The translations under genes and the position numbers were made by a program. Under the pieces are notes generated by a model. It ran no database searches, was not told where the DNA came from, and was given only the letters and a program-made list of their open reading frames with translations. From sequence record PP777464.1: a stretch of DNA of 64,000 nt; one strand, 5' to 3'. Every line of letters begins with the position of its first letter. The first letter of the stretch is position 1. Positions 1 to 64,000 of this stretch are shown here, one piece after another. Source of the DNA: Escherichia phage fEgEco12.

Positions 1-26
1 AAACTTGTTTATGATAAGGTTGAATA

Positions 27-242
27 ATGACTACCAATGAAATGATGCAGGTTATTTGGGATAAAGGTTGCGATCTTAAAATCACCAGTACTGATGTTCG
101 TGTATTCAAAACTGAATATATGGAGTACTTGGACCTTGATACTTATAATAATATTGTATCAATTGAACACAAAGGTGCAGTACTGGAAACAATTGACGTA
201 GTACTGAAGAAAGCTACCGACCTATTAGGAGCGGCAGTGTGA
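27..242 (+). CDS. hypothetical protein (71 aa)
   Basis: ATG ORF at head of + strand gene series. Confidence 0.45.
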   Translation: MTTNEMMQVIWDKGCDLKITSTDVRVFKTEYMEYLDLDTYNNIVSIEHKGAVLETIDVVLKKATDLLGAAV

Positions 243-395
243 ATAACAAAGAGTGGGAAGAGTACCGTAAGAAGTGCAGGGAGTTTGATAAAGAACTAAC
301 TGGTACAGTGAATGCAGTAATGTGGGTATCTGTAATTATTGCAGTTCTTGCGTTGGGTGCTATTATTATTAATAAATTATTCTAAGGCGAATATC

Positions 396-596
396 ATGTT
401 TACTTTATATCTCGCAGTAGTTCTCACCAATGGTGAAATCACTCGTACTATTGGTGAAGGTGTATATAAAACACCAGACCAGTGCTACTCTGCTACTCAT
501 TGGCCTCGCGATAGTGGGGATGAAACACGCACTGAATTCAAATGCATGAAAGTAAAAGGTGATTTTGTTAACCTTAAGGTTATCGAGGCGAAATAA
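396..596 (+). CDS. hypothetical small protein, hydrophobic N-terminus
   Basis: in-frame ATG at 396; the track ORF at 339 begins with TTG. Confidence 0.4.
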   Translation: MFTLYLAVVLTNGEITRTIGEGVYKTPDQCYSATHWPRDSGDETRTEFKCMKVKGDFVNLKVIEAK

Positions 597-1111
597 TGGA
601 TATTAATGAGTTGTTGATCTTATTGTTTAATCGTGGAAATGATGTAAGACGTTCTGAATATCAAGACAAAATTCACATTGAAACTGATAAATGTTATGGT
701 AAAACAACTCATGAGATTTTGAAGCCAAATGGCAAACGATATGCCGATGTATGTTTTCATGAACGAAGTGATGGTAGTGAAATAATCAGTACTGAAATTG
801 TGTTTTATGATAGATCCTCGGCAGGTTCGTATGAAATAGAACTTATATATTGTCCTGGTTCAGAAACACACAATAAACGTCAGATATTATATGATGTTTA
901 TTCACCTCCAGGTGTAGCTGAATATTTTGTTATTGATTACAGTACTGAAGAAAGTGTGTTTCAACAGAGCTTGATTCATAACTTCCAGTTGAATGATCCA
1001 AATGTACCAAAGTTGTTCAAACTACTCGATACTATCGATGTTGATTTTGAATTTGTTATGTGCATTAGAACTTCCTTGATCGATGAATTTATGGAACTAC
1101 TTAATATATGA
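596..1111 (+). CDS. hypothetical protein (171 aa)
   Basis: ATG overlaps upstream stop (TAATGG), translational coupling. Confidence 0.5.
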   Translation: MDINELLILLFNRGNDVRRSEYQDKIHIETDKCYGKTTHEILKPNGKRYADVCFHERSDGSEIISTEIVFYDRSSAGSYEIELIYCPGSETHNKRQILYDVYSPPGVAEYFVIDYSTEESVFQQSLIHNFQLNDPNVPKLFKLLDTIDVDFEFVMCIRTSLIDEFMELLNI

Positions 1112-1329
1112 ATCGTTACTACATTGTGTATGAGCATGTATCTGAGTTTAATAATGTACGTGGTTATAAGAAAGAAGTACAGAAGATTGATGTATTTGTT
1201 CGTGCATTAAGTCCAACACATGCACTATTTAAATTGTTTGATGAAGTAACTAAGTACAACACACCAAAAACACAACGCTATATTGAAACAGTACATAGTG
1301 TAATACTCACTGAATATGATGGAGAATGA
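1108..1329 (+). CDS. hypothetical protein (73 aa)
   Basis: ATGA stop/start overlap with upstream gene. Confidence 0.5.
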   Translation: MNRYYIVYEHVSEFNNVRGYKKEVQKIDVFVRALSPTHALFKLFDEVTKYNTPKTQRYIETVHSVILTEYDGE

Positions 1330-1332
1330 CAA

Positions 1333-1551
1333 ATGAATTTATATCTAGTTGAAGGGTCAGTACAAGTATCCAAGCAAGACGGAGAAGGGTATCGTTTTTC
1401 ACATGTAGAATATTTTAAGTACGTAGTAAAGGCCGATGGTCAGTACGACGCAGAAATTCAGGTTGAAGAATCATTCCGTAAGAAGAATGATATTGGTAAA
1501 TTTGAATACCAAGACTTACAATTCACTGTATGGCCTAGCATTAATGACTAA
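1333..1551 (+). CDS. hypothetical protein (72 aa)
   Basis: ATG 4 nt after upstream stop. Confidence 0.5.
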   Translation: MNLYLVEGSVQVSKQDGEGYRFSHVEYFKYVVKADGQYDAEIQVEESFRKKNDIGKFEYQDLQFTVWPSIND

Positions 1552-1552
1552 G

Positions 1553-1759
1553 ATGTGGTGGTGTCATGGTGTCTACAATGTCTATGAATATGGTAGATTC
1601 AAAATGAGCAGTACCTATGCCAGACGTGTTAATGCGAAAACCCAAGTTGATGCTGCTTGTGAGATTGTAGAGTGGTATGCAGAGTTCAATGCAATTGAAT
1701 ATATGTACGAAATAGTTACAATAAATGTTGTACAAATTGACACGTCTTTGATACAATAA
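1553..1759 (+). CDS. hypothetical protein (68 aa)
   Basis: in-frame ATG just after upstream stop; longer track ORF 1436 overlaps the previous gene. Confidence 0.4.
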   Translation: MWWCHGVYNVYEYGRFKMSSTYARRVNAKTQVDAACEIVEWYAEFNAIEYMYEIVTINVVQIDTSLIQ

Positions 1760-1792
1760 CTACATCAAAAAACAACTGCAACTGAGGATACT

Positions 1793-2455
1793 ATGTTAGT
1801 AAATCTTAATTTCATCACTTCTCCTGATTGGGCATTGCGTGGTGTTTCTTTGAACTTTAAAGAAACTAATTTCGACTACATTGGTGATTGTACTTTAGTT
1901 AATGCTACATTTGATCCTCATCATCCTTTTTGGGCTGAAATTCATGATCCTAATGTAAACAATAGTACATCTGTTATGACTATTGTACAGACGAAACATA
2001 CAGGTATCCTCGCAGGTTACAGACCAGGACATGCGATTGAACACTTCACTGATTATGATGTAGTAGATGAGTATCCAATGATCCATGAAGATGGAAGTTT
2101 ATACACGTCAGAAGACTTCCGTGCTATCTTTAATAGTACTGATGACATTCTACCAAGTGGTCGTCCACGCCCTGAGTCTTATCTTATGCACCCGTCTTAT
2201 GGTGTAGCAGATACGCTTGAACAGATTTTGACGAAGTACAAGAACCTTATTGAAGGTCCAGAAGAAATTGTCTTGTGCTATCATCCAGTACTGAAGTCTG
2301 ACCAACCAGAGAGTGGTGGGTGGCGTTGGCATAAGAATGGTGAGTACATCGGTACTAAGCGTAGTAAAGAACGCTTTGAGTACTTGTATGATGAGCCAGA
2401 TGTTGAGGTTGTTTTATGTTATAATTTTCTTAAGGTGAAAAAGAAATGTATCTAG
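1793..2455 (+). CDS. hypothetical protein (220 aa)
   Basis: ATG with GAGGA RBS upstream. Confidence 0.55.
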   Translation: MLVNLNFITSPDWALRGVSLNFKETNFDYIGDCTLVNATFDPHHPFWAEIHDPNVNNSTSVMTIVQTKHTGILAGYRPGHAIEHFTDYDVVDEYPMIHEDGSLYTSEDFRAIFNSTDDILPSGRPRPESYLMHPSYGVADTLEQILTKYKNLIEGPEEIVLCYHPVLKSDQPESGGWRWHKNGEYIGTKRSKERFEYLYDEPDVEVVLCYNFLKVKKKCI

Positions 2456-2688
2456 TATTGAGTTTTGTAGTTGCATTATTGTTTATGTTCTACCCTACAC
2501 TAGTAGCAGTAGCCACTAAACGAAAGCTGGTGGATATCACTACTGTATTCTTGCTAAACGTGGCACTCGTTCTAGTGTCTATTATCATTCCCGTGAGCTT
2601 TACGGTTATTGATATGGCATCTGTATTACTATTCGTCTTCAGTTATCTTATGCTTATTGAAGAAAAACCTGTTGACAAACGTTTGTAG
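2446..2688 (+). CDS. small hydrophobic membrane protein
   Basis: ORF; two predicted hydrophobic helices. Confidence 0.5.
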   Translation: MYLVLSFVVALLFMFYPTLVAVATKRKLVDITTVFLLNVALVLVSIIIPVSFTVIDMASVLLFVFSYLMLIEEKPVDKRL

Positions 2689-2746
2689 TACTGTATAATG
2701 GTTCTTGTAGTCTGAAACTTAACACTTAAACTTGAGGATATAAAAC

Positions 2747-3073
2747 ATGTTATCAGTTCTAATTTCAATTCCTGCTCTAATTCTTTTATGGGTTATGGTT
2801 TTCGAATTCTTCATTAAAGACGAAACCGAGCGTGATGAGTTTCGTGAGTTGTTTATGTTAGACTCACCCATTGCACGAATCTTCTTCGTTGTAGTACTTA
2901 TTTCAGTACTGTCATGGTTAGTAAGTTTTGTATTACCAATTGGACCATTTGTTTCAATTATGAATTTAGTTGAGAACATTGTTGGTATTGTGTGGTTTAC
3001 TAATGCATTGTTTGCTGGTAAAGTTTCCATTTGGTTTGATATCTTGAAAGATAAACTAACTAGTAAGAAGTAA
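2747..3073 (+). CDS. small membrane protein
   Basis: ATG with GAGGA RBS; hydrophobic segments. Confidence 0.5.
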   Translation: MLSVLISIPALILLWVMVFEFFIKDETERDEFRELFMLDSPIARIFFVVVLISVLSWLVSFVLPIGPFVSIMNLVENIVGIVWFTNALFAGKVSIWFDILKDKLTSKK

Positions 3074-3099
3074 CGTTCAAAAAGTCTCTAATAGTATTA

Positions 3100-3134
3100 A
3101 ATACTTCTGTACAAATAATATGTGCAGAAGTATT
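3100..3134 (+). other. intergenic hairpin (10-bp perfect inverted repeat AATACTTCTG/CAGAAGTATT)
   Basis: inverted repeat between stop 3073 and ATG 3152; no T-run. Confidence 0.5.
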
Positions 3135-3151
3135 ACTCGTTAGAGGTTATA

Positions 3152-3517
3152 ATGAAAAAATATATAAGAATGATAATGGTGTTTGTAGTATTCATGCTTT
3201 ATTCAAGGTTCAGTACAGCCGTACCTGCTTACCTTGATTGTATGGGAAACGATGGAACATGGCATGTACTTTCTAATGACCCACAAAATGGAAACAATAT
3301 TGTCGTAGATAATGAGGTTTACCGTTTCAGGGCCGAGAGTTTGATTGGGAATAAAAAGGTATCGACATATAAATCAGATGCTGGTATAATAGCAAATGTA
3401 ATATTGATAGTGGACCCCAAGACAAAGGATGGGGATATTTACATAGTCATTTATCAAGATTCGTCGAACAAACGCGATCAGGATATTGATAAATTGAATA
3501 TTCATTGTGAACTTTAA
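3152..3517 (+). CDS. putative secreted protein (signal-peptide-like N-terminus)
   Basis: ATG with GAGG RBS; N-term MKKYIRMIMVFVVFML. Confidence 0.5.
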   Translation: MKKYIRMIMVFVVFMLYSRFSTAVPAYLDCMGNDGTWHVLSNDPQNGNNIVVDNEVYRFRAESLIGNKKVSTYKSDAGIIANVILIVDPKTKDGDIYIVIYQDSSNKRDQDIDKLNIHCEL

Positions 3518-3527
3518 GGTATAACAA

Positions 3528-3911
3528 ATGATAAACGATGTAATGCTTTATGTATTAATTACTCCGATTCTTATTAACTCAGTAATAACTATTTCAATGG
3601 CATTATTTGGTATAGTAGCAATTGTTTATGCTGTTAGTACTGGGAAGTATACTTTAATTAGTAAGGTTGATTCATGGTTCGCATCTGATAGTGTACCATA
3701 TTCAGCTAGTATGATTACGATTGGTATTCTAATCGTTGCATTTACACTGCACTGTATTGGTTTTATTAATACAAGTATTTTTTCAGTTTTTATTGGTCTA
3801 TCATTATATCCATCACTTTGGTACTTGATTTATGTAATCGATGTTTGGTATAATAACTACAAGCAGTACAAAGTGAAGAAATCCATTTTATCCAAAGGAA
3901 ACAAATCATGA
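3528..3911 (+). CDS. membrane protein (about 4 hydrophobic helices)
   Basis: ORF; strongly hydrophobic. Confidence 0.5.
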   Translation: MINDVMLYVLITPILINSVITISMALFGIVAIVYAVSTGKYTLISKVDSWFASDSVPYSASMITIGILIVAFTLHCIGFINTSIFSVFIGLSLYPSLWYLIYVIDVWYNNYKQYKVKKSILSKGNKS

Positions 3912-4258
3912 AAGTAATTTTGTTTTTTGTTTGTATGATTATATGTGGTATGTCTTATGCAGAACCATTACCTGGACTAGTCTGTACTGAAGGTGATATT
4001 AAACACATTTACCAAGGTGATAGCGATGACCATACTATCGTTTATATCGATGGTGAAGTGTATAATTTTGTTAAAGAACATACTGTAGGTGACATTAGTT
4101 TTACGCAGTACTCGAATGATACTGATCCCAATATGCTTGCATTTCTTCAAGTTGATGTATATGAAGAAAGTAATGGCGAACAGTATGTTAAACTTGTGAT
4201 GATGCGTAAGGCAGCAAAACAGGCAACATTCGGTGGCTTGTGTAAATATGAGGACTAA
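3908..4258 (+). CDS. putative secreted protein
   Basis: ATGA overlap with upstream gene; signal-like N-terminus. Confidence 0.5.
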   Translation: MKVILFFVCMIICGMSYAEPLPGLVCTEGDIKHIYQGDSDDHTIVYIDGEVYNFVKEHTVGDISFTQYSNDTDPNMLAFLQVDVYEESNGEQYVKLVMMRKAAKQATFGGLCKYED

Positions 4259-4454
4259 ACATATGTTGATTTATCAATGTGGTAACATTCGTGTTATGCA
4301 GCATCCCTACTTACAAATCTTTGATGTGCAGCAGTATATGGAAGGTGATGATCCAAGAACCTATGGTCGTAAGTATGATTACTTCACTGTAAAGCAGTGT
4401 CATAACATCAAAGAAGTACGACAATTAGTTCAAGAACTTCAAAATAAAGGTTGA
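4233..4454 (+). CDS. hypothetical protein
   Basis: ORF; start uncertain (alternative ATGs at 4248 and 4263). Confidence 0.4.
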   Translation: MACVNMRTKHMLIYQCGNIRVMQHPYLQIFDVQQYMEGDDPRTYGRKYDYFTVKQCHNIKEVRQLVQELQNKG

Positions 4455-4481
4455 CTTCGGTCAACCTTTTTTGTTATAATT
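4449..4481 (+). terminator. composite terminator-promoter: hairpin AGGTTGACTTCGGTCAACCT + T-run, TTGACT inside stem, TATAAT downstream
   Basis: 8-bp stem hairpin, T6 run, -10 TATAAT 4475-4480. Confidence 0.7.
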
Positions 4482-4509
4482 ATTTCATCAACTACTGGGG
4501 ATTTTAATT

Positions 4510-4950
4510 ATGTACGTATATCGTTTTGAACTTAAATTCAGTTATATTGAACCTAACTTAGATCCAGCAAAAACAGTAGGGCCGTTCGCACGGTACTCTT
4601 CACGATACAGTACTAAAAATGGATTTGACCGTTTGTGCATGACCACGCCTTCGCAATTCCAACCAGAACCAACTGAAGATGGAATCTATTCAATCAAACG
4701 TGGCTGGGCATTTGGCTGTCAGAGTTTGAATGATTTGTTTAAGTTCTTTACTATGGACTTGGGTAAATTACATCGTGCAGGGTTTGCTGTATCAGTATAT
4801 GAAGTTCCTGATAATCATGTTGACATTGGTCGTAGTCAAGTTCAGTACTATTGTGGTAGTGCCAATCTGGTTCGTATCATGTCAGTGAGAGAAGCAAAGG
4901 ATGAGTACCGCCAAAGTAAAAGAGTAATACATGAGGCTGTATATGGATAA
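4510..4950 (+). CDS. hypothetical protein (146 aa)
   Basis: ATG after conserved leader CATCAACTACTGGGG. Confidence 0.55.
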   Translation: MYVYRFELKFSYIEPNLDPAKTVGPFARYSSRYSTKNGFDRLCMTTPSQFQPEPTEDGIYSIKRGWAFGCQSLNDLFKFFTMDLGKLHRAGFAVSVYEVPDNHVDIGRSQVQYYCGSANLVRIMSVREAKDEYRQSKRVIHEAVYG

Positions 4951-5287
4951 GACACAAATAGAATTAAAAAAATTTGTATCGTTTTATCTACCCAATGACC
5001 CACGTTGTACACAATATGATGTTGCATATTACAATGCATTGACTACACAGTTAATGAAGAAATTCAAACAGTGTTTGACTGTATTCAATGATGATGGTAG
5101 ACGTAGATATAGAATCATTCCAATGAATGATGAAAACGATAACTACTTTGACTTTGATGTTGTTTTTCGAGCATACAATGATGATAGAATAAAATTAAAT
5201 TATGAGCAAATAATGCTTGACCTGAGTGTTATCTGTGTTATAATTACTCACATAGCCGAACTTGATGGTTTAAAAGAATGGTATTAA
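4931..5287 (+). CDS. hypothetical protein
   Basis: ORF; alternative ATG at 4943. Confidence 0.45.
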   Translation: MRLYMDKTQIELKKFVSFYLPNDPRCTQYDVAYYNALTTQLMKKFKQCLTVFNDDGRRRYRIIPMNDENDNYFDFDVVFRAYNDDRIKLNYEQIMLDLSVICVIITHIAELDGLKEWY

Positions 5288-5301
5288 CTTAGAGGATAAT
5301 C

Positions 5302-5568
5302 ATGAAGCTTAAATTACAATACAATGGTTTTACTTTGCGTAACGACACTGAGTTTGTCAATCGTTCACCAGGTGCTGAGTTGTTTTTGCGAGAGATGAAC
5401 ATTCCTTTCGTCATCACTACTGTTGGTGACCGTGAAGTGCTACAATACGCAGAGCATCCAGTTATTGATGTTCCGTGGTATTCTGAGCATATGTATATGG
5501 ATATGGCCCGTCGCTACGACTGTAAGTTCGTAGTTGAAGGTGATAAAATTACAGTCCAATTCAAATAA
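5302..5568 (+). CDS. hypothetical protein (88 aa)
   Basis: ATG with GAGGA RBS. Confidence 0.5.
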   Translation: MKLKLQYNGFTLRNDTEFVNRSPGAELFLREMNIPFVITTVGDREVLQYAEHPVIDVPWYSEHMYMDMARRYDCKFVVEGDKITVQFK

Positions 5569-5579
5569 GGTAACTTAAA

Positions 5580-5873
5580 ATGATCAGTACTTCAGTAAAT
5601 GCAAGCATCGTGGCAGACGTAGAAATGGTTAAAGAATGTACAGACGAAACCCTTCGCAACATGTACATCAATGATTTGATTTCAGAGTACGGAAGTCGTG
5701 GTGTTCATGAGTTTGTTCGCCTAAGCGGTGAATTGATGAAGAATCGCATTCGTATGAAGCTTAATGTGCATCCAAAAGCATGGGCGTTTACAATGAAGTA
5801 CGCTGAAGATATTGTTGAGTTGCGTCGCAATGATGTGTATAATCGTTTACACAATGGTACATTAAAGGACTAA
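5580..5873 (+). CDS. hypothetical protein (97 aa)
   Basis: ATG ORF. Confidence 0.5.
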   Translation: MISTSVNASIVADVEMVKECTDETLRNMYINDLISEYGSRGVHEFVRLSGELMKNRIRMKLNVHPKAWAFTMKYAEDIVELRRNDVYNRLHNGTLKD

Positions 5874-5879
5874 ATTATA

Positions 5880-5911
5880 GGAATCCGTAAAAGGATTCCT
5901 GTTCTTGTTTG
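5880..5911 (+). terminator. intrinsic terminator-like hairpin GGAATCC(GTAAAA)GGATTCC + T-rich tail
   Basis: 7-bp stem, followed by TGTTCTTGTTT. Confidence 0.55.
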
Positions 5912-5923
5912 TAAGGTAATAAA

Positions 5924-6148
5924 ATGAAATATCTAGTACTAGTACTGCTATTCTTGAGTACTGTTGTATGTGCTAAACCAAAGTATCATGTAGTGTGTAT
6001 CAACGAGATGGAAGGATATACTGAAACATATAAGAACCATATTGTTGAAGTTGCAGCCCAAGGTTCCTATGGGACCATCATCTTCCTTAAGAACAATGTG
6101 ATTGTTCAGTACAAAAAAGATTCAAATTGTAAAGTGACTAAAAATTGA
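5924..6148 (+). CDS. putative secreted small protein
   Basis: signal-like N-term MKYLVLVLLFLSTVVCA. Confidence 0.5.
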   Translation: MKYLVLVLLFLSTVVCAKPKYHVVCINEMEGYTETYKNHIVEVAAQGSYGTIIFLKNNVIVQYKKDSNCKVTKN

Positions 6149-6163
6149 TCTAGATCATTTTTT
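6146..6163 (+). terminator. palindrome TGATCTAGATCA + T6
   Basis: 12-bp perfect palindrome followed by TTTTTT. Confidence 0.35.
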
Positions 6164-6218
6164 CAGATATTCTCTGTAAATAATAGCAGTACAGAACATT
6201 ATTTTACGGAGGTGTAAT

Positions 6219-6455
6219 ATGGAAACTATAATCATCATATGTGCGTTGTTTGCATTTTTGGTAATGTGGTCACCAACATTCATTGCATATAAAATGAAAA
6301 ATAAAAATGCAGAAGCAATTATGTACGTAAACTTATGTTGCATACTAACTTATGGAATACTTTTATTCTTTACTGAATTTACATTAATCCCAGTAGTAGT
6401 TTGTTCATCAATGTTTATTTGGTTGTTTCTGCTTTATGAATCTATTAAAAAATAA
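6219..6455 (+). CDS. small membrane protein
   Basis: ATG with GGAGG RBS; hydrophobic. Confidence 0.5.
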   Translation: METIIIICALFAFLVMWSPTFIAYKMKNKNAEAIMYVNLCCILTYGILLFFTEFTLIPVVVCSSMFIWLFLLYESIKK

Positions 6456-6463
6456 AAGATATA

Positions 6464-6490
6464 GGGTTGGTAATATGCCATCCCTTTTAC
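6464..6490 (+). terminator. hairpin GGGTTGG..CCATCCC + T-run
   Basis: imperfect 7-bp stem then TTTTAC. Confidence 0.4.
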
Positions 6491-6509
6491 TTTATGTGGG
6501 GTTTAATTA

Positions 6510-7082
6510 ATGAATAGAAAAGGTAAGTTCAAAGTATCAAAGAAGAACAAAAGTTCTAGATTTAGACCTATAACTTTAACTTTTAAGGCTAAAGAAGAAT
6601 TAACTGCACTTAGTAAAAAGATAATTTCATCTAAGATTAAAGTATCATACGTAAATTCGTTAAAATTTCAGAAGGTTAAACCACAAGACAAACTCATTTC
6701 ACTTATATTTGAACGTAATGATTTTGAGATATTAGTAGATGATTATAGAGCCTATAATGCTGGATTCATCCATGTCACTTGTAATACCGAACTAACTGAG
6801 TTGGAACATTTGACATGTATCATAAGTGTAGATAACGGTGTGGTGAAGTACAAATTTTTACATTTTACCAATATCAATAATGGAATGGGTGTACAATCCA
6901 GAACTATAGTACCTACATGTGATGTGACTAATTTAGCAAAGCTCAATGAAGAAGAATATTTTCAAGAAAGCATTGTAACTGAGCATTTAGATGCTATAAT
7001 AGCAACTTACAAAGAATGCATATGGGTTTTGAATGCGATAAAGCCCAAATTGTGTTTAATGAATGTCGTTCGTGATTTATAA
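6510..7082 (+). CDS. hypothetical protein (190 aa), basic N-terminus
   Basis: ATG ORF. Confidence 0.5.
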   Translation: MNRKGKFKVSKKNKSSRFRPITLTFKAKEELTALSKKIISSKIKVSYVNSLKFQKVKPQDKLISLIFERNDFEILVDDYRAYNAGFIHVTCNTELTELEHLTCIISVDNGVVKYKFLHFTNINNGMGVQSRTIVPTCDVTNLAKLNEEEYFQESIVTEHLDAIIATYKECIWVLNAIKPKLCLMNVVRDL

Positions 7083-7095
7083 CTGGAGATGTAGT

Positions 7096-7539
7096 ATGGG
7101 TTGGATTAACGTTAATAGCATTGAGCTAAATGAGCAAGACATATTTGCCTTTGTTAATTTGGTAGAGAACATTGCTATTAAAGGTCGTCTGTTTAGTTCA
7201 TCGGACGGTAAAAAATGGATCTCTCTTATGAACGACAATGGCGAGATTTATGACGTTATGCAACTACCTCATTGGGCTTATAAGAATACATCTGATGATG
7301 TGATGGCTGCTGTTATGCGTGAGTTTGAGAAGCTGCCAGGTGGTGATATTAAGAACATCGTATTCAATGCAGAACGCATGAACTACACACCAGAGCAGCT
7401 TCAACAGTTGGCAATTGCTGCCTATCAAGCTGCCATTAAGAAACCTGAATGTGTGATATTAAAGTACACACCGGACTTGAAGTTAACACTAGAAGATATG
7501 GATTCCTTTATCTTCAGTTCAGAACTTAAACAGTACTGA
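7096..7539 (+). CDS. hypothetical protein (147 aa)
   Basis: ATG with GGAG RBS; track start 7063 overlaps the upstream gene. Confidence 0.5.
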   Translation: MGWINVNSIELNEQDIFAFVNLVENIAIKGRLFSSSDGKKWISLMNDNGEIYDVMQLPHWAYKNTSDDVMAAVMREFEKLPGGDIKNIVFNAERMNYTPEQLQQLAIAAYQAAIKKPECVILKYTPDLKLTLEDMDSFIFSSELKQY

Positions 7540-7577
7540 TTTGACTTTGGGACAACCATTTCTTACGTGATATAATC
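7540..7577 (+). promoter_or_regulatory. candidate promoter with TGATATAAT -10 region
   Basis: TG immediately upstream of ATATAAT at 7568-7576. Confidence 0.3.
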
Positions 7578-7650
7578 TTAAGTGTCTGTAGAAATAAACA
7601 GCACATGAAGTATAAATATTAAAGTAATTTATCTCTTTAAGGAGTATGAA

Positions 7651-8034
7651 ATGGTTGATAAATGGAATAAGAAAGATCCATCGCATGATGTGGATATTTC
7701 TGGAATTGATAATGCACATAAGCATAAGTATCTTGATTCACTAGGTCTACTAAAGCCTGACCAAAGTCTTGCACATGATCGTCCTTCACGTGAAAAAGCT
7801 TTCAGTCTAGAATCACTAGGTCATGAATTGAATCGTGTATTTGAAGATCATCCAATTTATGTACGTGATATCATTGAGAAACTTAAAGTGACTCCTAAAG
7901 AGCACTTCAAGGCAACAGTACACGCAGCATTCCGTGCACTACATGAAGCACTAAAGAAAACTCATAACCTTCGTAAGATTCATGATGATATCGTGAACTC
8001 TATTGAAGGTGAAAAACATAAGTTTAAAAAATAA
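7651..8034 (+). CDS. hypothetical protein with SLGLL motif
   Basis: ATG with AAGGAG RBS. Confidence 0.55.
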   Translation: MVDKWNKKDPSHDVDISGIDNAHKHKYLDSLGLLKPDQSLAHDRPSREKAFSLESLGHELNRVFEDHPIYVRDIIEKLKVTPKEHFKATVHAAFRALHEALKKTHNLRKIHDDIVNSIEGEKHKFKK

Positions 8035-8040
8035 TTAAAA

Positions 8041-8074
8041 GGGGTTGACTTCAGTCAGCCCTTTGTCGTATAAT
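8041..8074 (+). terminator. composite terminator-promoter (GGGGTTGACTTCAGTCAGCCC hairpin, TATAAT 8069-8074)
   Basis: member of repeated hairpin family. Confidence 0.65.
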
Positions 8075-8121
8075 ATTTTCATCAAGTGATACAAAATACA
8101 AACAACGTGAGGTATTAAATT

Positions 8122-8235
8122 ATGCAAGGTACTAAATTCATCATCGCTGCCCTAATCGCTGCTGTTGTAGTGGGTACAGTATGTTATTCAATTGACACCT
8201 ATATCAATACACCTAGTGTTGAACAAACCAAATAA
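8122..8235 (+). CDS. very small membrane protein (37 aa)
   Basis: ATG with GTGAGG RBS; below the track length cutoff. Confidence 0.35.
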   Translation: MQGTKFIIAALIAAVVVGTVCYSIDTYINTPSVEQTK

Positions 8236-8243
8236 GGGATATC

Positions 8244-8507
8244 ATGGCTGAAACATTATCACTATATGCGTTAGTACTGTTATTTGTCGGATTTCTTCCC
8301 GCACTCATTACAGCCATTCGTGTTGTTAAACATGAAGCTGCATTGATTGTATGTAGTATTGGGTCGAACATTCTATTGTATTTCTTTTTGACAAATACTA
8401 TTGTACTGTTTGCTTTCTTTATCATGATTCTGTGGGTACTTGTAATTCTCGGATTCTTCATTTGGTCATTGGTTGATCCTAAGAAAAAAACAGGAGAAGT
8501 GAAATGA
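8244..8507 (+). CDS. small membrane protein
   Basis: ORF; hydrophobic. Confidence 0.5.
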   Translation: MAETLSLYALVLLFVGFLPALITAIRVVKHEAALIVCSIGSNILLYFFLTNTIVLFAFFIMILWVLVILGFFIWSLVDPKKKTGEVK

Positions 8508-8800
8508 AATTAATTATTGTAATGATGATGTGTTTGGCTTTCCCAGTACTGGCTACTCCTAATCTGGACTGCACACTGTTGCGTTCAGATGGTGACACAC
8601 TTGAAATCAACACATATGAACTCTTTGGTCCAAGTGTAGTGGAGAATGAAACCACCTACAATTTCAAAGCTATTGACTTTGAAGGTAATGTTCCAGTACT
8701 AACTACAATGACTATTGACAAAACTACTTTGCTCGGACGAATCACCACACAACGCGGAGAAAGTAAAACATTCACAGCGAAAGCTGACTGTAACTACTAA
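8504..8800 (+). CDS. putative secreted protein
   Basis: ATGA overlap; RBS GGAGAAG; signal-like N-terminus. Confidence 0.55.
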   Translation: MKLIIVMMMCLAFPVLATPNLDCTLLRSDGDTLEINTYELFGPSVVENETTYNFKAIDFEGNVPVLTTMTIDKTTLLGRITTQRGESKTFTAKADCNY

Positions 8801-8821
8801 TGGTATAGTACAGTGAAAATA

Positions 8822-8852
8822 GGGTTGACTTCGGTCAACCTTTTCTTTATAC
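8822..8852 (+). terminator. composite terminator-promoter (GGGTTGACTTCGGTCAACC hairpin)
   Basis: hairpin + T-run, TATACT downstream. Confidence 0.65.
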
Positions 8853-8881
8853 TATAAATATAGTCATAGAGAATAAACAAT

Positions 8882-10393
8882 ATGAAATCTATGGAGAGAA
8901 ATCAAATGCCAGGTCAATTTACTGATAAAAATGGCGGGAACATGGCAGGTCACTCTGATAAATGGAGTGAACGCAATCGTCGTCAAAATAGCTACCAAGC
9001 AGGACAGGGGTCACGTGGTTCACGTAATCAAGGGACAGGTTTAGCTGGTAAGGCAAACGCAGAAGCAGGTGAAGTTAAGAGTACTGAGAACATGACTGAG
9101 CTAGAAAAGCTACGTTATGTTAACTCATTAGGTCTTCTTAACGCAACACAGAAACAACGCCTTGCTGATATGGAACGTGCTGAGAAAGAACAAGCAGTTC
9201 CTAAAGAAGAACCAAAACCAGAAGCTCCTAAAGCAGCTAACCCTGTTAAAGAGTTATCTGATAACTTAGGTAAGATCTTTGCTAACAAACCACAGTTGAT
9301 TCAGGGTATTGTCAAAGCACTACAGGCAGTTCCTAAAGAAGAACTCAAAGGTAAAGCACAAGCTGTACTTGATGCAATGAAAGGTAATAAGAGCACTGAA
9401 CCTACTGAAGTATTCAGTACTATCATGCGTGCACTTGAAGGTACACACAAAGAAGATTCGAAAGAACCTGAACAGGGTGAAGCAAGTCTTGATGGTATTC
9501 TTAAAACTTTTGATAGTATTGGTAAAGCAGACCGTGCTAATGCCCAGCAAGTCAAGAATGTACTGGCTAAACTTGAAAACCGTTTAGAAGGTAAAGACGA
9601 TAAGGTTAAGCTCGTATCAGATGCAGTTAACAGTGCACTTAAATCTTATGTACAAGGTGAGAAAAGTCGCTTCGTAACAGCTATGGATGCTGCATTCAAC
9701 ACTATGAAAAAGTATGAAGCAGAACATGGTGAGAAAGTGACACCTGATGGATATCTACTACGTAAAGATGAAGAAGGTGCAGTTGAACAGAAAGATGTTG
9801 AGCCTGAGCAAGAAGATCTACCTGATACCGTTGATATGGATGGATACATTCATCGTCCTGAGATGGAAGAGTTTGGGTCAGATAAAGAAGGTTTTGAACA
9901 TGCAATGGCAGTATATAAAGCATTAGTTAAAAATCCAGATTATGCTAACCGTTTTGTTGACGAGTTTGATAGTGCATGGAATAACTATAAAGACAAAGGT
10001 TATGACTTCCCTGCTGAAGCTGCATTCTTTGAACTTGGTAAACTATTAGCTAAACATGGAATTGACGTTGGTTCATCTGATTCTGATGGTATGGAAGAAG
10101 AACATCTTGAAATGACTGATAAATCAATTCATGAACTTCAAAAGTTAATGATGTGGATATCCGAGATTGGTAAAAAAGCAGGTGCTGATAGTAAAAGTAT
10201 CAACAAAAATATTAGTTGGATTAAAGATAATGTTGGTAACAATGCTCGTAAACTTCAAAAGGCTTGGGCTGATTTAGTAAATGGTGCAGATGATGTTGAC
10301 ATTGAATCACCAGAAGCATATGAGTATGCACTAACTACACTTGATAACTCATTCAAAGAGTACGACCGTGGTGTTGGAAAGGATAAAAAATAA
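8882..10393 (+). CDS. large acidic/lysine-rich low-complexity protein with SLGLL motif
   Basis: longest ORF; better RBS (GGAGAG) favours ATG 8906. Confidence 0.6.
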   Translation: MKSMERNQMPGQFTDKNGGNMAGHSDKWSERNRRQNSYQAGQGSRGSRNQGTGLAGKANAEAGEVKSTENMTELEKLRYVNSLGLLNATQKQRLADMERAEKEQAVPKEEPKPEAPKAANPVKELSDNLGKIFANKPQLIQGIVKALQAVPKEELKGKAQAVLDAMKGNKSTEPTEVFSTIMRALEGTHKEDSKEPEQGEASLDGILKTFDSIGKADRANAQQVKNVLAKLENRLEGKDDKVKLVSDAVNSALKSYVQGEKSRFVTAMDAAFNTMKKYEAEHGEKVTPDGYLLRKDEEGAVEQKDVEPEQEDLPDTVDMDGYIHRPEMEEFGSDKEGFEHAMAVYKALVKNPDYANRFVDEFDSAWNNYKDKGYDFPAEAAFFELGKLLAKHGIDVGSSDSDGMEEEHLEMTDKSIHELQKLMMWISEIGKKAGADSKSINKNISWIKDNVGNNARKLQKAWADLVNGADDVDIESPEAYEYALTTLDNSFKEYDRGVGKDKK

Positions 10394-10402
10394 ACATTTA
10401 AA

Positions 10403-10428
10403 AGGTTGACTTCGGTCAACCTTTTTTT
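10403..10428 (+). terminator. terminator hairpin AGGTTGACTTCGGTCAACCT + T7
   Basis: same hairpin family. Confidence 0.7.
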
Positions 10429-10464
10429 GTAAATATTGTAGAGGGTTTTATAAGAGGTAATGCA

Positions 10465-10716
10465 ATGTTTAAATATGTTTTATTTTCACTTGTATTGTTT
10501 ACTGATATAGTTTATAGTACTGAATACCAGTGCTCCATTGCTAGACAGGAGTTTAGAAACGGTGAGTTCTATACCAAGTCTTACACTAGAGGATTGGTAC
10601 ATGACAATAATAAAACTATAGGGTTCAATGCATTTGATAACAAAGATCGATATACGTCTGGAATACTATCTGAACGTAAGTCGGATGTAATAGGTATCGA
10701 GCATGAATTCCGGTGA
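10465..10716 (+). CDS. putative secreted small protein
   Basis: signal-like N-terminus. Confidence 0.5.
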   Translation: MFKYVLFSLVLFTDIVYSTEYQCSIARQEFRNGEFYTKSYTRGLVHDNNKTIGFNAFDNKDRYTSGILSERKSDVIGIEHEFR

Positions 10717-11077
10717 CACAGTTGCAATGTGTAATGATATTGAGAGTACTAAGAAAGTATATACTAATGGTGAAACTACCTTTAGATTCCACAATCTTAC
10801 TACTAATGAAAGTTTATACTTCTACAACTGTAAAGAGTTCATTAAACCTGTGGATAACTCATGTGATATGCCGGAGCCAAAAGCTGCTGTATGTGAGGAA
10901 CCACAATCCAAAGCTGACAAAGATTCAAAAGATAAGAAAGACAAAGCTGACAAATCGGATAAAAAAGAAAACAAAAAGAAAGCTAAAGATGATAAAGATA
11001 AAAAGTCCCCTAAGCCAAATCCATTTGAAAAGCCAAAGAATGAAAAGCCAAAACCAGACATGACATGTAAAATATAA
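10703..11077 (+). CDS. hypothetical protein with lysine/aspartate-rich C-terminal tail
   Basis: ORF; KDKKDKADKSDKK low-complexity tail. Confidence 0.5.
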   Translation: MNSGDTVAMCNDIESTKKVYTNGETTFRFHNLTTNESLYFYNCKEFIKPVDNSCDMPEPKAAVCEEPQSKADKDSKDKKDKADKSDKKENKKKAKDDKDKKSPKPNPFEKPKNEKPKPDMTCKI

Positions 11078-11084
11078 AAGAAAA

Positions 11085-11117
11085 GGGTTGACTTCGGTCG
11101 GCCCTTTTTGCTATAAT
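11085..11117 (+). terminator. composite terminator-promoter (GGGTTGACTTCGGTCGGCCC, TATAAT 11112-11117)
   Basis: hairpin family; conserved leader CATTTCATCAACTACTGGAGG follows. Confidence 0.7.
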
Positions 11118-11143
11118 CATTTCATCAACTACTGGAGGCAAAC

Positions 11144-11557
11144 ATGTTAAAAGTTATTTTCCGTTCTATCAGTTCATTACTTCTTATGATTAGTTCAGTT
11201 TGTTATGCAAATGAAGTATCTGATTTATTTGAGAAGAATTACCCAACTGCACAAGAGATGGGTGTTTTAAAATGCAAGCTAACTTCGTACAACATCATCG
11301 GCAGTAAACTTGTACTGGAACATGAACGTAGTACACCAATCCCTCTAGTGGAAGAAGGTAGTACCTTTAGCTTCAAGTACGGGGTGAATGTAACATCTGG
11401 TGTAATGAACAATGTTGATGCAGAGACTGGTTCAACATGGAGTACTAGCGGTAAAGATGTGTTTCATCGTATGCGTGAAAATGGTAAACTGAAGTACGTA
11501 TATGAAAGTTCATTCATGAAACGTGTATTCATTATAAAAAATTGTGTACCAGCATAA
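11144..11557 (+). CDS. putative secreted protein
   Basis: signal-like N-terminus; RBS GGAGG. Confidence 0.55.
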   Translation: MLKVIFRSISSLLLMISSVCYANEVSDLFEKNYPTAQEMGVLKCKLTSYNIIGSKLVLEHERSTPIPLVEEGSTFSFKYGVNVTSGVMNNVDAETGSTWSTSGKDVFHRMRENGKLKYVYESSFMKRVFIIKNCVPA

Positions 11558-11568
11558 GGAACAACATC

Positions 11569-11844
11569 ATGCGTTCATTTGAAAACTTAATCGGTAAACT
11601 TCGCTTACAAGAAATTGAAGCTGATGTGAAGGAATTATCTGAAACTAAGAGTTACATTCATTTAGATGAACTGTTTATTAAGTACGGTGAGATTGGTTTT
11701 AAGTCATTATTTGTGTTTGTCATGAAGGTGCATAGTTTAAAGTACTTTGATTTGAGTTCAAAAGACGGACAACCAAATCTGTATTACATGTATTATCTTA
11801 AGAACATAGACGAAGCTAATACATTATTCTTAGAATATATGTAG
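11569..11844 (+). CDS. hypothetical protein (91 aa)
   Basis: ATG with AAGGAAC RBS; track start 11542 is TTG. Confidence 0.5.
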   Translation: MRSFENLIGKLRLQEIEADVKELSETKSYIHLDELFIKYGEIGFKSLFVFVMKVHSLKYFDLSSKDGQPNLYYMYYLKNIDEANTLFLEYM

Positions 11845-11853
11845 GGGTAAAAA

Positions 11854-12192
11854 ATGGAACAACATTTTGAATTAATTAATAAGGTATCATTTTATGTAGT
11901 ATCGTTAATTTGGGTGTATTACATGTTTTGTTACATTATTGCATTCTTCCGATACACGACCTTGTATCAACGCATATACTACGATGCACCAATTTCATTT
12001 TTGATGTTCAGTGCATGTACGTGGGGGATAATTGAAGCACTGGCATGTGGATATAGTACGGACGAATTAAATCTCGTATCGGTGTTGACATTACTAACAA
12101 TTGCTACTATGATAGCTACAGTTCCGATATTTTTGCTCTTTAAACTGCTTCATCGCATCGATGAGTGGCGTAATAAAATCCCTGAAAAGTAA
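11854..12192 (+). CDS. small 3-helix membrane protein, paralog family
   Basis: hydrophobic; C-terminal R..KIPE-type tail. Confidence 0.55.
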   Translation: MEQHFELINKVSFYVVSLIWVYYMFCYIIAFFRYTTLYQRIYYDAPISFLMFSACTWGIIEALACGYSTDELNLVSVLTLLTIATMIATVPIFLLFKLLHRIDEWRNKIPEK

Positions 12193-12201
12193 GGATTGAT
12201 A

Positions 12202-12543
12202 ATGATTTTTTACACTAATGCGTTTGCTTATGCCGTTGCATCAATCTACATTGTGTACTTCTTATTTGGTGGAGTACTGTACTTCTTTAAGTACAAAACA
12301 TTGTTTAACCGAATGTATCCAAATCATCCAATTGTAGTAGTACTTTTGATTATTTCTGTTGCTCACATCATTGTAGAAACAATAATGGGTATTAGTGCAG
12401 TACATTACAGTCTAGGTACTATTGTGATTATTACTATGATCATCGCATACATTTTAGTAATGGGTTCTGGTTTATTTGGGAATGTAGCAATGAAATTGTA
12501 TAATCGAATTAAAACCTTACGTGATAATCTACCGGAGCGTTGA
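12202..12543 (+). CDS. small 3-helix membrane protein, paralog family
   Basis: ATG with AAGGA RBS; track start 12196 is TTG. Confidence 0.55.
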   Translation: MIFYTNAFAYAVASIYIVYFLFGGVLYFFKYKTLFNRMYPNHPIVVVLLIISVAHIIVETIMGISAVHYSLGTIVIITMIIAYILVMGSGLFGNVAMKLYNRIKTLRDNLPER

Positions 12544-12544
12544 G

Positions 12545-12889
12545 ATGTATAATTTAAATTTAATCTCATATATCATAACAACACTGTTTACTTTCTATAC
12601 CTTTGTTGGTATACTCCTACTGTACTTTAAATTTTATAAACTCTTTGACCGTTTATATCCATCATTGGAACATGAATTCTTATTGGTGATGTACATCTGT
12701 TTAACGTGTATGTCTACATTTTTCACTGTATTTGATGGTATCATCGGTATTAAAGCTGAAGATCCAAATGGTAGTACACTTGTTGCCTTTATCCTGGTAG
12801 GATTCTTCGGTACTTATATCACTTTCATTTCAACATGGTCTGTGGTTGATTATCTCATTAGATTACGAGATAAAATGCCAAATCGATAG
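12545..12889 (+). CDS. small 3-helix membrane protein, paralog family
   Basis: ATG with GGAG RBS; track start 12521 is GTG. Confidence 0.55.
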   Translation: MYNLNLISYIITTLFTFYTFVGILLLYFKFYKLFDRLYPSLEHEFLLVMYICLTCMSTFFTVFDGIIGIKAEDPNGSTLVAFILVGFFGTYITFISTWSVVDYLIRLRDKMPNR

Positions 12890-12898
12890 GGGGTTGCT

Positions 12899-13156
12899 AT
12901 GTTTGCATTGCGTAATAAAAATACAAAAGAGATTCTATGTATCTCAACAGTATGGGATTGTGCAGGAAGTGAAATGATTCTCGAAGAAGGTTCAGGTGAT
13001 TGTGTTTATGTTGTTCAGGATCGTCGCGAACTGGAATCATTACTTGACGAATTTAATGCTGGTGGAAATCCTAAAAGTACTCAATTCCCTGAGATCAGGA
13101 ATCCAGCACCACCAGGCTCTTATGAAATTCTACAACTGTGGGAGATGGATAAGTAA
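12899..13156 (+). CDS. hypothetical protein (85 aa)
   Basis: ATG ORF. Confidence 0.5.
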   Translation: MFALRNKNTKEILCISTVWDCAGSEMILEEGSGDCVYVVQDRRELESLLDEFNAGGNPKSTQFPEIRNPAPPGSYEILQLWEMDK

Positions 13157-13536
13157 TGCGTCAAATGCACAAAGTAACCGAGCTAAACAAGCGTCTGATT
13201 AAACAATCAATGTTTGAGGATAAAGAGTCTTACTATAACTTCAAACGTGCTGTAGAGGCTGCTATCCACATTCAGAAGCTTAAAGATAGTGGATGTATTA
13301 TTCTCGAAAATGGTTCTGACGTTGTTACTGATGACTTCAGTGTAGCGTTTGATGTTTCACCTGATGGTTCGCTATCAATGCCACGCTTAGGGACTGGTGA
13401 CATGACTGTGTGGGTAGGTTTCACTATGGGGAATGTACCAGGTACGGTGTATGTAGATGATGCTGAGTTGAAAGAAAGCTTCAAAAACTTATCGCATCTT
13501 GAACCACAATACGCACATGAAATGAATTTATTTTGA
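13156..13536 (+). CDS. hypothetical protein (126 aa)
   Basis: stop/start overlap. Confidence 0.5.
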   Translation: MRQMHKVTELNKRLIKQSMFEDKESYYNFKRAVEAAIHIQKLKDSGCIILENGSDVVTDDFSVAFDVSPDGSLSMPRLGTGDMTVWVGFTMGNVPGTVYVDDAELKESFKNLSHLEPQYAHEMNLF

Positions 13537-13537
13537 G

Positions 13538-13595
13538 TTGACAAACTCATTCAGTACTGTATAATGTTTATCAAGGGGATGAACTTCTCATCCCC
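13538..13595 (+). promoter_or_regulatory. sigma70-like promoter with leader hairpin
   Basis: TTGACA 13538-13543, TATAAT 13560-13565, hairpin GGGGATGAACTTCTCATCCCC. Confidence 0.6.
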
Positions 13596-13612
13596 ACAAT
13601 CGAGGAATTGTC

Positions 13613-14167
13613 ATGATTACTTTTAAGAAAACTGCTAACCACATCCATGAGATCTACATTAACGGTCACAAAGCTGGCCTTCTTCGTTTACTCGCCCATC
13701 ATCCGAATATTACCGTATCTGATAATGAACCTAAAGATTGGCGTGTATTTTTCTTTGGAAAGTACAGTGATTTTCAAGTATCAAACCTGAAGAACATTCG
13801 TTCAGTATGCACGTTAACTGAAATTAAAGAAAAGTTAACCAAAGCATTGAAAACTAATCCAGATAGTGTTCTTCCACCTGATAACTTTGTAGAGAAAGGA
13901 TATGCCTTAGCTCATTTCAAAGATGGTACTATTCAATCTATCAGTACTGAATATGAATATCAATGGACTGAGTACTTCACTTATGGATCGCGTAATACAT
14001 TGATGGCTTCACGTAGTAAATTGGAAGAAGTACTGACTCGTATGAATGAACGCGAGCGTCAATTTTATGACAAACCAGAAATGTGGAGTTCAACTTACAT
14101 TGACCGTATTGACTATGTTATTATGACTCCAATCTTTGACACTGCTTACTATGATTCTTTGAAATAA
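13613..14167 (+). CDS. hypothetical protein (184 aa)
   Basis: ATG with GAGGAA RBS. Confidence 0.55.
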   Translation: MITFKKTANHIHEIYINGHKAGLLRLLAHHPNITVSDNEPKDWRVFFFGKYSDFQVSNLKNIRSVCTLTEIKEKLTKALKTNPDSVLPPDNFVEKGYALAHFKDGTIQSISTEYEYQWTEYFTYGSRNTLMASRSKLEEVLTRMNERERQFYDKPEMWSSTYIDRIDYVIMTPIFDTAYYDSLK

Positions 14168-14178
14168 GGATAACTTAT

Positions 14179-14355
14179 ATGAAACTACGTACTCGTAATC
14201 GACTGATGGATGCACTGTACCATGAACAGCTTTCACTGAATGAAGTGAAGCGACAGTTAATGTACACATATCTGTTACCCGCTCGCATTGCAAAACAACG
14301 TGCTAAAGAATTGCTGAAAGAAGCAATCGAGTACTGGGAATCTGATTCGTACTAA
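14179..14355 (+). CDS. hypothetical small protein (58 aa)
   Basis: ATG with AAGGA RBS; below track cutoff. Confidence 0.4.
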   Translation: MKLRTRNRLMDALYHEQLSLNEVKRQLMYTYLLPARIAKQRAKELLKEAIEYWESDSY

Positions 14356-14383
14356 TTGTCACGTTAATTAAGTGAGGCGATAA

Positions 14384-14635
14384 ATGAAAATTTTATTAGT
14401 TCTAATACTACTAATTGTTTTACCATTTACGTTAGTATCCCCTGAACTTGCATGGAATGTGTTTGTGTACTTACTATGTACTATTGTAGTAAATGGTATC
14501 TTGTTCTTAGTTCTATTCATAAATGGAATAGGACACGGTGGAGGATGGACCAGTACTGCTGATATTGTACATAAAACCACTATGTCTTTATTTGTAGTGT
14601 GGAATTTATTCTGGACTTGGTTTGTGTTCTTCTAA
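14384..14635 (+). CDS. small membrane protein
   Basis: RBS GTGAGG; hydrophobic. Confidence 0.5.
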   Translation: MKILLVLILLIVLPFTLVSPELAWNVFVYLLCTIVVNGILFLVLFINGIGHGGGWTSTADIVHKTTMSLFVVWNLFWTWFVFF

Positions 14636-14644
14636 TTAAAAAAT

Positions 14645-15016
14645 ATGAATATAGATTTGAAAGGTGCAACACGAACTGTCATACTCATTGGGGAATATGC
14701 TATCAAGATTCCAACCTTTAAAAGTTGGAAGCTATTCTTAACAGGGATGATAGCTAACCTCAATGAACGTTCGTGGATGCAGTACTCCAAGCGTAGTAAT
14801 AGTGGTATCTGCCCTACGTTGTGGTCATCATGTACTGGACTAGTAACTGTACAGAAGCGTTGTAAGCCAGTGCAACATAGGGGTTTATTTTGGGTGGAGT
14901 TGTGTGCTTTAGCATTGGATTCAGAGTTAAGTACTGACTTCTTCTATTCAGATGCGAAGCCAGAAAACTTTGGGTATCTGTGTGGTAAGTTGGTTAAACT
15001 TGATTATGGAGATTAA
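14645..15016 (+). CDS. hypothetical protein (123 aa)
   Basis: ATG ORF. Confidence 0.5.
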   Translation: MNIDLKGATRTVILIGEYAIKIPTFKSWKLFLTGMIANLNERSWMQYSKRSNSGICPTLWSSCTGLVTVQKRCKPVQHRGLFWVELCALALDSELSTDFFYSDAKPENFGYLCGKLVKLDYGD

Positions 15017-15017
15017 T

Positions 15018-15287
15018 ATGTACGCATTGTATAATAAAGAAAAGAAACGATTTGCTAAGGTTGAAATTTCGATTGATACATTTGACATGTTGGAGTACTG
15101 TATTGTAACGGATTTATATGCTAACTTGTATTACGTTCTTGATGACGTATCAGTACTGCAACGATTGCTTGAGAATTCCAAAAGTCAATGCCAGGGCATC
15201 CATGATGGTTCATCTTATGAAACACCTGAGTGTTCCTACGGCTATCTGGACGGGTATGAGATTGTGAAGTTGGGGATTGTTGAATAA
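15018..15287 (+). CDS. hypothetical protein (89 aa)
   Basis: ATG with GGAG RBS; track start 14952 overlaps the upstream gene. Confidence 0.45.
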   Translation: MYALYNKEKKRFAKVEISIDTFDMLEYCIVTDLYANLYYVLDDVSVLQRLLENSKSQCQGIHDGSSYETPECSYGYLDGYEIVKLGIVE

Positions 15288-15299
15288 ATGGATTAAACA

Positions 15300-15713
15300 A
15301 TGAAGAAGTGTATCACGTGTAATATTGAAAAAGACATTAGTGAATTTGGTATAAGAAAAGATACTGGGAAACATAGAAATACATGCAAAGGTTGTAGTAA
15401 TATTACCAGTAAGAAAACCAGAAATAAAAAAACTGATGTCAAAAAACTTGAAGAAATCAAAAGAAAAAATAAAGATTTCATGACCAGAGTTAAATCATTT
15501 TATGGTTGTAGTATTTGCATGATGAAGTATCCAGAATGTTTAGACTTTCACCATCTTGATCCTAATACCAAAGAACATACACCAAGTTCTATGTTCAGTA
15601 AAAGTCGAGAATCTATCAAAGATGAAATTCGAAAGTGTATGATTCTTTGTTCTAATCACCATCGCATGGTACATTCTGGTAGACTATGTTTGATTGAAAG
15701 AAAAAAGGGTTGA
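15300..15713 (+). CDS. HNH-family endonuclease (putative homing endonuclease)
   Basis: paired CxxC motifs and DFHHLDP...N...CSNHHRMVH His-Asn-His signature. Confidence 0.65.
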   Translation: MKKCITCNIEKDISEFGIRKDTGKHRNTCKGCSNITSKKTRNKKTDVKKLEEIKRKNKDFMTRVKSFYGCSICMMKYPECLDFHHLDPNTKEHTPSSMFSKSRESIKDEIRKCMILCSNHHRMVHSGRLCLIERKKG

Positions 15714-15739
15714 CTTCGGTCAGCCCTTTTTGCTATAAT
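15707..15739 (+). terminator. composite terminator-promoter (GGGTTGACTTCGGTCAGCCC, TATAAT 15734-15739)
   Basis: hairpin overlaps the HNH stop codon. Confidence 0.7.
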
Positions 15740-15767
15740 CATTTCATCGAAACGAGAGGATGAATAC

Positions 15768-16283
15768 ATGACACGCATTAACTTAGTACACGTTAAAGAA
15801 CTTGCTGACCAACATCTGATGGCTGAATATCGTGAACTCCCACGTGTGTTTGGTGCTGTACAAAAACATGTTCAAGCACGTAAGCGAGTCCGTGATTTCA
15901 AAATTAACAGTACTTATCTGTTAGGTTCAGGTCATGTAACATTCTTCTACGACAAGTTATTGTACTTACAGAAGCGTCATATTGAAATTGTTAACGAATG
16001 TTTGCGTCGTGGGATGAAGATTCAAAACACTGAAGTAAACGACATTAGCGGCATCCCTGCTGAGTTTTGTAATGACTACGCACCATCGGAGTCAGAGATT
16101 AAAATGTCTCGTGAGCGTTTGATTGAGAAGCTCCAGATGAAGCCTACTTGGTATAAATTTACTGACGTTGAACGCCCAGAGTACGTTAAAGATATGCAGG
16201 ACGTAAGTAGTAATATAGAATCTAGTACTGATATGTTCGACGAAATTGAAGAACAAATCAAAGATGAAATGAATAATTATTAA
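15768..16283 (+). CDS. denV: pyrimidine dimer DNA glycosylase (T4 endonuclease V homolog) with C-terminal acidic extension
   Basis: N-terminal block [30 protein letters not shown]...KRVRDFKI.....[12 protein letters not shown] matches my recollection of T4 endo V. Confidence 0.85.
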
Positions 16284-16289
16284 AGGAAA

Positions 16290-16322
16290 GGGTTGACTTC
16301 GGTCAGCCCTTTTTGCTATAAT
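16290..16322 (+). terminator. composite terminator-promoter (GGGTTGACTTCGGTCAGCCC, TATAAT 16317-16322)
   Basis: hairpin family. Confidence 0.7.
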
Positions 16323-16350
16323 TATTTCATCAACTGATGAGGATAACGAA

Positions 16351-17121
16351 ATGACCAGAGAAGCACGTAGCATTCAAATCCAGAAAAACTTCAACTCCAT
16401 GATGGTTGCTCTTGAGTGTTTGCTCGACGATAGCAGTACTGTAAAAAGTATGGTTGTCAGCGGTGCACCTGGTGTTGGTAAGACTTACACCCTGTCACAA
16501 CGCCTCCAGAAAGCTCATGACGCAGCAGAATGGAACGTAGCCACTATCAGTGGTAAGATGACTACTCTTGCTCTGTATGAAGTTCTGTACAAGAATCGTC
16601 ACAGCACTAATGTATTAGTACTGGATGATATGGACAGCATCTTTGATTCAGAAGACGGTATGAACCTGCTCAAAGCAGTACTGGACAGTGGTAAACGTAC
16701 TGTGTCTTACATGACTAGCTCTAAGTACTTAACTACCAACGGTATCCCTAACAGCTTTGATTTTAACGGTCGTATCGTATTCATTACTAACAAAGATTTA
16801 GCACTGAATGCTAAAGCTAAAACCAAAATGTCTGCTCACTATGCTGCTCTTATGTCTCGCTCTGTGTATGTTGACTTACAGATCCAGACTAAAAGCGATA
16901 TCATGATTCACATTGAAAACGTAATGAACAAGACCAACATCCTGTCAACTAAAGGTGTTAATAGTAATGGTAGCAAAGCAATCCTGAATTGGATGCTGAA
17001 ACATGAAGATGCACTTCGTGCTCCTTCACTGCGTATGCCTCTGTTGATTTCAGCAGTATACAACAACAACCCGTATGATTGGGAAGAGCAGTGCGAAAAC
17101 TTGTTCCTTGAGAAAATTTAA
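16351..17121 (+). CDS. P-loop NTPase (Walker A GAPGVGKT, Walker B VLVLDD)
   Basis: Walker A and B motifs. Confidence 0.65.
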   Translation: MTREARSIQIQKNFNSMMVALECLLDDSSTVKSMVVSGAPGVGKTYTLSQRLQKAHDAAEWNVATISGKMTTLALYEVLYKNRHSTNVLVLDDMDSIFDSEDGMNLLKAVLDSGKRTVSYMTSSKYLTTNGIPNSFDFNGRIVFITNKDLALNAKAKTKMSAHYAALMSRSVYVDLQIQTKSDIMIHIENVMNKTNILSTKGVNSNGSKAILNWMLKHEDALRAPSLRMPLLISAVYNNNPYDWEEQCENLFLEKI

Positions 17122-17130
17122 TTACATGTA

Positions 17131-17160
17131 TTGACAGTACTACCATAGTGTAGTACTATA
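17131..17160 (+). promoter_or_regulatory. candidate promoter TTGACA-17-TACTAT
   Basis: TTGACA 17131-17136. Confidence 0.4.
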
Positions 17161-17188
17161 ACTTAATATTCACCACCGGAGATACGAT

Positions 17189-17527
17189 ATGCTTGAGTTT
17201 TTTAATTCAGATACAATGCTTAGTATTACTTTGATTTATCTATTTGGTTTTTTCTTTTATCATGCACTAGTTGTAGTACTATGGTATTTTAAAAAGAAAA
17301 TCGTTTTCAAACTGTATCCTGATGGAAACATTTCACTACTTCTTTTCACTATTATCCAAGGTATGTTTGCAATTGTTGGTCTTATCGCACACTTAATTTA
17401 TTGTGCTAATCCACAGTTGAACTCAATATCACAATATATTGTATTCCTTGGATTACTAATTTGGGTGCTGATATACTTGTTTAATCTCATTATTAATGGT
17501 AGAGCAAAAATTCGTGGGGACTTCTAA
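17189..17527 (+). CDS. small 3-helix membrane protein, paralog family
   Basis: RBS GGAG; hydrophobic; basic C-terminal tail. Confidence 0.55.
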   Translation: MLEFFNSDTMLSITLIYLFGFFFYHALVVVLWYFKKKIVFKLYPDGNISLLLFTIIQGMFAIVGLIAHLIYCANPQLNSISQYIVFLGLLIWVLIYLFNLIINGRAKIRGDF

Positions 17528-17874
17528 TGTTTGAATCTTATCTTGAGTTTTTAAAGAGTAGTTCTGTTGCACATTCAATTGCAGGGATTATTCTAACAGG
17601 TTATGTAACATTTTGGGTGGTTATGTTTCTAGGATGGTATTTTAAACGACAATTCTATAAGCGTAATGGTGAAGATTTTATGAATTCTGTTATTAATCAA
17701 TCGTTGTTTGCATCAACATTGATAGCATGTATTGTAGCAACACTCACAGGAAAGGTACTGCCAGCATTCTCCGCAGTTTACGGTACATTGGGTATGATAT
17801 GTGTAGTTTTTTACTTGACCATTAAACTTTGTTGTGTTATGATTGACCTTCGAAACAAGATACCGGAGGAATGA
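17527..17874 (+). CDS. small 3-helix membrane protein, paralog family
   Basis: stop/start overlap; tail DLRNKIPEE. Confidence 0.55.
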   Translation: MFESYLEFLKSSSVAHSIAGIILTGYVTFWVVMFLGWYFKRQFYKRNGEDFMNSVINQSLFASTLIACIVATLTGKVLPAFSAVYGTLGMICVVFYLTIKLCCVMIDLRNKIPEE

Positions 17875-18209
17875 TGGAATATTTTTTACACTTACTGCCG
17901 TGGTATATGAAAGTTAGTACTATGTACTATATTCTTAGTGCTGGATTCTACTTTCTGATGTGGTTCTTCAAACGACCAATTTCAGTATTCATCTCTGATA
18001 ACATGCTGCAATTAAAATTACACGCATGGTTTTTTATGGCGATGTTTATGCCTATTATTCACTACTCAATGATTAGTAGAGGTTTACGTTCTAATGGTGA
18101 ACCAATTATATTAGTATTCTATTGGGGTTCAACTATTGCATATGTAAGTTTGTTGTTGATCCCAGCCGTTCATAAATTACGTGCTAAAGTTCCTGATGCG
18201 AGGTACTAA
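17871..18209 (+). CDS. small 3-helix membrane protein, paralog family
   Basis: ATGA overlap. Confidence 0.55.
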   Translation: MMEYFLHLLPWYMKVSTMYYILSAGFYFLMWFFKRPISVFISDNMLQLKLHAWFFMAMFMPIIHYSMISRGLRSNGEPIILVFYWGSTIAYVSLLLIPAVHKLRAKVPDARY

Positions 18210-18523
18210 TGGATATCGTAACATTGATTTACACGCTTTATTCATTCTATTTTATTATGTGTTGGGTTGGATTTTTATTTGTATTGAAGATGTTTGATTA
18301 TGTTGAAAAACAGATAAAAGAATTTTGTATTCCTTTTATTGGGTCAACCATAATTAGTATTACTTGTTTGTATTATTTGGTATGTGATCCACCTGTTAAT
18401 ACAGCAATGATTGACTTCATGTTATTACCAACAACTGTTATTTTTTTATGTAGTCTGATGCCACCGATTAGTCGTGGGCTAACCGAATTTAGACGCAATC
18501 AAAAGCGTAAACGAGGGATGTGA
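18209..18523 (+). CDS. small membrane protein, paralog family
   Basis: stop/start overlap. Confidence 0.5.
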   Translation: MDIVTLIYTLYSFYFIMCWVGFLFVLKMFDYVEKQIKEFCIPFIGSTIISITCLYYLVCDPPVNTAMIDFMLLPTTVIFLCSLMPPISRGLTEFRRNQKRKRGM

Positions 18524-18891
18524 TGGAAATTGCACTTATTATATTAACTGCTATGTTGTTTATTAGTACAATTGTTATTATTGGCAAGTTCTTCTGTGTA
18601 TCCTTCTTGGAAACCGTATACGATGAAATTGCTGATGATTATGAATTACATGCGGGATTTTTTACTACGTATTGGATTAGTTTATTACTACTTATCACTG
18701 TATGGATTTTACATATATTCAAATGGGGTATGGTAGATGGTGATCCAGTACTGGCAATTATCTGTGTAGTGTTTGGTCTACTCGGTGGTGCTGTCCATAA
18801 TCTGATGGTAATTTGGCAAACCGTACAATATGTATTAGTTCCACATTTTCAGAGAATGCACCAAAGCATCAAATACCGCAAACGAGGATAA
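18523..18891 (+). CDS. small membrane protein, paralog family
   Basis: ATG with GAGGG RBS; track start 18520 is GTG. Confidence 0.5.
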   Translation: MEIALIILTAMLFISTIVIIGKFFCVSFLETVYDEIADDYELHAGFFTTYWISLLLLITVWILHIFKWGMVDGDPVLAIICVVFGLLGGAVHNLMVIWQTVQYVLVPHFQRMHQSIKYRKRG

Positions 18892-18892
18892 C

Positions 18893-19255
18893 ATGAATAA
18901 TATTGAATTATCTTTTATTGGTCAATTAATGGTAATGGCGTATACATTTATCTTCTCACTGAATGCATTCGTGTGCATTGGGAAGTACTTCCATAAGCGA
19001 CCATTATCAAATATATATGATGTAATACAAAGGAGATATAGTCCAGCATATACTGTGTTGAGTACAGCATTCAATTTTGGTTTTATTCTAATGCTGGTTG
19101 CATTATTAACATCGAGTTCGAATTTTATAACATTTGGTATTATGGTATGTTCACTAACACTGTGTGTGGTTATTCTCTGTGCATCCGTTGAGTTGCTGGC
19201 ATGGATGTATAATAAGATTTCCGAAATCCATGAGCGTTTAGGTAAGAGGAACTAA
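18893..19255 (+). CDS. small membrane protein, paralog family
   Basis: RBS GAGGA. Confidence 0.5.
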   Translation: MNNIELSFIGQLMVMAYTFIFSLNAFVCIGKYFHKRPLSNIYDVIQRRYSPAYTVLSTAFNFGFILMLVALLTSSSNFITFGIMVCSLTLCVVILCASVELLAWMYNKISEIHERLGKRN

Positions 19256-19256
19256 A

Positions 19257-19628
19257 ATGAGTTATCGTGAAATATTTTCGATCATTACTATTATTGTGTT
19301 TAGTTTAGGTTCTTTGATTTGGTTATTGTATTACTTCTGTGTAACCCCAGTATATAATATGCTAAATTCAGTTCGCTCTGATGTTGGTATTGTTTCTTTT
19401 ATTATCTTCATGACATATTATATGCTAAGTATCACAGGTTTGGTTTTGGTTGTTATCTTTGACCTTGGACCGAATCAAGATGGCATGGAGATGTGGGAAT
19501 TGATAACGATGTTTGCATGTATGATACCTGCATTTGGTGTATGTGCTGGTGTATTTTATGGGTTGTGTAAAGGTGTGAACTACTTAAAAAATATCCACAA
19601 TACTATTCGTAAAAAACGTATGTTATAA
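19257..19628 (+). CDS. small membrane protein, paralog family
   Basis: RBS AAGAGGA. Confidence 0.5.
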   Translation: MSYREIFSIITIIVFSLGSLIWLLYYFCVTPVYNMLNSVRSDVGIVSFIIFMTYYMLSITGLVLVVIFDLGPNQDGMEMWELITMFACMIPAFGVCAGVFYGLCKGVNYLKNIHNTIRKKRML

Positions 19629-19632
19629 TAAA

Positions 19633-19660
19633 AAATCCAGTACTATAATAGTACTGGATT
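19633..19660. terminator. bidirectional terminator hairpin (ATCCAGTACTATAATAGTACTGGAT) between convergent genes
   Basis: perfect inverted repeat flanked by A/T runs between + gene end 19628 and - gene end 19665. Confidence 0.7.
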
Positions 19661-19664
19661 AATT

Positions 19665-20789
19665 TTAATTATCTAAGCCACCAATTACACTGAACTGTGT
19701 GGTAACGTCTGAACTATTATCTATGTAAGTTCTTCTACCAACATAATATAGTTGTCCTTTTGCTTGAATAAAAGTTACGGTCCCTGTATTGAATGTTATA
19801 ATATCATTGTATGTAATGTCAGGTGGTAGTGCTGCTGATAACGCAGTAACTTTACTTAATGCAGCACTAGTACTACCATTTATACCAGCAGCAATACTAC
19901 CAGTACCATAGAACTTATTATCTTTACCAATGAATACGTTGGCTGATGCTTGTGTAGCTGATGTTATTGCCTTACCAATTTGGAATGCGGTTCCTATGGT
20001 GTATGGTGTGCTCCTGGCTGCGTCTATGCTTTGTGTATATCCATCCCCTAGCTGACCATTAACTTTGTCACCACATGAGTATAGAGTACCATTGAGGCTG
20101 TATATGATCCCACGGTTAGAGAAGCTAACAGCTTCTGCATTAGTCCATACTGGTGCGGTGTATGAGTTTACACGACTAGCGGTAGTTCCTAGACCTAGTA
20201 TACCATATGTGTTATCACCACATCCAAACCATTGTCCAGAACTGTTTTGATAGAACACTGAACGTTCTGTTGATTCCATGCGTACAGCATCCACAGCACC
20301 ACTTTTAACGAACGAAGTTGATGAGGATGTAGTACCAGTACCCAATGCACCATAAGTGTTTGTACCAATCGCATAGATTGATCCTAGTGGTGTCATAACA
20401 CGTATGCAGTTATATCCCAATTGAACTTTACATTCAAATAGGTTGTCCCATATTTCAGGAACAGCAGAAAATAAATTTGTAATTTCGAACCATGATGTTG
20501 TCGAATCAGTTAATCCAATACTGCTTTTGTTTCCTAAAATGAAAACAGTTTTGTCCTTCTTAATTATCCATGATGATAGGAAACCTATCTCACAGCTATG
20601 AACATTTGATTCTATTTGGGTAATATAATACTTAACTGTGTTATCACCCATGAATGCCGCAGCACCGGATGCAAAAAGGTTTCCAGTTTGTTTATTTAAA
20701 ATGTAGTTATTGTTTCCATATACACTAACATCATAAGAACTTTCTTGTTTTTCGTTCCCATAATCAAATAACAATACGAAAGGTAACAT
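19665..20789 (-). CDS. RCC1-like repeat protein, array member 1 (leader MLPFVLLFDYGN)
   Basis: repeated G.N..GQLGDG-type motifs; shared N-terminal leader. Confidence 0.75.
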   Translation of the reverse strand: MLPFVLLFDYGNEKQESSYDVSVYGNNNYILNKQTGNLFASGAAAFMGDNTVKYYITQIESNVHSCEIGFLSSWIIKKDKTVFILGNKSSIGLTDSTTSWFEITNLFSAVPEIWDNLFECKVQLGYNCIRVMTPLGSIYAIGTNTYGALGTGTTSSSTSFVKSGAVDAVRMESTERSVFYQNSSGQWFGCGDNTYGILGLGTTASRVNSYTAPVWTNAEAVSFSNRGIIYSLNGTLYSCGDKVNGQLGDGYTQSIDAARSTPYTIGTAFQIGKAITSATQASANVFIGKDNKFYGTGSIAAGINGSTSAALSKVTALSAALPPDITYNDIITFNTGTVTFIQAKGQLYYVGRRTYIDNSSDVTTQFSVIGGLDN

Positions 20790-20866
20790 GATAAAATCTC
20801 CTTGTGTTATACTTTATTTAATCATTTTATAATGTACAATTTTACAGCGATTTAATTGAGGTACTC
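20790..20866. promoter_or_regulatory. divergent promoter region (array member 1 and + gene 20867)
   Basis: AT-rich; TATAAT-like boxes on both strands. Confidence 0.4.
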
Positions 20867-21517
20867 ATGAATAAAAGAAGTAAGTTCTATCAAGAATATT
20901 TCACTAAACAGAAACGATTCACAAAAAAATACTTTACATCATCCCACCGACCAGTTGCAAGTTACAAACGTCCTAATACTAACTATCTTACTGGTGGCAA
21001 GTTTAGTGCAAAGTTCGAATTACTTATGCGTGAAAAGAATATCAAGATGCATTACGCAGAGACGAGAAAAAACTCATCAATTATTTGTTCTGATTTTCTT
21101 GAGTACGGTTGTTTAACTTATAAATTCAACGATGTATATTTGTATATTGATGTTGATTGTAACAGTACTCGTATGTTTGAGATTTCAATTCACCCAAATC
21201 ACAACCGTTATATAAACATTAACTTGGTTGATAAAGTACTGATTGGTATATCTAGTACTGATGGTGGTGGATTTGAATTTATTGCTTCAAAATATGATGA
21301 GGACTTTGTACTGTTCCCAGTACTTGATGATGTGAAAGATATTCTCAATTCATTAAAAGGAAGTCAATACAAATTATCTGAAGAACAGCTATTTCAGTAC
21401 TCACTTATTCATGATGATATCGAGATATACTTAGAGTGTGCGAGAATATTGGAGTATCTTTATAATGAACTAACAACAACTGGTAAAGTGACAGCATTCA
21501 CATTATATAATATGTAA
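20867..21517 (+). CDS. hypothetical protein (216 aa) embedded in the array on the opposite strand
   Basis: ATG with GAGG RBS. Confidence 0.55.
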   Translation: MNKRSKFYQEYFTKQKRFTKKYFTSSHRPVASYKRPNTNYLTGGKFSAKFELLMREKNIKMHYAETRKNSSIICSDFLEYGCLTYKFNDVYLYIDVDCNSTRMFEISIHPNHNRYININLVDKVLIGISSTDGGGFEFIASKYDEDFVLFPVLDDVKDILNSLKGSQYKLSEEQLFQYSLIHDDIEIYLECARILEYLYNELTTTGKVTAFTLYNM

Positions 21518-21549
21518 AAGAAAAGCCAGTACATAGTACTGGCATTATA
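21518..21549. terminator. bidirectional terminator hairpin GCCAGTACATAGTACTGGC
   Basis: inverted repeat between convergent genes. Confidence 0.6.
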
Positions 21550-22686
21550 TTAAACTGGTGGAGAATTATATGGCTCAAATTTATAAGTTGTCGTAGCAGT
21601 ACCAGCAATGGCGTTGTTAGCTAGTATGTACATAGTCCTGTAGTCGATTACCACTACAGTAATACTACCACCAAAAGCATAGTCTGTTATGTTATTAGTG
21701 TTGAATGGTAAATTAGATGAACTGGTCCATGTATTAGCTGTTGTGCTATTTGTACCATTGGAATAACCTACACTAGATGCACCAGTTGTCCATAAGTTTC
21801 CATCATTGAACAAGGAGACATGGTTAGTTGTATATGATTTATTAGGTATAGAACTATCAATTGGTGTATTCCAAACTTTAGTAACCCATGTTGTAACTGC
21901 TGTATTATTAGTAACGCCATTACCTAATGAACCATTTATTGGTATACCTCTTATATAAGAAGTGTTAGTACTAGGGTCAACATATCCAAATGTATATGTA
22001 TCAAATGCAAATTGAAAACAATCAGAACTCGGTAATGTGTACAGTAATGTATATGAAGACGTGTTTATTGATGAATTTGTACCGTTCACGCCTTGGTATA
22101 AAATACCACTAGCCAATATTTGATTATTATTTTTTGTTATAGTGTTCATTGATGGATATGTTTTCACATCACGCACATCATTAGTCACATATGTTTGTGT
22201 TGATAATGCAACGTTACTACCATTACCTATAACCCCTGTATTTGCACCACTCCCATAAAGTGAACCATCATTCAAAAGAACCATTGTAACATTACCATTT
22301 CCCGTAATTGTTTTAATATTACTAACATCCACCGCAGCAAATACAGTTGATGTTAAATCAGTGAAACGTGTATAATGTGATGTTGTGCCATTGATTGGTG
22401 TCGCAAAACCAGAATACAAAATTCTATTTTCTTTGGTAATAAGGAATGTGCCAGTAACACCATTTGAATGGATATCAACAATATTATCGCCCATTAATAC
22501 CCAATCACTTACGAATGTTGTTGTACCAGTACCCAACCCATATGTCGTATTGTATCCACGTCCATACACTCTACCATCACTGAGTAATGTTACCACACAT
22601 TGACCACCACCACCAAGGATAACTTTTTGGATAGTACTCTTTACTTTTATATTCCCGTACTTAACCATTCTTGCAAAAGGTAACAT
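21550..22686 (-). CDS. RCC1-like repeat protein, array member 2 (leader MLPFARMVKYGN)
   Basis: GYNTTYGLGTGTTT-type motifs; only RBS upstream, co-transcribed with member 3. Confidence 0.75.
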   Translation of the reverse strand: MLPFARMVKYGNIKVKSTIQKVILGGGGQCVVTLLSDGRVYGRGYNTTYGLGTGTTTFVSDWVLMGDNIVDIHSNGVTGTFLITKENRILYSGFATPINGTTSHYTRFTDLTSTVFAAVDVSNIKTITGNGNVTMVLLNDGSLYGSGANTGVIGNGSNVALSTQTYVTNDVRDVKTYPSMNTITKNNNQILASGILYQGVNGTNSSINTSSYTLLYTLPSSDCFQFAFDTYTFGYVDPSTNTSYIRGIPINGSLGNGVTNNTAVTTWVTKVWNTPIDSSIPNKSYTTNHVSLFNDGNLWTTGASSVGYSNGTNSTTANTWTSSSNLPFNTNNITDYAFGGSITVVVIDYRTMYILANNAIAGTATTTYKFEPYNSPPV

Positions 22687-22700
22687 TCTTTTTCTCCTTG

Positions 22701-23849
22701 TTATATTGATGGCATATCCAACACATATGAGTTGCTAGTGATTGATGAATATGTAGAATTTAAACCTGTACTATAAACATAATCACCTGCCCATAAGAAT
22801 GTTCTATCCAATGTTGTATGTATTTCAATATCATCATATGATGATAATGATATTTGTGCCAGTGTATATGTAGTAGCATCAATGTTTGAACCAATACCCA
22901 AAGTACCATTGTATTGTGATTGGGAGTTTTGACCAGTTGCATATATACCAGATTTGGTTATTAAATGCTGATTGTACATTGACGTACCTTTAAACAATTT
23001 AATTAAATTAGAGTTGGGTGTTGTTATTTGTGCAGGAGCAAGTATTGTTGTTGTAGTGCCACCATCACCCAATTGACCATATCGTTGGTAACCACCAGCG
23101 TATACCTGTTTAACTCCAGCAGTAGTTTCTATAATAAAGAATGAACCATAGCCAGTAGTATTAAAGTCTATTATTTTATTTGTACTCAAACCAACATTAT
23201 ATCTAGTAAATGTTGTTGCATTTGCTGAACCACCAGCATTCCCACCGACCATTTGACCACTATAATAAAATGCACCAGTACTGTCAGTATAAGCCATACA
23301 GTTTTCACTACCATATATTTTCACTGGTGTACTGGGGAAACTAGAGGTTATATTCACACATGTATTATATTTTGCAGTAGTTCCAGTAATTTCACCATTG
23401 TTGTTTTGACCAATGACCCAAACTGTGTCATCTGAACGTATAGCCATTGAGCTATAAAACGAGGATACAAATTGTTTAATAAAGGAACCAGGGAGAGAAG
23501 TAAGCATACTATTGATTTGTGCACTCACATTGGTCCATGTATTCACAACTGAATTGACACCTGCTGCTGCACCGGAACCAGAACTCCACCATGATTCATC
23601 ATTCTTTTTAATCAATGTACCGTTAGCAGAGCAATAAACATCAGCAACTGAACTATTAACTAATATCCATTCCCTCGCTGCTGTTGTATTACCAGTACCT
23701 AGCTGTCCTGCTGCATTACTACCCTTAGCATATAAATCGCCATTCTGCGTTAAAAGCATAGTATGTTGGTATCCAGTTGACAATTTCTTTATTTTTGGTA
23801 ATGCTGGTGCTTCATTTCCATAATCAAACATTCTAACAAAAGGTAACAT
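22701..23849 (-). CDS. RCC1-like repeat protein, array member 3 (leader MLPFVRMFDYGN)
   Basis: GSNAAGQLGTGNTT, YQRYGQLGDGGTTT motifs. Confidence 0.75.
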   Translation of the reverse strand: MLPFVRMFDYGNEAPALPKIKKLSTGYQHTMLLTQNGDLYAKGSNAAGQLGTGNTTAAREWILVNSSVADVYCSANGTLIKKNDESWWSSGSGAAAGVNSVVNTWTNVSAQINSMLTSLPGSFIKQFVSSFYSSMAIRSDDTVWVIGQNNNGEITGTTAKYNTCVNITSSFPSTPVKIYGSENCMAYTDSTGAFYYSGQMVGGNAGGSANATTFTRYNVGLSTNKIIDFNTTGYGSFFIIETTAGVKQVYAGGYQRYGQLGDGGTTTTILAPAQITTPNSNLIKLFKGTSMYNQHLITKSGIYATGQNSQSQYNGTLGIGSNIDATTYTLAQISLSSYDDIEIHTTLDRTFLWAGDYVYSTGLNSTYSSITSNSYVLDMPSI

Positions 23850-23926
23850 AATTCCCTCCTTTATTCATTATACTATATTTAATCAAAAAGAAAAGCCAGC
23901 ACTCTGTACTGGCATAGTATTAAGGT
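23850..23926 (-). promoter_or_regulatory. array cassette: terminator hairpin + TATAAT + AAGGAGG RBS
   Basis: conserved about 75-bp cassette. Confidence 0.6.
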
Positions 23927-25057
23927 TTAAATATTTTTATAATTAATTTCTACATAGTTACGTTGTGTTCCAGTATATCCTGGAACATTACCTATATTTC
24001 CATTACCTGCACCAAACAGACGTTCTCCGACTGCAAAATATGTCCCATAGAAACAACCATCAAACACAGGAACATCATTATAATTTGATATGTAATTATC
24101 CATAGAATCCATTCTAGTGTATACTGTCAGAGCTACATTCGTACCCATACCATATGCACCATACGGGTTAGTACCAGCAACATAATACCCAGTGGGTGTA
24201 CATATTACTGGTGAATTTGCCCCTGATCTCGTGTGGATAAATCTAAATGTACCTTCAGGTACTGGTGCTTCTTTACTGAATAATGTTGTAGCTACTACTG
24301 GGTAATCAATACCATAACTATTACCACTCAACCACGTTTTACCATCACTATCTTTGAATAATGAACAGGATTGTGTGCATCCGAACAGATTCAAATTGGT
24401 TACATTTGGAAATTTACTAATTTGTGTATATACCAGAACTGTGGTTGCGGCAGCACTACCAAGTTGTCCACGACCATTATCACCCGCACTGTACATGTAC
24501 CCATCGGTCTTTAATATTATACTAGCGTTTCCTAAAATATCAAAATCAACAACATCCGTTTGTGTTAATGTAGCTATAGGATAACGAAAATTCACTGCCT
24601 CACCAGTACCAAATTGACAATTGGTGTTTGCCCCACATCCATATAAGTTGCCGTTTTGCATTAATATAAACAAACCTGTTGTCATTTTAATTTTCTTAAT
24701 ATTAAGAATATCTATATCTTGGAATATGTGTGTTACATTTACAAATGTGGTTGAGTTAACAGCACTTGAACCATAATAAGAACCGTTCCCGCTGCCAAAG
24801 AATTCATCGCCTTTTCTGTACATTGCACATAGACTACCACCCCATACATCATCAACCCCAGTGTCAATTTGAATAACAGAAGTAACACTAGTTGTTGTAC
24901 CAGTGCCAAGTTCACCACCTGAATTGTATCCAAAACCATACAAATCCCCACTTTCTGTTAGCACCAAAACACTGTTATTGGTTGTGCATGAAATCTTTTT
25001 GATATTATTAGATGGTCTTTTATTTCCGTACTTAACCATTCTTGCAAAAGGTAACAT
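23927..25057 (-). CDS. RCC1-like repeat protein, array member 4 (MLPFARMVKYGN)
   Basis: GYNSGGELGTGTTT, GDNGRGQLG motifs. Confidence 0.75.
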   Translation of the reverse strand: MLPFARMVKYGNKRPSNNIKKISCTTNNSVLVLTESGDLYGFGYNSGGELGTGTTTSVTSVIQIDTGVDDVWGGSLCAMYRKGDEFFGSGNGSYYGSSAVNSTTFVNVTHIFQDIDILNIKKIKMTTGLFILMQNGNLYGCGANTNCQFGTGEAVNFRYPIATLTQTDVVDFDILGNASIILKTDGYMYSAGDNGRGQLGSAAATTVLVYTQISKFPNVTNLNLFGCTQSCSLFKDSDGKTWLSGNSYGIDYPVVATTLFSKEAPVPEGTFRFIHTRSGANSPVICTPTGYYVAGTNPYGAYGMGTNVALTVYTRMDSMDNYISNYNDVPVFDGCFYGTYFAVGERLFGAGNGNIGNVPGYTGTQRNYVEINYKNI

Positions 25058-25136
25058 ATTTCCCTCCTTTATTCATTATACTATATTTAATACAAAAAGA
25101 AATGCCAGTATCAAGTACTGGCATAGTTTTATAGTA
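25058..25136 (-). promoter_or_regulatory. array cassette: terminator hairpin GCCAGTA(CTTGA)TACTGGC + promoter + RBS
   Basis: conserved cassette. Confidence 0.6.
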
Positions 25137-26246
25137 TCATTTCGGCATTGTAATTGCAGACCATGAGTTCGTGGTAATAGGACCTGGCACATACAAAAAA
25201 GAACCACAAGCATAAATTTGATTATTACCATCAAATACTATACTAAAATGTGCACATGTGTATAATGCTGATTTTTCTGGGTTGTAATTATCTAAAGTTA
25301 GTGTATTGGTGAATCTACTCAAACCACCACCAGAACCATTTCTACCAAATTCACCAGTACTATATATCTTTCCTTCGGTTGTTGCGTACATATTAACATA
25401 TGAAGTTGCACTTGATTTTGATATTTTATGTATCTTACTATCAATAGTAGTGGAGTTAAATGCAAATGGATATACTTGTGTGTTCGTTGTAATACCGTTA
25501 CCAAGTTGACCAACATACTGCCAACCTGCGTTGTATATATTGCTGGCTGAATAAGCAAGAGTACCAGTACTGTTACCACCAAACAGTTTAACACTGGTTA
25601 ACCTGCTTACTAGTGTAGTATACTGTCCTGGACTTACGCCAAGTGAACCATACCCACTACTCCCACAACCGAGAAGTTCACCATTTGATGTTAATATTAA
25701 TGTGTTATTCTGTGTACCCAATATATCAAGGACTGTATTAGCTCCGGTATTAATAACTGAAACAAAAGTACTCTGAGCCGTGGAATACCCAGCACCGAGT
25801 GAATAGTTACCATTCATGCCTCTACCATAAACAATCGAACCACTAGCATCAACGTAGTGCATTGTATCTACACCAATTGATATCATTTTAATATTAGATA
25901 TATGTGGAAATGAAGAAGTAACATTCAAACCACCCAACTGAATCGTAGTATTTCCTGTGCCTAATTGTGTGGTAACTCCATGCATTATGAATTCTTCACC
26001 CTTGAGATAAAGAATATTGTACGCCCCAGCCCATGCATCAGTAACACCTTCTGAAATTAATATCCAAGTATTTCTTGTTGCTGTATTTTCAACGTTTAAC
26101 TGAAAATAAGTATTAACCCCACAACCATAAAGTGAGCCATCGCCATAGAGGACGTACAAATTATCAAGACCGCACAGTACTTTCTTTATCTTTGGATCTT
26201 CAGGTGCAATATTCCCGTAATCAAACATTCTAACAAAAGGTAACAT
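25137..26246 (-). CDS. RCC1-like repeat protein, array member 5 (MLPFVRMFDYGN)
   Basis: start set at the MLPF Met; track ORF extends through the cassette. Confidence 0.75.
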   Translation of the reverse strand: MLPFVRMFDYGNIAPEDPKIKKVLCGLDNLYVLYGDGSLYGCGVNTYFQLNVENTATRNTWILISEGVTDAWAGAYNILYLKGEEFIMHGVTTQLGTGNTTIQLGGLNVTSSFPHISNIKMISIGVDTMHYVDASGSIVYGRGMNGNYSLGAGYSTAQSTFVSVINTGANTVLDILGTQNNTLILTSNGELLGCGSSGYGSLGVSPGQYTTLVSRLTSVKLFGGNSTGTLAYSASNIYNAGWQYVGQLGNGITTNTQVYPFAFNSTTIDSKIHKISKSSATSYVNMYATTEGKIYSTGEFGRNGSGGGLSRFTNTLTLDNYNPEKSALYTCAHFSIVFDGNNQIYACGSFLYVPGPITTNSWSAITMPK

Positions 26247-26318
26247 ATTTCCTCCTTTATTCATTATACTATATTTAATACAAAAAGAAAAGCCAGTACT
26301 CAAGTACTGGCCTATATT
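26247..26318 (-). promoter_or_regulatory. array cassette (terminator hairpin + promoter + RBS)
   Basis: conserved cassette. Confidence 0.6.
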
Positions 26319-27056
26319 TTAGACTGAATTGTTAGGATAATATCTCCCACGTCCCCATATTATTCGCACAGCACCACCACCAGCAGCAGTATAAGAAGAA
26401 TTATCCCATATACTACCACCACCACCATACCTCTTACCAGCACCACCACTACCAGCACCACCATTATATGAACCACCGTAGCTACCACCAATACCATTAG
26501 CACCTTGAACAATGATACCAGTACCACCACCCGTACCAATGAACGAGGTACTATAGAATGTACCACCCCCACCGCCGCCGCCAGCACCATTTTCACCAGT
26601 GATTGCATCTCCGTTACCACCTTTACCAGTGTAGCCACCAGCACCACCACCAATGACTGCACCACCACTTACACCAGTGTTGCCACCATTACCACCACCA
26701 TCATTAATAGCGTTAGCAGCTTTTCCACCTAGTCCACCAACCGTATATGCACCAGTGAAGCTAACACATAGTTTTTCAGTTCCACGGTATAAACCGTTTT
26801 CAACTGCTGTAGTAGTGTTGGAATGTGTAAGAGAAACACTTAAGTACTCACCACCAGAAACTGGAATATTATTACGCCACGATAAGCCGCCACCAGCACC
26901 ACGTTGACCACCCGGTGAAATAACACATACTGATATTTCGGTAACGCCAGCAGGAACTGTAAATTGTGTTGTTCCTATTGCCGTGATTAATTGTTCACCA
27001 TGTGGCTTATATTCAATTTTATTCCCGTACTTAACCATTCTTGCAAAAGGTAACAT
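26319..27056 (-). CDS. glycine-rich protein carrying the array leader (MLPFARMVKYGN)
   Basis: same leader and cassette, body replaced by poly-Gly low-complexity sequence. Confidence 0.7.
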   Translation of the reverse strand: MLPFARMVKYGNKIEYKPHGEQLITAIGTTQFTVPAGVTEISVCVISPGGQRGAGGGLSWRNNIPVSGGEYLSVSLTHSNTTTAVENGLYRGTEKLCVSFTGAYTVGGLGGKAANAINDGGGNGGNTGVSGGAVIGGGAGGYTGKGGNGDAITGENGAGGGGGGGTFYSTSFIGTGGGTGIIVQGANGIGGSYGGSYNGGAGSGGAGKRYGGGGSIWDNSSYTAAGGGAVRIIWGRGRYYPNNSV

Positions 27057-27128
27057 AATTCCCTCCTTTATTCATTATACTATATTTAATACAAATAATA
27101 ATGCCAGTATCAAGTACTGGCATTATTA
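27057..27128 (-). promoter_or_regulatory. array cassette
   Basis: conserved cassette. Confidence 0.6.
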
Positions 27129-28319
27129 TTACAATTGTCTAGGTGTATCCAGAACATATCTATTTGTTTTAGGACCACCATCATCATAAGTTCCGGTTGA
27201 ATATATATTTTTCATATCAGCAGTCAGGAAAGTACGCAACGAACCGCGATATATTTTTATTTTATCATACATAGAATATGTTATTTCTGACGGCAATGGA
27301 CATGCAGTAAATTTACCAATGGTAGCATCATAACCAACACCCAATGTGCCAGCATAACTACTCGCATTTAAACCAGTTGCATATACACCTGTACTCGTAA
27401 CTAGTATACTAGATTGTGCTGGGTATCCAGTATGGATTGAATAATAAGTACCGGGTGGTAATGTAGCACTATTATTTCCTAAAACTCCATTAACAGTGCT
27501 AGATGTAGTTTTATTTCCCCATGCTCCATTATTAGCTAATCCACCAACTAGAAACTGACGTGCTCCTGTATTTGGATTCTCCACTAAAGCACTGACAGCA
27601 CCAAATGAACAAACAGTATATTGTAATGTTTTTGTATATGTGGTACTTGGCTTATACAAAGTATATTCATTAAATGGTGTCCATGTGGTACTAGTACTTA
27701 TGCCAGATGTACTACCACCAATATATAAATTATTTTGTGTATCATAAAACATTACACAGCTATTTGTTGACTGTATTCGTGCAATATCAACATTAGGCGT
27801 GACAGCTTTTACAAATGAACCATCTGATATTTGATAAGTAGTTCCTGTACCATCTGCGAATTGTCTAGCACTATTCCACCCTGTACTCCATATTGTATTA
27901 TTATCCATTAAGAAAGTAAACCACGTAGTACCTGCATACATCTGTTTAATTGAAGTACTTGAACTTTGTGTGTACAAATTTTCAATATATTGGTTATAAC
28001 TTAAAAATGATGTAGTACTAGTTTCTAAACCAATATGACTACCATATCCACAATAAAAATAATTTAAGTCCTTATCTTGAACTAACAAAGTTCCTTGTGT
28101 CATCCAGCAATCTTTGACATTTTCTCTAATTAATGTCCACGACCTTACTGCATTATTATTTCCTCTACCAAACTTCCCATAACTATTACTACCTCGTGCG
28201 TATAGTTGACCGTCGGTATAAAGTACAACAACCTCAGTATCAGTTGGTATTATTTTCTTAATTTGAAGAGGTTCAGGTGTGATATTCCCATAATCAAACA
28301 TTCTAACAAAAGGTAACAT
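27129..28319 (-). CDS. RCC1-like repeat protein, array member 7
   Basis: GSNSYGKFGRGNNNAVRSW motif; leader. Confidence 0.75.
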   Translation of the reverse strand: MLPFVRMFDYGNITPEPLQIKKIIPTDTEVVVLYTDGQLYARGSNSYGKFGRGNNNAVRSWTLIRENVKDCWMTQGTLLVQDKDLNYFYCGYGSHIGLETSTTSFLSYNQYIENLYTQSSSTSIKQMYAGTTWFTFLMDNNTIWSTGWNSARQFADGTGTTYQISDGSFVKAVTPNVDIARIQSTNSCVMFYDTQNNLYIGGSTSGISTSTTWTPFNEYTLYKPSTTYTKTLQYTVCSFGAVSALVENPNTGARQFLVGGLANNGAWGNKTTSSTVNGVLGNNSATLPPGTYYSIHTGYPAQSSILVTSTGVYATGLNASSYAGTLGVGYDATIGKFTACPLPSEITYSMYDKIKIYRGSLRTFLTADMKNIYSTGTYDDGGPKTNRYVLDTPRQL

Positions 28320-28390
28320 AATTCCCTCCTTTATTCATTATACTATATTTAATCAAAAAAGAAAAGCCAGTATCAAGTACTGGCGTAATG
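28320..28390 (-). promoter_or_regulatory. array cassette
   Basis: conserved cassette. Confidence 0.6.
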
Positions 28391-29533
28391 TCAATAAGTA
28401 TCCCAAGGTAATGGTGTCTTCCTAAATCCATACCTGGTTGTGCTCGCACCATCACCAGCAATGTATCTACCTATACCACATTGGTATAACTCTGTACTAC
28501 TACATATAGCACCACCAATAGTACCACTACTCCACTGAATTATATTAGAATATGTTATTGGTAAATCACTACATTTAGTATATATTCCAACAGTAGCACC
28601 ACCACTAATACCACCAAACATACTTCGGTTAGCACCAGTGTAATATATACCATCTGGACTCATAAATGCAGAGGTGTAAGTTGTACTGCAATCCACTGGA
28701 CTTCTTATTGTATTAAGATCGCCTGGGTATGTCCTGACACCAAAGGTGTATACATTACCATCAGTTGTAATACCATTACCTAACTGCCCACTGTTTTGTC
28801 CACCACATGTAAGCAACAATGCAGAACCAGAAACAATTGCAGTAGCATTATACGAAGTACCCATTGCAATAGAAGCACCAGACAATAGTTTTGGAGTAAC
28901 AATAGCTGTTGTATTACCCTGGCCTAATTCACCATTGATATTTCGTCCCCATGCGTATATAGAAGTCGTGTCCAATCGACATAGTACTGAACCATAACTA
29001 AACGTATATCGCATGTCAATTACCGCATTAGGCAAATTAACCTTAGTTGCAACACTAATAACACCACCAGTAACACCACTGTTTGCGTTCATGTTACGAC
29101 CATATGCATATAAAGAACCATCTGAAGTTTTAATATGCATCATACCATCTGTACAATATAATGCATCTATACTCTCCACCGCAACCGGACCCATACTGGT
29201 AGTTATATCGGTCCACCCAAGAGAGGTAGTACTAGAAATTAAGTTATTTCCGGCGTATAGTATTCTATTATTATTAGTAACTACAACTGTATATCTGGTA
29301 GTAACACCAATTAATCGAACATCAGTATATATCTTAGACCACGCACCTAATGAATTGGTGTTTGCATCCAAAAAGCCCAACTGCCCATCTGTATTGTATC
29401 CAATACCCCATACATCACCTGCACTGTCCAATAACACTTCATGTGAAAATCCAATCTTAAAATCTTTTATTGTAGGAACTACCGGAACTGGTGCAATATT
29501 CCCGTACTTAACCATTCTAGCAAAAGGTAACAT
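28391..29533 (-). CDS. RCC1-like repeat protein, array member 8
   Basis: GYNTDGQLG, GQNSGQLGNG, GRNINGELGQG motifs. Confidence 0.75.
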   Translation of the reverse strand: MLPFARMVKYGNIAPVPVVPTIKDFKIGFSHEVLLDSAGDVWGIGYNTDGQLGFLDANTNSLGAWSKIYTDVRLIGVTTRYTVVVTNNNRILYAGNNLISSTTSLGWTDITTSMGPVAVESIDALYCTDGMMHIKTSDGSLYAYGRNMNANSGVTGGVISVATKVNLPNAVIDMRYTFSYGSVLCRLDTTSIYAWGRNINGELGQGNTTAIVTPKLLSGASIAMGTSYNATAIVSGSALLLTCGGQNSGQLGNGITTDGNVYTFGVRTYPGDLNTIRSPVDCSTTYTSAFMSPDGIYYTGANRSMFGGISGGATVGIYTKCSDLPITYSNIIQWSSGTIGGAICSSTELYQCGIGRYIAGDGASTTRYGFRKTPLPWDTY

Positions 29534-29607
29534 AATTCCCTCCTTTATTCATTATACTATATTTAATACAAATAAGAATGCCAGTACTCTGTACTGGCAT
29601 TTTAATT
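29534..29607 (-). promoter_or_regulatory. array cassette
   Basis: conserved cassette. Confidence 0.6.
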
Positions 29608-30762
29608 TTAACTCGGTGTAACTATTTTTTTAAATAATCCTGTATTTCCGGCATTTTCTTCTTCATACGGAATTGTACCCATACCAGCAGTTCTACTACC
29701 ATTCCCTGAACCATATAATTCACCGTTTTTTAACATGAATGTTATCATATAACCATGTGTCATTTTATCATATGGAACTGGTTCAGTTATATTAGTACAT
29801 GCACGCCATGTTTTAATAACATTAGAGTTCGTTATTCCATCTCCAGAAGCGTTTCCACGCCCAGCGAAATACCATATACCACCTGCTCTAACGTGTGCTT
29901 CATAATTAGAACCACCTATGTAATCAATCGCAGTACTAGGAATACTAGAAGCTGGTATCTTTGTGATTGTTCTAAGACTGTTAATAGTGCCATCAGTGCC
30001 ATCACCCAACTGTCCATCTATTTGTGAACCGAATACATATAGCCCATCACTCTTTAATACGTAATTAGCACTATATGCATTTTCTGAATTTATCTGTAAT
30101 ACTCCAGTAGTAACAGTAGTCAATGTGGTAGTTGTACTAGTCGTACCAGTCGAACCAATACTAGATTTATTCCCACTGTACTTTAATGTCCCATCATTGT
30201 ATAATACAAATGAAGCATTATTCGCGGTTACACCAATATCTTTAACATCAACTTCAGGTGTCAATGTCAGTACTGATACTCTTTGTCCAACAGCCCCAGT
30301 AAAAACTTCACCGTTGTTATTGTCACCCATCTTATATAATTTATTATCTATTGTTAATAATAATGTAACGCCGTTTCCTATAACTATTTTACTATATGTG
30401 TCATTCACATTATTAAAAATACCAAGTATTTCTGTCCATACACGATAAGTAGTATTAACACCACGATAGATTTGAGTACCAGTACTCCACCATGTGCCAT
30501 CATTTTTACGTACTAATATTCCTTGTGTATCACCAGTAGTCCAAAATTCCTTTACATCAGTTAAACATAAAACCCACTCTTCAACTATAGTAGGAGAACT
30601 ACTACCAGTACCTAATTGATAGTAAAAATTATGCCCTCTGCCATATAATCTTCCGTCTTCTAATAAAATAAACACATTATTCTGTAAAACTTTTACCATC
30701 TTTATACCAACTGGCACAGGTGCTTCATTCCCATAATCAAACATTCTAACAAAAGGTAACAT
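29608..30762 (-). CDS. RCC1-like repeat protein, array member 9
   Basis: GHNFYYQLGTG, GSQIDGQLGDG motifs. Confidence 0.75.
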   Translation of the reverse strand: MLPFVRMFDYGNEAPVPVGIKMVKVLQNNVFILLEDGRLYGRGHNFYYQLGTGSSSPTIVEEWVLCLTDVKEFWTTGDTQGILVRKNDGTWWSTGTQIYRGVNTTYRVWTEILGIFNNVNDTYSKIVIGNGVTLLLTIDNKLYKMGDNNNGEVFTGAVGQRVSVLTLTPEVDVKDIGVTANNASFVLYNDGTLKYSGNKSSIGSTGTTSTTTTLTTVTTGVLQINSENAYSANYVLKSDGLYVFGSQIDGQLGDGTDGTINSLRTITKIPASSIPSTAIDYIGGSNYEAHVRAGGIWYFAGRGNASGDGITNSNVIKTWRACTNITEPVPYDKMTHGYMITFMLKNGELYGSGNGSRTAGMGTIPYEEENAGNTGLFKKIVTPS

Positions 30763-30832
30763 ATTTCCCTCCTTTATTCATTATACTATATTTAATCAAA
30801 AAGAATGCCAGTACTTGAGTACTGGCATTATG
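30763..30832 (-). promoter_or_regulatory. array cassette
   Basis: conserved cassette. Confidence 0.6.
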
Positions 30833-31942
30833 TTATTTTGGTAAATCAATTTTAGCAAAGACTGCAACATCTGCACTTGCACCTGGAATGGCGTAATACG
30901 ATCCAGTACTATATACATTCCCGTCTTTGGTTAATAATGATGTTAATCCGTCACTAAAAGCAACATCACTAATCTCACTAACTTCTACAGGTAATTGTAA
31001 ATTAGCAGCACTATAGATAGCACCCGTTTGAGAATTGTTTAATCCCAAACCACGGTTTCCCCCAATACCTTTCTGATATGCACTAGTTAATATAATTTGC
31101 GTAGCCGTGCTTGTTGCCTCTGAATTTGTCATAAACAAAGGTGAATTATTAGGTAAAGTACTTACAGGAACTGCTTTGAATGTAGTTGAATCTGAACTAA
31201 GAAAGTTTGGAGTTGTACCACATGTGAAATATGATGTACCATTATAGTAATTGAGTGTATGTCCACCAATAGCTGCATCTATTACACCAGAACTACGCAG
31301 TCCCCAAATGTTAACTTGTGTTCTGTTCCCTGTGCCATGTAATCCACGGTCATTCCACCCTGAACTATATAACTTATTATCTATGCTAATATACATACTA
31401 TCATTAGGAGTAGACATAACTTTACGCACATTAGAAGCACATAGTGTTAATGTATATATTGATGAAGAACCAATCCCCAATACACCACGGTATCCATTAG
31501 CCCCAGCACCATAGAGTACTGAACTTGAACTGAGTACAAATATTACACCACCATTGCATACAATATTAGCAATTTGATTCACAGGAATTGTATTTGTAAA
31601 CCACTCCGTTCTATCAACTAATGTAGTACTGTAAGAAGTTGTTGTTGATGATGTGAACCAATATGTTTCACCTGATGTCCATATCGTATTGTCATTTTTA
31701 ATAATAACAAGTGTTCGTCCTCCAGTGAAAAAATTAGAAACATCTGCACTTACTAATGTCCAAGAAGATACCGTGTTTTTATTACCATTTCCAGATTCAC
31801 CACCTTGATTTCTGCCTATGTAATATAATTCATGTGAATCAGTCAATACGAATTGACCTTGTGTAGAAGCACCAACTTTTATTATATTTTTAGGACCAGG
31901 TGTAATATTCCCATAATCAAATAGTCTTACAAAAGGTAACAT
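30833..31942 (-). CDS. RCC1-like repeat protein, array member 10
   Basis: start at MLPF Met; 8-nt gap with GGAGGAAT RBS, co-transcribed with member 11. Confidence 0.75.
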   Translation of the reverse strand: MLPFVRLFDYGNITPGPKNIIKVGASTQGQFVLTDSHELYYIGRNQGGESGNGNKNTVSSWTLVSADVSNFFTGGRTLVIIKNDNTIWTSGETYWFTSSTTTSYSTTLVDRTEWFTNTIPVNQIANIVCNGGVIFVLSSSSVLYGAGANGYRGVLGIGSSSIYTLTLCASNVRKVMSTPNDSMYISIDNKLYSSGWNDRGLHGTGNRTQVNIWGLRSSGVIDAAIGGHTLNYYNGTSYFTCGTTPNFLSSDSTTFKAVPVSTLPNNSPLFMTNSEATSTATQIILTSAYQKGIGGNRGLGLNNSQTGAIYSAANLQLPVEVSEISDVAFSDGLTSLLTKDGNVYSTGSYYAIPGASADVAVFAKIDLPK

Positions 31943-31950
31943 AATTCCTC

Positions 31951-33144
31951 CTATTGTTGCCATAACTGCGTTGGCATTAATGTTAATGTTTTAATTAAGT
32001 AAGTACCATCCGGTAATTTACTACCTGAACCGTTAAAGCCCCCACATGCATATAATTTATAATCTTTAGTTATAATTATTGTTCTGGACCAGTCTTTGGA
32101 TGCCATAAGAACATTGTCATATCCACCCTGTATCGCACTTAAAGAAAACGCCCCCCACGAAGTAATTATTGTTGTATTTCCCGTCCCTTCTTGACCATAT
32201 GTATTGATGCCTGCACTCCTGACATATGATGGGTATTGAGCCATAGGTGCACCAATTGTTGAGTTACCCATATTACTAGGACACAGGAAACCATCACTAA
32301 TATTCACTATAACCTGTGAATTCTGAACTGTAGTTAATTGGTTTGTAGTTGAAGTAGTACCATTCCCAGCTTGTCCAGAATTGTTTCTACCACTCCAGTA
32401 CACCCTACCGGCAGTAAACCACCAGGTAACATCATAAGTAGTACTTATATAATCGACGTTGGTTCGTATTAATTTATTAGTAAAAACGTATGAGCTAGTC
32501 CCACCACCACTTTCACCAAAGTTATCCTTACCACAAAACCATGCTTCTTTATTTGTTTTGAGATAGTGCGTACCCTGTAATGAACACGCCAATTGAGAAA
32601 CTTCACCCATACCAGTAACAACTGTTAGTACTGGAATGGGATTTTGGTTACCTGTTCCACATTCGGCATTTGCATTTTTACCACAAACAACGACTCTTCC
32701 ATCGTGTAGTAATATTCTAGTACTTTCACCTATATGTACACTCTTGATTAAATTAGCGTGTATATTTATTTTGTTAAATGCGGCAGTAACATCAGTCCAT
32801 GTTCTAAAATAACCATTAACTGGAGTTGCATCTCCATAATCGGGGAATGCTACTGTATTCCCTGTGAAATATATTCTATTATCCAAGTCAATCATCAATG
32901 ATCCATGAACGCCTAACCAAAAGGCTGCACAGTGCGTTGCCAGTACTGTAAAAGTTGAAACTGCCGATTGATTCCCTAGACCTAATTGGCTCAAGTTATT
33001 ACCACCATAACCGTATAGTGTATTCGTGGGCTTATGTAGATACATAGCATTAGTATAATGTTGCTGTAAAACATCAGTGAACTCAACTGGTTCAGGAATA
33101 GGCAGTTTATTCCCGTACTTAACCATTCTTGCAAAAGGTAACAT
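31951..33144 (-). CDS. RCC1-like repeat protein, array member 11
   Basis: GGNNLSQLGLG, GRNNSGQAGNG motifs; start at MLPF Met (alternative 33159). Confidence 0.7.
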   Translation of the reverse strand: MLPFARMVKYGNKLPIPEPVEFTDVLQQHYTNAMYLHKPTNTLYGYGGNNLSQLGLGNQSAVSTFTVLATHCAAFWLGVHGSLMIDLDNRIYFTGNTVAFPDYGDATPVNGYFRTWTDVTAAFNKINIHANLIKSVHIGESTRILLHDGRVVVCGKNANAECGTGNQNPIPVLTVVTGMGEVSQLACSLQGTHYLKTNKEAWFCGKDNFGESGGGTSSYVFTNKLIRTNVDYISTTYDVTWWFTAGRVYWSGRNNSGQAGNGTTSTTNQLTTVQNSQVIVNISDGFLCPSNMGNSTIGAPMAQYPSYVRSAGINTYGQEGTGNTTIITSWGAFSLSAIQGGYDNVLMASKDWSRTIIITKDYKLYACGGFNGSGSKLPDGTYLIKTLTLMPTQLWQQ

Positions 33145-33159
33145 AACTAAAATCTCCAT

Positions 33160-33219
33160 ATAATAATTATAATGTATTTACAAAAAAATACCAGTACGTA
33201 TTTCAGTACTGGTATAATG
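33160..33219 (-). promoter_or_regulatory. variant array cassette (hairpin ACCAGTAC..GTACTGGT, TATAAT, GGAG)
   Basis: diverged cassette. Confidence 0.5.
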
Positions 33220-34401
33220 TTATGGTAAAATAATAGCTTGTAACGAACTCATACCCAATGTTGGAACACTCGCCTGTGGTGCTGGTGCATTCACTTTTGG
33301 TGATGAAACCGCATATGTCATTCCTGAACCCAAATCTGGATCAAAAACTACAGCACAATAATTCCCACTATATATAAGTCCATTCTTGTATCCTTGTGCA
33401 CTTTGAATGCATTTCGTGAACGTCCCAATATCTGTAGTGGCATTTATTAAGTTCCTCCCACGATAACCGCAGGTGTATATGAAATTATCATCGCCTATGT
33501 ACATACTAGAATCCCCAGCAGAACTACATAGATACGACATATAAGCACGCATGTTTTTAGGAGCAACTGACAATGTACCAGCATAGAATTTATTATTCGA
33601 ACCCGAAATATCACCATCACCCAAAGCACCAAAACTCCCCCAACCAGTACCATAATATCTCTTATCACTCAAGAATATAATACAGTTGTTATTACACATC
33701 TTGACTTGATATATCAATGAAGGATCAACCCCAGGGAATGATTCAGTGTATGTTAGAACAGCCAGATCAGTACTAGCATTACATTGATGATATGTATTAG
33801 TACCAGAGGACAATATTGTACCATCAACTAATAGAATCCTCGAAGTGCCAGTACCAGCAGTACAAGCAACTGCACTTCCTGCACTTCCGGTGTATATTTG
33901 TCTGAAAGTAAAGAAACCAACAGTCTTACTCCCTTGTCCACTCCAACCAGTATTATCAACACCACACGCCCATACTGAACCATCTTCCATGATCATCATT
34001 ACACCATAACGTTCTATTGAAATATAAACAATCTTTTTAGTATCAACTGCACTAAATCTAGAAGTTATATCCGTCCAAACCTTTACACTTACCGCCGTCG
34101 CACTGGAAGTAGGATCTTCACCTGCTATCATTATCCTACCATTGTTAGTCAGATACATTGTCTGACTATAACCAGTACTACAAAACTTAACACTATCAGT
34201 CTCTGGAACTTTTAACCACTCGTTGTAACGTGTTACGTTAGTGTTATTACCTAACTGATAATAGTTATTCATCCCAGATACATATAACACACCATCCTTT
34301 ATTAAACTATAAGTCGCACTATAGTCACTACAGGTATAACGTGTACCCACAGGTGGCTCAACGACGTTCCCATAATCAAACATTCTAACAAAAGGTAACA
34401 T
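33220..34401 (-). CDS. RCC1-like repeat protein, array member 12
   Basis: GMNNYYQLGNNTN motif; leader. Confidence 0.75.
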   Translation of the reverse strand: MLPFVRMFDYGNVVEPPVGTRYTCSDYSATYSLIKDGVLYVSGMNNYYQLGNNTNVTRYNEWLKVPETDSVKFCSTGYSQTMYLTNNGRIMIAGEDPTSSATAVSVKVWTDITSRFSAVDTKKIVYISIERYGVMMIMEDGSVWACGVDNTGWSGQGSKTVGFFTFRQIYTGSAGSAVACTAGTGTSRILLVDGTILSSGTNTYHQCNASTDLAVLTYTESFPGVDPSLIYQVKMCNNNCIIFLSDKRYYGTGWGSFGALGDGDISGSNNKFYAGTLSVAPKNMRAYMSYLCSSAGDSSMYIGDDNFIYTCGYRGRNLINATTDIGTFTKCIQSAQGYKNGLIYSGNYCAVVFDPDLGSGMTYAVSSPKVNAPAPQASVPTLGMSSLQAIILP

Positions 34402-34474
34402 AATAAAATCTCCGTAATTAAATTATATAGTATTTACAAAAAATACCAGTACATATTTCAGTACTGACCTATTA
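34402..34474 (-). promoter_or_regulatory. variant array cassette
   Basis: hairpin + TATAAT + GGAG. Confidence 0.5.
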
Positions 34475-35596
34475 TTAAAAGGGCAACGGTAACTCAGTAA
34501 AAGTACTTACGTCCGGTAAACCATACATTGAATTAGCATCACCACAGTAATACCACTTCGTAGAATCATGTACCACCGATAAACGCTGTGCACATAACAC
34601 TTCCTGTATGTCATTAAACACCATCGGGACTAACTCATATGTATCCGCAAATGAAGATACACCACCACTCGCATGAAAAGTATTCGTCCCAGCATAAAAT
34701 AACTGATTAGTGTTCTTACCCACAGCAAATGTCATCAATATCCCATCATTCTCCCATAAAGAAGAAAACTTATCAACACTACCAGAAAGCTCTGTGTAAG
34801 TACTCGTAATGGCACTCGCAGCCGCCGCATTACCCATCTGTTTATTCAAGTTCTGTCCAGCAATAAAATATCTCGTTCGTGCACTAGAATCAGTATATAA
34901 TAACCCAGTGTTCGTAGTCATCATACCAATGTCCTTAATCGTCATACCAGTCTGTGAATAACTTAGATACGAAGTTAAATTAACATTATTACCCAACGAA
35001 CCGTTATCACTCATGCCACAACGATGTAATATACCACTTGTATCAACGTAGATTGTACTAACTAAACTCGTATACAACTCTTGTACATTATTCGCAATAA
35101 ACACAGCAGTCGCCTTATTACTAACCCCACCAAATGATAGGTTATTATCAAATCCCTTAGCGTATAATTGATTATTAGTAGTCAATAATCCAATCGTGAA
35201 ATAAGACATTTTCATATCCCTTACTGTACTCAAATCTACTGCCCCAAATTGGTGCGTAACATCTGTCCATGTGAAAATCTGTGCACTACCAACACCACCC
35301 GTTTCAAACCATTTGTCACCACAGTACAATATGCGATTACCCTTAGTAAAGATAACTGTTACCAATCCACTACCACACGCAAACTTTACATCACTTCTAA
35401 CCTTCGTCCAATCAAGTACATAGGTAGTGGTGTTATTACCTATACCTAACTTGCCATAACGGTTATAACCACGCACCCACAAATCACCACTCTTAGTAAT
35501 TAATAGTAATGCGTCTCCTGTACTTATTATTCGAAATCCCGAACTAGGATCAGGTACTTCATTTCCATAATCAAACATTCTAACAAAAGGTAACAT
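34475..35596 (-). CDS. RCC1-like repeat protein, array member 13
   Basis: GYNRYGKLGIGNNTT motif. Confidence 0.75.
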   Translation of the reverse strand: MLPFVRMFDYGNEVPDPSSGFRIISTGDALLLITKSGDLWVRGYNRYGKLGIGNNTTTYVLDWTKVRSDVKFACGSGLVTVIFTKGNRILYCGDKWFETGGVGSAQIFTWTDVTHQFGAVDLSTVRDMKMSYFTIGLLTTNNQLYAKGFDNNLSFGGVSNKATAVFIANNVQELYTSLVSTIYVDTSGILHRCGMSDNGSLGNNVNLTSYLSYSQTGMTIKDIGMMTTNTGLLYTDSSARTRYFIAGQNLNKQMGNAAAASAITSTYTELSGSVDKFSSLWENDGILMTFAVGKNTNQLFYAGTNTFHASGGVSSFADTYELVPMVFNDIQEVLCAQRLSVVHDSTKWYYCGDANSMYGLPDVSTFTELPLPF

Positions 35597-35668
35597 ATTT
35601 CCCTCCTTTATTCATTATAATATATTTAATACAAAAAAGAAAAGCCAGTACAGAGTACTGGCATAGTA
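35597..35668 (-). promoter_or_regulatory. array cassette
   Basis: conserved cassette. Confidence 0.6.
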
Positions 35669-36778
35669 TTACTTGGGTAATGGAATTGTAGTCCATCTAT
35701 TAGCGGCAACGCCCCCTGGTACATATGTAGGACTACCACTTACAGCAATAGTTTCATTACCATCATACACAACACTGAAGTTTGTGCACGTATACAACGA
35801 GGCGGTATCTGGATTGTAATTTATAAGTGTTAATGTATTGGTGAACAAATTCAATGCAGTAGTTGACCCGTTTTTACCAAACGAACCTGTCGTATATATC
35901 TTTCCTTCTGTTGTTGAGTACATGTTAACATATGACCCAGATGATGATTTGGCAATTTTATCTATCTTGCTATCTATCGTTTTAGAGTTAAATTGAAATG
36001 GATATACCTGTACGTTAGTATCTAAACCATTTCCTAGTTCCCCATTTAACTGCCACCCTGAGTGGTACATTCCCGAATTTGTATATGCAAGCGTACTATA
36101 CCCATTACCACCCATTATTTTAGTGCCAGATAATTTTAAACCAAACGATGTCCACTTACCAGTTTCATTTCCTATAGAACCATAAGCACTTGTCCCACAT
36201 GCTCGAAGCTCACCATTCGATGTTAGAAGCACTGTATTATTAACGTTACCAAATATATCAATAACCTGATTAGTTCCATTATTCAGTACTGAAGTGAAAG
36301 TACTCTGTGAGTAAGTACTACCTGAACCAACAGAACCATTTGTGTTCATACCTCTTCCATATACAGTTGTACCATCAGCACTAACATAGTGCATTGAATC
36401 AAAACCAATGGATATCATTTTAATATTAGAGATATCTGGGAATGAAGAAGTTACATCTACTCCACCTAATGGAATTGTAGTATTTCCTAAACCTAATGAG
36501 ACATTAGTTCCGTGCATTATAAATTTATCTTCTTTCAAATATAAAATATTGTATCCACCAGCCCATGCATTACTAACACCATTGGTAATTAGTACCCAAT
36601 TATTTTGTGTAGCAGTTCCATCAATATTTAACTGTTGATAGTTATTGATTCCACAACCATATAGCGAACCATCACCATATAGTACATATAAATTATCATA
36701 TCCTGCTATAACTTTCTTTATTTTTTTCGGTACTGGTGCAATATTCCCGTACTTAACCATTCTTACAAAAGGTAACAT
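35669..36778 (-). CDS. RCC1-like repeat protein, array member 14 (close paralog of member 5)
   Basis: start at MLPF Met. Confidence 0.75.
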   Translation of the reverse strand: MLPFVRMVKYGNIAPVPKKIKKVIAGYDNLYVLYGDGSLYGCGINNYQQLNIDGTATQNNWVLITNGVSNAWAGGYNILYLKEDKFIMHGTNVSLGLGNTTIPLGGVDVTSSFPDISNIKMISIGFDSMHYVSADGTTVYGRGMNTNGSVGSGSTYSQSTFTSVLNNGTNQVIDIFGNVNNTVLLTSNGELRACGTSAYGSIGNETGKWTSFGLKLSGTKIMGGNGYSTLAYTNSGMYHSGWQLNGELGNGLDTNVQVYPFQFNSKTIDSKIDKIAKSSSGSYVNMYSTTEGKIYTTGSFGKNGSTTALNLFTNTLTLINYNPDTASLYTCTNFSVVYDGNETIAVSGSPTYVPGGVAANRWTTIPLPK

Positions 36779-36850
36779 ATTTCCTCCTTTATTCATTATA
36801 CTATATTTAATACAAAAAGAAAAGCCAGTATCAAGTACTGGCATATTAAA
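36779..36850 (-). promoter_or_regulatory. array cassette
   Basis: conserved cassette. Confidence 0.6.
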
Positions 36851-37999
36851 TCACTGCCAAAATGACATATCAACTTCTGTGAAATTAAGCACGCTCTGCG
36901 TAGAAAGACCACCCATTGCTACCATCGCAATTCCACAATAATATAACTTCCCTTTGTCATTGAGTAACAATGTCCCAGATGGTGTTGTTACTAAATTGCA
37001 CGAAGTATTAAAAGAAGTATATGAAGGAGTATAGTAGTACTGATTAATGGTATTACCTACACCTAATTTTCCATACCCATTTTCTCCAGATGCGTAAAGT
37101 ACTTCATCACCTTTAGCAATATGTGATGCCATGTTACTAACACACGTGTATACAGCTCTAACTCCTGTACTCAATAATGTAGGAGTCTTGTATTGGATAT
37201 CAGTACTAGTAGATGTCCCACCTGTACCAAATTCATTACCGTATTGTGCACCGTATTGTTTACCACAAGCGTACAAATTATTATCCGATTTGATAAAAAA
37301 TGTACTCTGATAACTTACATTAAAATCTATAACATCCGAAGAAATCATCGTCACCCCAGTAATAGAAGTTTGATTACCCGTGCCCAACTGGTAGTAATAG
37401 TTAAAACCACAACCCCATAAAGTATTATCTTCTCGCAAATAAATGTTACCAACTGCCTTTTTAACCGAAGTTATAGTATCTACTCTTTTGAATGTGTTAA
37501 AAGAATTAATGTTTGTGCCATCACCAAATGATGATATGTTCGATATATTGTTAGTTCCACAACAATACAATGTACCATCGTTTGTTATCAAATTCACCTT
37601 CATATCATAAAAACTACTCATGTATTTTATATCAGAAACATTAATACCACTTGATGTTATCCACGTAGTACAGTCCGTCCACAAAGTTTTTCTATCAGTT
37701 ACACCAGTGAATGCCTTCGTGTTACCAGTGATAAAAACTTTTCCAGTACCTTTCTCTTCATACAATTGACAATCACTACTGTTATCTTCCAATAGAACTC
37801 GTTTAACATTCTCCGCACAAAGAATAAATTTACTCGATGCTACACCTGTACCAGTACCCCAATTCGTCGCAGAAGATGCATACAACTTGTCAGTATAAGT
37901 ATCATGAAGATACATAGAATCACTGGAATATATTTTATAACGACCAGAGTTGGTAGGAGCTTCATTCCCATAATCAAACATTCTAACAAAAGGTAACAT
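36851..37999 (-). CDS. RCC1-like repeat protein, array member 15
   Basis: GFNYYYQLGTGNQ, GENGYGKLGVGNT motifs; start at MLPF Met. Confidence 0.75.
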   Translation of the reverse strand: MLPFVRMFDYGNEAPTNSGRYKIYSSDSMYLHDTYTDKLYASSATNWGTGTGVASSKFILCAENVKRVLLEDNSSDCQLYEEKGTGKVFITGNTKAFTGVTDRKTLWTDCTTWITSSGINVSDIKYMSSFYDMKVNLITNDGTLYCCGTNNISNISSFGDGTNINSFNTFKRVDTITSVKKAVGNIYLREDNTLWGCGFNYYYQLGTGNQTSITGVTMISSDVIDFNVSYQSTFFIKSDNNLYACGKQYGAQYGNEFGTGGTSTSTDIQYKTPTLLSTGVRAVYTCVSNMASHIAKGDEVLYASGENGYGKLGVGNTINQYYYTPSYTSFNTSCNLVTTPSGTLLLNDKGKLYYCGIAMVAMGGLSTQSVLNFTEVDMSFWQ

Positions 38000-38047
38000 A
38001 TTTCCTCCTTTATTCATTATATCATATTTACCCCAAAAAGAAAACCC
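38000..38047 (-). promoter_or_regulatory. promoter/RBS cassette of array member 15
   Basis: same cassette sequence. Confidence 0.5.
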
Positions 38048-38094
38048 TTGACAACCTTTCAGTACTGGTGTACTATAGAAGGAATATAAGGAGA
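38048..38094 (+). promoter_or_regulatory. promoter of tiny-protein array (TTGACA-17-TACTAT, RBS AAGGAG)
   Basis: TTGACA 38048-38053, TACTAT 38071-38076. Confidence 0.6.
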
Positions 38095-38101
38095 ACTGTA
38101 C

Positions 38102-38329
38102 ATGACAACTACACTTAAGTACTACATTAATACTCTAACTGAACTAGAGTACGCGAAGTTTCTCGCGGATAGTTCGTGGCTAATTGAGCTAAAAACACAT
38201 AACAGTACTGGATGTAACCTTATGCTGAACAATGCACTTGATACCCTTGTAGTGAGTATTTTACACAGCAACATCTGCGGGAATAGCAATAAACAATTAT
38301 CAAAAATCTTAGTACTGGTAGCTCTATGA
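38102..38329 (+). CDS. tiny-protein family member (75 aa)
   Basis: first gene after promoter. Confidence 0.5.
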   Translation: MTTTLKYYINTLTELEYAKFLADSSWLIELKTHNSTGCNLMLNNALDTLVVSILHSNICGNSNKQLSKILVLVAL

Positions 38330-38538
38330 ACACTATGAACATTGAACAGTACTACATCGATGCACTACCAACAAAAGGTCTACGAGAAAGCCTACTGTAT
38401 ACACAAAATAATTATATAAACTTCAAACATTGTCCTAAACTCTTGAACTCGTACAGGAATAATAAAATAAGAAATGCTGTACAAGGGGTAGAAAGTATGC
38501 AATACTATTACATCCTAACCCTTTTAATCGAGCACTAA
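38326..38538 (+). CDS. tiny-protein family member (70 aa)
   Basis: ATGA overlap. Confidence 0.5.
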   Translation: MNTMNIEQYYIDALPTKGLRESLLYTQNNYINFKHCPKLLNSYRNNKIRNAVQGVESMQYYYILTLLIEH

Positions 38539-38539
38539 T

Positions 38540-38725
38540 ATGTATAAAGAATTCTACTGTAGTAAGCTGCACAAACAATACAGAGATTCATTTCCCAATG
38601 AACCTATGGATATGAATAGTCCCTTTTATAAATTTGACTTCAGACTGGAGACACGTTATGCAATAGAACATCAATTTCCTGAAACTAAGTACTTATCTAT
38701 CATGAACCTCATCTTTAAGTTCTAA
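38540..38725 (+). CDS. tiny-protein family member (61 aa, MYKEFY..)
   Basis: tandem paralog. Confidence 0.5.
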   Translation: MYKEFYCSKLHKQYRDSFPNEPMDMNSPFYKFDFRLETRYAIEHQFPETKYLSIMNLIFKF

Positions 38726-38736
38726 AAGAGTACTAT

Positions 38737-38949
38737 ATGAAAACTATGAACATACACCAGTACTACTTAGATATTCTCCCTAAAGATGTACAGTTCATCC
38801 TTAAACAAGAATACAGTACTTTAAAAAACCTTAAAAGAACCGCACCGAATGTATTAATCCTGCACCAAGAAAATGTAGTTGATAATATTCTACAAGGTGT
38901 ACCAGGGACCGAGTACTTTAACATAATAAGGCTAATTACATTACCATGA
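38737..38949 (+). CDS. tiny-protein family member (70 aa)
   Basis: tandem paralog. Confidence 0.5.
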   Translation: MKTMNIHQYYLDILPKDVQFILKQEYSTLKNLKRTAPNVLILHQENVVDNILQGVPGTEYFNIIRLITLP

Positions 38950-39131
38950 ATCATATATTATACTATTACCTAAATCTATCCGACAGGGACAAGTACACCC
39001 ACAACTCCAATGTATGGTACTACAAACGCGGTAGTATAAGAGACAAACAACATTACTTCTGTATTGCTATAAAAGAAGCACTAACAACTAAGTACACGTA
39101 CAGAGCAGTACTGAAACTTATTGATATGTAA
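38946..39131 (+). CDS. tiny-protein family member (61 aa, ..YRAVLKLIDM)
   Basis: tandem paralog. Confidence 0.5.
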   Translation: MNHILYYYLNLSDRDKYTHNSNVWYYKRGSIRDKQHYFCIAIKEALTTKYTYRAVLKLIDM

Positions 39132-39141
39132 AGAGAATACT

Positions 39142-39324
39142 ATGAGCATTGAATTGTACTTAAGTAAATTACAGCCTGGCGATAGATTCATCTACAATAA
39201 GTTCGAATTCAACTACAAGAACGGGAGCAACAAATATCGTCGAGGATACCTATATACAAGCACAAGAGATGCACAAAACGAAAAGTACACATACAGAGAA
39301 GTACTTAAACTAATCTCTATTTGA
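39142..39324 (+). CDS. tiny-protein family member (60 aa, ..YREVLKLISI)
   Basis: ATG start; track start 39121 is TTG. Confidence 0.5.
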   Translation: MSIELYLSKLQPGDRFIYNKFEFNYKNGSNKYRRGYLYTSTRDAQNEKYTYREVLKLISI

Positions 39325-39332
39325 GGTAATAT

Positions 39333-39518
39333 ATGAATACATTTGAGTACTATACAAATAAACTATCTATGCCTGAAAGATCTCATCTCTATGTGTGGAG
39401 AAATGCGTATAAAAGCGGCAATAAACTTATACAAAGAAATTCCCTTACAGTGTGTACAAATTTAATTAAAGCAGAGTACCGCACATATATTGAAGTACTC
39501 AAACTGATAGCAATATAA
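39333..39518 (+). CDS. tiny-protein family member (61 aa)
   Basis: tandem paralog. Confidence 0.5.
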   Translation: MNTFEYYTNKLSMPERSHLYVWRNAYKSGNKLIQRNSLTVCTNLIKAEYRTYIEVLKLIAI

Positions 39519-39526
39519 GGTACTCT

Positions 39527-39706
39527 ATGCAAGAATTCTATATCTATAACCTCCAGCACAAAGATAGATACAACTATAATAAATTCCAAAGGTACTACAC
39601 AGTCGGGAACAAAAGAGATAAAAAACGATACCTACTATCATGTACAGTAGAAGCACAAAACGAAAAGTACACGTACAGAGAAGTACTTAAACTAATCTTA
39701 ATCTAA
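39527..39706 (+). CDS. tiny-protein family member (59 aa, ..YREVLKLILI)
   Basis: below track cutoff; ATG ORF with family C-terminus. Confidence 0.45.
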   Translation: MQEFYIYNLQHKDRYNYNKFQRYYTVGNKRDKKRYLLSCTVEAQNEKYTYREVLKLILI

Positions 39707-39713
39707 GGTAGAC

Positions 39714-39902
39714 ATGAACACTTTTGAGTACTACTTCAATAAACTAAACCACATAGAACAAAGTATGCACAACTCATTTATTCAGCACCATCAATCATCT
39801 GCACATGGAATTAAAAATATATCGATTGAGATTATCACTACCCGTGTACTGTCATCTGAACGTTATATGTATATTGATGTACTGAAACTCATCTCTATGT
39901 AA
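39714..39902 (+). CDS. tiny-protein family member (62 aa)
   Basis: tandem paralog. Confidence 0.5.
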   Translation: MNTFEYYFNKLNHIEQSMHNSFIQHHQSSAHGIKNISIEIITTRVLSSERYMYIDVLKLISM

Positions 39903-39910
39903 GGAATAAT

Positions 39911-40090
39911 ATGCAAGAATACTATATAGAACACATAAGCATTAAAGACCGTTTCATGTACGACACCTTCGTGAAGTACTACAACCTGGCAACTAATAGT
40001 ACTAAAAATATTAATCTCAATAGCTGCATTCATCACGCACTAACAAAAGATAATCCCTTCAGGGAAATCCTCGCTCTCGCATCTGTATAA
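39911..40090 (+). CDS. tiny-protein family member (59 aa, MQEYYI..)
   Basis: below track cutoff. Confidence 0.4.
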   Translation: MQEYYIEHISIKDRFMYDTFVKYYNLATNSTKNINLNSCIHHALTKDNPFREILALASV

Positions 40091-40100
40091 AGGAAACCAA

Positions 40101-40760
40101 ATGAAACTTAATGCACACAGCAAACAATACCTTAAGCACTTTAAATACCTCAACAGTATTCAAGCAGAATCTTTTACACCAGCATATACTTACGACCCGT
40201 GTGTACTAAAGAAACGAAATAAAAAGAAAAAATCCAGAAATGTTCTCGTATCTAAGAACCTCAAATCGTACTTGAAGAAAAATAATATAGCTCTTGCTTT
40301 TATTAATATCTATAATACTGATTTAAAAGTATTGAGTACTAATACCAGCACAAAAGCACTAAAGAATGCATCTATCTATATACACATGGATAATATCCCG
40401 TGCACTATAATTCTATCTTTCGGGAATGTATACTTCTTCGGGAATTGTAATAGCACCCATGATATCAGTACTGCACAATTCCAAATCGGCGATATGTACT
40501 GCATGGGTTCAGAAAAAATACACGATAACATGCACTTCTTCCAAAAGCAACGTACTAACGAAACTGATACAGTACTGCAATTCCTCAAAGAACTAGAACA
40601 CAAAGAATTATCCGAGGAAGAAGAATTCATGTACAGTACTGTAATCGATAATCCAGGACTCTATAAAAACGCGTACAAACTAACAAAACATGTACAGGAA
40701 CTTATCAGTACTGATAAGAAATTTCATCACCTCATTACGTATATTTCAAACTATGTATAA
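40101..40760 (+). CDS. hypothetical protein (219 aa) inside the tiny-protein array
   Basis: ATG with AGGAAA RBS. Confidence 0.55.
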   Translation: MKLNAHSKQYLKHFKYLNSIQAESFTPAYTYDPCVLKKRNKKKKSRNVLVSKNLKSYLKKNNIALAFINIYNTDLKVLSTNTSTKALKNASIYIHMDNIPCTIILSFGNVYFFGNCNSTHDISTAQFQIGDMYCMGSEKIHDNMHFFQKQRTNETDTVLQFLKELEHKELSEEEEFMYSTVIDNPGLYKNAYKLTKHVQELISTDKKFHHLITYISNYV

Positions 40761-40926
40761 AGAATTCTACCTCTCGTACCTTAATTCCGATATAGTAACA
40801 TCCAATACATTCAGTACTAAAATTATCTATAATGAAGTAATGAAAGAATGTATTAAAGGTGCTATTAACCCTAAAGATACGTATGACTTGTACTATGCAG
40901 TACTAACCCTTGTTTTCACGAAATAA
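40753..40926 (+). CDS. tiny-protein family member (57 aa, MYKEFYLSYL..)
   Basis: in-frame ATG; track start 40690 overlaps upstream gene. Confidence 0.45.
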   Translation: MYKEFYLSYLNSDIVTSNTFSTKIIYNEVMKECIKGAINPKDTYDLYYAVLTLVFTK

Positions 40927-40934
40927 CACATAAT

Positions 40935-41126
40935 ATGAATAACCACAAAGAATACTACATAGAGAAACTCCCAATGTATCTCCAACACCTTCTACCAACA
41001 GAACCATTGGGTATAGAAAAAAACTACGAAAAAGACTACTTCATTCAGTGCACTAAATCCTCGATATATATTGAAGACTATAATCGAGTACTGTATCACA
41101 TCCTTTTACTAATATATAGGTACTAA
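40935..41126 (+). CDS. tiny-protein family member (63 aa, MNNHKEYY..LLIYRY)
   Basis: tandem paralog. Confidence 0.5.
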   Translation: MNNHKEYYIEKLPMYLQHLLPTEPLGIEKNYEKDYFIQCTKSSIYIEDYNRVLYHILLLIYRY

Positions 41127-41127
41127 T

Positions 41128-41310
41128 ATGCACAAAGAATACTACACACAATTTCTCCCCAGTATATTTGAACACTACGCCAGATATAAAGTCCCCCTGG
41201 ATAACGATTTGGCAGTACTGGGATTCAATAATTGCATAGAACGCAGTATAGAAAATAGTAGTAGCTATGACCAATTATATAACACTATCCTACTTATATT
41301 CAGGTACTAA
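41128..41310 (+). CDS. tiny-protein family member (60 aa)
   Basis: tandem paralog. Confidence 0.5.
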   Translation: MHKEYYTQFLPSIFEHYARYKVPLDNDLAVLGFNNCIERSIENSSSYDQLYNTILLIFRY

Positions 41311-41311
41311 T

Positions 41312-41500
41312 ATGCATAAAGAATACTACACAAAATATTTCCCAATGTACCTCAGTACTAATCTATTAGATAAACCTCGCGGTATCAATGCACAAAACGA
41401 TAAAGTGTACTTTACTATGTGCACTAAAGCATGTATACTAGATTTTGATAGCTATCATCGAGTACTGTATCATACCCTGTACCTAGCTTTCGTGTACTAA
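41312..41500 (+). CDS. tiny-protein family member (62 aa, MHKEYYTKYF..)
   Basis: in-frame ATG after upstream stop. Confidence 0.5.
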   Translation: MHKEYYTKYFPMYLSTNLLDKPRGINAQNDKVYFTMCTKACILDFDSYHRVLYHTLYLAFVY

Positions 41501-41510
41501 AGAGGCCAAT

Positions 41511-41717
41511 ATGAACGAACAGAAAGAATTTTACACCAAACACCTCAGTGCATCAGAACAAATGTTTCTAAGGAGTGTATCACCTTTACGTTTAGATACA
41601 CCACACGCCAGAGATTGCTTTAATAATTGTATACGTATTACTCTAGAAGCTTTAGAAAACAATAACAAAAATATTCAGTACTCAGGCGTAATGGGACTAA
41701 TATTTTTCTATGAATAA
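41511..41717 (+). CDS. tiny-protein family member (68 aa, MNEQKEFYTKHLS..)
   Basis: near-duplicate of 42094. Confidence 0.5.
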   Translation: MNEQKEFYTKHLSASEQMFLRSVSPLRLDTPHARDCFNNCIRITLEALENNNKNIQYSGVMGLIFFYE

Positions 41718-41901
41718 TTACAAAGAATTCTACTTAAGCCATCTCGATCTAAACTCCCAAATGCTTATACCACTAAACCCAATAGATATCAAGGATAAGA
41801 AAAATACCAAACAATTCCACTACCACACACTATGTGCTATCAACCCAGATTATAATACATATAAACTGTACTACATTCTCGCCCTAATATATAGGTACTG
41901 A
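41710..41901 (+). CDS. tiny-protein family member (63 aa)
   Basis: tandem paralog. Confidence 0.5.
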   Translation: MNNYKEFYLSHLDLNSQMLIPLNPIDIKDKKNTKQFHYHTLCAINPDYNTYKLYYILALIYRY

Positions 41902-41902
41902 T

Positions 41903-42088
41903 ATGCATAGAGAATACTATATACAATTTGTTAAAGGGAACTACAAACACGCCGTCCCCGTAAACCCCTTAAATTCTAATGACCCAAGTACTATATTCTT
42001 GTTCCATGACGCAATACGTACAGTACTCAATACTAAAGATGAACAGGTGCAGTACGTATTCTTACTATTACTTATATACAGACACTAA
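41903..42088 (+). CDS. tiny-protein family member (61 aa)
   Basis: tandem paralog. Confidence 0.5.
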   Translation: MHREYYIQFVKGNYKHAVPVNPLNSNDPSTIFLFHDAIRTVLNTKDEQVQYVFLLLLIYRH

Positions 42089-42093
42089 CTAAT

Positions 42094-42303
42094 ATGAATA
42101 AAGAACATAAAGAATTCTATTCCAAACACCTCAGCCCCACAGAACAAATGTTTCTAAGGACTACAGCACCTTTAAGTACTGATACTTATTTCGGCAGAGT
42201 ATGCTACAATAATTGTATTCAAATGACTTTAAACGCAAACGACAATAATAACAGTACTAATATGTACTCCGGCATCATAGGTATACTATTTCTATATGAA
42301 TAA
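42094..42303 (+). CDS. tiny-protein family member (69 aa)
   Basis: near-duplicate of 41511. Confidence 0.5.
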   Translation: MNKEHKEFYSKHLSPTEQMFLRTTAPLSTDTYFGRVCYNNCIQMTLNANDNNNSTNMYSGIIGILFLYE

Positions 42304-42487
42304 AGAACATAAAGAGTACTATATAAGTAAACTCAAAGAGAATGAACAAGCATGGGTTAACAATTTAATCCCCCTGGCAATGACTCAATACGAATTTAAT
42401 ATGTGTACAAAGATTGTTTTAACTACTAATGATATCTCTAATACGTACTACTTCCTATTAAGAGTACTATATGGTACTTTGAAATAA
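42296..42487 (+). CDS. tiny-protein family member (63 aa)
   Basis: tandem paralog. Confidence 0.5.
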   Translation: MNKEHKEYYISKLKENEQAWVNNLIPLAMTQYEFNMCTKIVLTTNDISNTYYFLLRVLYGTLK

Positions 42488-42498
42488 TAAGGTATACT

Positions 42499-42705
42499 AT
42501 GCAGAACATAAAAAACTATAAAGAGTACTATATAAGTAAACTACCACCGACTGACCAAGCATGGATTAGATCTATAATAGTACTGGCATTTAATAGATAT
42601 GCATTTAACAGATGTACCGAGATTGCTATAGACCCTTATAATATTAAAGAGAATGTACAGCATAATCAGTACTACTATATGTTAATGCTTATATATAGGA
42701 AGTAA
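42499..42705 (+). CDS. tiny-protein family member (68 aa)
   Basis: last array member. Confidence 0.5.
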   Translation: MQNIKNYKEYYISKLPPTDQAWIRSIIVLAFNRYAFNRCTEIAIDPYNIKENVQHNQYYYMLMLIYRK

Positions 42706-43372
42706 TTCAACATATAGACAGGGGAAGCTCCGCAGGGAAAGCATTGGACAGGCTTTAACAATTAGAAGAATTGTTAAAATTCAGCCTGGACAAATGCGAT
42801 CACTAGGATTCTCCCCAGGCTAAACCCCGTAATCATATGTAGTCATAAGTAATCATATATAAACATTTATATGAGCACCGTAGAATCACAGAATGATTAT
42901 ATATGATTCAGTACTGATTATTATAGACAAGATTACTCAAGAATGCTAGGGAAGGATTCAGTACTGCCCTAAAAGTATTCAGTACTGAAGGTGGCGATAT
43001 CCCACTAAGTAGGCAGAGGAAGTCTGCCGTACTTTGTAGTTTCCAAGCTCCTTTTCCATTTTGCAAATTACATCAAATGTAATCAAAAGTAATCACGCAA
43101 TGATTAGTACTGAATTATTACTTTCACCTTAATTACAATTACCCTTTTACCCTTCGGGGTAAAATTCCATTACCCCTTGAGGCTCCAGCAAAAAGTTGGT
43201 TAGTACTCCATCCTAAATCTCGATCCTAAAAATTTTGGAGTACCTATGAAATAAAAGTTGGATCTTCGAAAGTTGAAATTTACGTTGGGACGTTTATGAT
43301 TTGTGGGATATAATGATGTTTGTAATCGGGTAGTTCTCAAGAATATCAGTACTGAAAGATGAAAGAAAGTTA

Positions 43373-43400
43373 TTGACTTTATGATTCAGTACTGTATAAT
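43373..43400 (+). promoter_or_regulatory. orphan sigma70-like promoter (TTGACT-16-TATAAT) with no ORF downstream
   Basis: TTGACT 43373-43378, TATAAT 43395-43400. Confidence 0.45.
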
Positions 43401-43584
43401 GTTCTACATAGGGTGATGAGTTGCTGCGAACAATTCATTTACTCTACCTCCTGTCGTGAGACAGTACAGAAAAGATAGTTCCTCCTGTGGTGGTACATCT
43501 TTTTGAACCTCATATGAAAATCGTAATAACAGTACTGATATTAACAGAATGGTGTCAGTACTGATTTTAATCTAAAGCATTATG

Positions 43585-43604
43585 CCACCAGCTTGTGCTG
43601 GTGG
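43585..43604 (+). other. hairpin CCACCAGC(TTGT)GCTGGTGG containing a Chi octamer
   Basis: perfect 8-bp inverted repeat; GCTGGTGG at 43597-43604. Confidence 0.5.
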
Positions 43605-43740
43605 ATTCCCTCTAACAGTATTCAGTACTACATGATGGTCTTCATCCTCCTAGGGTAACATAGTGAGGGCTATGATGGCAGTACTGAATACTCCCTTTCA
43701 AAAGATAGATCTATGGTATAGTACTGACGGATTTTGGGTG

Positions 43741-43920
43741 TAGTTACCCTGGATGGATTTTGGGCGTAGATATGTCTAGCCCTCCAGAAGTCTGGAAGTA
43801 AAGATGGCTATCCATCTAGACGGCTAAACGGCTAGATTTCTGGATGGCTGGATGGCTGGATGGCTAGACGTTTGGACGGCTAAACGGCTAGATGGTTACA
43901 CGTCTGGAAGTATAGACGGC
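43741..43920. repeat. iteron-like repeat cluster (3x tandem TGGATGGC; 2x 19-bp GACGGCTAAACGGCTAGAT; 2x GTCTGGAAGTA) followed by AT-rich stretch
   Basis: direct repeats read from sequence; no ORF. Confidence 0.6.
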
Positions 43921-44551
43921 TAAATCAAAATTTTATTTTGTTTTTTCCAATAGTTCCCCTACCGCGTGGGGATAGTTTCCCCGCAGTATCTGGTGTTAGA
44001 TTTTTCTGAATCTGGAATCATTATCTTATAAACTGGGGGCAATGTCAACGGCCTGGACGGATATTTTTAAAAATTTTTTCAGTACTGAATTTTGGGCGTA
44101 ACTATGCACCCGGTGGGCTTGAGTCTTTCTCGACTTGATGGAACTATTATACAGTACTGAAAAAATAAAGCAATACCCTGGAAGCAAAAAAGTTTTAATT
44201 AATTTGCTTGCTATCCTGGGCCGGACTATGGTACTATATTTCAGTACTGAGAAAGTGCGTTTACCTGCTAGGGTGCGGGAGTGTATCCTTTTTTTATATC
44301 TTGAATTTTGGACGGATCTTCCCACCCCCTGGGGTATCCGCTTTCTCGCGTCTATGTAGTAATTATACGCTTTTTCAGGATCAAGTCAATACCTAAAAAC
44401 AAAATAATTGAAAATAATTTAACGCGTTTAAACGGCCTGTAAAGCCCTGGAATGATTGGAATGGTGCAAATGTATAGCTTATGTGTATTAATGCGTTAGA
44501 ATGCGTCTGAGGACGTTTTACGGGGTATAGGGATGATTTAGTGGATTGATT

Positions 44552-44638
44552 CAGTACTGAATAATAGTACTCCTATATAGAAAGATAGTTCCCCTGGATG
44601 ATTGCAGTACTGAATAATAGTACTCCTATATAGAAAGA
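44552..44638. repeat. 34-bp direct repeat CAGTACTGAATAATAGTACTCCTATATAGAAAGA x2 (period 53)
   Basis: copies at 44552-44585 and 44605-44638. Confidence 0.65.
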
Positions 44639-44666
44639 AAACTATTTTAAAAGTATTTGTAGAAAG

Positions 44667-44729
44667 TACTTGCACCGTACTGATAAAAGCGTATAATGTT
44701 TTACATCGAGAGCGGGAACACTTCCCGCT
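44667..44729 (+). promoter_or_regulatory. promoter + leader stem-loop module
   Basis: TTGCAC 44670-44675, TATAAT 44692-44697, hairpin AGCGGGAACACTTCCCGCT. Confidence 0.65.
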
Positions 44730-44752
44730 ACACATTAAGAGAGATTAAAACG

Positions 44753-45115
44753 ATGGCGACTCAAATCAATAAAATCATGCTTAACCTGGTAAACTTCCGC
44801 GATGAGATGAAAGGTCTTCCGGCTGAAACTGTAAAAATTCACATTGCAGCTTATCGGGAACTTATTGCAATGTTGCCGCTTAAGCGTGAACAATACGCCG
44901 CTACTTTGATGCTGGATTCAATGATCCATATAATGATCTCAAATGATTTGACGATGGTTTATCAGTATATGGGCGAAAATTTCGCGGTGTGTAGTAAGCC
45001 AGTACCAGGGATGGCAACAACTGAGGAATTGCACGGCTTAAACTTAAAACAAGATGCATGGGATAATATGCCTCGTTTCCTGGTATGGGCTGACAGTGGC
45101 AAAATTTACAAATAA
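44753..45115 (+). CDS. hypothetical protein (120 aa)
   Basis: ATG downstream of the module; track ORF N-terminus is promoter read-through. Confidence 0.55.
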   Translation: MATQINKIMLNLVNFRDEMKGLPAETVKIHIAAYRELIAMLPLKREQYAATLMLDSMIHIMISNDLTMVYQYMGENFAVCSKPVPGMATTEELHGLNLKQDAWDNMPRFLVWADSGKIYK

Positions 45116-45125
45116 GTTTAATAAA

Positions 45126-45188
45126 GTACTTGCAAACTATGTTTAATGGCGTATAATGTTTTACATCAGGTGGGGAATAGTTCCCCCC
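45126..45188 (+). promoter_or_regulatory. promoter + leader stem-loop module
   Basis: TTGCAA 45130-45135, TATAAT 45152-45157, hairpin GGGGAATAGTTCCCC. Confidence 0.65.
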
Positions 45189-45208
45189 TATATAAGAGGA
45201 TTAAAAAA

Positions 45209-45448
45209 ATGGCTAAATCAAAAATGTTCTTAGGTCACAAAAACAAAACTCATTGGAATGTAAGCCTGTGGATTAATAACGATGAGGGATTGTATCGGTT
45301 GGCCCTGGACTTTATTGCCGCCAATACTAATCGCAATGATGCGGCCCGTCATATGATGTTATTTTTAGAACAGACTGGACAAGATAAAACACCGGACGGA
45401 TTCAAATATAGCACTACTGCGATCCGTGCGGCGATGGTTGGAATGTAA
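45209..45448 (+). CDS. hypothetical protein (79 aa)
   Basis: ATG after leader hairpin and AGAGGA RBS. Confidence 0.5.
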   Translation: MAKSKMFLGHKNKTHWNVSLWINNDEGLYRLALDFIAANTNRNDAARHMMLFLEQTGQDKTPDGFKYSTTAIRAAMVGM

Positions 45449-45534
45449 TAGAATTTATTTAAAGTACTATCATTTTTTTGCGATAGTACTTTATAATAGT
45501 GTTTTATTCATACACCAACGATAAGGGCAACAGC

Positions 45535-45801
45535 ATGAATATTAAGTATTTTGCGACGCGTGAACAAGCTCGGATCGCCGCACGCCAGGACGGGGCAACG
45601 TTTAAAGATATGGGCGTACAATCGGAACGTGGTAAACGTTGGGCCATTGTAAAGCGTAGTACCGCCAGATCATTACAGTACTGGTTAGCGGCCTTAAAAA
45701 GTCCCGATAGTGTATCGCGTCGAGTGGTAGAAATAAAGCTCGACCGAAAGGGCAACCGCGTGACCGTGTACCGTACTAAAAAGATTGCAGTACTTGAATA
45801 A
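45535..45801 (+). CDS. hypothetical protein (88 aa), KYFATREQARIAAR family
   Basis: paralog of 57853-58248. Confidence 0.5.
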   Translation: MNIKYFATREQARIAARQDGATFKDMGVQSERGKRWAIVKRSTARSLQYWLAALKSPDSVSRRVVEIKLDRKGNRVTVYRTKKIAVLE

Positions 45802-45804
45802 AAA

Positions 45805-45868
45805 GTACTTGCAAACTATGTTTAAAGGCGTATAATGTTTTACATCGAGAGCGGGAACTCTTCCCGCC
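45805..45868 (+). promoter_or_regulatory. promoter + leader stem-loop module
   Basis: TTGCAA 45809-45814, TATAAT 45831-45836, hairpin GCGGGAACTCTTCCCGC. Confidence 0.65.
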
Positions 45869-45882
45869 TATAACCTGGAGTA

Positions 45883-46119
45883 ATGAAAATGACTAATATG
45901 TATATGACTGAAGTTAAAACCGTAAAAGATACTACCACGAATAAAACTACTTACTTACAGCGGATCTGTGGTGTATGGCAACGTATCAGCAAATCAAAGT
46001 ACTTTAAATTAACATCATATGCAAACCGTTCGGATTCATTCAGTACTGAAATAAAAGGTAATAAAGTACACCAATACGGCACTTATTATTATTATAGCCT
46101 GGACGCGATTGCAGTATAA
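45883..46119 (+). CDS. hypothetical protein (78 aa)
   Basis: ATG after GGAG RBS. Confidence 0.5.
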   Translation: MKMTNMYMTEVKTVKDTTTNKTTYLQRICGVWQRISKSKYFKLTSYANRSDSFSTEIKGNKVHQYGTYYYYSLDAIAV

Positions 46120-46149
46120 GCAGTTTACAAATCTTTACAATTGCCGGTA

Positions 46150-46178
46150 TTGACTTATTTTGTCAGTACTGGCATAAT
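46150..46178 (+). promoter_or_regulatory. orphan promoter TTGACT-17-CATAAT (rightward)
   Basis: TTGACT 46150-46155, CATAAT 46173-46178; no ORF downstream. Confidence 0.5.
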
Positions 46179-46293
46179 GTATTCATTGGCAGATAAGCCG
46201 TAGCCCATAGGGTGCGGGAGTGTATCTATAGAAAAAGTAGTTTATTACAGTTACAATTGTGCACCCGGTGGGTTAGCTGTTGTCATGGGGTAT
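46179..46293. ncRNA. candidate small RNA locus between convergent promoters
   Basis: contains TAGCCCATAGGGTGC (46201-46215) and its near reverse complement (46260-46276); no ORF. Confidence 0.3.
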
Positions 46294-46322
46294 ATTATGC
46301 CAGTACTTGATAATGCTGTCAA
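46294..46322 (-). promoter_or_regulatory. orphan promoter on minus strand (TTGACA-17-CATAAT), convergent with 46150
   Basis: reverse complement of 46294-46322 gives TTGACA and CATAAT boxes. Confidence 0.5.
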
Positions 46323-46364
46323 TACTTTTTTTTACTATTCAGTACTGAAAACTATTTTTAAAAA

Positions 46365-46396
46365 GTACTTGCAAACTATGTTTAAAGGCGTATAAT
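46365..46396 (+). promoter_or_regulatory. promoter (TTGCAA-16-TATAAT) upstream of a structured non-coding element
   Basis: TTGCAA 46369-46374, TATAAT 46391-46396. Confidence 0.6.
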
Positions 46397-46397
46397 G

Positions 46398-46486
46398 TTT
46401 TACATCAGGACGGGGAACGAAATAAGTAACTTCCCGTTAAGTAGCCCAGGAGTAAGGCACACGAAAAACTCCCCTGATAAAATAGT
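46398..46486 (+). ncRNA. candidate small RNA / structured leader (copy 1 of duplicated element)
   Basis: about 85 nt between two promoters, no ORF; near-identical copy at 56652-56738. Confidence 0.35.
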
Positions 46487-46514
46487 TTGACAAATGTTTT
46501 TAAAAGCGTATAAT
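46487..46514 (+). promoter_or_regulatory. promoter TTGACA-16-TATAAT for gene 46547
   Basis: TTGACA 46487-46492, TATAAT 46509-46514. Confidence 0.6.
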
Positions 46515-46546
46515 ACTTACATCAACTACTGAATGAGGGTTACAAA

Positions 46547-47158
46547 ATGAAAACTATCACTACTACTACTTTCGTTATGGATTTTTCTGAATTGAACGCA
46601 GAACAAAAAACGTCAGCTATCGAACTGGTTCGGGAACGTGAAAAAAACTCAAACGACAATTATTTTTCTGAAAGTGAAATTGAATACTATAAAGAAACAG
46701 TACTACCGGAATATGGCATTAATGACGCTGAAATACAATTCAGTGGCTTTTGGTCCCAGGGTGACGGTGCATCAATCAGTACTGACCACGTTGACGCAGT
46801 GAAGTTTTTACGCAAGGTAAGAGCATTAACTAAGTATCGCTCAATCCGTCACTTGCTGAATGAAGATGATTTGGCGATGAGTGTAAAGCGTTCGCACTCC
46901 CACTACTCGCATGAGAATACTGTAAGCGGGTACATTGAATCGGCTTACACTGATTTAACCGCAAAACAAGAAACGTTAGTTAATGAGCTTGAGGAACTAC
47001 TCACTGAAACTATTCGTGAATTATCCCGCAAGTTGTACCGTGATTTAGAGAATGCATATGAGGATCAATTCACTACTGAAAACATTACGGCACTGATTGA
47101 GGGTAACGAGTATCAATTCAATGTTATTGATGGCGTAGTGGAATCAATCGAATATTAA
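46547..47158 (+). CDS. hypothetical acidic protein (203 aa)
   Basis: ATG with GAGGG RBS. Confidence 0.6.
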   Translation: MKTITTTTFVMDFSELNAEQKTSAIELVREREKNSNDNYFSESEIEYYKETVLPEYGINDAEIQFSGFWSQGDGASISTDHVDAVKFLRKVRALTKYRSIRHLLNEDDLAMSVKRSHSHYSHENTVSGYIESAYTDLTAKQETLVNELEELLTETIRELSRKLYRDLENAYEDQFTTENITALIEGNEYQFNVIDGVVESIEY

Positions 47159-47166
47159 TTTAAAAA

Positions 47167-47230
47167 GTACTTGCAAACTAAGTTTAAAAGCGTATAATAC
47201 TTTATATCGAGAGCGGGAATAGTTCCCGCT
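47167..47230 (+). promoter_or_regulatory. promoter + leader stem-loop module
   Basis: TTGCAA 47171-47176, TATAAT 47193-47198, hairpin AGCGGGAATAGTTCCCGCT. Confidence 0.65.
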
Positions 47231-47250
47231 ACTAATGAGGAATACTACAA

Positions 47251-47415
47251 ATGAATACTTTTACCTTCGCTCAATTGAACGCCCTGGATGTATTGTCTGA
47301 TGCTTTGCGGGATGCAACTGAAAGCGGTTTATTTGACAATGTTGACATTCACCCTGATGTAATTAATAATTTTTGTGATGCTATCGCAGAAGTACTGGAA
47401 GATCTAAAAAAATAA
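47251..47415 (+). CDS. hypothetical small acidic protein (54 aa)
   Basis: ATG after module with GAGGAA RBS; below track cutoff. Confidence 0.45.
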   Translation: MNTFTFAQLNALDVLSDALRDATESGLFDNVDIHPDVINNFCDAIAEVLEDLKK

Positions 47416-47421
47416 TAGAAA

Positions 47422-47485
47422 GTACTTGCAATTAGTTTTCAGTACTGTATAATGGTTTACATCAAAGGGAGAAATGGTTCTCCCT
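47422..47485 (+). promoter_or_regulatory. promoter + leader stem-loop module
   Basis: TTGCAA 47426-47431, TATAAT 47448-47453, hairpin GGGAGAAATGGTTCTCCC. Confidence 0.65.
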
Positions 47486-47503
47486 GGTAATGAGGAAAAT
47501 ACA

Positions 47504-47725
47504 ATGGCTAATATCACTACTCTTTCCCAACTGGAAGCACTGGTTAAATCTATGCGGGAACATGCTGACAAAATCGGCGTACAAGATCCAGCCGTTTGCT
47601 TCTGCGACGAATTGAATGATGATACCCTGGTAATAGCAGAAGTCCAGGACGTTTCTAACTATTCCTCGCGTTACACTGGCGGCGTAGCAAATAAAGGTGA
47701 CTTCTGTTTATACCTTACAAAATAA
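47504..47725 (+). CDS. hypothetical protein (73 aa)
   Basis: ATG after GAGGAAA RBS. Confidence 0.5.
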   Translation: MANITTLSQLEALVKSMREHADKIGVQDPAVCFCDELNDDTLVIAEVQDVSNYSSRYTGGVANKGDFCLYLTK

Positions 47726-47728
47726 CAA

Positions 47729-47760
47729 CGCGGGGAGATAATAACTCCCCGTTACTTTTT
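47729..47760 (+). terminator. intrinsic terminator hairpin CGGGGAG..CTCCCCG + T-run
   Basis: 7-bp stem then TTACTTTTT. Confidence 0.6.
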
Positions 47761-47839
47761 CAGTACTGAATCATTTAATAGACGGATCTCGGCACCCGGT
47801 GGGTTAGTGACAGTTTCGTCTTGATGTAATAATTATGCC

Positions 47840-47876
47840 AGTACTGGATGCACTTGTCAACAACTATTTTTTCAAA
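47840..47876 (-). promoter_or_regulatory. orphan minus-strand promoter (TTGACA-17-CATAAT) reading into the 3' end of gene 47504
   Basis: reverse complement gives TTGACAAGTGCATCCAGTACTGGCATAAT; leader carries the TAACCCACCGGGTGC motif. Confidence 0.45.
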
Positions 47877-47890
47877 TACTTTTTATTAAA

Positions 47891-47950
47891 ATACTTGCAA
47901 TTAGTTTTTAAACGCGTATAATGTTTTGCATAGGGGGAGCGGTTCCCCTG
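47891..47950 (+). promoter_or_regulatory. promoter + leader stem-loop module
   Basis: TTGCAA 47895-47900, TATAAT 47917-47922, hairpin GGGGAGCGGTTCCCC. Confidence 0.65.
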
Positions 47951-47969
47951 GTAACTAAGGAATAAGAAA

Positions 47970-48206
47970 ATGCTTGAACAAATCAAATCAACGTCTGCGA
48001 ATGTAACGGGAACGGTAGTACACTTTACTAGTGATGAATCGCGGGGTGTACCCTATTGTGCTGTACATGTAAACACTGAGGGTAACTACTGGTTTACGGT
48101 TTACGGATCATATTCATTTGGACGGCCTGGGCATCAAAAAATTCTGGATAAAGTACAACCAACGGGTAAAAATATCACGGCTGAAATGTTTTATAAAAAA
48201 TCATAA
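47970..48206 (+). CDS. hypothetical protein (78 aa)
   Basis: ATG after AAGGAA RBS. Confidence 0.55.
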   Translation: MLEQIKSTSANVTGTVVHFTSDESRGVPYCAVHVNTEGNYWFTVYGSYSFGRPGHQKILDKVQPTGKNITAEMFYKKS

Positions 48207-48271
48207 AGTACTTGATAATAGTTTTTAGTACTGTATAATATTTTACATCGCAAGGGGGAGCGGTTCCCCCT
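48207..48271 (+). promoter_or_regulatory. promoter + leader stem-loop module
   Basis: CTTGAT -35, TATAAT 48234-48239, hairpin GGGGGAGCGGTTCCCCC. Confidence 0.6.
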
Positions 48272-48290
48272 GGTAACTAAGGATAATCAA

Positions 48291-48590
48291 ATGAAAATTG
48301 CAATCATCGCCCTGGCTTTATCTGTTTCCTCTTTCGCTGTTAATGCGTCATTAGATGTAAGTAGTGAAAAATTCATTCAGTGCACTGTTGCAATGACCGA
48401 TGAAAGAACTGGCGAGATTGTATTAAAGGATTTAGAGATCCAGCCGGAAGCATTTAAAAACGGCCCGTTCCATGAAGAAGACGAAAACGGTAGCACAACA
48501 ATTTATTATGATGCCAGTACTAAACGCGGTTCGGTCACTGTTATGGATACCGAGAAAGTAACTCATACCGGCGTTATTAATTGCCGTTGA
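48291..48590 (+). CDS. putative secreted protein (99 aa)
   Basis: signal-like N-term MKIAIIALALSVSSFAVNA. Confidence 0.55.
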   Translation: MKIAIIALALSVSSFAVNASLDVSSEKFIQCTVAMTDERTGEIVLKDLEIQPEAFKNGPFHEEDENGSTTIYYDASTKRGSVTVMDTEKVTHTGVINCR

Positions 48591-48611
48591 TAGATACTAC
48601 GGGGTAACATC

Positions 48612-48842
48612 ATGACTAAGCGAATTGTTTTACTTAACGAAAGCAGTACTACACAACTACTTAACGCCGTGCATTATGATATTGAAACGAGCGTTAATCT
48701 TATCAGTACTGTAGTTCTGTTGGACACTGGAAAGGTAGCCAATGATAAAGCGATTGCAGGTATACTAACGGATCTTGTGCCTGGTAGCAGTGCACCAATA
48801 ACGTTAAATGGTAAAGTGTTTAATATTTTACTCACTGATTAA
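48612..48842 (+). CDS. hypothetical protein (76 aa)
   Basis: ATG ORF. Confidence 0.5.
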   Translation: MTKRIVLLNESSTTQLLNAVHYDIETSVNLISTVVLLDTGKVANDKAIAGILTDLVPGSSAPITLNGKVFNILLTD

Positions 48843-48847
48843 GTACA

Positions 48848-48870
48848 TAGCCCACCTGGTGGGCTTTTTT
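48848..48870 (+). terminator. intrinsic terminator AGCCCACC/TGGTGGGCT + T6
   Basis: hairpin + TTTTTTG. Confidence 0.7.
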
Positions 48871-48924
48871 GTTTTTGTAGTATCGTAGTACTGAGATACT
48901 TTGAAAATAGTTTTAAAAAAGTAG

Positions 48925-48952
48925 TTGACATTACCACAGAAAAGCGTAGAAT
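48925..48952 (+). promoter_or_regulatory. promoter TTGACA-16-TAGAAT with long structured leader
   Basis: TTGACA 48925-48930; about 120-nt leader resembling the 46398 element. Confidence 0.5.
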
Positions 48953-49075
48953 GTATTACATCAAGACGGGGAGCACTAAGTAGACCGCCAGTAAGTCGAA
49001 CGAAAAACTGGACACGTCGAGAAAACTTTGATACACTAATAAACGTAAACTAAACTTTAATTGAGGATTTATAAA

Positions 49076-49558
49076 ATGGCTAATGTAAAATCATTCATCA
49101 AAGCACTGGTAGCAAATGAAACTAACGTCGCGGCTGAGATCCTGGCTGAACTGGATAACGATACCATGAAAGCGGTACGCAATAATTTTAACATCGCGTA
49201 CAGTACTGCGAAAGAACTACAAGCAAATAAAGCGGCAGAAATTGAAGCGGCAAAGGCGGCCCGTGAAGCAGAACTACAAGCAACAATCGAAAGTATTCAG
49301 GCGGCAGTAGTTGGATTGGATCTGGAAGTAGTTACAGAGATGGCACAAAAAGCCCTGGCGGTTAAGTATGGGGAAGACAAGCCAGAAGTAAAAGCCAAAA
49401 AATGGATTCAGGAACGCGTAGCGGTAGTACTGGACAACGGGGAAGAATATCTGATTCCGGTGCGTGGTAACTGTATTGCGGTAGTACTGGACGCGATTAA
49501 CTCCAGTGGTATGACTCGCGAGGAATGGATCGAAGCTCATCGCAAAGTTGAAGCATAA
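49076..49558 (+). CDS. hypothetical alanine-rich protein (160 aa)
   Basis: ATG after GAGGA RBS; track start 49061 is TTG. Confidence 0.55.
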   Translation: MANVKSFIKALVANETNVAAEILAELDNDTMKAVRNNFNIAYSTAKELQANKAAEIEAAKAAREAELQATIESIQAAVVGLDLEVVTEMAQKALAVKYGEDKPEVKAKKWIQERVAVVLDNGEEYLIPVRGNCIAVVLDAINSSGMTREEWIEAHRKVEA

Positions 49559-49578
49559 CAATTAAAGTACTGAATCAC

Positions 49579-49607
49579 TAGCCCACCTTAAACAGTGGGC
49601 TTTTTTG
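49579..49607 (+). terminator. intrinsic terminator GCCCAC..GTGGGC + T6
   Basis: hairpin + TTTTTTG. Confidence 0.7.
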
Positions 49608-49623
49608 TGTCTATAGTATTCCA

Positions 49624-49720
49624 GGCCACCAGCACCGCCTAGAAACGATTCTAACGCATTAAACTGATTATCTGATGCATCGCCCTAGCTGGTGGCGTTA
49701 AGGTCGTTAGAATGCGATTG
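49624..49720. repeat. interleaved inverted repeats (CCACCAGC/GCTGGTGG and TTCTAACGC/CGTTAGAATGCG)
   Basis: X-Y-X'-Y' arrangement; contains Chi octamer at 49688-49695. Confidence 0.4.
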
Positions 49721-49756
49721 AGAGCGTTTAAAGTATTTTGCAAAAAGTAATAAAAA

Positions 49757-49790
49757 GTACTTGCACGATTAAGAGATTAGCGTATAATTA
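49757..49790 (+). promoter_or_regulatory. promoter TTGCAC-16-TATAAT
   Basis: TTGCAC 49761-49766, TATAAT 49783-49788. Confidence 0.6.
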
Positions 49791-49833
49791 ATTACATCAA
49801 GGCGAGACACCTTAACTAACTGAGGATATAAAG

Positions 49834-49986
49834 ATGAATACTTATGAACTGGATTGTTTTACTTTACAAGTAATGTCAGTATGCAGTAAGAAAGATTGGT
49901 CATCAAAGGAATTTAAAGCAGTTATCGCGTGTGCAAAACACGGCAAGACTATCAATGAAACGGCATCAATCATTGATAAACTTTAA
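49834..49986 (+). CDS. hypothetical small protein (50 aa)
   Basis: ATG after GAGGA RBS; paralog of 53710-53853; below track cutoff. Confidence 0.45.
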   Translation: MNTYELDCFTLQVMSVCSKKDWSSKEFKAVIACAKHGKTINETASIIDKL

Positions 49987-49994
49987 AAAATAGT

Positions 49995-50023
49995 TTGACA
50001 ATAGTTTTAAGTACTGGCATAAT
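49995..50023 (+). promoter_or_regulatory. promoter TTGACA-17-CATAAT
   Basis: TTGACA 49995-50000, CATAAT 50018-50023. Confidence 0.6.
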
Positions 50024-50056
50024 ACATACATCAACTACTGAATAGGAATTAAAAAA

Positions 50057-50284
50057 ATGGCTATTATCATTACTCGCGTATCTGGTACTACTGGCAACGA
50101 ACAAGTAGTTGCAGTCATTACCAACAAGGAAGGTGCGGAATTGCAAAATGCAATGAATACCTGGGCCGTTAATGAGTTCGGTCAGTGGGCAAGTGTAGCA
50201 TACATTGAAACCTATCAAGTGCCGTCGATTAGTTTAACTGATTTGGGCGTTGAGCGTATCCTTTGCCTGGATGAATTAAATTAA
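50057..50284 (+). CDS. hypothetical protein (75 aa)
   Basis: ATG with AGGAA RBS. Confidence 0.55.
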   Translation: MAIIITRVSGTTGNEQVVAVITNKEGAELQNAMNTWAVNEFGQWASVAYIETYQVPSISLTDLGVERILCLDELN

Positions 50285-50288
50285 AAAA

Positions 50289-50352
50289 GTACTTGCAAAG
50301 TAAATCGAATAAAGTATAATACATTACATCAAGGGGAGAAATGATTCTCCCC
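50289..50352 (+). promoter_or_regulatory. promoter + leader stem-loop module
   Basis: TTGCAA 50293-50298, TATAAT 50315-50320, hairpin GGGGAGAAATGATTCTCCCC. Confidence 0.65.
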
Positions 50353-50369
50353 ACTACAAGGAAACTAAT

Positions 50370-50513
50370 ATGAAAACTTGTCAATGTGGTCAGAAATCTA
50401 TTACGGGTTTAAAGCGGGGCGTTGCTCTTTGCCAGTACCATTATAATTTACAAGTATGGGGTAAAGAATGGGCCGACCAGGTGGAAGCAGCAAAGAAAGC
50501 AAAAAGTAAGTAA
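50370..50513 (+). CDS. small cysteine-containing protein (47 aa; CxC..C..H)
   Basis: ATG after AAGGAAA RBS; below track cutoff. Confidence 0.45.
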   Translation: MKTCQCGQKSITGLKRGVALCQYHYNLQVWGKEWADQVEAAKKAKSK

Positions 50514-50525
50514 AAATATTATCAC

Positions 50526-50561
50526 AGTACTATTGACATAGTTTGATAGTACTGGCATAAT
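50526..50561 (+). promoter_or_regulatory. palindrome-embedded promoter (AGTACTAT-N12-ATAGTACT spanning -35 TTGACA; -10 CATAAT)
   Basis: TTGACA 50533-50538, CATAAT 50556-50561. Confidence 0.6.
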
Positions 50562-50602
50562 AGATTTTATCAAGACAACATATTAATTTAAGGAATACAA
50601 AA

Positions 50603-50926
50603 ATGGCTAAAACTATCATTAACACCGTTTCCCTGGCTGCAATCCGTGCAATCAATGTTGACGGTAAACGTTGGACTGATTCATATGGCAATACTTATCA
50701 TTCTTGTCATGTAAGCGTCGAACTGGATAACGGTTTGAATGATCTGGCGGTTGAATCATTTACTTATGGCTATGAAGATGCATATCAACAAACGGCGTTA
50801 GATCTATTAAAGGAATCAGTAGACGGGCTTAATACTGATGAAACCTCCCTTACTCGTTTGTGCAATGATCTTAATATCCCGTTGCATTGTACTGTACAGA
50901 ATGTTAAACGCAAAAAAGATCTTTAA
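50603..50926 (+). CDS. hypothetical protein (107 aa), RWTDSYGNTYHSC family
   Basis: paralog of 57434-57757. Confidence 0.55.
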   Translation: MAKTIINTVSLAAIRAINVDGKRWTDSYGNTYHSCHVSVELDNGLNDLAVESFTYGYEDAYQQTALDLLKESVDGLNTDETSLTRLCNDLNIPLHCTVQNVKRKKDL

Positions 50927-50940
50927 TTAGCTTTACTTTA

Positions 50941-50972
50941 TGCAGATACTTTGATATAGTGTCTGCATAGGG
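50941..50972 (+). other. intergenic hairpin TATGCAGATACT..AGTGTCTGCATA
   Basis: 11-bp inverted repeat with one mismatch. Confidence 0.45.
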
Positions 50973-51006
50973 GAAAGAAATTAAATTAACTTAAGAGGAA
51001 CGTATA

Positions 51007-51276
51007 ATGAAAAATATCAGTACTTTAATCGACGCAGGTACACATGTTCGGCGGTCTATGGTTGCAACCAGTACTACAAAACAAGTAGCGAGCGGTTATC
51101 TTGTATTTGTGCACGATGGTAAACTACTGGAACGTTCAATCAATTTTGATGTTAAAAACAATTGCCGTTTTATTATCTTTAAGCGTGAGCAATATAAAAT
51201 TGATTTACCAGCAAAGCCCATTAGTGGGGCGTACAACGTGCAATCATTGTTTGAACGTCAACCATACACCTATTAA
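51007..51276 (+). CDS. hypothetical protein (89 aa)
   Basis: ATG with GAGGAA RBS. Confidence 0.55.
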   Translation: MKNISTLIDAGTHVRRSMVATSTTKQVASGYLVFVHDGKLLERSINFDVKNNCRFIIFKREQYKIDLPAKPISGAYNVQSLFERQPYTY

Positions 51277-51327
51277 TCAAAACATCGTTAGCGGTCGATT
51301 CAGGCCGCTTATATTGGGGATTATACC

Positions 51328-51600
51328 ATGAACGTTAATCAAGTACTGAATGAAGTTGAAAGCATCATTAAACCAATGAAACGCATTGATGCTATGTTAA
51401 CACCGGAAGAATGCCGCCTATATGAGCGTTATAGCGTCGAACAAGTCCAGGCGATGGCTATGGCTACCCCAGCCGTTAAACCGCCTGAGAATGCGTTACA
51501 GGACGTTACAGGGGATTATATCATTAATCCAGTACTAGGGAAGATGGCTGCAATCACCGAAGATCAACAAGACTACTTAAGCCAGTACTTAAAAGGTTAA
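51328..51600 (+). CDS. hypothetical protein (90 aa)
   Basis: ATG ORF. Confidence 0.5.
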   Translation: MNVNQVLNEVESIIKPMKRIDAMLTPEECRLYERYSVEQVQAMAMATPAVKPPENALQDVTGDYIINPVLGKMAAITEDQQDYLSQYLKG

Positions 51601-51605
51601 TTAAT

Positions 51606-51815
51606 ATGCTTACTGTACAGGATAAGATCGACATCTTAAAGGTTAATATGTATGTGATTGATGCAGTACCTGGTAAAGTATTTGCATACGATGACACCAC
51701 TGTAAGCGATTTCTACTATAGCCAGGACGTGGGGGATCTTTCTGTACAGTCGGTTATTGAAAACGTAGTTAATGTAGCGTATGAGCATTTACTTTCAAAT
51801 AGTACTTGCAATTAG
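51606..51815 (+). CDS. hypothetical protein (69 aa)
   Basis: ATG 5 nt after upstream stop. Confidence 0.45.
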   Translation: MLTVQDKIDILKVNMYVIDAVPGKVFAYDDTTVSDFYYSQDVGDLSVQSVIENVVNVAYEHLLSNSTCN

Positions 51816-51866
51816 TTTTTAAACGCGTATAATGTTTTACATGAAGGGGAGAAATGATTCTCCCCA
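51802..51866 (+). promoter_or_regulatory. promoter + leader stem-loop module
   Basis: TTGCAA 51806-51811, TATAAT 51828-51833, hairpin GGGGAGAAATGATTCTCCCC. Confidence 0.65.
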
Positions 51867-51884
51867 CTAATTAAGGAATATGAA

Positions 51885-52031
51885 ATGAAAGCATCAAAAA
51901 AGAGTAATACTAAGAAAGCACGTTCACCTTTCGCTGGGGTATTCCCTTTACGTTTCGTTGATGAAGTAGTTTCCTACCCGCCGGGCCTTACTCCTGAGAT
52001 GGTAGAAAGTTTGCGTAAATCTAAAAAATAG
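51885..52031 (+). CDS. hypothetical small basic protein (48 aa)
   Basis: ATG after AAGGAA RBS; below track cutoff. Confidence 0.45.
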   Translation: MKASKKSNTKKARSPFAGVFPLRFVDEVVSYPPGLTPEMVESLRKSKK

Positions 52032-52094
52032 TACTTGCAATTAGTTTTTAGTACTGTATAATGTTTTACATGAAGGGGAGAAATGATTCTCCCC
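52031..52094 (+). promoter_or_regulatory. promoter + leader stem-loop module
   Basis: TTGCAA 52035-52040, TATAAT 52057-52062, hairpin GGGGAGAAATGATTCTCCCC. Confidence 0.65.
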
Positions 52095-52112
52095 AATAAC
52101 AGGAGAATCAAA

Positions 52113-52265
52113 ATGAAACAATACAACGCTCGGTTTGATGTTACTATCGGTAACGGCAAAGGTCAATTCTCTTTCAGTACTCGCAAAAGTTATACAGAAA
52201 ACTTCCTGCGTAATTGTGCACTGACCGCCGCACAAATTAAACATTACTTTCAGGCTAAAAAATGA
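52113..52265 (+). CDS. hypothetical small protein (50 aa)
   Basis: ATG after AGGAGAA RBS. Confidence 0.5.
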   Translation: MKQYNARFDVTIGNGKGQFSFSTRKSYTENFLRNCALTAAQIKHYFQAKK

Positions 52266-52351
52266 AATCATTAGCTTATTACAGTTCGGCCCTGGTCGGT
52301 GCATTGATCGCGGCGTTGTTAGTAACCTATCTATTCTTTATGGTGATTTAA
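52262..52351 (+). CDS. tiny hydrophobic peptide (29 aa)
   Basis: ATGA overlap; single predicted TM helix; speculative. Confidence 0.25.
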   Translation: MKSLAYYSSALVGALIAALLVTYLFFMVI

Positions 52352-52495
52352 ATGAATCCAACAGGTTTAAACTATAAAAGTTGTTCGGCGTTTACGAAAG
52401 CAAATAAAGCGAATGCACGTAAAGCGAAAGTACAGGAATACATCAAGCAAGGCATGACGCGAAAGGCGGCGATTCTAAAAGCTAAAAATAAATGA
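52352..52495 (+). CDS. small basic protein (47 aa)
   Basis: TAAATG overlap; speculative. Confidence 0.3.
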   Translation: MNPTGLNYKSCSAFTKANKANARKAKVQEYIKQGMTRKAAILKAKNK

Positions 52496-52501
52496 AAAAA
52501 G

Positions 52502-52533
52502 TGGTTGACTCCGGTCAGCCATTTTGCTATTAT
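52502..52533 (+). terminator. composite terminator-promoter (TGGTTGACTCCGGTCAGCCA; -10 TATTAT)
   Basis: right-arm variant of the left-arm hairpin family. Confidence 0.6.
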
Positions 52534-52622
52534 ATATTCATTGAGAGATAGCTCACTAGCCCACAGGGTGCATAAGTGTATCTATTATATAAGTATTGAG
52601 TACTGAAAACTATTTTTAAAAA
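52534..52622 (+). ncRNA. candidate short transcript carrying TAGCCCACAGGGTGCATAAGTGTATC motif
   Basis: between composite element and next promoter; no ORF. Confidence 0.3.
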
Positions 52623-52687
52623 GTACTTGCAAACTATCTCAATAAGCGTATAATGTTTTACATCGAAAGGGGAAACGGTTTCCCCTG
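52623..52687 (+). promoter_or_regulatory. promoter + leader stem-loop module
   Basis: TTGCAA 52627-52632, TATAAT 52649-52654, hairpin GGGGAAACGGTTTCCCC. Confidence 0.65.
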
Positions 52688-52705
52688 GTAATAAGGAAAC
52701 AAATC

Positions 52706-53047
52706 ATGACTATCTCAATTGCTCAATCTAACTTTGAAAATGAAATCATCGCCCAGGCACTGCGTTTAAATGATGGTCGGGCCGAAATTAATTACGGTTT
52801 CAATTCAGGCGGTTGTGAAAAATATCAGTACTTTGTAACGGCTGATGGCGGTGTCCTGGGTATCAATACAGTTATTGTAAACATACAGAAAATTAATTTC
52901 AATGATCCAGACGATAGCCAGTTTTACATCACTGGCGTAGACGTGAACTATGAGGATGACTCACTAACTGATGATCACACTGGCGAGCGGTTAGAAAGTG
53001 CATACGGTGAAGATGATTATCAGTCCGGTCCAGAAGATTTCGAATAA
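52706..53047 (+). CDS. hypothetical acidic protein (113 aa)
   Basis: ATG after AAGGAAA RBS. Confidence 0.55.
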   Translation: MTISIAQSNFENEIIAQALRLNDGRAEINYGFNSGGCEKYQYFVTADGGVLGINTVIVNIQKINFNDPDDSQFYITGVDVNYEDDSLTDDHTGERLESAYGEDDYQSGPEDFE

Positions 53048-53057
53048 TATAAAAAAA

Positions 53058-53121
53058 TAGTTTGACAATAGATTATAGTACTGTATAATAGTTTACATCA
53101 AGGGGAGAAAAACTTCTCCCC
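53058..53121 (+). promoter_or_regulatory. promoter + leader stem-loop module
   Basis: TTGACA 53062-53067, TATAAT 53084-53089, hairpin GGGGAGAAAAACTTCTCCCC. Confidence 0.65.
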
Positions 53122-53143
53122 ACTAACAGAGAGAAAAAACAAA

Positions 53144-53356
53144 ATGGCTAATATCTGCACTGTACTGAAAAATGCAAAACAAGTTTTATTTTCTGATCAC
53201 GATCATTTAAACAAGGATATTACTGGCGTTCGGAATATCAAAGATGTAAAAAGTGTTATGGGTATCTATTGCAATATGAAACGTGTTGGAACGTTCGGCG
53301 ACAAAGTACTATACCAGGCAGGGGATTACAATTTTACACTGACTATCATTAACTAA
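53144..53356 (+). CDS. hypothetical protein (70 aa)
   Basis: ATG after GAGAGA RBS. Confidence 0.5.
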   Translation: MANICTVLKNAKQVLFSDHDHLNKDITGVRNIKDVKSVMGIYCNMKRVGTFGDKVLYQAGDYNFTLTIIN

Positions 53357-53368
53357 AAATATTATCAC

Positions 53369-53404
53369 AGTACTATTGACATAGTTTGATAGTACTGACA
53401 TAAT
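53369..53404 (+). promoter_or_regulatory. palindrome-embedded promoter (near-duplicate of 50526-50561)
   Basis: TTGACA 53376-53381, CATAAT 53399-53404. Confidence 0.6.
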
Positions 53405-53439
53405 AACTTTTATCAACTACACTACTAAGGAATTAAAAA

Positions 53440-53619
53440 ATGGCTATCATCGCAAAAACTGAAATCGTTGGTCTGGATTCTATCATCATGACGTTTGAAG
53501 ATCAAAAAGGTATGTATGTAGTTTCATATGGTGATTATGTTCGGGAGTATGAAACGGTAGACGAAGCCTTTGAAAGTTATATTCGCCAGGTGAATAAAGC
53601 ATACGACGACTACCGCTAA
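53440..53619 (+). CDS. hypothetical small acidic protein (59 aa)
   Basis: ATG after AAGGAA RBS; below track cutoff. Confidence 0.45.
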   Translation: MAIIAKTEIVGLDSIIMTFEDQKGMYVVSYGDYVREYETVDEAFESYIRQVNKAYDDYR

Positions 53620-53630
53620 AATATATTACC

Positions 53631-53665
53631 AGTACTATTGACATAGATTGATAGTACTGTATAAT
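53631..53665 (+). promoter_or_regulatory. palindrome-embedded promoter variant
   Basis: TTGACA 53638-53643, TATAAT 53660-53665. Confidence 0.6.
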
Positions 53666-53709
53666 AAGTTTTATAAACAGTAGTTAACTTAACCTAAGAG
53701 AGAAATAAA

Positions 53710-53853
53710 ATGATCGCACTGGATTCATTCATCGACGCAGTACTGGCAAAAACTGGCGAGGATCTGACCGCAGAACAATACGCGATGATCGAGCAATGTC
53801 AGCAAAACGGTAAATCGGTGAAAGATACTGTTAAGATTATCCGCAAGATGTAA
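53710..53853 (+). CDS. hypothetical small protein (47 aa)
   Basis: ATG after AGAGAGAAA RBS; paralog of 49834-49986. Confidence 0.45.
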   Translation: MIALDSFIDAVLAKTGEDLTAEQYAMIEQCQQNGKSVKDTVKIIRKM

Positions 53854-53859
53854 TATTAT

Positions 53860-53890
53860 AGCCCACTGGTTAACGCTGGTGGGCTTTAAT
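53860..53890 (+). terminator. hairpin GCCCAC..GTGGGC containing a Chi octamer
   Basis: inverted repeat after stop; weak T-run; GCTGGTGG 53875-53882. Confidence 0.45.
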
Positions 53891-53958
53891 CATTTACCCT
53901 ATACAATGCCAGTACTAAACCGTTTATCTCGTTAGAATGCGTTACAGGACGTTTGACA

Positions 53959-54156
53959 ATGATTAGCATGAAATCAGTACAAAAACAAATAGAAACATTA
54001 TCAAAAATTAAACGTAAACAGTACTCGTTAGAATATACAATCAATGGTAACTATCATCTAATGAAAGAGAATAATTTCATTGTCATTGATGAATCATTGC
54101 AAGTTATTAGTATAGTACTGAAAGCATTAATCAATGACAGAAAAAAATTAAAATAA
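53959..54156 (+). CDS. hypothetical protein (65 aa), uncertain
   Basis: AT-rich ORF without a clear RBS; track start is TTG. Confidence 0.3.
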   Translation: MISMKSVQKQIETLSKIKRKQYSLEYTINGNYHLMKENNFIVIDESLQVISIVLKALINDRKKLK

Positions 54157-54160
54157 TCTA

Positions 54161-54189
54161 TTGACAATATCCTCCAGTACTGGCATAAT
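54161..54189 (+). promoter_or_regulatory. orphan promoter TTGACA-17-CATAAT
   Basis: TTGACA 54161-54166, CATAAT 54184-54189; leader carries AACCCATAGGGTGCAC. Confidence 0.5.
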
Positions 54190-54250
54190 ACTTACATCAA
54201 GACGAGAACGTCACTAACCCATAGGGTGCACAAATGTAACTATATAATAT
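54190..54250 (+). ncRNA. candidate short transcript with ACCCATAGGGTGC motif
   Basis: no ORF downstream. Confidence 0.3.
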
Positions 54251-54251
54251 C

Positions 54252-54324
54252 GATCAATAAATGATCAAAAAAGTACTGGATCAATTTAGCATAAGGCGTA
54301 TAATTCTGATCAATTCTTGATCAA
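54252..54324 (+). promoter_or_regulatory. cluster of five GATCAA repeats around a promoter (TATAAT 54299-54304)
   Basis: GATCAA at 54252, 54263, 54279, 54308, 54319; two pairs spaced 11 bp. Confidence 0.5.
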
Positions 54325-54485
54325 AGGCAATATACGCAGTTGAATTTATATAGACAGTACAAAGGCGTTACTATTCGTGGTAATGCTGGTGGATATGTAG
54401 TATCATATGGTTTGAATAAGATAAACACTAGTAGTATTATTGTAGCATTACAGTACTATAGTATTTTTATAATGAGGTTAAAATA

Positions 54486-54743
54486 ATGGCAGTAGGATAC
54501 GCGAAAGACGGGGCCGAACAAGACGAGATTCATGCAGTGATTCAGGCCGCCGTTAACCACGCTAGAAAGCAAATTAACGCACAAAGAGAATCACTTGTAC
54601 ATTGCCTCGACTGCGGCGATAAAATCCCTGAGAATCGACGCCAGGCCGTTATAGGGTGCATGTATTGTATTACTTGCCAGGAGGATCATGATAGTACTTT
54701 TAAAAGAGATCCGCGTAATTGTTGGCATAGATCTATGAGATAA
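54486..54743 (+). CDS. TraR/DksA-family C4 zinc-finger protein
   Basis: CLDCGDKIPENRR...CMYCITCQ C-x2-C-x17-C-x2-C motif. Confidence 0.7.
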   Translation: MAVGYAKDGAEQDEIHAVIQAAVNHARKQINAQRESLVHCLDCGDKIPENRRQAVIGCMYCITCQEDHDSTFKRDPRNCWHRSMR

Positions 54744-54748
54744 AAAGT

Positions 54749-54776
54749 ATTGACAGTACTGAAAGATAGTGTATAA
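54749..54776 (+). promoter_or_regulatory. promoter TTGACA-16-TATAAT
   Basis: TTGACA 54749-54754, TATAAT 54771-54776. Confidence 0.6.
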
Positions 54777-54806
54777 TGTTTTATATCTTAACTGAGGATA
54801 GTAATC

Positions 54807-55163
54807 ATGGGAATACAACATATCACGCGTACTACTGACAATGGCGAGATCACTGGCTATCAAGTACAGGGCAAAGTAGCACAATTGCAGTACTGGTTTG
54901 TTAAACGTGGAATCATTGCACCGGATCTTGATTATGACCGTGTAGCGTTTATTGATTCTCTTTATGTTGATCCTGATAGTCGGGGCAATGGTGAAGGTAA
55001 CGAATTAATGAATGCCTTTATTGATGCCGCCGATGATTCAGATTGTATCATCTTAGAATGCGATACGGGAGAAGATAACGCCTTTAATCTTAAAGAATGG
55101 TACGAAGGTTTCGGATTCGAGGTATTGATAGATAGTGAATATCCTATCATGATTTTATCATAG
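54807..55163 (+). CDS. GNAT-like N-acetyltransferase (small)
   Basis: VDPDSRGNGEGNELMNAF resembles GNAT motif A; C-terminal Y..GF. Confidence 0.5.
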   Translation: MGIQHITRTTDNGEITGYQVQGKVAQLQYWFVKRGIIAPDLDYDRVAFIDSLYVDPDSRGNGEGNELMNAFIDAADDSDCIILECDTGEDNAFNLKEWYEGFGFEVLIDSEYPIMILS

Positions 55164-55166
55164 TAC

Positions 55167-55223
55167 TTGCATTTAGTTTTCAGTACTGTTATAGTACTTG
55201 CATCAAGGGGAAACATCTTCCCC
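55167..55223 (+). promoter_or_regulatory. promoter + leader stem-loop module
   Basis: TTGCAT, TATAGT, hairpin GGGGAAACATCTTCCCC. Confidence 0.6.
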
Positions 55224-55241
55224 TACTAAGAGGAAATAAAA

Positions 55242-55430
55242 ATGGAAAACTTATCAAGTATTTTAGTACAAGATGATTTCGGTAATCCTGGAAGTGCTAT
55301 CATTGTTCGGGGCAATAAAGCAACGTTTGTTATTGCTGGTGGACCCGTACAGCGTAGCATTAAAAATAATGCTGTTACCATTAATAATGTACGCTATCGC
55401 TTAGATAAAGAATTAATTCATAAACTGTAA
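55242..55430 (+). CDS. hypothetical protein (62 aa)
   Basis: ATG after AGAGGAAA RBS. Confidence 0.5.
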   Translation: MENLSSILVQDDFGNPGSAIIVRGNKATFVIAGGPVQRSIKNNAVTINNVRYRLDKELIHKL

Positions 55431-55457
55431 TATTAATTTAATAGAGGATAACAATAA

Positions 55458-55781
55458 ATGTACATTCATACTACTGTCACAAAGGAAGTCCGTTGCCAGT
55501 TCGAAAGTATTCCGGGCGTATGTTTCATCACTGGTACGTTTTCCCCTGGTGATCGTGATAATCCAGTACTGTTACAGTTACGCCATCCATTATGGGATAA
55601 AGCATTTGATCTGCCGTTGAATGAATTCGCAACCACTGCTGATAAGTACATTAAAAATATTCGCGAGAATGATTGCCTATTCATTAATGCTTTTAGTGAT
55701 GCCGCGTTAAGTGAGATCCATGCTGTATTGGTTGCAATCATGGAATCAATGGAGAAAACTATATTCAAACAAGGTGAATAA
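55458..55781 (+). CDS. hypothetical protein (107 aa)
   Basis: ATG after GAGGA RBS. Confidence 0.55.
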   Translation: MYIHTTVTKEVRCQFESIPGVCFITGTFSPGDRDNPVLLQLRHPLWDKAFDLPLNEFATTADKYIKNIRENDCLFINAFSDAALSEIHAVLVAIMESMEKTIFKQGE

Positions 55782-55786
55782 AAACT

Positions 55787-55846
55787 ATTGACAATGCAAT
55801 CCAGTACTGTATAATAGTTTACATGAAGGGGAGAAATGATTCTCCC
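55787..55846 (+). promoter_or_regulatory. promoter + leader stem-loop module
   Basis: TTGACA 55787-55792, TATAAT 55808-55813, hairpin GGGGAGAAATGATTCTCCCC. Confidence 0.65.
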
Positions 55847-55864
55847 CACTAAGAGGAAAGAAAA

Positions 55865-56077
55865 ATGCAAGGTCAACTAATCGTTCGTAAATGGTCTGAT
55901 ACTAACGAAAAACCGTGGGATGTACAATACATCGCCCCAAATGGTGAATCCAGATATCAACCAGGTGTAACGCATAGTACTGAGCAATTCGCCGCCGCTC
56001 ATCGCGAACGTCTGTTACAATCAATGCAGCAAGGTTCCGGTGAAAAATTCATTCAGGATCATTGGCTGAAAGATTAA
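55865..56077 (+). CDS. hypothetical protein (70 aa)
   Basis: ATG after AGAGGAAAG RBS. Confidence 0.55.
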   Translation: MQGQLIVRKWSDTNEKPWDVQYIAPNGESRYQPGVTHSTEQFAAAHRERLLQSMQQGSGEKFIQDHWLKD

Positions 56078-56085
56078 AAAAGTAC

Positions 56086-56143
56086 TTGCACAGTACTGAA
56101 TAAAGTGTATAATGTTTTATATCGGAAGGGGAATAGTTCCCCT
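56086..56143 (+). promoter_or_regulatory. promoter + leader stem-loop module
   Basis: TTGCAC 56086-56091, TATAAT 56108-56113, hairpin AGGGGAATAGTTCCCCT. Confidence 0.65.
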
Positions 56144-56164
56144 CCTAACAAAGAGGAAAGTATA

Positions 56165-56338
56165 ATGGTCCAGGTAGAATTAACAGTACTGAAAGATCTG
56201 TTTTATCGGATTGGTACTACTGGCGAATATCCGAAGGGTGATAATGCAAAACTTTACGTATCACTCGACTTATGGCAACGCGAACAATTAGCAACGGCCT
56301 GGCGTAAAGGCAAAGCAGATCGAGAGGTGAAAGCATGA
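56165..56338 (+). CDS. hypothetical small protein (57 aa)
   Basis: ATG after AGAGGAAAG RBS. Confidence 0.5.
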   Translation: MVQVELTVLKDLFYRIGTTGEYPKGDNAKLYVSLDLWQREQLATAWRKGKADREVKA

Positions 56339-56484
56339 AAGAATTCTTATTTGAAGTAGTGTTTCAAGGTGTCGGTAATAACCAACTGATTCGATCAAGT
56401 GGTTATAATGTTAACCAGGCATGGAATAACATTAAACAAATGTACCCGAACGCTATCACATATCGCAACCCGAAAGAAGTTTAA
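56335..56484 (+). CDS. hypothetical small protein (49 aa)
   Basis: ATGA overlap; below track cutoff. Confidence 0.4.
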   Translation: MKEFLFEVVFQGVGNNQLIRSSGYNVNQAWNNIKQMYPNAITYRNPKEV

Positions 56485-56498
56485 AAATATTTGAAAAA

Positions 56499-56532
56499 GG
56501 GATTGACTCCGGTCAGTCCCTTTGCTATTATA
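56499..56532 (+). terminator. composite terminator-promoter (GGGATTGACTCCGGTCAGTCCC; -10 TATTAT)
   Basis: hairpin + TTTGC; TTGACT inside stem. Confidence 0.65.
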
Positions 56533-56622
56533 TACGCATAGAAACAAATTAGCCCACAGGGTGCATAAATGTATCTATTGTTTGCTGGTGGCTAGTACTG
56601 AAAACTATTTTTAAAAAAGTAC
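56533..56622 (+). ncRNA. candidate short transcript with TAGCCCACAGGGTGCATAAATGTATC motif and Chi octamer
   Basis: no ORF; GCTGGTGG 56584-56591. Confidence 0.3.
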
Positions 56623-56650
56623 TTGCATTGTACTTAGAATCAAGTATAAT
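56623..56650 (+). promoter_or_regulatory. promoter TTGCAT-16-TATAAT
   Basis: TTGCAT 56623-56628, TATAAT 56645-56650. Confidence 0.6.
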
Positions 56651-56651
56651 G

Positions 56652-56738
56652 TTTTACATCAGGACGGGGAACGAAATAAGTAACCCCGTTAAGTAGTCCA
56701 GGAGTAAGACATACGAAAAACTCCCCTGATAAAATAGT
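56652..56738 (+). ncRNA. candidate small RNA / structured leader (copy 2 of duplicated element)
   Basis: near-identical to 46398-46486; no ORF. Confidence 0.35.
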
Positions 56739-56766
56739 TTGACAATAGAAAGTAAACGAGTATAAT
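56739..56766 (+). promoter_or_regulatory. promoter TTGACA-16-TATAAT
   Basis: TTGACA 56739-56744, TATAAT 56761-56766. Confidence 0.6.
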
Positions 56767-56799
56767 ACTTACATCAACCACTGATAAGGAAACATTAAA

Positions 56800-57075
56800 A
56801 TGCGGACTTTACTTACAGCTAACGAAATCGAGCAAGTACTGACTACTAATCTGGAACAATGGAAACGTGAAGCAGATATCCAGGCGGTTCAATGCCTTAA
56901 CGATAAGTTAACGCCAGATGACTTAAGCACGATTGTTGATCCACAATTTTATGAAGATATTCACGACACGTCTTTAAGCGTCGAGGATGTACTTGATAAG
57001 CACTACATTGATACTGATTTACATGTTTACGGTCGTAAAAACTTTATCACTATTCACGACATTTACAATACTTAA
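56800..57075 (+). CDS. hypothetical protein (91 aa)
   Basis: ATG after AAGGAAA RBS. Confidence 0.55.
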   Translation: MRTLLTANEIEQVLTTNLEQWKREADIQAVQCLNDKLTPDDLSTIVDPQFYEDIHDTSLSVEDVLDKHYIDTDLHVYGRKNFITIHDIYNT

Positions 57076-57078
57076 GTA

Positions 57079-57140
57079 TTGACAAAGTATCTTAGTACTG
57101 TATAATAGTTTACATCAAGTGAGGGGAAACGGTTCCCCTC
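57079..57140 (+). promoter_or_regulatory. promoter + leader stem-loop module
   Basis: TTGACA 57079-57084, TATAAT 57101-57106, hairpin GAGGGGAAACGGTTCCCCTC. Confidence 0.65.
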
Positions 57141-57163
57141 CTAACAAAGAGAGAGAAATAAAA

Positions 57164-57346
57164 ATGGCTAAGTGCACTATCTGTAATAAAGAAATAGTAT
57201 TAGTTCCAAGTGCCCGTGAACGTGCCGCTCGGTTCGGTGGCAAAGCGTCAGACTATACAAAAATGTTTACTGCCCATACAGCTTGCCAGGTAGCAAAACG
57301 TTCACAAGAAAGCGTAGAATTAATGCGTAAACTTTCCAAAAAATAA
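57164..57346 (+). CDS. small protein with CxxC (60 aa)
   Basis: ATG after AGAGAGAGAAA RBS. Confidence 0.5.
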   Translation: MAKCTICNKEIVLVPSARERAARFGGKASDYTKMFTAHTACQVAKRSQESVELMRKLSKK

Positions 57347-57349
57347 GTA

Positions 57350-57411
57350 TTGACAAAGTATCTTAGTACTGTATAATAGTTTACATCAAGCGAGGGGAAT
57401 AGTTCCCCTCC
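57350..57411 (+). promoter_or_regulatory. promoter + leader stem-loop module (duplicate of 57079-57140)
   Basis: TTGACA 57350-57355, TATAAT 57372-57377, hairpin GAGGGGAATAGTTCCCCTC. Confidence 0.65.
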
Positions 57412-57433
57412 TAACAAAGAGAGAGAAATAAAA

Positions 57434-57757
57434 ATGGCTATGATCCTTGCCCAGAAAGTAGAATTGAAAATTGTAACCTCCTTTGACATTAACGTTAATC
57501 GGTGGACTGATTCACACGGCAATACTTACCACTCTTGCTACGTGTCTGCGTTAATTGGCGACCGCTGGGAAGACCTGGGACACGAAACCTTTACATACGG
57601 TTACGGTACACAAGGCGAATACACGGGCTTGGAGATCATTAAAGAAACCGTTATAGGTTTCAACCCGAAAGAAAAAGTTATTCATCGCATCGAGGAAGAG
57701 ATCAACAAAGAAATAACAGTTCGCTACCACGATGTAAAACGTAAGAAAGACATGTAA
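57434..57757 (+). CDS. hypothetical protein (107 aa), paralog of 50603-50926
   Basis: shared NRWTDSHGNTYHSC block. Confidence 0.55.
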   Translation: MAMILAQKVELKIVTSFDINVNRWTDSHGNTYHSCYVSALIGDRWEDLGHETFTYGYGTQGEYTGLEIIKETVIGFNPKEKVIHRIEEEINKEITVRYHDVKRKKDM

Positions 57758-57788
57758 TAGAATCCATTTAAAGTACTATTTGACATTG

Positions 57789-57817
57789 CCCAGATAGTAC
57801 TTTATAATAGACTCTAA
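57789..57817 (+). promoter_or_regulatory. promoter TTGACA-17-TATAAT
   Basis: TTGACA 57789-57794, TATAAT 57812-57817. Confidence 0.6.
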
Positions 57818-57852
57818 CTTGTAGTACTAACTCAACTAATAGGATGTATACC

Positions 57853-58248
57853 ATGATTACTAAATTCTACGCTACCCGTGAAGCTGCCCGTATTGTTGCA
57901 CGCGAGGAAGGAGCAGCATTTAAAGACATGGGCAAAGATGCAACGAAAGGACAACGCTGGGCCGTACAGTTCAAAGAAATCTCTGATATTGTGAATTCAC
58001 CTGAGCCAGTACTGACAGCAGCAGAACTAAAACGAGCGGATATGCTGGCGGCAATACTTGACGCACAAGATGAGTTTATCGCTGATTCTGATATCAAAGT
58101 ACAGGTAAACCACACCGCATGGACTCACGCGGATCACCTGGCAAACCTTAAGCGTCCAAGTGAACTGATTCGCAACCAGAAAGAGATCCGACATGATCGT
58201 AAGGGTAATCGTGTAACAGTATACAGTAAACGCCGCCAGGTTATCTAA
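57853..58248 (+). CDS. hypothetical protein (131 aa), paralog of 45535-45801
   Basis: shared KFYATREAARI...RKGNRVTVY blocks. Confidence 0.55.
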   Translation: MITKFYATREAARIVAREEGAAFKDMGKDATKGQRWAVQFKEISDIVNSPEPVLTAAELKRADMLAAILDAQDEFIADSDIKVQVNHTAWTHADHLANLKRPSELIRNQKEIRHDRKGNRVTVYSKRRQVI

Positions 58249-58270
58249 TAACTTGCAGTACTAACAACAC

Positions 58271-58295
58271 GGCGGGATCAGTTCCCGCCTTTTTT
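58271..58295 (+). terminator. intrinsic terminator GGCGGGATCAGTTCCCGCC + T6
   Basis: hairpin + TTTTTT. Confidence 0.7.
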
Positions 58296-58309
58296 ATAGG
58301 ACAAACAAA

Positions 58310-58564
58310 ATGATTAAGGTTCAACTATATAAAGATAACATCTTACGGGTACACTATAAAGCACCTCAGAGAATCATCACAAAGGCCGTACAGCTTGCTA
58401 ATGAGTTTATTAATGGTAACCTATTACCTAGGAAGTTAAGCAACGGGAAACTGCGTGTAATCGACGTGGACACTAACAACAGGATAGTAATCGAGAACAC
58501 AGGAAAGATAAACCTTTATGAGCATCAACAATACAATAAGAAAATAAAACTAATATCACGTTGA
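58310..58564 (+). CDS. hypothetical protein (84 aa)
   Basis: ATG ORF. Confidence 0.5.
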   Translation: MIKVQLYKDNILRVHYKAPQRIITKAVQLANEFINGNLLPRKLSNGKLRVIDVDTNNRIVIENTGKINLYEHQQYNKKIKLISR

Positions 58565-58589
58565 CAGTACTCAATTGTTTTAGTACTAT
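58561..58589 (+). promoter_or_regulatory. promoter TTGACA-17-TACTAT
   Basis: TTGACA 58561-58566; duplicated at 58837. Confidence 0.55.
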
Positions 58590-58617
58590 GTACACATACC
58601 AACACGGGAGAAACAAA

Positions 58618-58836
58618 ATGAAATTATCTAAAATCGAAAAGAAAACTATTGATGAAGCAGTTAAGCACGGTTATACCTTTCGTAATGATTCACATTTTAC
58701 CAATTTTCAACAAGGGTATCGTACTATTAAAAAACTAATTGACAAAGGTTTATTAGTTGAAGTCAATAACGGTAACGGTATCGAGTATCAACCAACACAG
58801 GACGCATTTTATTTTAAGAAATATAATATTATCTAA
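58618..58836 (+). CDS. hypothetical protein (72 aa)
   Basis: ATG after GGGAGAAA RBS; track ORF begins at TTG within the promoter. Confidence 0.5.
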   Translation: MKLSKIEKKTIDEAVKHGYTFRNDSHFTNFQQGYRTIKKLIDKGLLVEVNNGNGIEYQPTQDAFYFKKYNII

Positions 58837-58865
58837 TTGACAGTACTCAAATGTTTTAGTACTAT
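58837..58865 (+). promoter_or_regulatory. promoter TTGACA-17-TACTAT (duplicate of 58561)
   Basis: TTGACA 58837-58842. Confidence 0.55.
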
Positions 58866-58893
58866 ATGTACATACCAACACGGGGGAAACAAA

Positions 58894-59136
58894 ATGATTA
58901 CTTTAGAAAAACGTATCAAAGAAACTACATCGCTGGTGGAACTGTTAACAGTACTCAAATGTAAAACAACACCATTCAGCACGCCGGACTTTATTAATAT
59001 GGTTGATGTTAATGGTCGCTATCGTATCACGGTCGAACAAGGAGCGGCGAAAGTATTCAGTACTAAAAACACGAAGGAAGTGATCCACGCCGTTAATGTT
59101 AAAAAAGTAGTTGCCATTGATAGTAAAGTACTGTAA
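58894..59136 (+). CDS. hypothetical protein (80 aa)
   Basis: ATG after GGGGGAAA RBS. Confidence 0.5.
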   Translation: MITLEKRIKETTSLVELLTVLKCKTTPFSTPDFINMVDVNGRYRITVEQGAAKVFSTKNTKEVIHAVNVKKVVAIDSKVL

Positions 59137-59167
59137 TATAGTTTCATTAACTCAAGGAGAACATGCA

Positions 59168-59752
59168 ATGCGTAATTATACTAAATTCATCCGTACACTG
59201 TCAGAAATGGAAACCAACAAAGAGATCCTTTCAGCTTGTCGGTTAGCTGGCCTGGAGATCATCGGTGCTGGTTCTTCCCGTATAGTTTTCGCTTTAAATG
59301 ATCGGTTAGTGATTAAGGTCGCGAATTGTGATGCGGGTGTAGAACAAAATGAAACTGAATGTAAGGTATGGAATTTTTTAGACTATGACCGCCCTCAATT
59401 GAAACAGTACTTTGCAAAGGTGCATATGCATTTATGCGATCCTGATAATATGTTTATCGTTATGGATCGGTTGAGTACTGCAAGCAAAGGCAGTGTGAAG
59501 CACGTAAACGCGTGCAATGAATTAAAGTACAATATTAAACGTAATGCAATCGAACGCCAGCACCGCTTTGCTGATGCACTACAACACGTTGATGATACAT
59601 TATCAACACTAACGATAAGAGATATCAGAAAACAGAATATCGGCCAGGATCGTAATGGACTTATTAAAGTACTTGATTACGGTTTAACCAGCAATATCTG
59701 GAATCAGTACTATAAAAAGCGTGATGTGGCAGCAAGTAAGGTAACACGATAA
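59168..59752 (+). CDS. protein-kinase-like protein (ePK-fold motifs)
   Basis: GAGSSRIV glycine loop, VIKV lysine, IRDIRKQN catalytic-loop-like, DYG (DFG-like). Confidence 0.55.
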   Translation: MRNYTKFIRTLSEMETNKEILSACRLAGLEIIGAGSSRIVFALNDRLVIKVANCDAGVEQNETECKVWNFLDYDRPQLKQYFAKVHMHLCDPDNMFIVMDRLSTASKGSVKHVNACNELKYNIKRNAIERQHRFADALQHVDDTLSTLTIRDIRKQNIGQDRNGLIKVLDYGLTSNIWNQYYKKRDVAASKVTR

Positions 59753-59767
59753 AAAAAGATTAAAAAA

Positions 59768-59800
59768 GGGATTGACTCCGGTCAGTCCCTTTGCTATTAT
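59768..59800 (+). terminator. composite terminator-promoter (GGGATTGACTCCGGTCAGTCCC; -10 TATTAT)
   Basis: same element as 56499 and 62520. Confidence 0.65.
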
Positions 59801-59893
59801 ATATCCATTGAGAGATAACTCACTGACCCATAGGGTGCGGAAGTGTATCTATTATATAAGTATTCAGTACTGAAAACTATTTTTAAAAAAGTA
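59801..59893 (+). ncRNA. candidate short transcript with ACCCATAGGGTGCGGAAGTGTATC motif
   Basis: no ORF before next promoter. Confidence 0.3.
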
Positions 59894-59954
59894 CTTGCAT
59901 TGTACTTAGAATCAAGTATAATGTTTTATATCGAGAGGGGGAATGGTTCTCCCT
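59894..59954 (+). promoter_or_regulatory. promoter + leader stem-loop module
   Basis: TTGCAT 59894-59899, TATAAT 59917-59922, hairpin GGGGGAATGGTTCTCCC. Confidence 0.65.
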
Positions 59955-59973
59955 GGCAATAAGGAATAAAATC

Positions 59974-60195
59974 ATGACTACAATGACTTGCATTTACGCT
60001 TCTAATCTTCTGAATGATGCGGCCTTTAATGTTGATTCAGAATATCAATGTTATCGGGATGAAAATAAAAAAGTTTTTGTAGTTGATAATAATGGTTTCC
60101 ATATTGAATTACAATCCGGCTTCACTGGTGTTGATGGTAAATCAGTATGGGGCGTACAGGATGATAAAGGCACATATCATTTTAAACGTAATTAA
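59974..60195 (+). CDS. hypothetical protein (73 aa)
   Basis: ATG after AAGGAATAAA RBS. Confidence 0.55.
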   Translation: MTTMTCIYASNLLNDAAFNVDSEYQCYRDENKKVFVVDNNGFHIELQSGFTGVDGKSVWGVQDDKGTYHFKRN

Positions 60196-60198
60196 GTA

Positions 60199-60257
60199 TT
60201 GACAAAGTATATCAGTACTGTATAATAGTTTACATCAAGGGGAGAATAGTTCTCCCC
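60199..60257 (+). promoter_or_regulatory. promoter + leader stem-loop module
   Basis: TTGACA 60199-60204, TATAAT 60221-60226, hairpin GGGGAGAATAGTTCTCCCC. Confidence 0.65.
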
Positions 60258-60278
60258 GATACTAAAAGGAATAAAATC

Positions 60279-60683
60279 ATGACTACTACTAATCAAGCTC
60301 GGTCCATCGCCAACGATAAAAATCATGCTGCAATGGTCGCTGGTTACATTGAAGCTATGCAATTCAGTACTGTACACAATGAGAACGGCGATTACCTGGA
60401 AGATTATGAGTTATCTGATGAAGCACGTCAAGCGGCGGTGATTGCATGTTCTCGCTTCATTGAGAAACACGGTAATGATCTGGAAGTAGTTCGCGGTATG
60501 TTTATTGATTACGGTTATGAGCAAGCTGGTCATGATCTGTTCCTTACCCGCGAAGGTCACGGAACTGGTTTTTGGGATCGTGGTTTAGGTCACTATGGCG
60601 ATGTATTCACGAAGTACTGCGAAGAAATCAACGTTTGCGATCCCTATGTAGGCGATGATAATCTAATCTATATGGGCGAATAA
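60279..60683 (+). CDS. hypothetical protein (134 aa)
   Basis: ATG after AAAGGAA RBS. Confidence 0.55.
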   Translation: MTTTNQARSIANDKNHAAMVAGYIEAMQFSTVHNENGDYLEDYELSDEARQAAVIACSRFIEKHGNDLEVVRGMFIDYGYEQAGHDLFLTREGHGTGFWDRGLGHYGDVFTKYCEEINVCDPYVGDDNLIYMGE

Positions 60684-60689
60684 AAGTAT

Positions 60690-60748
60690 TTGACAAAGTA
60701 TATCAGTACTGTATAATAGTTTACATCAAGGGGAGAACTATTCTCCCC
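60690..60748 (+). promoter_or_regulatory. promoter + leader stem-loop module
   Basis: TTGACA 60690-60695, TATAAT 60712-60717, hairpin GGGGAGAACTATTCTCCCC. Confidence 0.65.
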
Positions 60749-60772
60749 ACACCAATAAAAGGAAACAAAATT

Positions 60773-61045
60773 ATGTCCAGCTACTCCGCTACTATGATCA
60801 TTAAAGATATGAACGGTAATCCTACTTCTGCTGGTGGATCATTTGGAAATATTAACTTAGATGGGCGGTTATCCATGCAATCAGCCATCGATACAGCGAA
60901 AGAAGTTTTTAAGAATGAATGTACTGTTAGTAAGCTGGATTATATGGGATTCGCTATCGAGAAAACTACTCGTTTTGTGAACTACAAAAATCCACTGATG
61001 ATTGATACTAACCTGAAAGCTAACGAAGTGGGGTACTTATTATGA
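60773..61045 (+). CDS. hypothetical protein (90 aa)
   Basis: ATG after AAAGGAAA RBS. Confidence 0.55.
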   Translation: MSSYSATMIIKDMNGNPTSAGGSFGNINLDGRLSMQSAIDTAKEVFKNECTVSKLDYMGFAIEKTTRFVNYKNPLMIDTNLKANEVGYLL

Positions 61046-61233
61046 CAGTAGAAGAAGTTAAAAAAGTACTGGCAGTACTACGATATCATAATCATTGCAA
61101 GGTGAAGAATGATCCTGATTATCTTGATTCATCCCTGGAGGAAGACACCTTGAACGCTATAAGCCATATGCAGACATTAGCAAAGCGTATGACTGAAAAG
61201 AACATGCCGGACTATATCGGAAATAAAATTTAA
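61042..61233 (+). CDS. hypothetical protein (63 aa)
   Basis: ATGA overlap. Confidence 0.5.
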   Translation: MTVEEVKKVLAVLRYHNHCKVKNDPDYLDSSLEEDTLNAISHMQTLAKRMTEKNMPDYIGNKI

Positions 61234-61239
61234 AAAGTA

Positions 61240-61302
61240 CTTGCATTGTAGTTAGATTAACGTATAATGTTTTATATCGAGAGGGGGAAATGGTTTCCCC
61301 TC
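61240..61302 (+). promoter_or_regulatory. promoter + leader stem-loop module
   Basis: TTGCAT 61240-61245, TATAAT 61263-61268, hairpin GAGGGGGAAATGGTTTCCCCTC. Confidence 0.65.
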
Positions 61303-61320
61303 AAGTCCAGGAGATACACC

Positions 61321-61584
61321 ATGAACACTATCGAAATCACTATCAATGCACACGTATACGACAACGTAGTACTGCAAACTACTATGACCGCCAATGATAC
61401 CAGTACTTTGCGGAATACTGTTATTAGTGCCGTATGTGCCGCTATCGGTGATGTCGCCCTGGAAAATGCAAAACACGTAAACGATGGTTTCACTATGTGC
61501 AAACGTGATAACGCAAAACATATCATCGTGGAAGGTTACGGCGGTGTAGAATTTAATGTTTATATGAAAAAAGTACTTGCATAA
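61321..61584 (+). CDS. hypothetical protein (87 aa)
   Basis: ATG after CAGGAGA RBS. Confidence 0.55.
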   Translation: MNTIEITINAHVYDNVVLQTTMTANDTSTLRNTVISAVCAAIGDVALENAKHVNDGFTMCKRDNAKHIIVEGYGGVEFNVYMKKVLA

Positions 61585-61632
61585 TAACTAAAACAAAGTA
61601 TAATGTTTTGCATAGGGGGAGATATCCTCCCC
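61577..61632 (+). promoter_or_regulatory. promoter + leader stem-loop module
   Basis: TTGCAT 61577-61582, TATAAT 61599-61604, hairpin GGGGGAGATATCCTCCCCC. Confidence 0.65.
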
Positions 61633-61651
61633 CACTAAAAGGAGTAATAAA

Positions 61652-61876
61652 ATGGCTAACTTTGATGAACTGATGCGGGAAGTAGCTAACCTGGCAGAAG
61701 AGAAGAAATCATTCGATTCTATCTATAACACCGCTCACCGTGATTCAGTACTGGCATGTAACCAGGATCAAAAAGATGAACTAATCGCCACCTATCATGA
61801 AGCATGGAAGTACTACCGACAATGGGAGAAAGAAGAAAGTGAGTCTACCATTGACGGCCTCAATAATCTAATCTAA
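61652..61876 (+). CDS. hypothetical protein (74 aa)
   Basis: ATG after AAGGAG RBS. Confidence 0.55.
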   Translation: MANFDELMREVANLAEEKKSFDSIYNTAHRDSVLACNQDQKDELIATYHEAWKYYRQWEKEESESTIDGLNNLI

Positions 61877-61888
61877 AAGTTTTATTTC

Positions 61889-61924
61889 AGTACTATTGAC
61901 ATAGCTTGATAGTACTGATGTAAT
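61889..61924 (+). promoter_or_regulatory. palindrome-embedded promoter (AGTACTATTGACATAGCTTGATAGTACT)
   Basis: TTGACA 61896-61901; weak -10. Confidence 0.5.
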
Positions 61925-61952
61925 AACTTTACTAACTACAAGGGGAAACATA

Positions 61953-62210
61953 ATGGATCAGTTCACACAATATCGGGTAAATCCACAAGCTATGGCCTAC
62001 GTAGAAGACCATAAAACGTTACCAGTACTGCAACCAGTTAAAGGCCATATCTATCGTGCAATGTCGTGGTGTACGGCCCAGGATGGCTATAAAACCGTAG
62101 CCGTGGGTATGTATTGCGGTGATGGTGAATGGTTTGATCCAAATAATCCGGTAGCCATTGACAGTACTGAAAAAATGAAATGGGCCGACTACATCGAAGA
62201 TATTTCATAA
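61953..62210 (+). CDS. hypothetical protein (85 aa)
   Basis: ATG after AAGGGGAAA RBS. Confidence 0.55.
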   Translation: MDQFTQYRVNPQAMAYVEDHKTLPVLQPVKGHIYRAMSWCTAQDGYKTVAVGMYCGDGEWFDPNNPVAIDSTEKMKWADYIEDIS

Positions 62211-62217
62211 AAACTAT

Positions 62218-62279
62218 TTGACAGTACTAACCAATAATGTATAATGTTTTACATAGAGCGGGGGAATAGTTCTCCCGCC
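62218..62279 (+). promoter_or_regulatory. promoter + leader stem-loop module
   Basis: TTGACA 62218-62223, TATAAT 62240-62245, hairpin GCGGGGGAATAGTTCTCCCGC. Confidence 0.65.
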
Positions 62280-62300
62280 AATAGTTTGGAGTAAAACATT

Positions 62301-62501
62301 ATGTCTATCGCTATCGCCCTGGTTGAAGTACTGAAAGAAGCTAAAGCCAACCAGATCGACGTAAAGATCCAGGAACTACAAAACGGCTTAATCGGCTGTA
62401 CTTGTACCGCTGGTGGAGCGGCAGACTATCGAGAACACGAATCACTCGAATCACTGGTTCGGTATCTTACCATGATCGTTGATGATTGGAGAATCATCTA
62501 A
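62301..62501 (+). CDS. hypothetical protein (66 aa)
   Basis: ATG after TGGAG RBS. Confidence 0.55.
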   Translation: MSIAIALVEVLKEAKANQIDVKIQELQNGLIGCTCTAGGAADYREHESLESLVRYLTMIVDDWRII

Positions 62502-62519
62502 CAAAAAAGAATAAAAAAA

Positions 62520-62552
62520 GGGATTGACTCCGGTCAGTCCCTTTGCTATTAT
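62520..62552 (+). terminator. composite terminator-promoter (GGGATTGACTCCGGTCAGTCCC; -10 TATTAT)
   Basis: third identical right-arm copy. Confidence 0.65.
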
Positions 62553-62660
62553 ATACGCATAGACAAAAACTAGCCCACAGGGTGCATAGGTGTATCCAAA
62601 ATATATAGTTAATAACGGTGAGTAACTATCTGCTGGTGGAACTAAAACTATTAATAAAAA
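62553..62660 (+). ncRNA. candidate short transcript with CTAGCCCACAGGGTGCATAGGTGTATC motif and Chi octamer
   Basis: no ORF; GCTGGTGG 62632-62639. Confidence 0.3.
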
Positions 62661-62664
62661 AGTA

Positions 62665-62692
62665 TTGACAAAGTATATCAGTACTGCAATAA
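62665..62692 (+). promoter_or_regulatory. promoter TTGACA with weak -10 (CAATAAT)
   Basis: TTGACA 62665-62670. Confidence 0.45.
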
Positions 62693-62746
62693 TGTATCTC
62701 GTAGGGCGGCAATGGTGCGACGGCCCACAAAGTTAGGAGATTCACC

Positions 62747-63079
62747 ATGAGTACTTCAATCGCTATCGTTAAAGCTTTCATCCGTACTAATGTTTCCTCT
62801 GTATTCATCGACGGCCTCGACCGTAACGTAGAATACTCAATCATTATCGCACAAACGGCAAACGGTTCTCGGTACATCCTGAATGATAGTGAAGCAAATC
62901 ACTACTACTTCACTAAAGCCACTGGCTTTAAACGCATCGATGCTGATGTAGTATACGCTAAGATGAATAAGCTGGTAGATAAGATTAACGCTAAAGGTAC
63001 TATAGATTTACAGTACTGGACCGAAACCGATCCAGAGTATGGATCTCACCGCTACCTGAATCCAGGTATCAAAATGTAA
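62747..63079 (+). CDS. hypothetical protein (110 aa)
   Basis: ATG after TAGGAGA RBS. Confidence 0.55.
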   Translation: MSTSIAIVKAFIRTNVSSVFIDGLDRNVEYSIIIAQTANGSRYILNDSEANHYYFTKATGFKRIDADVVYAKMNKLVDKINAKGTIDLQYWTETDPEYGSHRYLNPGIKM

Positions 63080-63086
63080 AAAGTAC

Positions 63087-63148
63087 TTGCATAGTACTTA
63101 GATTCATGTATAATGTTTTACATAGAGAGGGGGAAATGGTTCTCCCTC
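63087..63148 (+). promoter_or_regulatory. promoter + leader stem-loop module
   Basis: TTGCAT 63087-63092, TATAAT 63109-63114, hairpin GAGGGGGAAATGGTTCTCCCTC. Confidence 0.65.
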
Positions 63149-63168
63149 CTAAATTAAGGAGTTTTATC

Positions 63169-63570
63169 ATGACCTTCTCAATCACTTCCTTCGCTGACGT
63201 TTTAGTACTGGCCCGGACTTTTGGTAAAGATGCACTGGAGTACGCTGTAAGTAATGGCACTATCCAACCGGAACAGTGCCGCATCATTGGAAACTGCAAA
63301 CGTTGGGCGGTTTCCAATACTATTGCACTGGAAAACTTCCACGATGGCAACAATGAATATTCTGTTGATGTAGTATTCGAAGCCGTTGATCTCGGCGGTA
63401 TCTATAATACTAACCTGAATGATGTGCGTATCGTTCGCACTGGGTTCGGTGCTTATGATGTATCTATTCGTGAAGCTATGAACACCGGATACATTAGCAA
63501 GGACTTACTTGCTCACATCATGCAGCTGTGTACGGAACGTAACGAAGCACGCACTATCTTAGGACTGTAA
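63169..63570 (+). CDS. hypothetical protein (133 aa)
   Basis: ATG after TAAGGAG RBS; track N-terminus is promoter read-through. Confidence 0.55.
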   Translation: MTFSITSFADVLVLARTFGKDALEYAVSNGTIQPEQCRIIGNCKRWAVSNTIALENFHDGNNEYSVDVVFEAVDLGGIYNTNLNDVRIVRTGFGAYDVSIREAMNTGYISKDLLAHIMQLCTERNEARTILGL

Positions 63571-63584
63571 GCGTTACACATCAC

Positions 63585-63604
63585 CAAACATCATAGGCCG
63601 CCTT
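63585..63604 (+). other. hairpin AGGCCGC(CTTGTA)GCGGCCT
   Basis: 7-bp inverted repeat; no T-run. Confidence 0.35.
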
Positions 63605-63638
63605 GTAGCGGCCTTAACTATATCAGGAGTACATACAC

Positions 63639-63848
63639 ATGATCTATACAGTATACAACGTTCTAGGCACTATTGCAGGCGTACATGATAACGTCGATGG
63701 TGCTATGCGTACAGTACTGCAACAGGTTCCACTAAAGCCTAAGACCATTAAGCAGATGACAGCACGACTAACCAGGGCGACGGCTGGCGTGGAAGTATGG
63801 CAGGACTATGGGGATACACAGATAATCGTAAGCGTAACGAAGGATTAA
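63639..63848 (+). CDS. hypothetical protein (69 aa)
   Basis: ATG after CAGGAG RBS. Confidence 0.55.
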   Translation: MIYTVYNVLGTIAGVHDNVDGAMRTVLQQVPLKPKTIKQMTARLTRATAGVEVWQDYGDTQIIVSVTKD

Positions 63849-64000
63849 TGCGTAAAAGGATTTAGTACTGAATCATAAAAAAGTCAAGGCATTTTTAAAC
63901 TTCAGCGTTAAAAAAATGCATAGGTAATCCCTTGACTTTTATGAATAAAAAGGGATTGGACTATGGCAAAATGCGTAGGGGGCTAAAGGGCGGGTAACCT

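Follow-up and report, generated by a model that had tools for sequence, protein, structure and literature searches.

Chromosomal genes, transposons, and temperate phages all provide examples of GATC clusters that couple transcription to the methylation or replication state of DNA, and Dam is present in the E. coli host. Besides dnaA p2, promoters of this kind include IS10 pIN, the P1 cre promoters, and lambda pR, which is stimulated by SeqA. GATC-rich DNA is also a feature of certain origin cores: the left 13-mer region of oriC and the heptamer repeats of the P1 plasmid oriR are reportedly bound by SeqA, as Brendler, Abeles and Austin are said to have found in 1995. Early promoters, in turn, may travel as mobile cassettes, the PeSL elements of T4-type phages, which were reportedly described by Arbiol et al. 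in 2010. To our knowledge, no jumbo lytic phage has been reported to place its early programme under the control of a GATC cluster. As to recognition of the sites, SeqA prefers a GATC spacing of ~10 or 20 bp and represses dnaAp2 via GATC sites (PMC2912659). In the pac site of phage P1, seven TGATCA/G hexamers in two groups are read by pacase according to their Dam methylation state (PMC10028697).

The locus considered here belongs to a 64,000-nucleotide stretch (hereafter, the window) of Escherichia phage fEgEco12 (PP777464.1), a 121Q-like Asteriusvirus. Five GATCAA hexamers start on the + strand at positions 54252, 54263, 54279, 54308, and 54319, with gaps of 11, 16, 29, and 11 bp between successive starts. 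The initial annotation had claimed five hexamers within about 75 bp and two pairs spaced by 11 bp; all five positions are confirmed, the span is 72 bp, and the 11-bp gaps separate sites 1–2 and 4–5. Like E. coli dnaA p2, a SeqA/Dam promoter, the array has several GATC in and around a core promoter, one of them in the −35 element, and two of its GATC pairs have a spacing of about one helical turn, as SeqA prefers (PMC2912659), with host Dam at hand. Unlike the SeqA/Dam promoters, it is found in a strictly lytic jumbo phage, in the early region of a terminal repeat and within an accessory cassette, and its sites share extra flanks (TTGATCAA); methylation dependence is putative.

The array and its genomic setting

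The array lies ~12 kb inside the annotated direct terminal repeat (~21–21.5 kb), in the early-gene region, and the cluster is non-random and one of a kind in the 121Q genome. It is the densest GATC cluster of the window (5 in 72 bp vs 139 GATC in 64 kb), for which P = 0.002 if GATC alone is counted and placement is uniform. The + strand of the window carries 14 GATCAA, five of them in the array, and by chance one would expect 3e-8 five-site GATCAA clusters in the window and 1.4e-7 in the 348.5-kb genome of 121Q, where the equivalent cluster is the sole place with at least four GATC in 80 bp. Throughout the latter genome, GATC is about two-fold depleted (620 observed vs 1090–1180 expected, a ratio of ~0.5), and this is a further difference from the SeqA/Dam promoters: in a GATC-depleted genome, the array is the sole candidate SeqA target. 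The early region itself is not depleted (observed/expected 0.87).

Five GATC in ~70 bp of ~75% A+T DNA below a strong promoter might also belong to a replication or packaging element, either an accessory origin core of the oriC 13-mer or P1 oriR type, which likewise have about five GATC in 60–70 bp of A+T-rich DNA, or a set of TGATCA hexamers of the P1 pac type. Both versions appear very unlikely. As an origin core, the array is without DnaA boxes, iterons, an IHF site, or oriC-type 13-mers (GATCTnTTnTTTT); scans for the DnaA box, IHF, FNR, and oriC 13-mer motifs gave nothing in the array region, and neither TTWTNCACA nor GATCTNTTNTTTT occurs in 54000–54600. Moreover, its GATC cores have A-rich sequence 3′ of them, a polarity opposite to that of the oriC 13-mers, and a lytic phage would be ill served by sequestration through SeqA. 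The packaging version is favoured by the location in the terminal repeat and by the resemblance to phage P1 pac (PMC10028697), since three of the five sites are TGATCA and the GATC-cored hexamers fall into two groups (3 + 2) in phage DNA, within ~70–160 bp. However, the array has five sites rather than seven, is located ~12 kb into the 21.5-kb repeat, at neither a genome end nor a packaging end, and overlaps a promoter, whereas pac is situated within the terminase gene. Both versions also have to face its absence from seven related genomes, close relatives of the phage (see below).

Promoters P1 and P2

The upstream promoter P1 (54161–54189, + strand) has the layout TTGACA-17-CATAAT, with a TG preceding the −10 hexamer; it is a strong early promoter of the sigma-70 type and scored 11/12 with TG in the promoter scan. 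Both of its hexamers are unchanged in 13 sequences despite a variable spacer, and its start, as deduced from the hexamers, is at ~54196. P1 is followed by a conserved box, CCCATAGGGTGCACAAATGTA (54218–54238, + strand), also invariant in 13 sequences. The two form a repeated "P1 + box" element confined to the terminal-repeat early region, the box being present in five copies in the window and in five copies in 121Q, all at 138–152 kb; a hairpin in the box is not supported, as seven copies showed neither covariation nor compensatory changes, and the box has no match in Rfam. In its repeated early sigma-70 promoter modules, conserved leaders, tiny ORFs, hyperplastic region, and indels and recombinant alleles, this part of the genome resembles the PeSL elements, although membership in that class is putative. 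It differs in that the module is a tandem P1–box–P2 of ~200 bp, one copy of which has gained a GATC array.

The second promoter, P2, is located 115 bp downstream of P1, with no terminator in between. Its −10 hexamer TATAAT (54299–54304, + strand) is separated by a 16-bp spacer from the −35 position (54277–54282, + strand), where TGGATC is found instead of TTGCAA, or TTGATC in the PBECO4-type allele; the start at ~54311 is likewise deduced from the hexamers. The standard form of the repeated early promoter of this phage is AAAAAGTAC-TTGCAA-N16-TATAAT. The paralogous promoters at ~52619 and ~56616 read AAAAGTAC-TTGCAA-N16-TATAAT, compared with AAAAGTAC-TGGATC-N16-TATAAT for P2, which bears out the earlier remark that TGGATCA occupies the place of TTGCAA. 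As this comparison of sequences has shown, P2 is a diverged copy of the standard early promoter, composed of an UP-like A-tract, TTGCAA, 16 bp, and TATAAT. Its identity as a promoter is supported by the paralogue alignment and by the −10 element GTATAATTCT, which is identical in 13/13 sequences, both its flanks diverging between alleles. The A-tract AAAAAAGTA (54267–54275, + strand) is UP-element-like and common to the paralogous P2 promoters according to the module alignment and the 121Q promoter list; UP-like elements have been reported for promoters of Rak2-like phages (PMC5259590).

All five GATCAA sites are on the + strand and are placed within or over the P2 elements: two at the UP-element position, one in the −35, and, in this allele, two over the start site. 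Site 1 (54252–54257) is centred at ~−57.5 from the P2 start, and site 2 (54263–54268), 11 bp further on, at ~−46.5 and is followed by the A-tract, while site 3 (54279–54284), inside the −35, is centred at ~−30.5. Sites 4 and 5 (54308–54324) make a perfect 17-bp palindrome, TGATCAA-TTC-TTGATCA, whose two halves, centred at −1.5 and +9.5, overlap the P2 start and adjoin the AAGG Shine–Dalgarno sequence of the next ORF, gp293; within it, TTGATCAA at 54317–54324 is a complete 8-bp palindrome. The ~40 other strong early promoters of the same region have no GATC at −75 to +45, barring spill-over from coding ends. The A-tract after site 2 contains 4–7 A depending on the isolate, which gives a site 2–3 spacing of 14–17 bp, so strict helical phasing is not kept.

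Because P1 lies upstream with nothing to terminate its transcripts, P2 is, by the arrangement of the sequence, a secondary early promoter and not the sole input to the downstream genes, whose expression may be dominated by P1 whatever P2 does. All five sites fall within the predicted P1 transcript, between roughly +56 and +128, and site 5 (UUGAUCAAAGG) abuts the Shine–Dalgarno sequence, so that GAUCAA repeats in the leader might be considered as binding a translational regulator or guiding a nuclease to control gp293. Such a role at the RNA level is extremely improbable. Folding of the P1 leader through the array gave no significant stability (z = −1.84), for which reason an RNA-structure reading of this leader was dropped, and there is no Rfam match (a scan of 51500–57500 at E up to 1 gave just a sub-threshold S15-leader match elsewhere in that stretch). 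Furthermore, the motif is a DNA palindrome placed on promoter elements, and sites 4 and 5 are absent from other alleles that have the same Shine–Dalgarno sequence.

The 330-bp cassette and its alleles

The array is part of a cassette of ~330 bp comprising P1, the conserved box, the GATC array with P2, and gp293, which in most Asteriusvirus genomes sits between gp292 and a DksA/TraR-like zinc-finger gene (54486–54743, + strand). It is flanked by 10-bp direct repeats TTAAAATAAT, both on the + strand. The left copy (54148–54157) contains the gp292 stop codon TAA (54154–54156) and marks the boundary set by alignment with the cassette-free genomes G17 and UE-S1; the right copy (54478–54487) overlaps the zinc-finger start codon. 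Contrary to the initial annotation, the zinc-finger gene is not the nearest one downstream of the array. The nearest is gp293 (54340–54486, + strand), a 48-aa ORF annotated in 121Q that begins with TTG and matches PHROG 38664 (E = 3.7e-31); its stop overlaps the ATG of the zinc-finger gene, which comes next. The stretch is open in this frame alone, and two alleles, ~70% identical, differ at the three codon positions 11/9/19 times, a pattern suggesting that gp293 is probably a real small gene.

The entire cassette is missing from seven Asteriusvirus genomes, and on this genomic evidence it is dispensable. In these phages, the zinc-finger gene begins with an ATG that overlaps the stop codon of gp292, which points to translational coupling of the zinc-finger gene to gp292, and in Salmonella phage Munch, the zinc-finger orthologue is preceded by a terminator and no GATC cluster. 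The seven cassette-free genomes and the Munch orthologue rule out obligatory control of the zinc-finger gene by the array. Of the earlier proposal of a switch controlling an RNA polymerase modulator, what stands is a non-random cluster centred on a promoter-like element with a DksA/TraR-family protein encoded downstream; what does not is conserved control, since the seven genomes and Munch are without the cluster. An exact search for the box gave 121Q as the sole match in IMG/VR and two contigs in metagenomes, which provided the recombinant type C allele. In 5,426 E. coli genomes, blastn found no match to the cassette, and hence there is no sign that it originated from a host or prophage. A degenerate pattern of the GATC array retrieved more than 120 unrelated hits from IMG/VR, essentially at the chance level and thus uninformative.

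Three alleles of the cassette, types A, B, and C, are recombinant and mosaic. The GATC of sites 1–3 is invariant in 13/13 sequences covering all three, while sites 4 and 5 are restricted to the 121Q/Ecwhy_1-type allele and absent from types B and C; in phage Turkey5, site 5 is lost. Type B has an additional TGATCAA created by five substitutions relative to type A. The two types acquired this motif on separate occasions and in different places. In a 40-bp stretch, types A and B differ at 10 positions, none of which falls among the 12 GATC positions (p = 0.015). This is the pattern of GATC cores conserved under selection, but the left half of the cassette has been recently shared between alleles, and since these are recombinant, the conservation of sites 1–3 partly reflects recent common ancestry of that half. 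Taken across the alleles, GATC cores are kept or re-created.

It is against this background that a functionless origin of the array should be judged, namely by duplication of an 11-bp unit, slippage, or gene conversion in a decaying, shuffling copy of P2 that is tolerated as P1 supplies transcription. A dispensable and mosaic cassette that exists as three recombinant alleles and has a 10-bp direct repeat on either side is what such decay would leave, as are the P2 −35 and the usual TTTACATC leader, both degraded in comparison with the paralogues, the poor conservation of downstream sites 4 and 5, and an early region that has escaped GATC depletion. Nevertheless, this explanation seems quite unlikely. 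The repeat units share GATCAA cores alone and differ in their spacers (6/11 identity for pair 4–5), which argues for selection on the cores and not for recent slippage; the independent gains of the motif, the substitution-free GATC cores in the locally diverged stretch, and the invariant −10 of P2 likewise count against it, and clusters arising by chance are expected at ~1e-7.

Candidate readers of the array and the zinc-finger protein

The GATC array is probably a local regulatory switch. Its most likely function, as far as its placement and conservation suggest, would be that of a cis-regulatory array with either Dam/SeqA or a dimeric DNA-binding protein as its putative reader. We tentatively favour, at less than an even chance, the former option, in which the array acts on P2 and is read via its GATC cores in a replication-coupled manner. 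Cooperative binding of SeqA would call for GATC sites ~10 or 20 bp apart, on one helical face, and less than ~50 bp from each other. The two 11-bp pairs agree with the published preference; the remaining gaps are 16 bp (14–17 among isolates) and 29 bp. Ecwhy_1 and its relatives encode an N6-adenine methyltransferase of the PF05869 Dam family (E = 7e-32; 92% identical in Ecwhy_1), which is predicted to be a source of GATC methylation alongside host Dam.

Under Dam/SeqA control, incoming virion DNA would carry full methylation, placed either by Dam of the host or by the Dam-family enzyme of the phage, P2 would be usable by RNA polymerase, and P1 transcripts would read through. Replication would then make the DNA hemimethylated, allowing host SeqA to bind the 11-bp-spaced pairs cooperatively, and SeqA on the sites from −57 to +10 would occlude P2 and impede the read-through. 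In addition, m6A in the P2 −35 could directly alter sigma-70 recognition. The expected outcome would be that gp293, the zinc-finger protein, and perhaps a downstream GNAT gene change their expression in step with replication. If so, the array would be a simple clock reporting the onset of replication to the phage. Against a Dam/SeqA reading are the allele-specific sites 4 and 5, the dispensability of the cassette, and the variable spacing of sites 2 and 3.

There is one more objection, which leads to another reader. AA is found 3′ of 5/5 sites and T 5′ of most, giving (T)TGATCAA, and since Dam/SeqA does not require shared flanks beyond GATC, a sequence-specific reader is suggested; the flanks seem to point to such a protein at least as much as to Dam/SeqA. 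The array would then be a methylation-independent operator or activator site for a dimeric protein recognising (T)TGATCAA or TGATCAA-N3-TTGATCA. Candidates would include Fis on the host side and, on the phage side, an early-promoter regulator or a MotA-like factor that makes up for the lost −35. Such a reader is a possible explanation, albeit on the unlikely side. In type B, AA is present at 3/4 sites, several sites are the full TTGATCAA (of which CGGATCCG is a flank-altered form with GATC kept), and it is TGATCAA, more than bare GATC, that type B has re-made. The 11-bp pairs make inverted repeats of 15–17 bp, the typical geometry of a dimer site, and within the window, 17-mers of the TGATCAA-N3-TTGATCA type (up to two mismatches) are confined to the array. 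The weakness of the −35, together with sites at −57, −46, and −30, would also suit an activator-dependent promoter.

On the other hand, no candidate protein has been identified, one array per genome would imply a regulator with a single target, and an A/T-rich context raises the chance of AA/TT flanks; IHF, FNR, and DnaA motifs are absent from the region. A global phage repressor with many operators is ruled out, as there is no other cluster or 17-mer palindrome in the genome. As for Fis, GATCAATAAATGATC matches its degenerate consensus GNNYAWWWWWTRNNC, to which sites 1 and 2 conform. The window, however, has no more matches than chance would give (7 vs 5.6 expected), and the consensus was not counted as evidence. 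Were the array read by a dedicated protein, it would represent a new operator–regulator pair in this group of phages.

Whichever the reader, one dense array, renewed among alleles, persists on a single promoter ahead of the gene for a putative RNA polymerase secondary-channel factor, in a phage otherwise stripped of half of its GATC sites. One may go further and suppose that the single array of this depleted lytic jumbo-phage genome is an epigenetic timer coupled to replication, the methylated terminal repeat expressing gp293 and the YbiI/TraR-like factor from P2/P1 until the first round of replication recruits SeqA and turns the operon off, or else that TTGATCAA is the operator of a phage regulator that replaces the −35 in a MotA-like way; put so specifically, the proposal is doubtful. 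Natural variants are ready genetic controls: G17 has no cassette, type C has 3 sites, PBECO4 has 4, and 121Q has 5, and A-tracts of 4–7 occur as well. In practice, the value is modest, given a dispensable cassette and an effect that could be small.

The zinc-finger gene encodes an 85-aa protein of the DksA/TraR family. The TraR/DksA-type C4 zinc finger claimed at the outset was confirmed by matches to Pfam PF01258 (E = 3.7e-9, 36.9 bits vs a gathering cut-off of 24.9), to PHROG 54 (E = 8e-19), and to structures in the PDB, where YbiI and TraR ranked first, and the finger has the form CxxC-N17-CxxC. The protein is nearer to E. coli YbiI (2KGO, E = 2.4e-11), which it resembles over the full length, than to TraR (6N57/5W1S, E = 5e-6), to which the helix and finger region aligns. 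In this family, acidic tip residues are invariant: DxxDxA in DksA, and D3 and D6 in TraR. The N-terminus of the phage protein, MAVGYAKDGAEQDE, contains D8, E11, D13, and E14 and was aligned to MASGWANDDAVNEQ of YbiI, although the DxxD register is not clear. Over-expressed YbiI has been reported to rescue dksA auxotrophy (PMC2613031, data not shown in that paper), and binding of the phage protein to the RNA polymerase secondary channel is putative, inferred from the family alone (PMC2613031). An additional tail at the C-terminus, itself conserved (FKRDPRNCWHRSMR, PHROG 25948), sets the phage protein apart from YbiI, TraR, and DksA.

The GATC cluster and its genomic setting

The window sequence is 100% identical to that of Escherichia phage Ecwhy_1 (MH791411.1), an Asteriusvirus, i.e., a 121Q/PBECO4-like jumbo myovirus of ~350 kb. 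The early-gene zone considered here comprises dozens of tiny plus-strand ORFs with a near-consensus sigma-70 promoter in front of each. The orthologous stretch is found at 11.9–12.4 kb in phage vB_Ec-M-J, within an annotated 21.5-kb direct terminal repeat, and it is present twice in records of 366–386 kb. For Rak2-like phages, RpoD-like promoters with UP-like elements have been reported to cluster in early and terminal-repeat regions (PMC5259590).

Five GATCAA sites (sites 1–5) start on the plus strand at 54252, 54263, 54279, 54308, and 54319; successive starts are 11, 16, 29, and 11 bp apart. This cluster, first noticed in the initial annotation, is confirmed by its counts and spacings and by the statistics of both the window and the complete 121Q genome (348.5 kb), which was used for genome-wide GATC counts. 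The array holds 5 of the 14 plus-strand GATCAA hexamers of the 64-kb window, where 3e-8 such clusters are expected by chance, and it is the densest GATC cluster there (P = 0.002 when GATC alone is counted). The orthologous five-site cluster of 121Q is the sole place in the whole 348.5 kb with at least four GATC in 80 bp, and the ~40 strong early promoters of that phage bear no GATC between −75 and +45, save where the ends of coding regions spill over into that interval. The array is thus a real and unique feature that far exceeds chance expectation; no description of it was found in the literature searched. The 121Q genome contains 620 GATC versus ~1090–1180 expected, the observed/expected ratio being 0.87 for the early region and 0.49 for the remainder. 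Thus, GATC is two-fold depleted in bulk 121Q DNA, while the early terminal-repeat region (121Q 135–157 kb, corresponding to about 42–64 kb of the window) is spared, with 4.0 GATC per kb versus 1.6 per kb elsewhere.

A promoter cassette and its paralogues

Downstream of gene gp292, the array belongs to a 330-bp cassette, in which a predicted sigma-70-type early promoter P1 (54161–54189; TTGACA-17-CATAAT with TG upstream) is followed by a conserved leader and box CCCATAGGGTGCACAAATGTA (54218–54238), the GATC array, the −10 element TATAAT (54299–54304) of a putative second early promoter, P2, and a 48-aa ORF, gp293 (54340–54486), with a TTG start and a stop codon overlapping the ATG of a zinc-finger gene (54486–54743). 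Paralogous modules at ~52498–52700, 56496–56700, and 59770–59960 share the order P1, box, AGTACTGAAAACTATTTTTAAAAAGTAC, and a P2 of the form TTGCAA-N16-TATAAT. They bear out the altered −35 element proposed earlier: where the paralogues read TTGCAA, the array copy reads TGGATC, and the upstream A/T stretch is replaced by two GATCAA sites. If the P2 start is placed 7 nt past the −10 element, as predicted from sequence, sites 1–5 are centred at −57.5, −46.5, −30.5, −1.5, and +9.5. There is no terminator between P1 and P2 and no significant structure in the leader RNA, so P1 transcripts should read through the array. Action of the array at the RNA level is highly improbable, structural support for it being absent.

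Other P2-family early transcripts are predicted to open with a conserved TTTACATC, after which a G+C hairpin stands directly ahead of the Shine-Dalgarno sequence (52655–52690, 56655–56690, and 59920–59955); the GATC-bearing P2 has no such leader. P1 and the box also form a repeated element of their own, in which a TTGACx-17-yATwAT promoter is followed ~35 nt on by CCCAYAGGGTGCRYAARTGTA and then, at a fixed distance, by a −10-like TAT(T/A)(A/G)T. Its copies (46172–46302 on both strands, 52498–52585, 54161–54240, 56496–56578, and 59770–59850) are confined to the terminal-repeat early region, and two of them converge at ~46160–46330. Its DNA sequence is conserved in non-coding regions of the Klebsiella phages RaK2, K64-1, and Muenster and the Erwinia phage Hallingskeid. 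The element shows no covariation for an RNA hairpin and no Rfam hit, and may be a phage-specific promoter or protein site. Since 121Q has genes for a sigma-70-family protein containing regions 2, 3, and 4 (gp167, 121Q 89267–90232) and a separate late sigma factor that has no Pfam match (gp591, 121Q 321985–322824), both outside the window, phage-specific promoter classes are to be expected, and these could include the box element.

Allelic variation of the cassette

Among the matching Asteriusvirus records, 26 carry the full-length cassette and seven (G17, Sharanji, ECO103 4-12-1, EC22.5-2, phAPEC6, UE-S1, and ph0011) lack all 330 bp; in all seven, the stop codon of the upstream gene gp292 overlaps the zinc-finger ATG. 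A 10-bp direct repeat TTAAAATAAT bounds the cassette (54148–54157 and 54478–54487), which is an insertion/deletion polymorphism within the genus. The cassette-less junction reads AAAAAGGTTAAAATAATGG, a sequence that a simple crossover between the two TTAAAATAAT repeats would not yield.

Three alleles were found. The five-site allele of Ecwhy_1, 121Q, and others is type A; type B, found in PBECO4, slurp01, the Salmonella SD phages, and E9.1, has four sites, all upstream of the −10 element (TTGATCAA, TGATCT, GATCAA, TTGATCAA), and a P2 −35 element reading TTGATC; type C, a three-site allele from two metagenome contigs, joins the left half of type A to the right half of type B. Turkey5 has lost site 5. 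In 13 aligned sequences, the P1 hexamers, the leader and box, GATC sites 1–3, and the P2 −10 element (GTATAATTCT) are invariant, and the alleles diverge strongly on both flanks of this −10. The A-tract between sites 2 and 3 (54267–54272) ranges from 4 to 7 A, which shifts the distance from the upstream site pair to the −35 element.

Plain conservation counts for little here because the left half of the cassette was recently shared among alleles. Within 54250–54289 (40 bp), 10 positions distinguish types A and B; all of them fall outside the 12 GATC positions (hypergeometric p = 0.015), and five of the ten differences create a new site by turning AAAAAAG into TGATCAA; this pattern argues for selection acting on the motif. 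That the array is a functionless by-product of cassette shuffling is unlikely, as the cores are conserved while the spacers vary and the motif has been gained independently.

Candidate readers and downstream genes

AA follows the GATC core of every site of the array, T precedes the core in most of them, and several sites form the full palindrome TTGATCAA. Each 11-bp pair makes up a 15–17-bp inverted repeat of the form TGATCAA-N3-TTGATCA, and 17-mers of this type (≤2 mismatches) are confined to the array within the window. SeqA binds GATC pairs about one helical turn apart (PMC2912659), and the pair geometry fits SeqA and a dimeric sequence-specific protein equally well. Taken together, the array is probably a cis-regulatory element of P2, possibly serving also as a road-block to P1 read-through, and the known kind behind it would be GATC-cluster or operator control of a promoter.

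GATC methylation with SeqA may tentatively be regarded as the single most likely reader, being favoured by the unique cluster in a GATC-depleted genome, the GATC within the −35 element, the 11-bp pairs, and the available Dam activities. A candidate among the latter is 121Q gp417, which matches the Dam-family N6-adenine methyltransferases (PF05869); its copy in Ecwhy_1 is 92% identical, and cassette-less phages also carry one. A methylation-independent sequence-specific protein is a possible reader nearly as likely as SeqA, because the sites share flanks and the complete TGATCAA motif has been created anew. Sites 1 and 2 match the degenerate Fis consensus, to which no weight is given since such matches occur at chance frequency (7 in the window versus 5.6 expected). 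A motif scan of the region revealed no DnaA box, IHF site, FNR site, or oriC-type 13-mer, and an origin- or pac-like element is very unlikely given the position of the array, its dispensability, and the missing companion motifs.

The initial annotation had proposed a methylation- or repressor-gated switch controlling an RNA polymerase modulator. The switch itself is plausible and somewhat strengthened; its link to the modulator is weakened because the immediate target is gp293, the operon is also fed from the strong promoter P1, the cassette is an accessory element, and more distant zinc-finger orthologues are found without any such array. In Salmonella phage Munch, a terminator and a Shine-Dalgarno sequence precede the orthologous gene, and the DNA before it has no GATC cluster.

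gp293, annotated as such in 121Q, matches PHROG 38664. Only this frame is open in alleles ~70% identical, and allele differences by codon position (11/9/19) are concentrated at the third; it is probably a real gene despite its weak TTG or GTG start. Several tiny early ORFs (53440–53619, 54340–54486, and 55242–55430) have in common a short motif hhhRG..(G)xYVVSYG, with MYVVSYG in gp290 and GYVVSYG in gp293, which hints that they encode a family of paralogous early proteins, small and beta-rich.

The 85-aa zinc-finger protein matches PF01258 and PHROG 54. Its best match among solved structures is E. coli YbiI (2KGO; E = 2.4e-11 over the full length), with TraR ranking behind (E = 5e-6). Rescue of dksA auxotrophy by over-expressed YbiI has been reported (PMC2613031, where the data are not shown). 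Judging by family alone, it can reasonably be supposed that the phage protein would act at the RNA polymerase secondary channel. Three further GATC lie within 50 bp (54684–54733) where the zinc-finger gene encodes its conserved C-terminal tail; at least two of them are kept in Munch, and they are probably constrained by the coding sequence.

Two other palindromes are unusually distributed. GCGC is absent (0 in the 64-kb window and 0 in 348.5-kb 121Q versus ~160 expected), which suggests extreme avoidance of a GCGC-specific nuclease, even though a C5 cytosine methyltransferase, gp91 (PF00145), is among the phage's own products. AGTACT is massively over-represented (290 in the window, e.g., at 54176, 54272, 54452, 54693, and 54755, and 903 in 121Q, versus ~117 expected from base composition), its density in the early region being as high as 6.3 per kb. 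At early promoters, AGTAC lies directly 5′ of the −35 element (AGTAC-TTGCAA) and AGTACTG adjoins the −10 element (AGTACTG-TATAAT); AGTACT is also common away from these promoters.

Follow-up and report, generated by a model that had tools for sequence, protein, structure and literature searches.

A minimal kinase-like protein of Escherichia phage fEgEco12 and its family, PHROG 4301

The window analysed here is a stretch of 64,000 nucleotides of Escherichia phage fEgEco12 (sequence record PP777464.1). One of its open reading frames (59168..59752, + strand) specifies a protein of only 194 aa that a preliminary description proposed to be a minimal kinase, of either the Ser/Thr or the small-molecule type, on the basis of four motifs of eukaryotic-like protein kinases. 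All four are present and in the order given: IIGAGSSRIVF (residues 31-41), VIKV (48-51), IRDIRKQN (150-157) and DYG (170-172). The locus therefore raises the question of whether so short a protein is a kinase and, if so, of what kind and for what use. The kinase designation itself is already public. It appears in the GenBank records of ph0011, Turkey5, SE_PL and fENko-Kae01, and the Sharanji paper calls the orthologue WNN14351.1 a kinase and lists both kinase genes of that phage (PMC11895373). An early kinase encoded by a phage is also a known kind of system. What is new concerns the family: on sequence comparison, PHROG 4301 appears as a large uncharacterised group, distinct from the T7 gp0.7 kinase (T7K), natively ending at the DFG motif and carrying an invariant signature of its own. 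Literature searches found no description of the PHROG 4301 kinase family, of its distinctness from T7K, of the ending at DFG or of the signature.

The gene and its similarity to kinases

The coding sequence, as read directly from the letters, starts with an ATG at 59168 and its stop codon ends at 59752. It is preceded by a Shine-Dalgarno sequence, AAGGAG (59154..59159, + strand), with a spacer of 8 nt to the ATG. A longer frame starting from a TTG at 59111 overlaps the upstream gene and finds no support among the homologues, all of which begin at the methionine equivalent to that of MRNY. A search of PHROGs placed residues 3-188 in PHROG 4301 (E=1.8e-41). This family is annotated as function unknown and hence adds no mechanism. 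Identical proteins (100%) occur in phages ph0011, ELP-22, WPEC3 and WPEC5, and the 3-kb region around the gene shows 95-99% identity to 21 Asteriusvirus genomes (PBECO4/121Q/G17-like E. coli jumbo phages). Genomes of this group measure about 350-385 kb. Orthologues of 36-40% identity are carried by RaK2-like Klebsiella, Salmonella, Erwinia and Xanthomonas jumbo phages, and weaker ones by CBB and fHe-Yen9-04. The identical proteins and the orthologues across jumbo phages indicate a conserved coding gene, and the predicted structure described below agrees with the reading frame. No paralogue of the gene was found within the 64-kb window.

With the single sequence, Pkinase ranks first in Pfam (PF00069, E=0.004), with 17.0 bits against a gathering threshold of 31.7. 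This score below the cut-off is counted against the catalytic reading. Only kinases were matched in the PDB by phmmer. The best was MKK4 (E=0.005), with RDIRKQNI opposite RDIKPSNI and DYG opposite DFG. A profile of 11 sequences (A1) obtained 315 PDB matches, almost all of them kinases (best E=1.8e-4), among them MKK7 over profile positions 29-182, from the G-loop to beyond DFG (E=3.3e-4). The A3 profile, built from 116 diverse single-domain members down to about 20% identity, obtained 527, again almost all kinases. They include MKK4/7, PAK, BTK and PknB-like protein kinases, with MKK4 as the best match (E=2.5e-5). The N-lobe of the Salmonella kinase SteC is also matched by the family profile (8jbi, E=0.004).

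The 116 members were also scanned one by one against Pfam (E<=0.1), which gave matches to 51 families in all, 25 of them listed. Pkinase is found in 19 members (best E=5.7e-6), followed by ABC1 in 10, PK_Tyr_Ser-Thr in 5 and the AceK kinase domain in 3, while other enzyme families among the 25 listed recur in at most 2 members. Neither APH nor choline kinase was matched by the 194-aa protein or is among these 25 families. A scan of the 194-aa protein with NCBIfam returned no match. PADLOC returned a weak match only, to the kinase models of PD-T4-6 (E=7e-4), and nothing to suggest a component of a defence system.

Predicted structure and conservation in the family

The AF2 model computed from the A3 alignment (116 sequences) has a pLDDT of 95.3 and a pTM of 0.91; with the shallow 11-sequence alignment the model was unusable (pLDDT 53.9). 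Two N-terminal helices precede strands 30-34, 38-42 and 47-52. Next come the long helix 55-73, which corresponds to helix C, strand 96-100 (β5/hinge) and two further helices, D (109-120) and E (130-145). The catalytic loop and DYG are flanked by short strands (158-160 and 166-168). The order of elements is that of a kinase as far as DFG. After DYG the model holds one short helix (175-182) and the protein ends. Foldseek retrieved APH(2''), Lpg2603, PurC and MEK1 with the model at E about 3-6e-4, with about 115-136 of the 194 residues superposed. The model thus depicts a kinase-like N-lobe together with the catalytic half of a C-lobe, a bilobal fold according to structure comparison.

The preliminary description had recommended profile and structure searches against kinase families, and these bear out its kinase-fold claim. 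A chance occurrence of the motifs is ruled out by the profile and fold evidence: the PDB matches of the single sequence are confined to kinases, Pkinase is at the top in Pfam, the profile E-values point the same way and the motif residues coincide with conserved columns of the family. The 194-aa protein almost certainly has a kinase-like fold.

Compared with Hanks kinases (PF00069), the protein has subdomains I-VII in order, with a G-loop, a β3 Lys, an αC Glu, a hinge, D-x4-N and a DFG-type motif. It differs from them by the absence of subdomains VIII-XI: there is no activation segment/APE, no P+1 loop, no αF Asp and none of the helices αF-αI, including αG-I. Moreover HRD is cut down to D, an invariant Arg replaces the third Gly of the G-loop and the D+2 Lys is not conserved in PHROG 4301. 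APH(2''), RIO2, TkArkI, Lpg2603 of Legionella and SteC show comparable structural similarity to the model, and several of them are small and have no canonical activation loop. However, the structural targets listed are longer (216-301 residues vs 194) and none has the GSSR / QNxxE signature. Enzymes of these types have more structure after the Mg-binding motif, in the form of helical C-lobe elements. For the APH-type kinases the likeness is structural only, and their C-terminal helical substrate-binding lobes are absent here.

The motif residues are conserved over the whole A3 alignment. The Gly-rich ATP loop (G33-A-G35-S36-S-R38-I-V40-F41; 59264..59290, + strand) aligns with the G-loop of MKK7 and occupies the first two strands of the model. 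Its R38 is present in 116 of 116 members, S36 in 110, G35 in 106, V40 in 102 and G33 in 98. K50, the β3 (VAIK-type) lysine (59315..59317, + strand), lies on the third strand and is invariant. Helix C carries Q60-N61-x-x-E64 (59345..59359, + strand), in which Q60 and E64 are likewise found in all 116 members and N61 in 112; G57, at the beginning of the same helix, is present in 115. From its position, E64 is presumed to be the αC Glu that forms a salt bridge with K50. The catalytic loop D152-I-R-K-Q-N157 (59621..59638, + strand) aligns with HRDIKPSN of MKK4. D152 is conserved in 113 of the 116, whereas position 157 (D+5) is variable (N 46, H 32, S 22, Q 14), and the presence of Asn there in only 46 members is also counted against the catalytic reading. 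The D+2 position, a Lys in Ser/Thr kinases, is R154 here and varies across the family. G159, D170 and G172 are each present in 115 members. D170-Y-G172 (59675..59683, + strand) is the DFG-type Mg-binding motif; the residue after D170 is Y in 85 members and F in 24, which gives D[YF]G in 109 of 116. The family signature can be written GxGSSRxV[FY] ... [VA][LI]K[IVL]A ... GxxQNxxE ... D-x4-[NHSQ]-x-G ... D[YF]G.

The family is large. When 1.84 billion representatives were searched exhaustively with a family profile, 2,088 clusters (50% identity) were matched at E<=1e-3, 253 of them at E<=1e-10. Distant metagenomic relatives likewise map to PHROG 4301, and every genomic context of the family that was examined is that of a phage. 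Most of the 150 representatives listed are 170-260 aa long and many stop 3-20 residues past DYG. In fEgEco12, 22 residues remain after G172, that is 24 C-terminal to D170; in A3 the tail behind the DFG Asp is 26 residues long at the median and 13 at the 10th percentile, and the shortest measures 3. In Hanks kinases some 110 residues or more lie beyond this Asp. Since the short C-terminus is found throughout the family, the DFG-terminated form is the native state and not the truncation of a single gene. A truncated or pseudogenised full-length kinase is ruled out, as the short length is kept across the whole family. Members ending 3 residues past the Mg-binding Asp would be among the smallest kinase-like catalytic cores known to us. 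The strict conservation of the ATP, Mg and catalytic residues points to an active enzyme and away from a pseudokinase, and the 194-aa protein is quite likely to be catalytically competent.

Genomic setting and relation to T7 gp0.7

The kinase gene is one of a series of small genes on the same strand. Repeated cassettes composed of a promoter and a 5'-UTR hairpin precede almost every gene of this block, and a promoter scan located 7 perfect TTGACA-16/17-TATAAT promoters within 6 kb around the kinase gene. The same type of scan identified a sigma-70-like promoter, TTGACA-17-TACTAT (58837..58865, + strand), upstream of a gene for 80 aa (58894-59136). It belongs to an upstream unit of 71 nt that is duplicated (D11). 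The 80-aa gene and the kinase gene are separated by 31 nt, and the promoter at 58837 probably also drives the latter by co-transcription. Directly 3' of the kinase stop codon, a sequence scan identified a terminator-like 12-bp hairpin (59765..59792, + strand), which is overlapped by a promoter-like site, TTGACT-17-TATTAT (59772-59800, + strand). The hairpin is located within a 93-nt element (D5) repeated at 56483 and 62504. Among the neighbours, 58310-58564 encodes a protein with a ParE-like toxin domain; the remaining ones are uninformative.

In vB_Ec-M-J and fENko-Kae01 the kinase gene lies within the annotated direct terminal repeats, and two copies of it are present in genome records assembled with both repeats. 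The terminal repeats of Asteriusviruses are about 20 kb long (PMC13070987). For CBB, a related phage, an early host-takeover region was deduced from clustered RpoD-like promoters that precede short ORFs and reach into the terminal repeat (PMC5259590). Given its position among small genes with perfect sigma-70 promoters, and within the terminal repeat in related genomes, the kinase gene is probably an early one, transcribed by the host RNA polymerase. The depletion of S/T/Y reported for T7-like phages is not clearly seen in the neighbouring early proteins: their Ser+Thr+Tyr content is 15.7% vs 17.2% for the other ORFs of the window, which are not a proper late-gene background.

The setting of distant relatives is more diverse. 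P0029 lies in a similar block of small genes near a contig end and P0038 among auxiliary genes. P0035 is found among the structural genes of a T4-like contig of 189 kb, where it adjoins the gene for the major capsid protein, a setting that counts against the early-gene reading. No conserved partner gene was observed across these three contexts, save possibly the ParE-like gene. No operon partner is proposed. Two metagenomic fusions were also identified. A 3,248-aa protein combines two tandem copies of the kinase domain with a Pfam PhageMin_Tail (minor-tail) domain, which hints that other members of the family may be used at the very start of infection. The second (P0134, 2,130 aa) carries kinase domains together with 2H-phosphoesterase and CCA/poly(A)-polymerase head domains, a hint of possible RNA-related roles.

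Among phage kinases, T7K is the obvious term of comparison. This early kinase is hyper-promiscuous and of dual specificity, and several defence systems are disarmed by it (PMC13645617). In 2026 T7 gp0.7 was shown to phosphorylate most host and phage proteins. Both T7K and the 194-aa protein are phage-encoded and belong to genes near the leading genome end that are early and transcribed by the host RNA polymerase (in our case, probably). In the shutoff-less T7K homologues SFP21A (236 aa) and ELP22_0605 (213 aa), the core also stops about 20 residues past the Mg-binding Asp, and neither these homologues nor our protein have an activation loop or αF-αI. A helical N-terminal extension, with 'AG[LF]xxLGxG' before the G-loop, is a further shared trait. 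On the other hand, the protein has DYG where T7K has its specific DPV (ITDP[VIL] in T7K homologues, PMC13645617) and GxGSSRxV where the G-loop of T7K reads GNGHFSAA. The invariant QNxxE of PHROG 4301 is absent from T7K. The C-terminal shutoff/DNA-binding domain of T7K is missing from the protein, which ends at residue 194, but it has also been lost from the T7K homologues of jumbo phages (G17, Munch; PMC13645617).

A remote similarity between the two families is nevertheless detectable. Aligned by hhalign with 14 sequences of the T7 family, A3 scores 36.8 (probability 62%, P=7e-5, 136 columns), with the G-loop, VIKV, the catalytic Asp and the Mg-Asp in register; column shuffles score 12.2 +/- 2.5 (maximum 19.5) and the reversed alignment 14.1. 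The A3 HMM recognises ELP22_0605, a T7K-like protein of a jumbo phage, with p=1.2e-6. The HMMs A1-A3 give p=0.003-0.07 against T7K itself, and hhalign of A2 with the single T7 sequence yields a probability of 2.5%. In BFVD, T7-type kinases are matched at E about 1e-5 and a TM of about 0.55; numerous small, uncharacterised proteins of phages rank higher, as do a few with the annotation 'protein kinase'. The search for T7K homologues returned proteins of at least 69% identity among the 120 matches listed, and distant members were taken from GenBank phages. With a home-made T7-family HMM, the 194-aa ORF comes first among the 383 ORFs of the window, at E=0.11.

Membership in the T7K family (PHROG 2828/15752, PF27024) was rejected in view of this E-value, of DYG in place of DPV and of the lack of any match of the protein to PHROG 2828 at E<=1. 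Cellular kinases outscore T7K against the family HMM (27.6 bits for MKK4 vs 0.9 for T7K), so that the remote similarity does not point to a specific sister relationship with T7K. We therefore regard T7K as the nearest analogue in function and architecture and do not take it for the parent family. A true T7K homologue is present separately, elsewhere in the genome of Asteriusviruses (PMC13645617, PMC11895373). In ELP-22 this is the 213-aa PHROG 15752/2828 kinase ELP22_0605, about 300 kb from the orthologue of our gene. A second kinase resembling ELP22_0605 was looked for within the 64-kb window and none was found.

Proposed activity, alternatives and implications

Taken as a whole, we favour, with moderate confidence, the reading of this protein as a catalytically competent minimal ATP-dependent phosphotransferase, expressed early and probably a protein kinase for takeover or counter-defence. 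Its gene would be transcribed early by the host RNA polymerase, from a cluster that lies within the terminal repeat or adjoins it. In the product, a pair of helices at the N-terminus would be followed by an N-lobe of five strands plus helix C, then by the hinge, helices D and E, the catalytic loop and the DYG strand. The GxGSSRxV loop and the K50-E64 pair would hold ATP together with the Mg ligands N157 and D170; the catalytic base would be D152. The enzyme would be a stand-alone Ser/Thr(/Tyr) protein kinase with an open, poorly selective substrate site. Its targets would be host, and possibly phage, proteins, phosphorylated during takeover or to blunt defences, as by the kinase domain of T7 gp0.7. 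Protein substrates are somewhat favoured. From the early-gene context and the comparison with T7 gp0.7 (PMC13645617), we infer that a role in host reprogramming or counter-defence may be expected. The entire half of a protein kinase that binds the substrate is absent, and specificity for protein substrates therefore cannot be read from the sequence, a point counted against this reading.

A phosphotransferase of the kinase fold could also have a substrate other than protein, for instance a small molecule, RNA or tRNA, or a nucleotide or second messenger of immunity. Aminoglycoside kinases and ArkI, a tRNA kinase of archaea, provide precedents. The loss of the D+2 Lys specific to Ser/Thr kinases would fit such a substrate, as would the rank of ABC1/UbiB, an atypical kinase, as second commonest Pfam match (10 of 116 members) and the association of kinase domains with an RNA-repair-like set in P0134. 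However, P0134 is one metagenomic gene call, and the small-molecule kinases of this fold use large C-terminal helical lobes that are absent here. The family profiles match protein kinases and not the APH, choline-kinase or Kdo families of Pfam. Furthermore, the sole characterised phage kinases with the same truncated layout, those of the T7K family, are protein kinases. We regard a non-protein substrate as rather unlikely.

Many kinase-fold proteins among viral and bacterial effectors are non-canonical, and the protein might be a pseudokinase or ATP-binding module that acts by sequestration or allostery, without phosphotransfer. It has neither the activation segment nor the αF helix that anchors the catalytic spines of active kinases, and its D+5 metal ligand is variable in the family. 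Against this, T7K is highly active despite the same truncation, and the catalytic residues are strongly constrained over a large divergence (K50 and E64 100%, D152 97%, D170 99%), which is unusual for pseudokinases and makes this explanation very unlikely. A kinase-fold enzyme of other chemistry, either a SAICAR-synthetase-like ligase or an AMPylase/glutamylase of the SelO/SidJ type, is likewise very unlikely: SAICAR synthetase is not among the Pfam matches of the 194-aa protein (E<=10) and does not figure in the 25 families listed from the member-by-member scan, D-x4-[NHSQ] and D-[YF]-G are motifs of phosphotransferases, and the structural likeness to PurC, with 10-13% identity in the alignment, is what any kinase N-lobe with a short C-lobe would be expected to show.

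For the early phosphotransferase that we favour, a broader scenario can be put forward tentatively. PHROG 4301 might be a very large clade of DFG-terminated mini-kinases, distinct from T7K and so far phage-borne in appearance, in which GxGSSRxV, with its invariant Arg, and QNxxE may replace functions of the C-lobe. Its members might be made first, as products of early genes in the terminal repeat, or be injected as part of a PhageMin_Tail-domain, possibly tape-measure-like, protein. With them, pervasive phosphorylation of host or defence proteins might have been achieved a second time and independently; alternatively, they might act on a non-protein substrate.

Phage kinases have recently become prominent. 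If this family, separate from T7K and far more widespread, is active, pervasive or targeted phosphorylation would be a common strategy of early infection well beyond the T7-like phages, and Asteriusviruses would deploy two unrelated mini-kinases. Such activity would also show how little of the kinase fold catalysis needs. The protein is small and some of its relatives infect E. coli K-12 (for example Sharanji), which makes its activity, its substrates and its anti-defence effects directly testable.

Promoter cassettes and repeated elements around the kinase gene

Nearly all of the small genes located between about 54000 and 64000 on the plus strand of the window are preceded by a repeated cassette composed, in order, of a perfect or near-perfect sigma-70 promoter, a 5'-UTR hairpin of the form GGGGA...TCCCC and a ribosome binding site. 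Seven sigma-70 promoters with 12/12 consensus positions occur within 6 kb. A 71-nt tandem duplication including promoter and leader (58551-58621 and 58827-58897; 87% identity between copies) precedes a pair of small neighbouring genes, one at 58618-58836 and the other at 58894-59136, immediately upstream of the gene for the 194-aa kinase-like protein (59168-59752). The first of these small genes is annotated in phage Turkey5 as 'transcriptional regulator'.

Comparison of the repeats (elements D5/D8) also identified three copies of a 93-nt element (56483-56575, 59752-59844 and 62504-62596). It carries a 12-bp hairpin (GGGATTGACTCCGGTCAGTCCC) overlapping a promoter-like site, TTGACT-17-TATTAT, and 3' of these a conserved motif, CCCA[CT]AGGGTGC. 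This element could correspond to a terminator-promoter junction, or to a small-RNA or regulatory site.

Other mini-kinase domains

A second Asteriusvirus mini-kinase, of 213 aa, lies outside the window and was found in Escherichia phage ELP-22 (record positions 321908-322549; 2881-3522 of the sequence L004), where genes annotated as virion structural proteins stand just upstream. It carries an ITDPLS motif and matches PHROG 15752 (E=4e-91) and PHROG 2828 (E=8e-17). This protein is a member of the family of T7 gp0.7, the early protein kinase of phage T7, which is separate from that of the 194-aa protein (PHROG 4301).

Tandem and fused forms were observed among metagenomic relatives of the 194-aa kinase, each of which is possibly a gene-calling artefact. 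P0044 (693 aa) includes three mini-kinase domains, P0158 (3,248 aa) two together with a PhageMin_Tail (minor-tail) domain, and P0134 (2,130 aa) several together with 2H phosphoesterase and CCA/poly(A)-polymerase head domains.

A head-to-tail array on the minus strand

The minus strand carries, between 19665 and 38017, a head-to-tail array of about 15 ORFs of similar size (245-402 aa), apparently paralogous to one another. Their proteins exhibit an unusually high Ser+Thr+Tyr content (26.8%). The sole member tested, ORF 22701-23849, codes for a beta-propeller protein with RCC1 repeats (PHROG 4219).

Other genes of the probable early block

The kinase gene sits three genes downstream of a plus-strand gene (58310-58564) for an 84-aa ParE-like toxin-domain protein (PF24732, E=6e-11). 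A ParE_like gene (L012, 1205-1456) is also found about 2.4 kb upstream of P0029, a 39%-identical kinase homologue located on an unrelated contig of a metagenomic phage. This shared upstream position may reflect loose synteny or coincidence.

In close relatives, the annotation of this probable early block includes a DksA/TraR C4 zinc-finger protein and a GNAT acetyltransferase. The region, located at 1317-1995 of the phage ph0011 sequence (L001), would correspond by offset to about 54.5-55.2 kb of the window. These two proteins of the relatives are likely to be further host-takeover factors.
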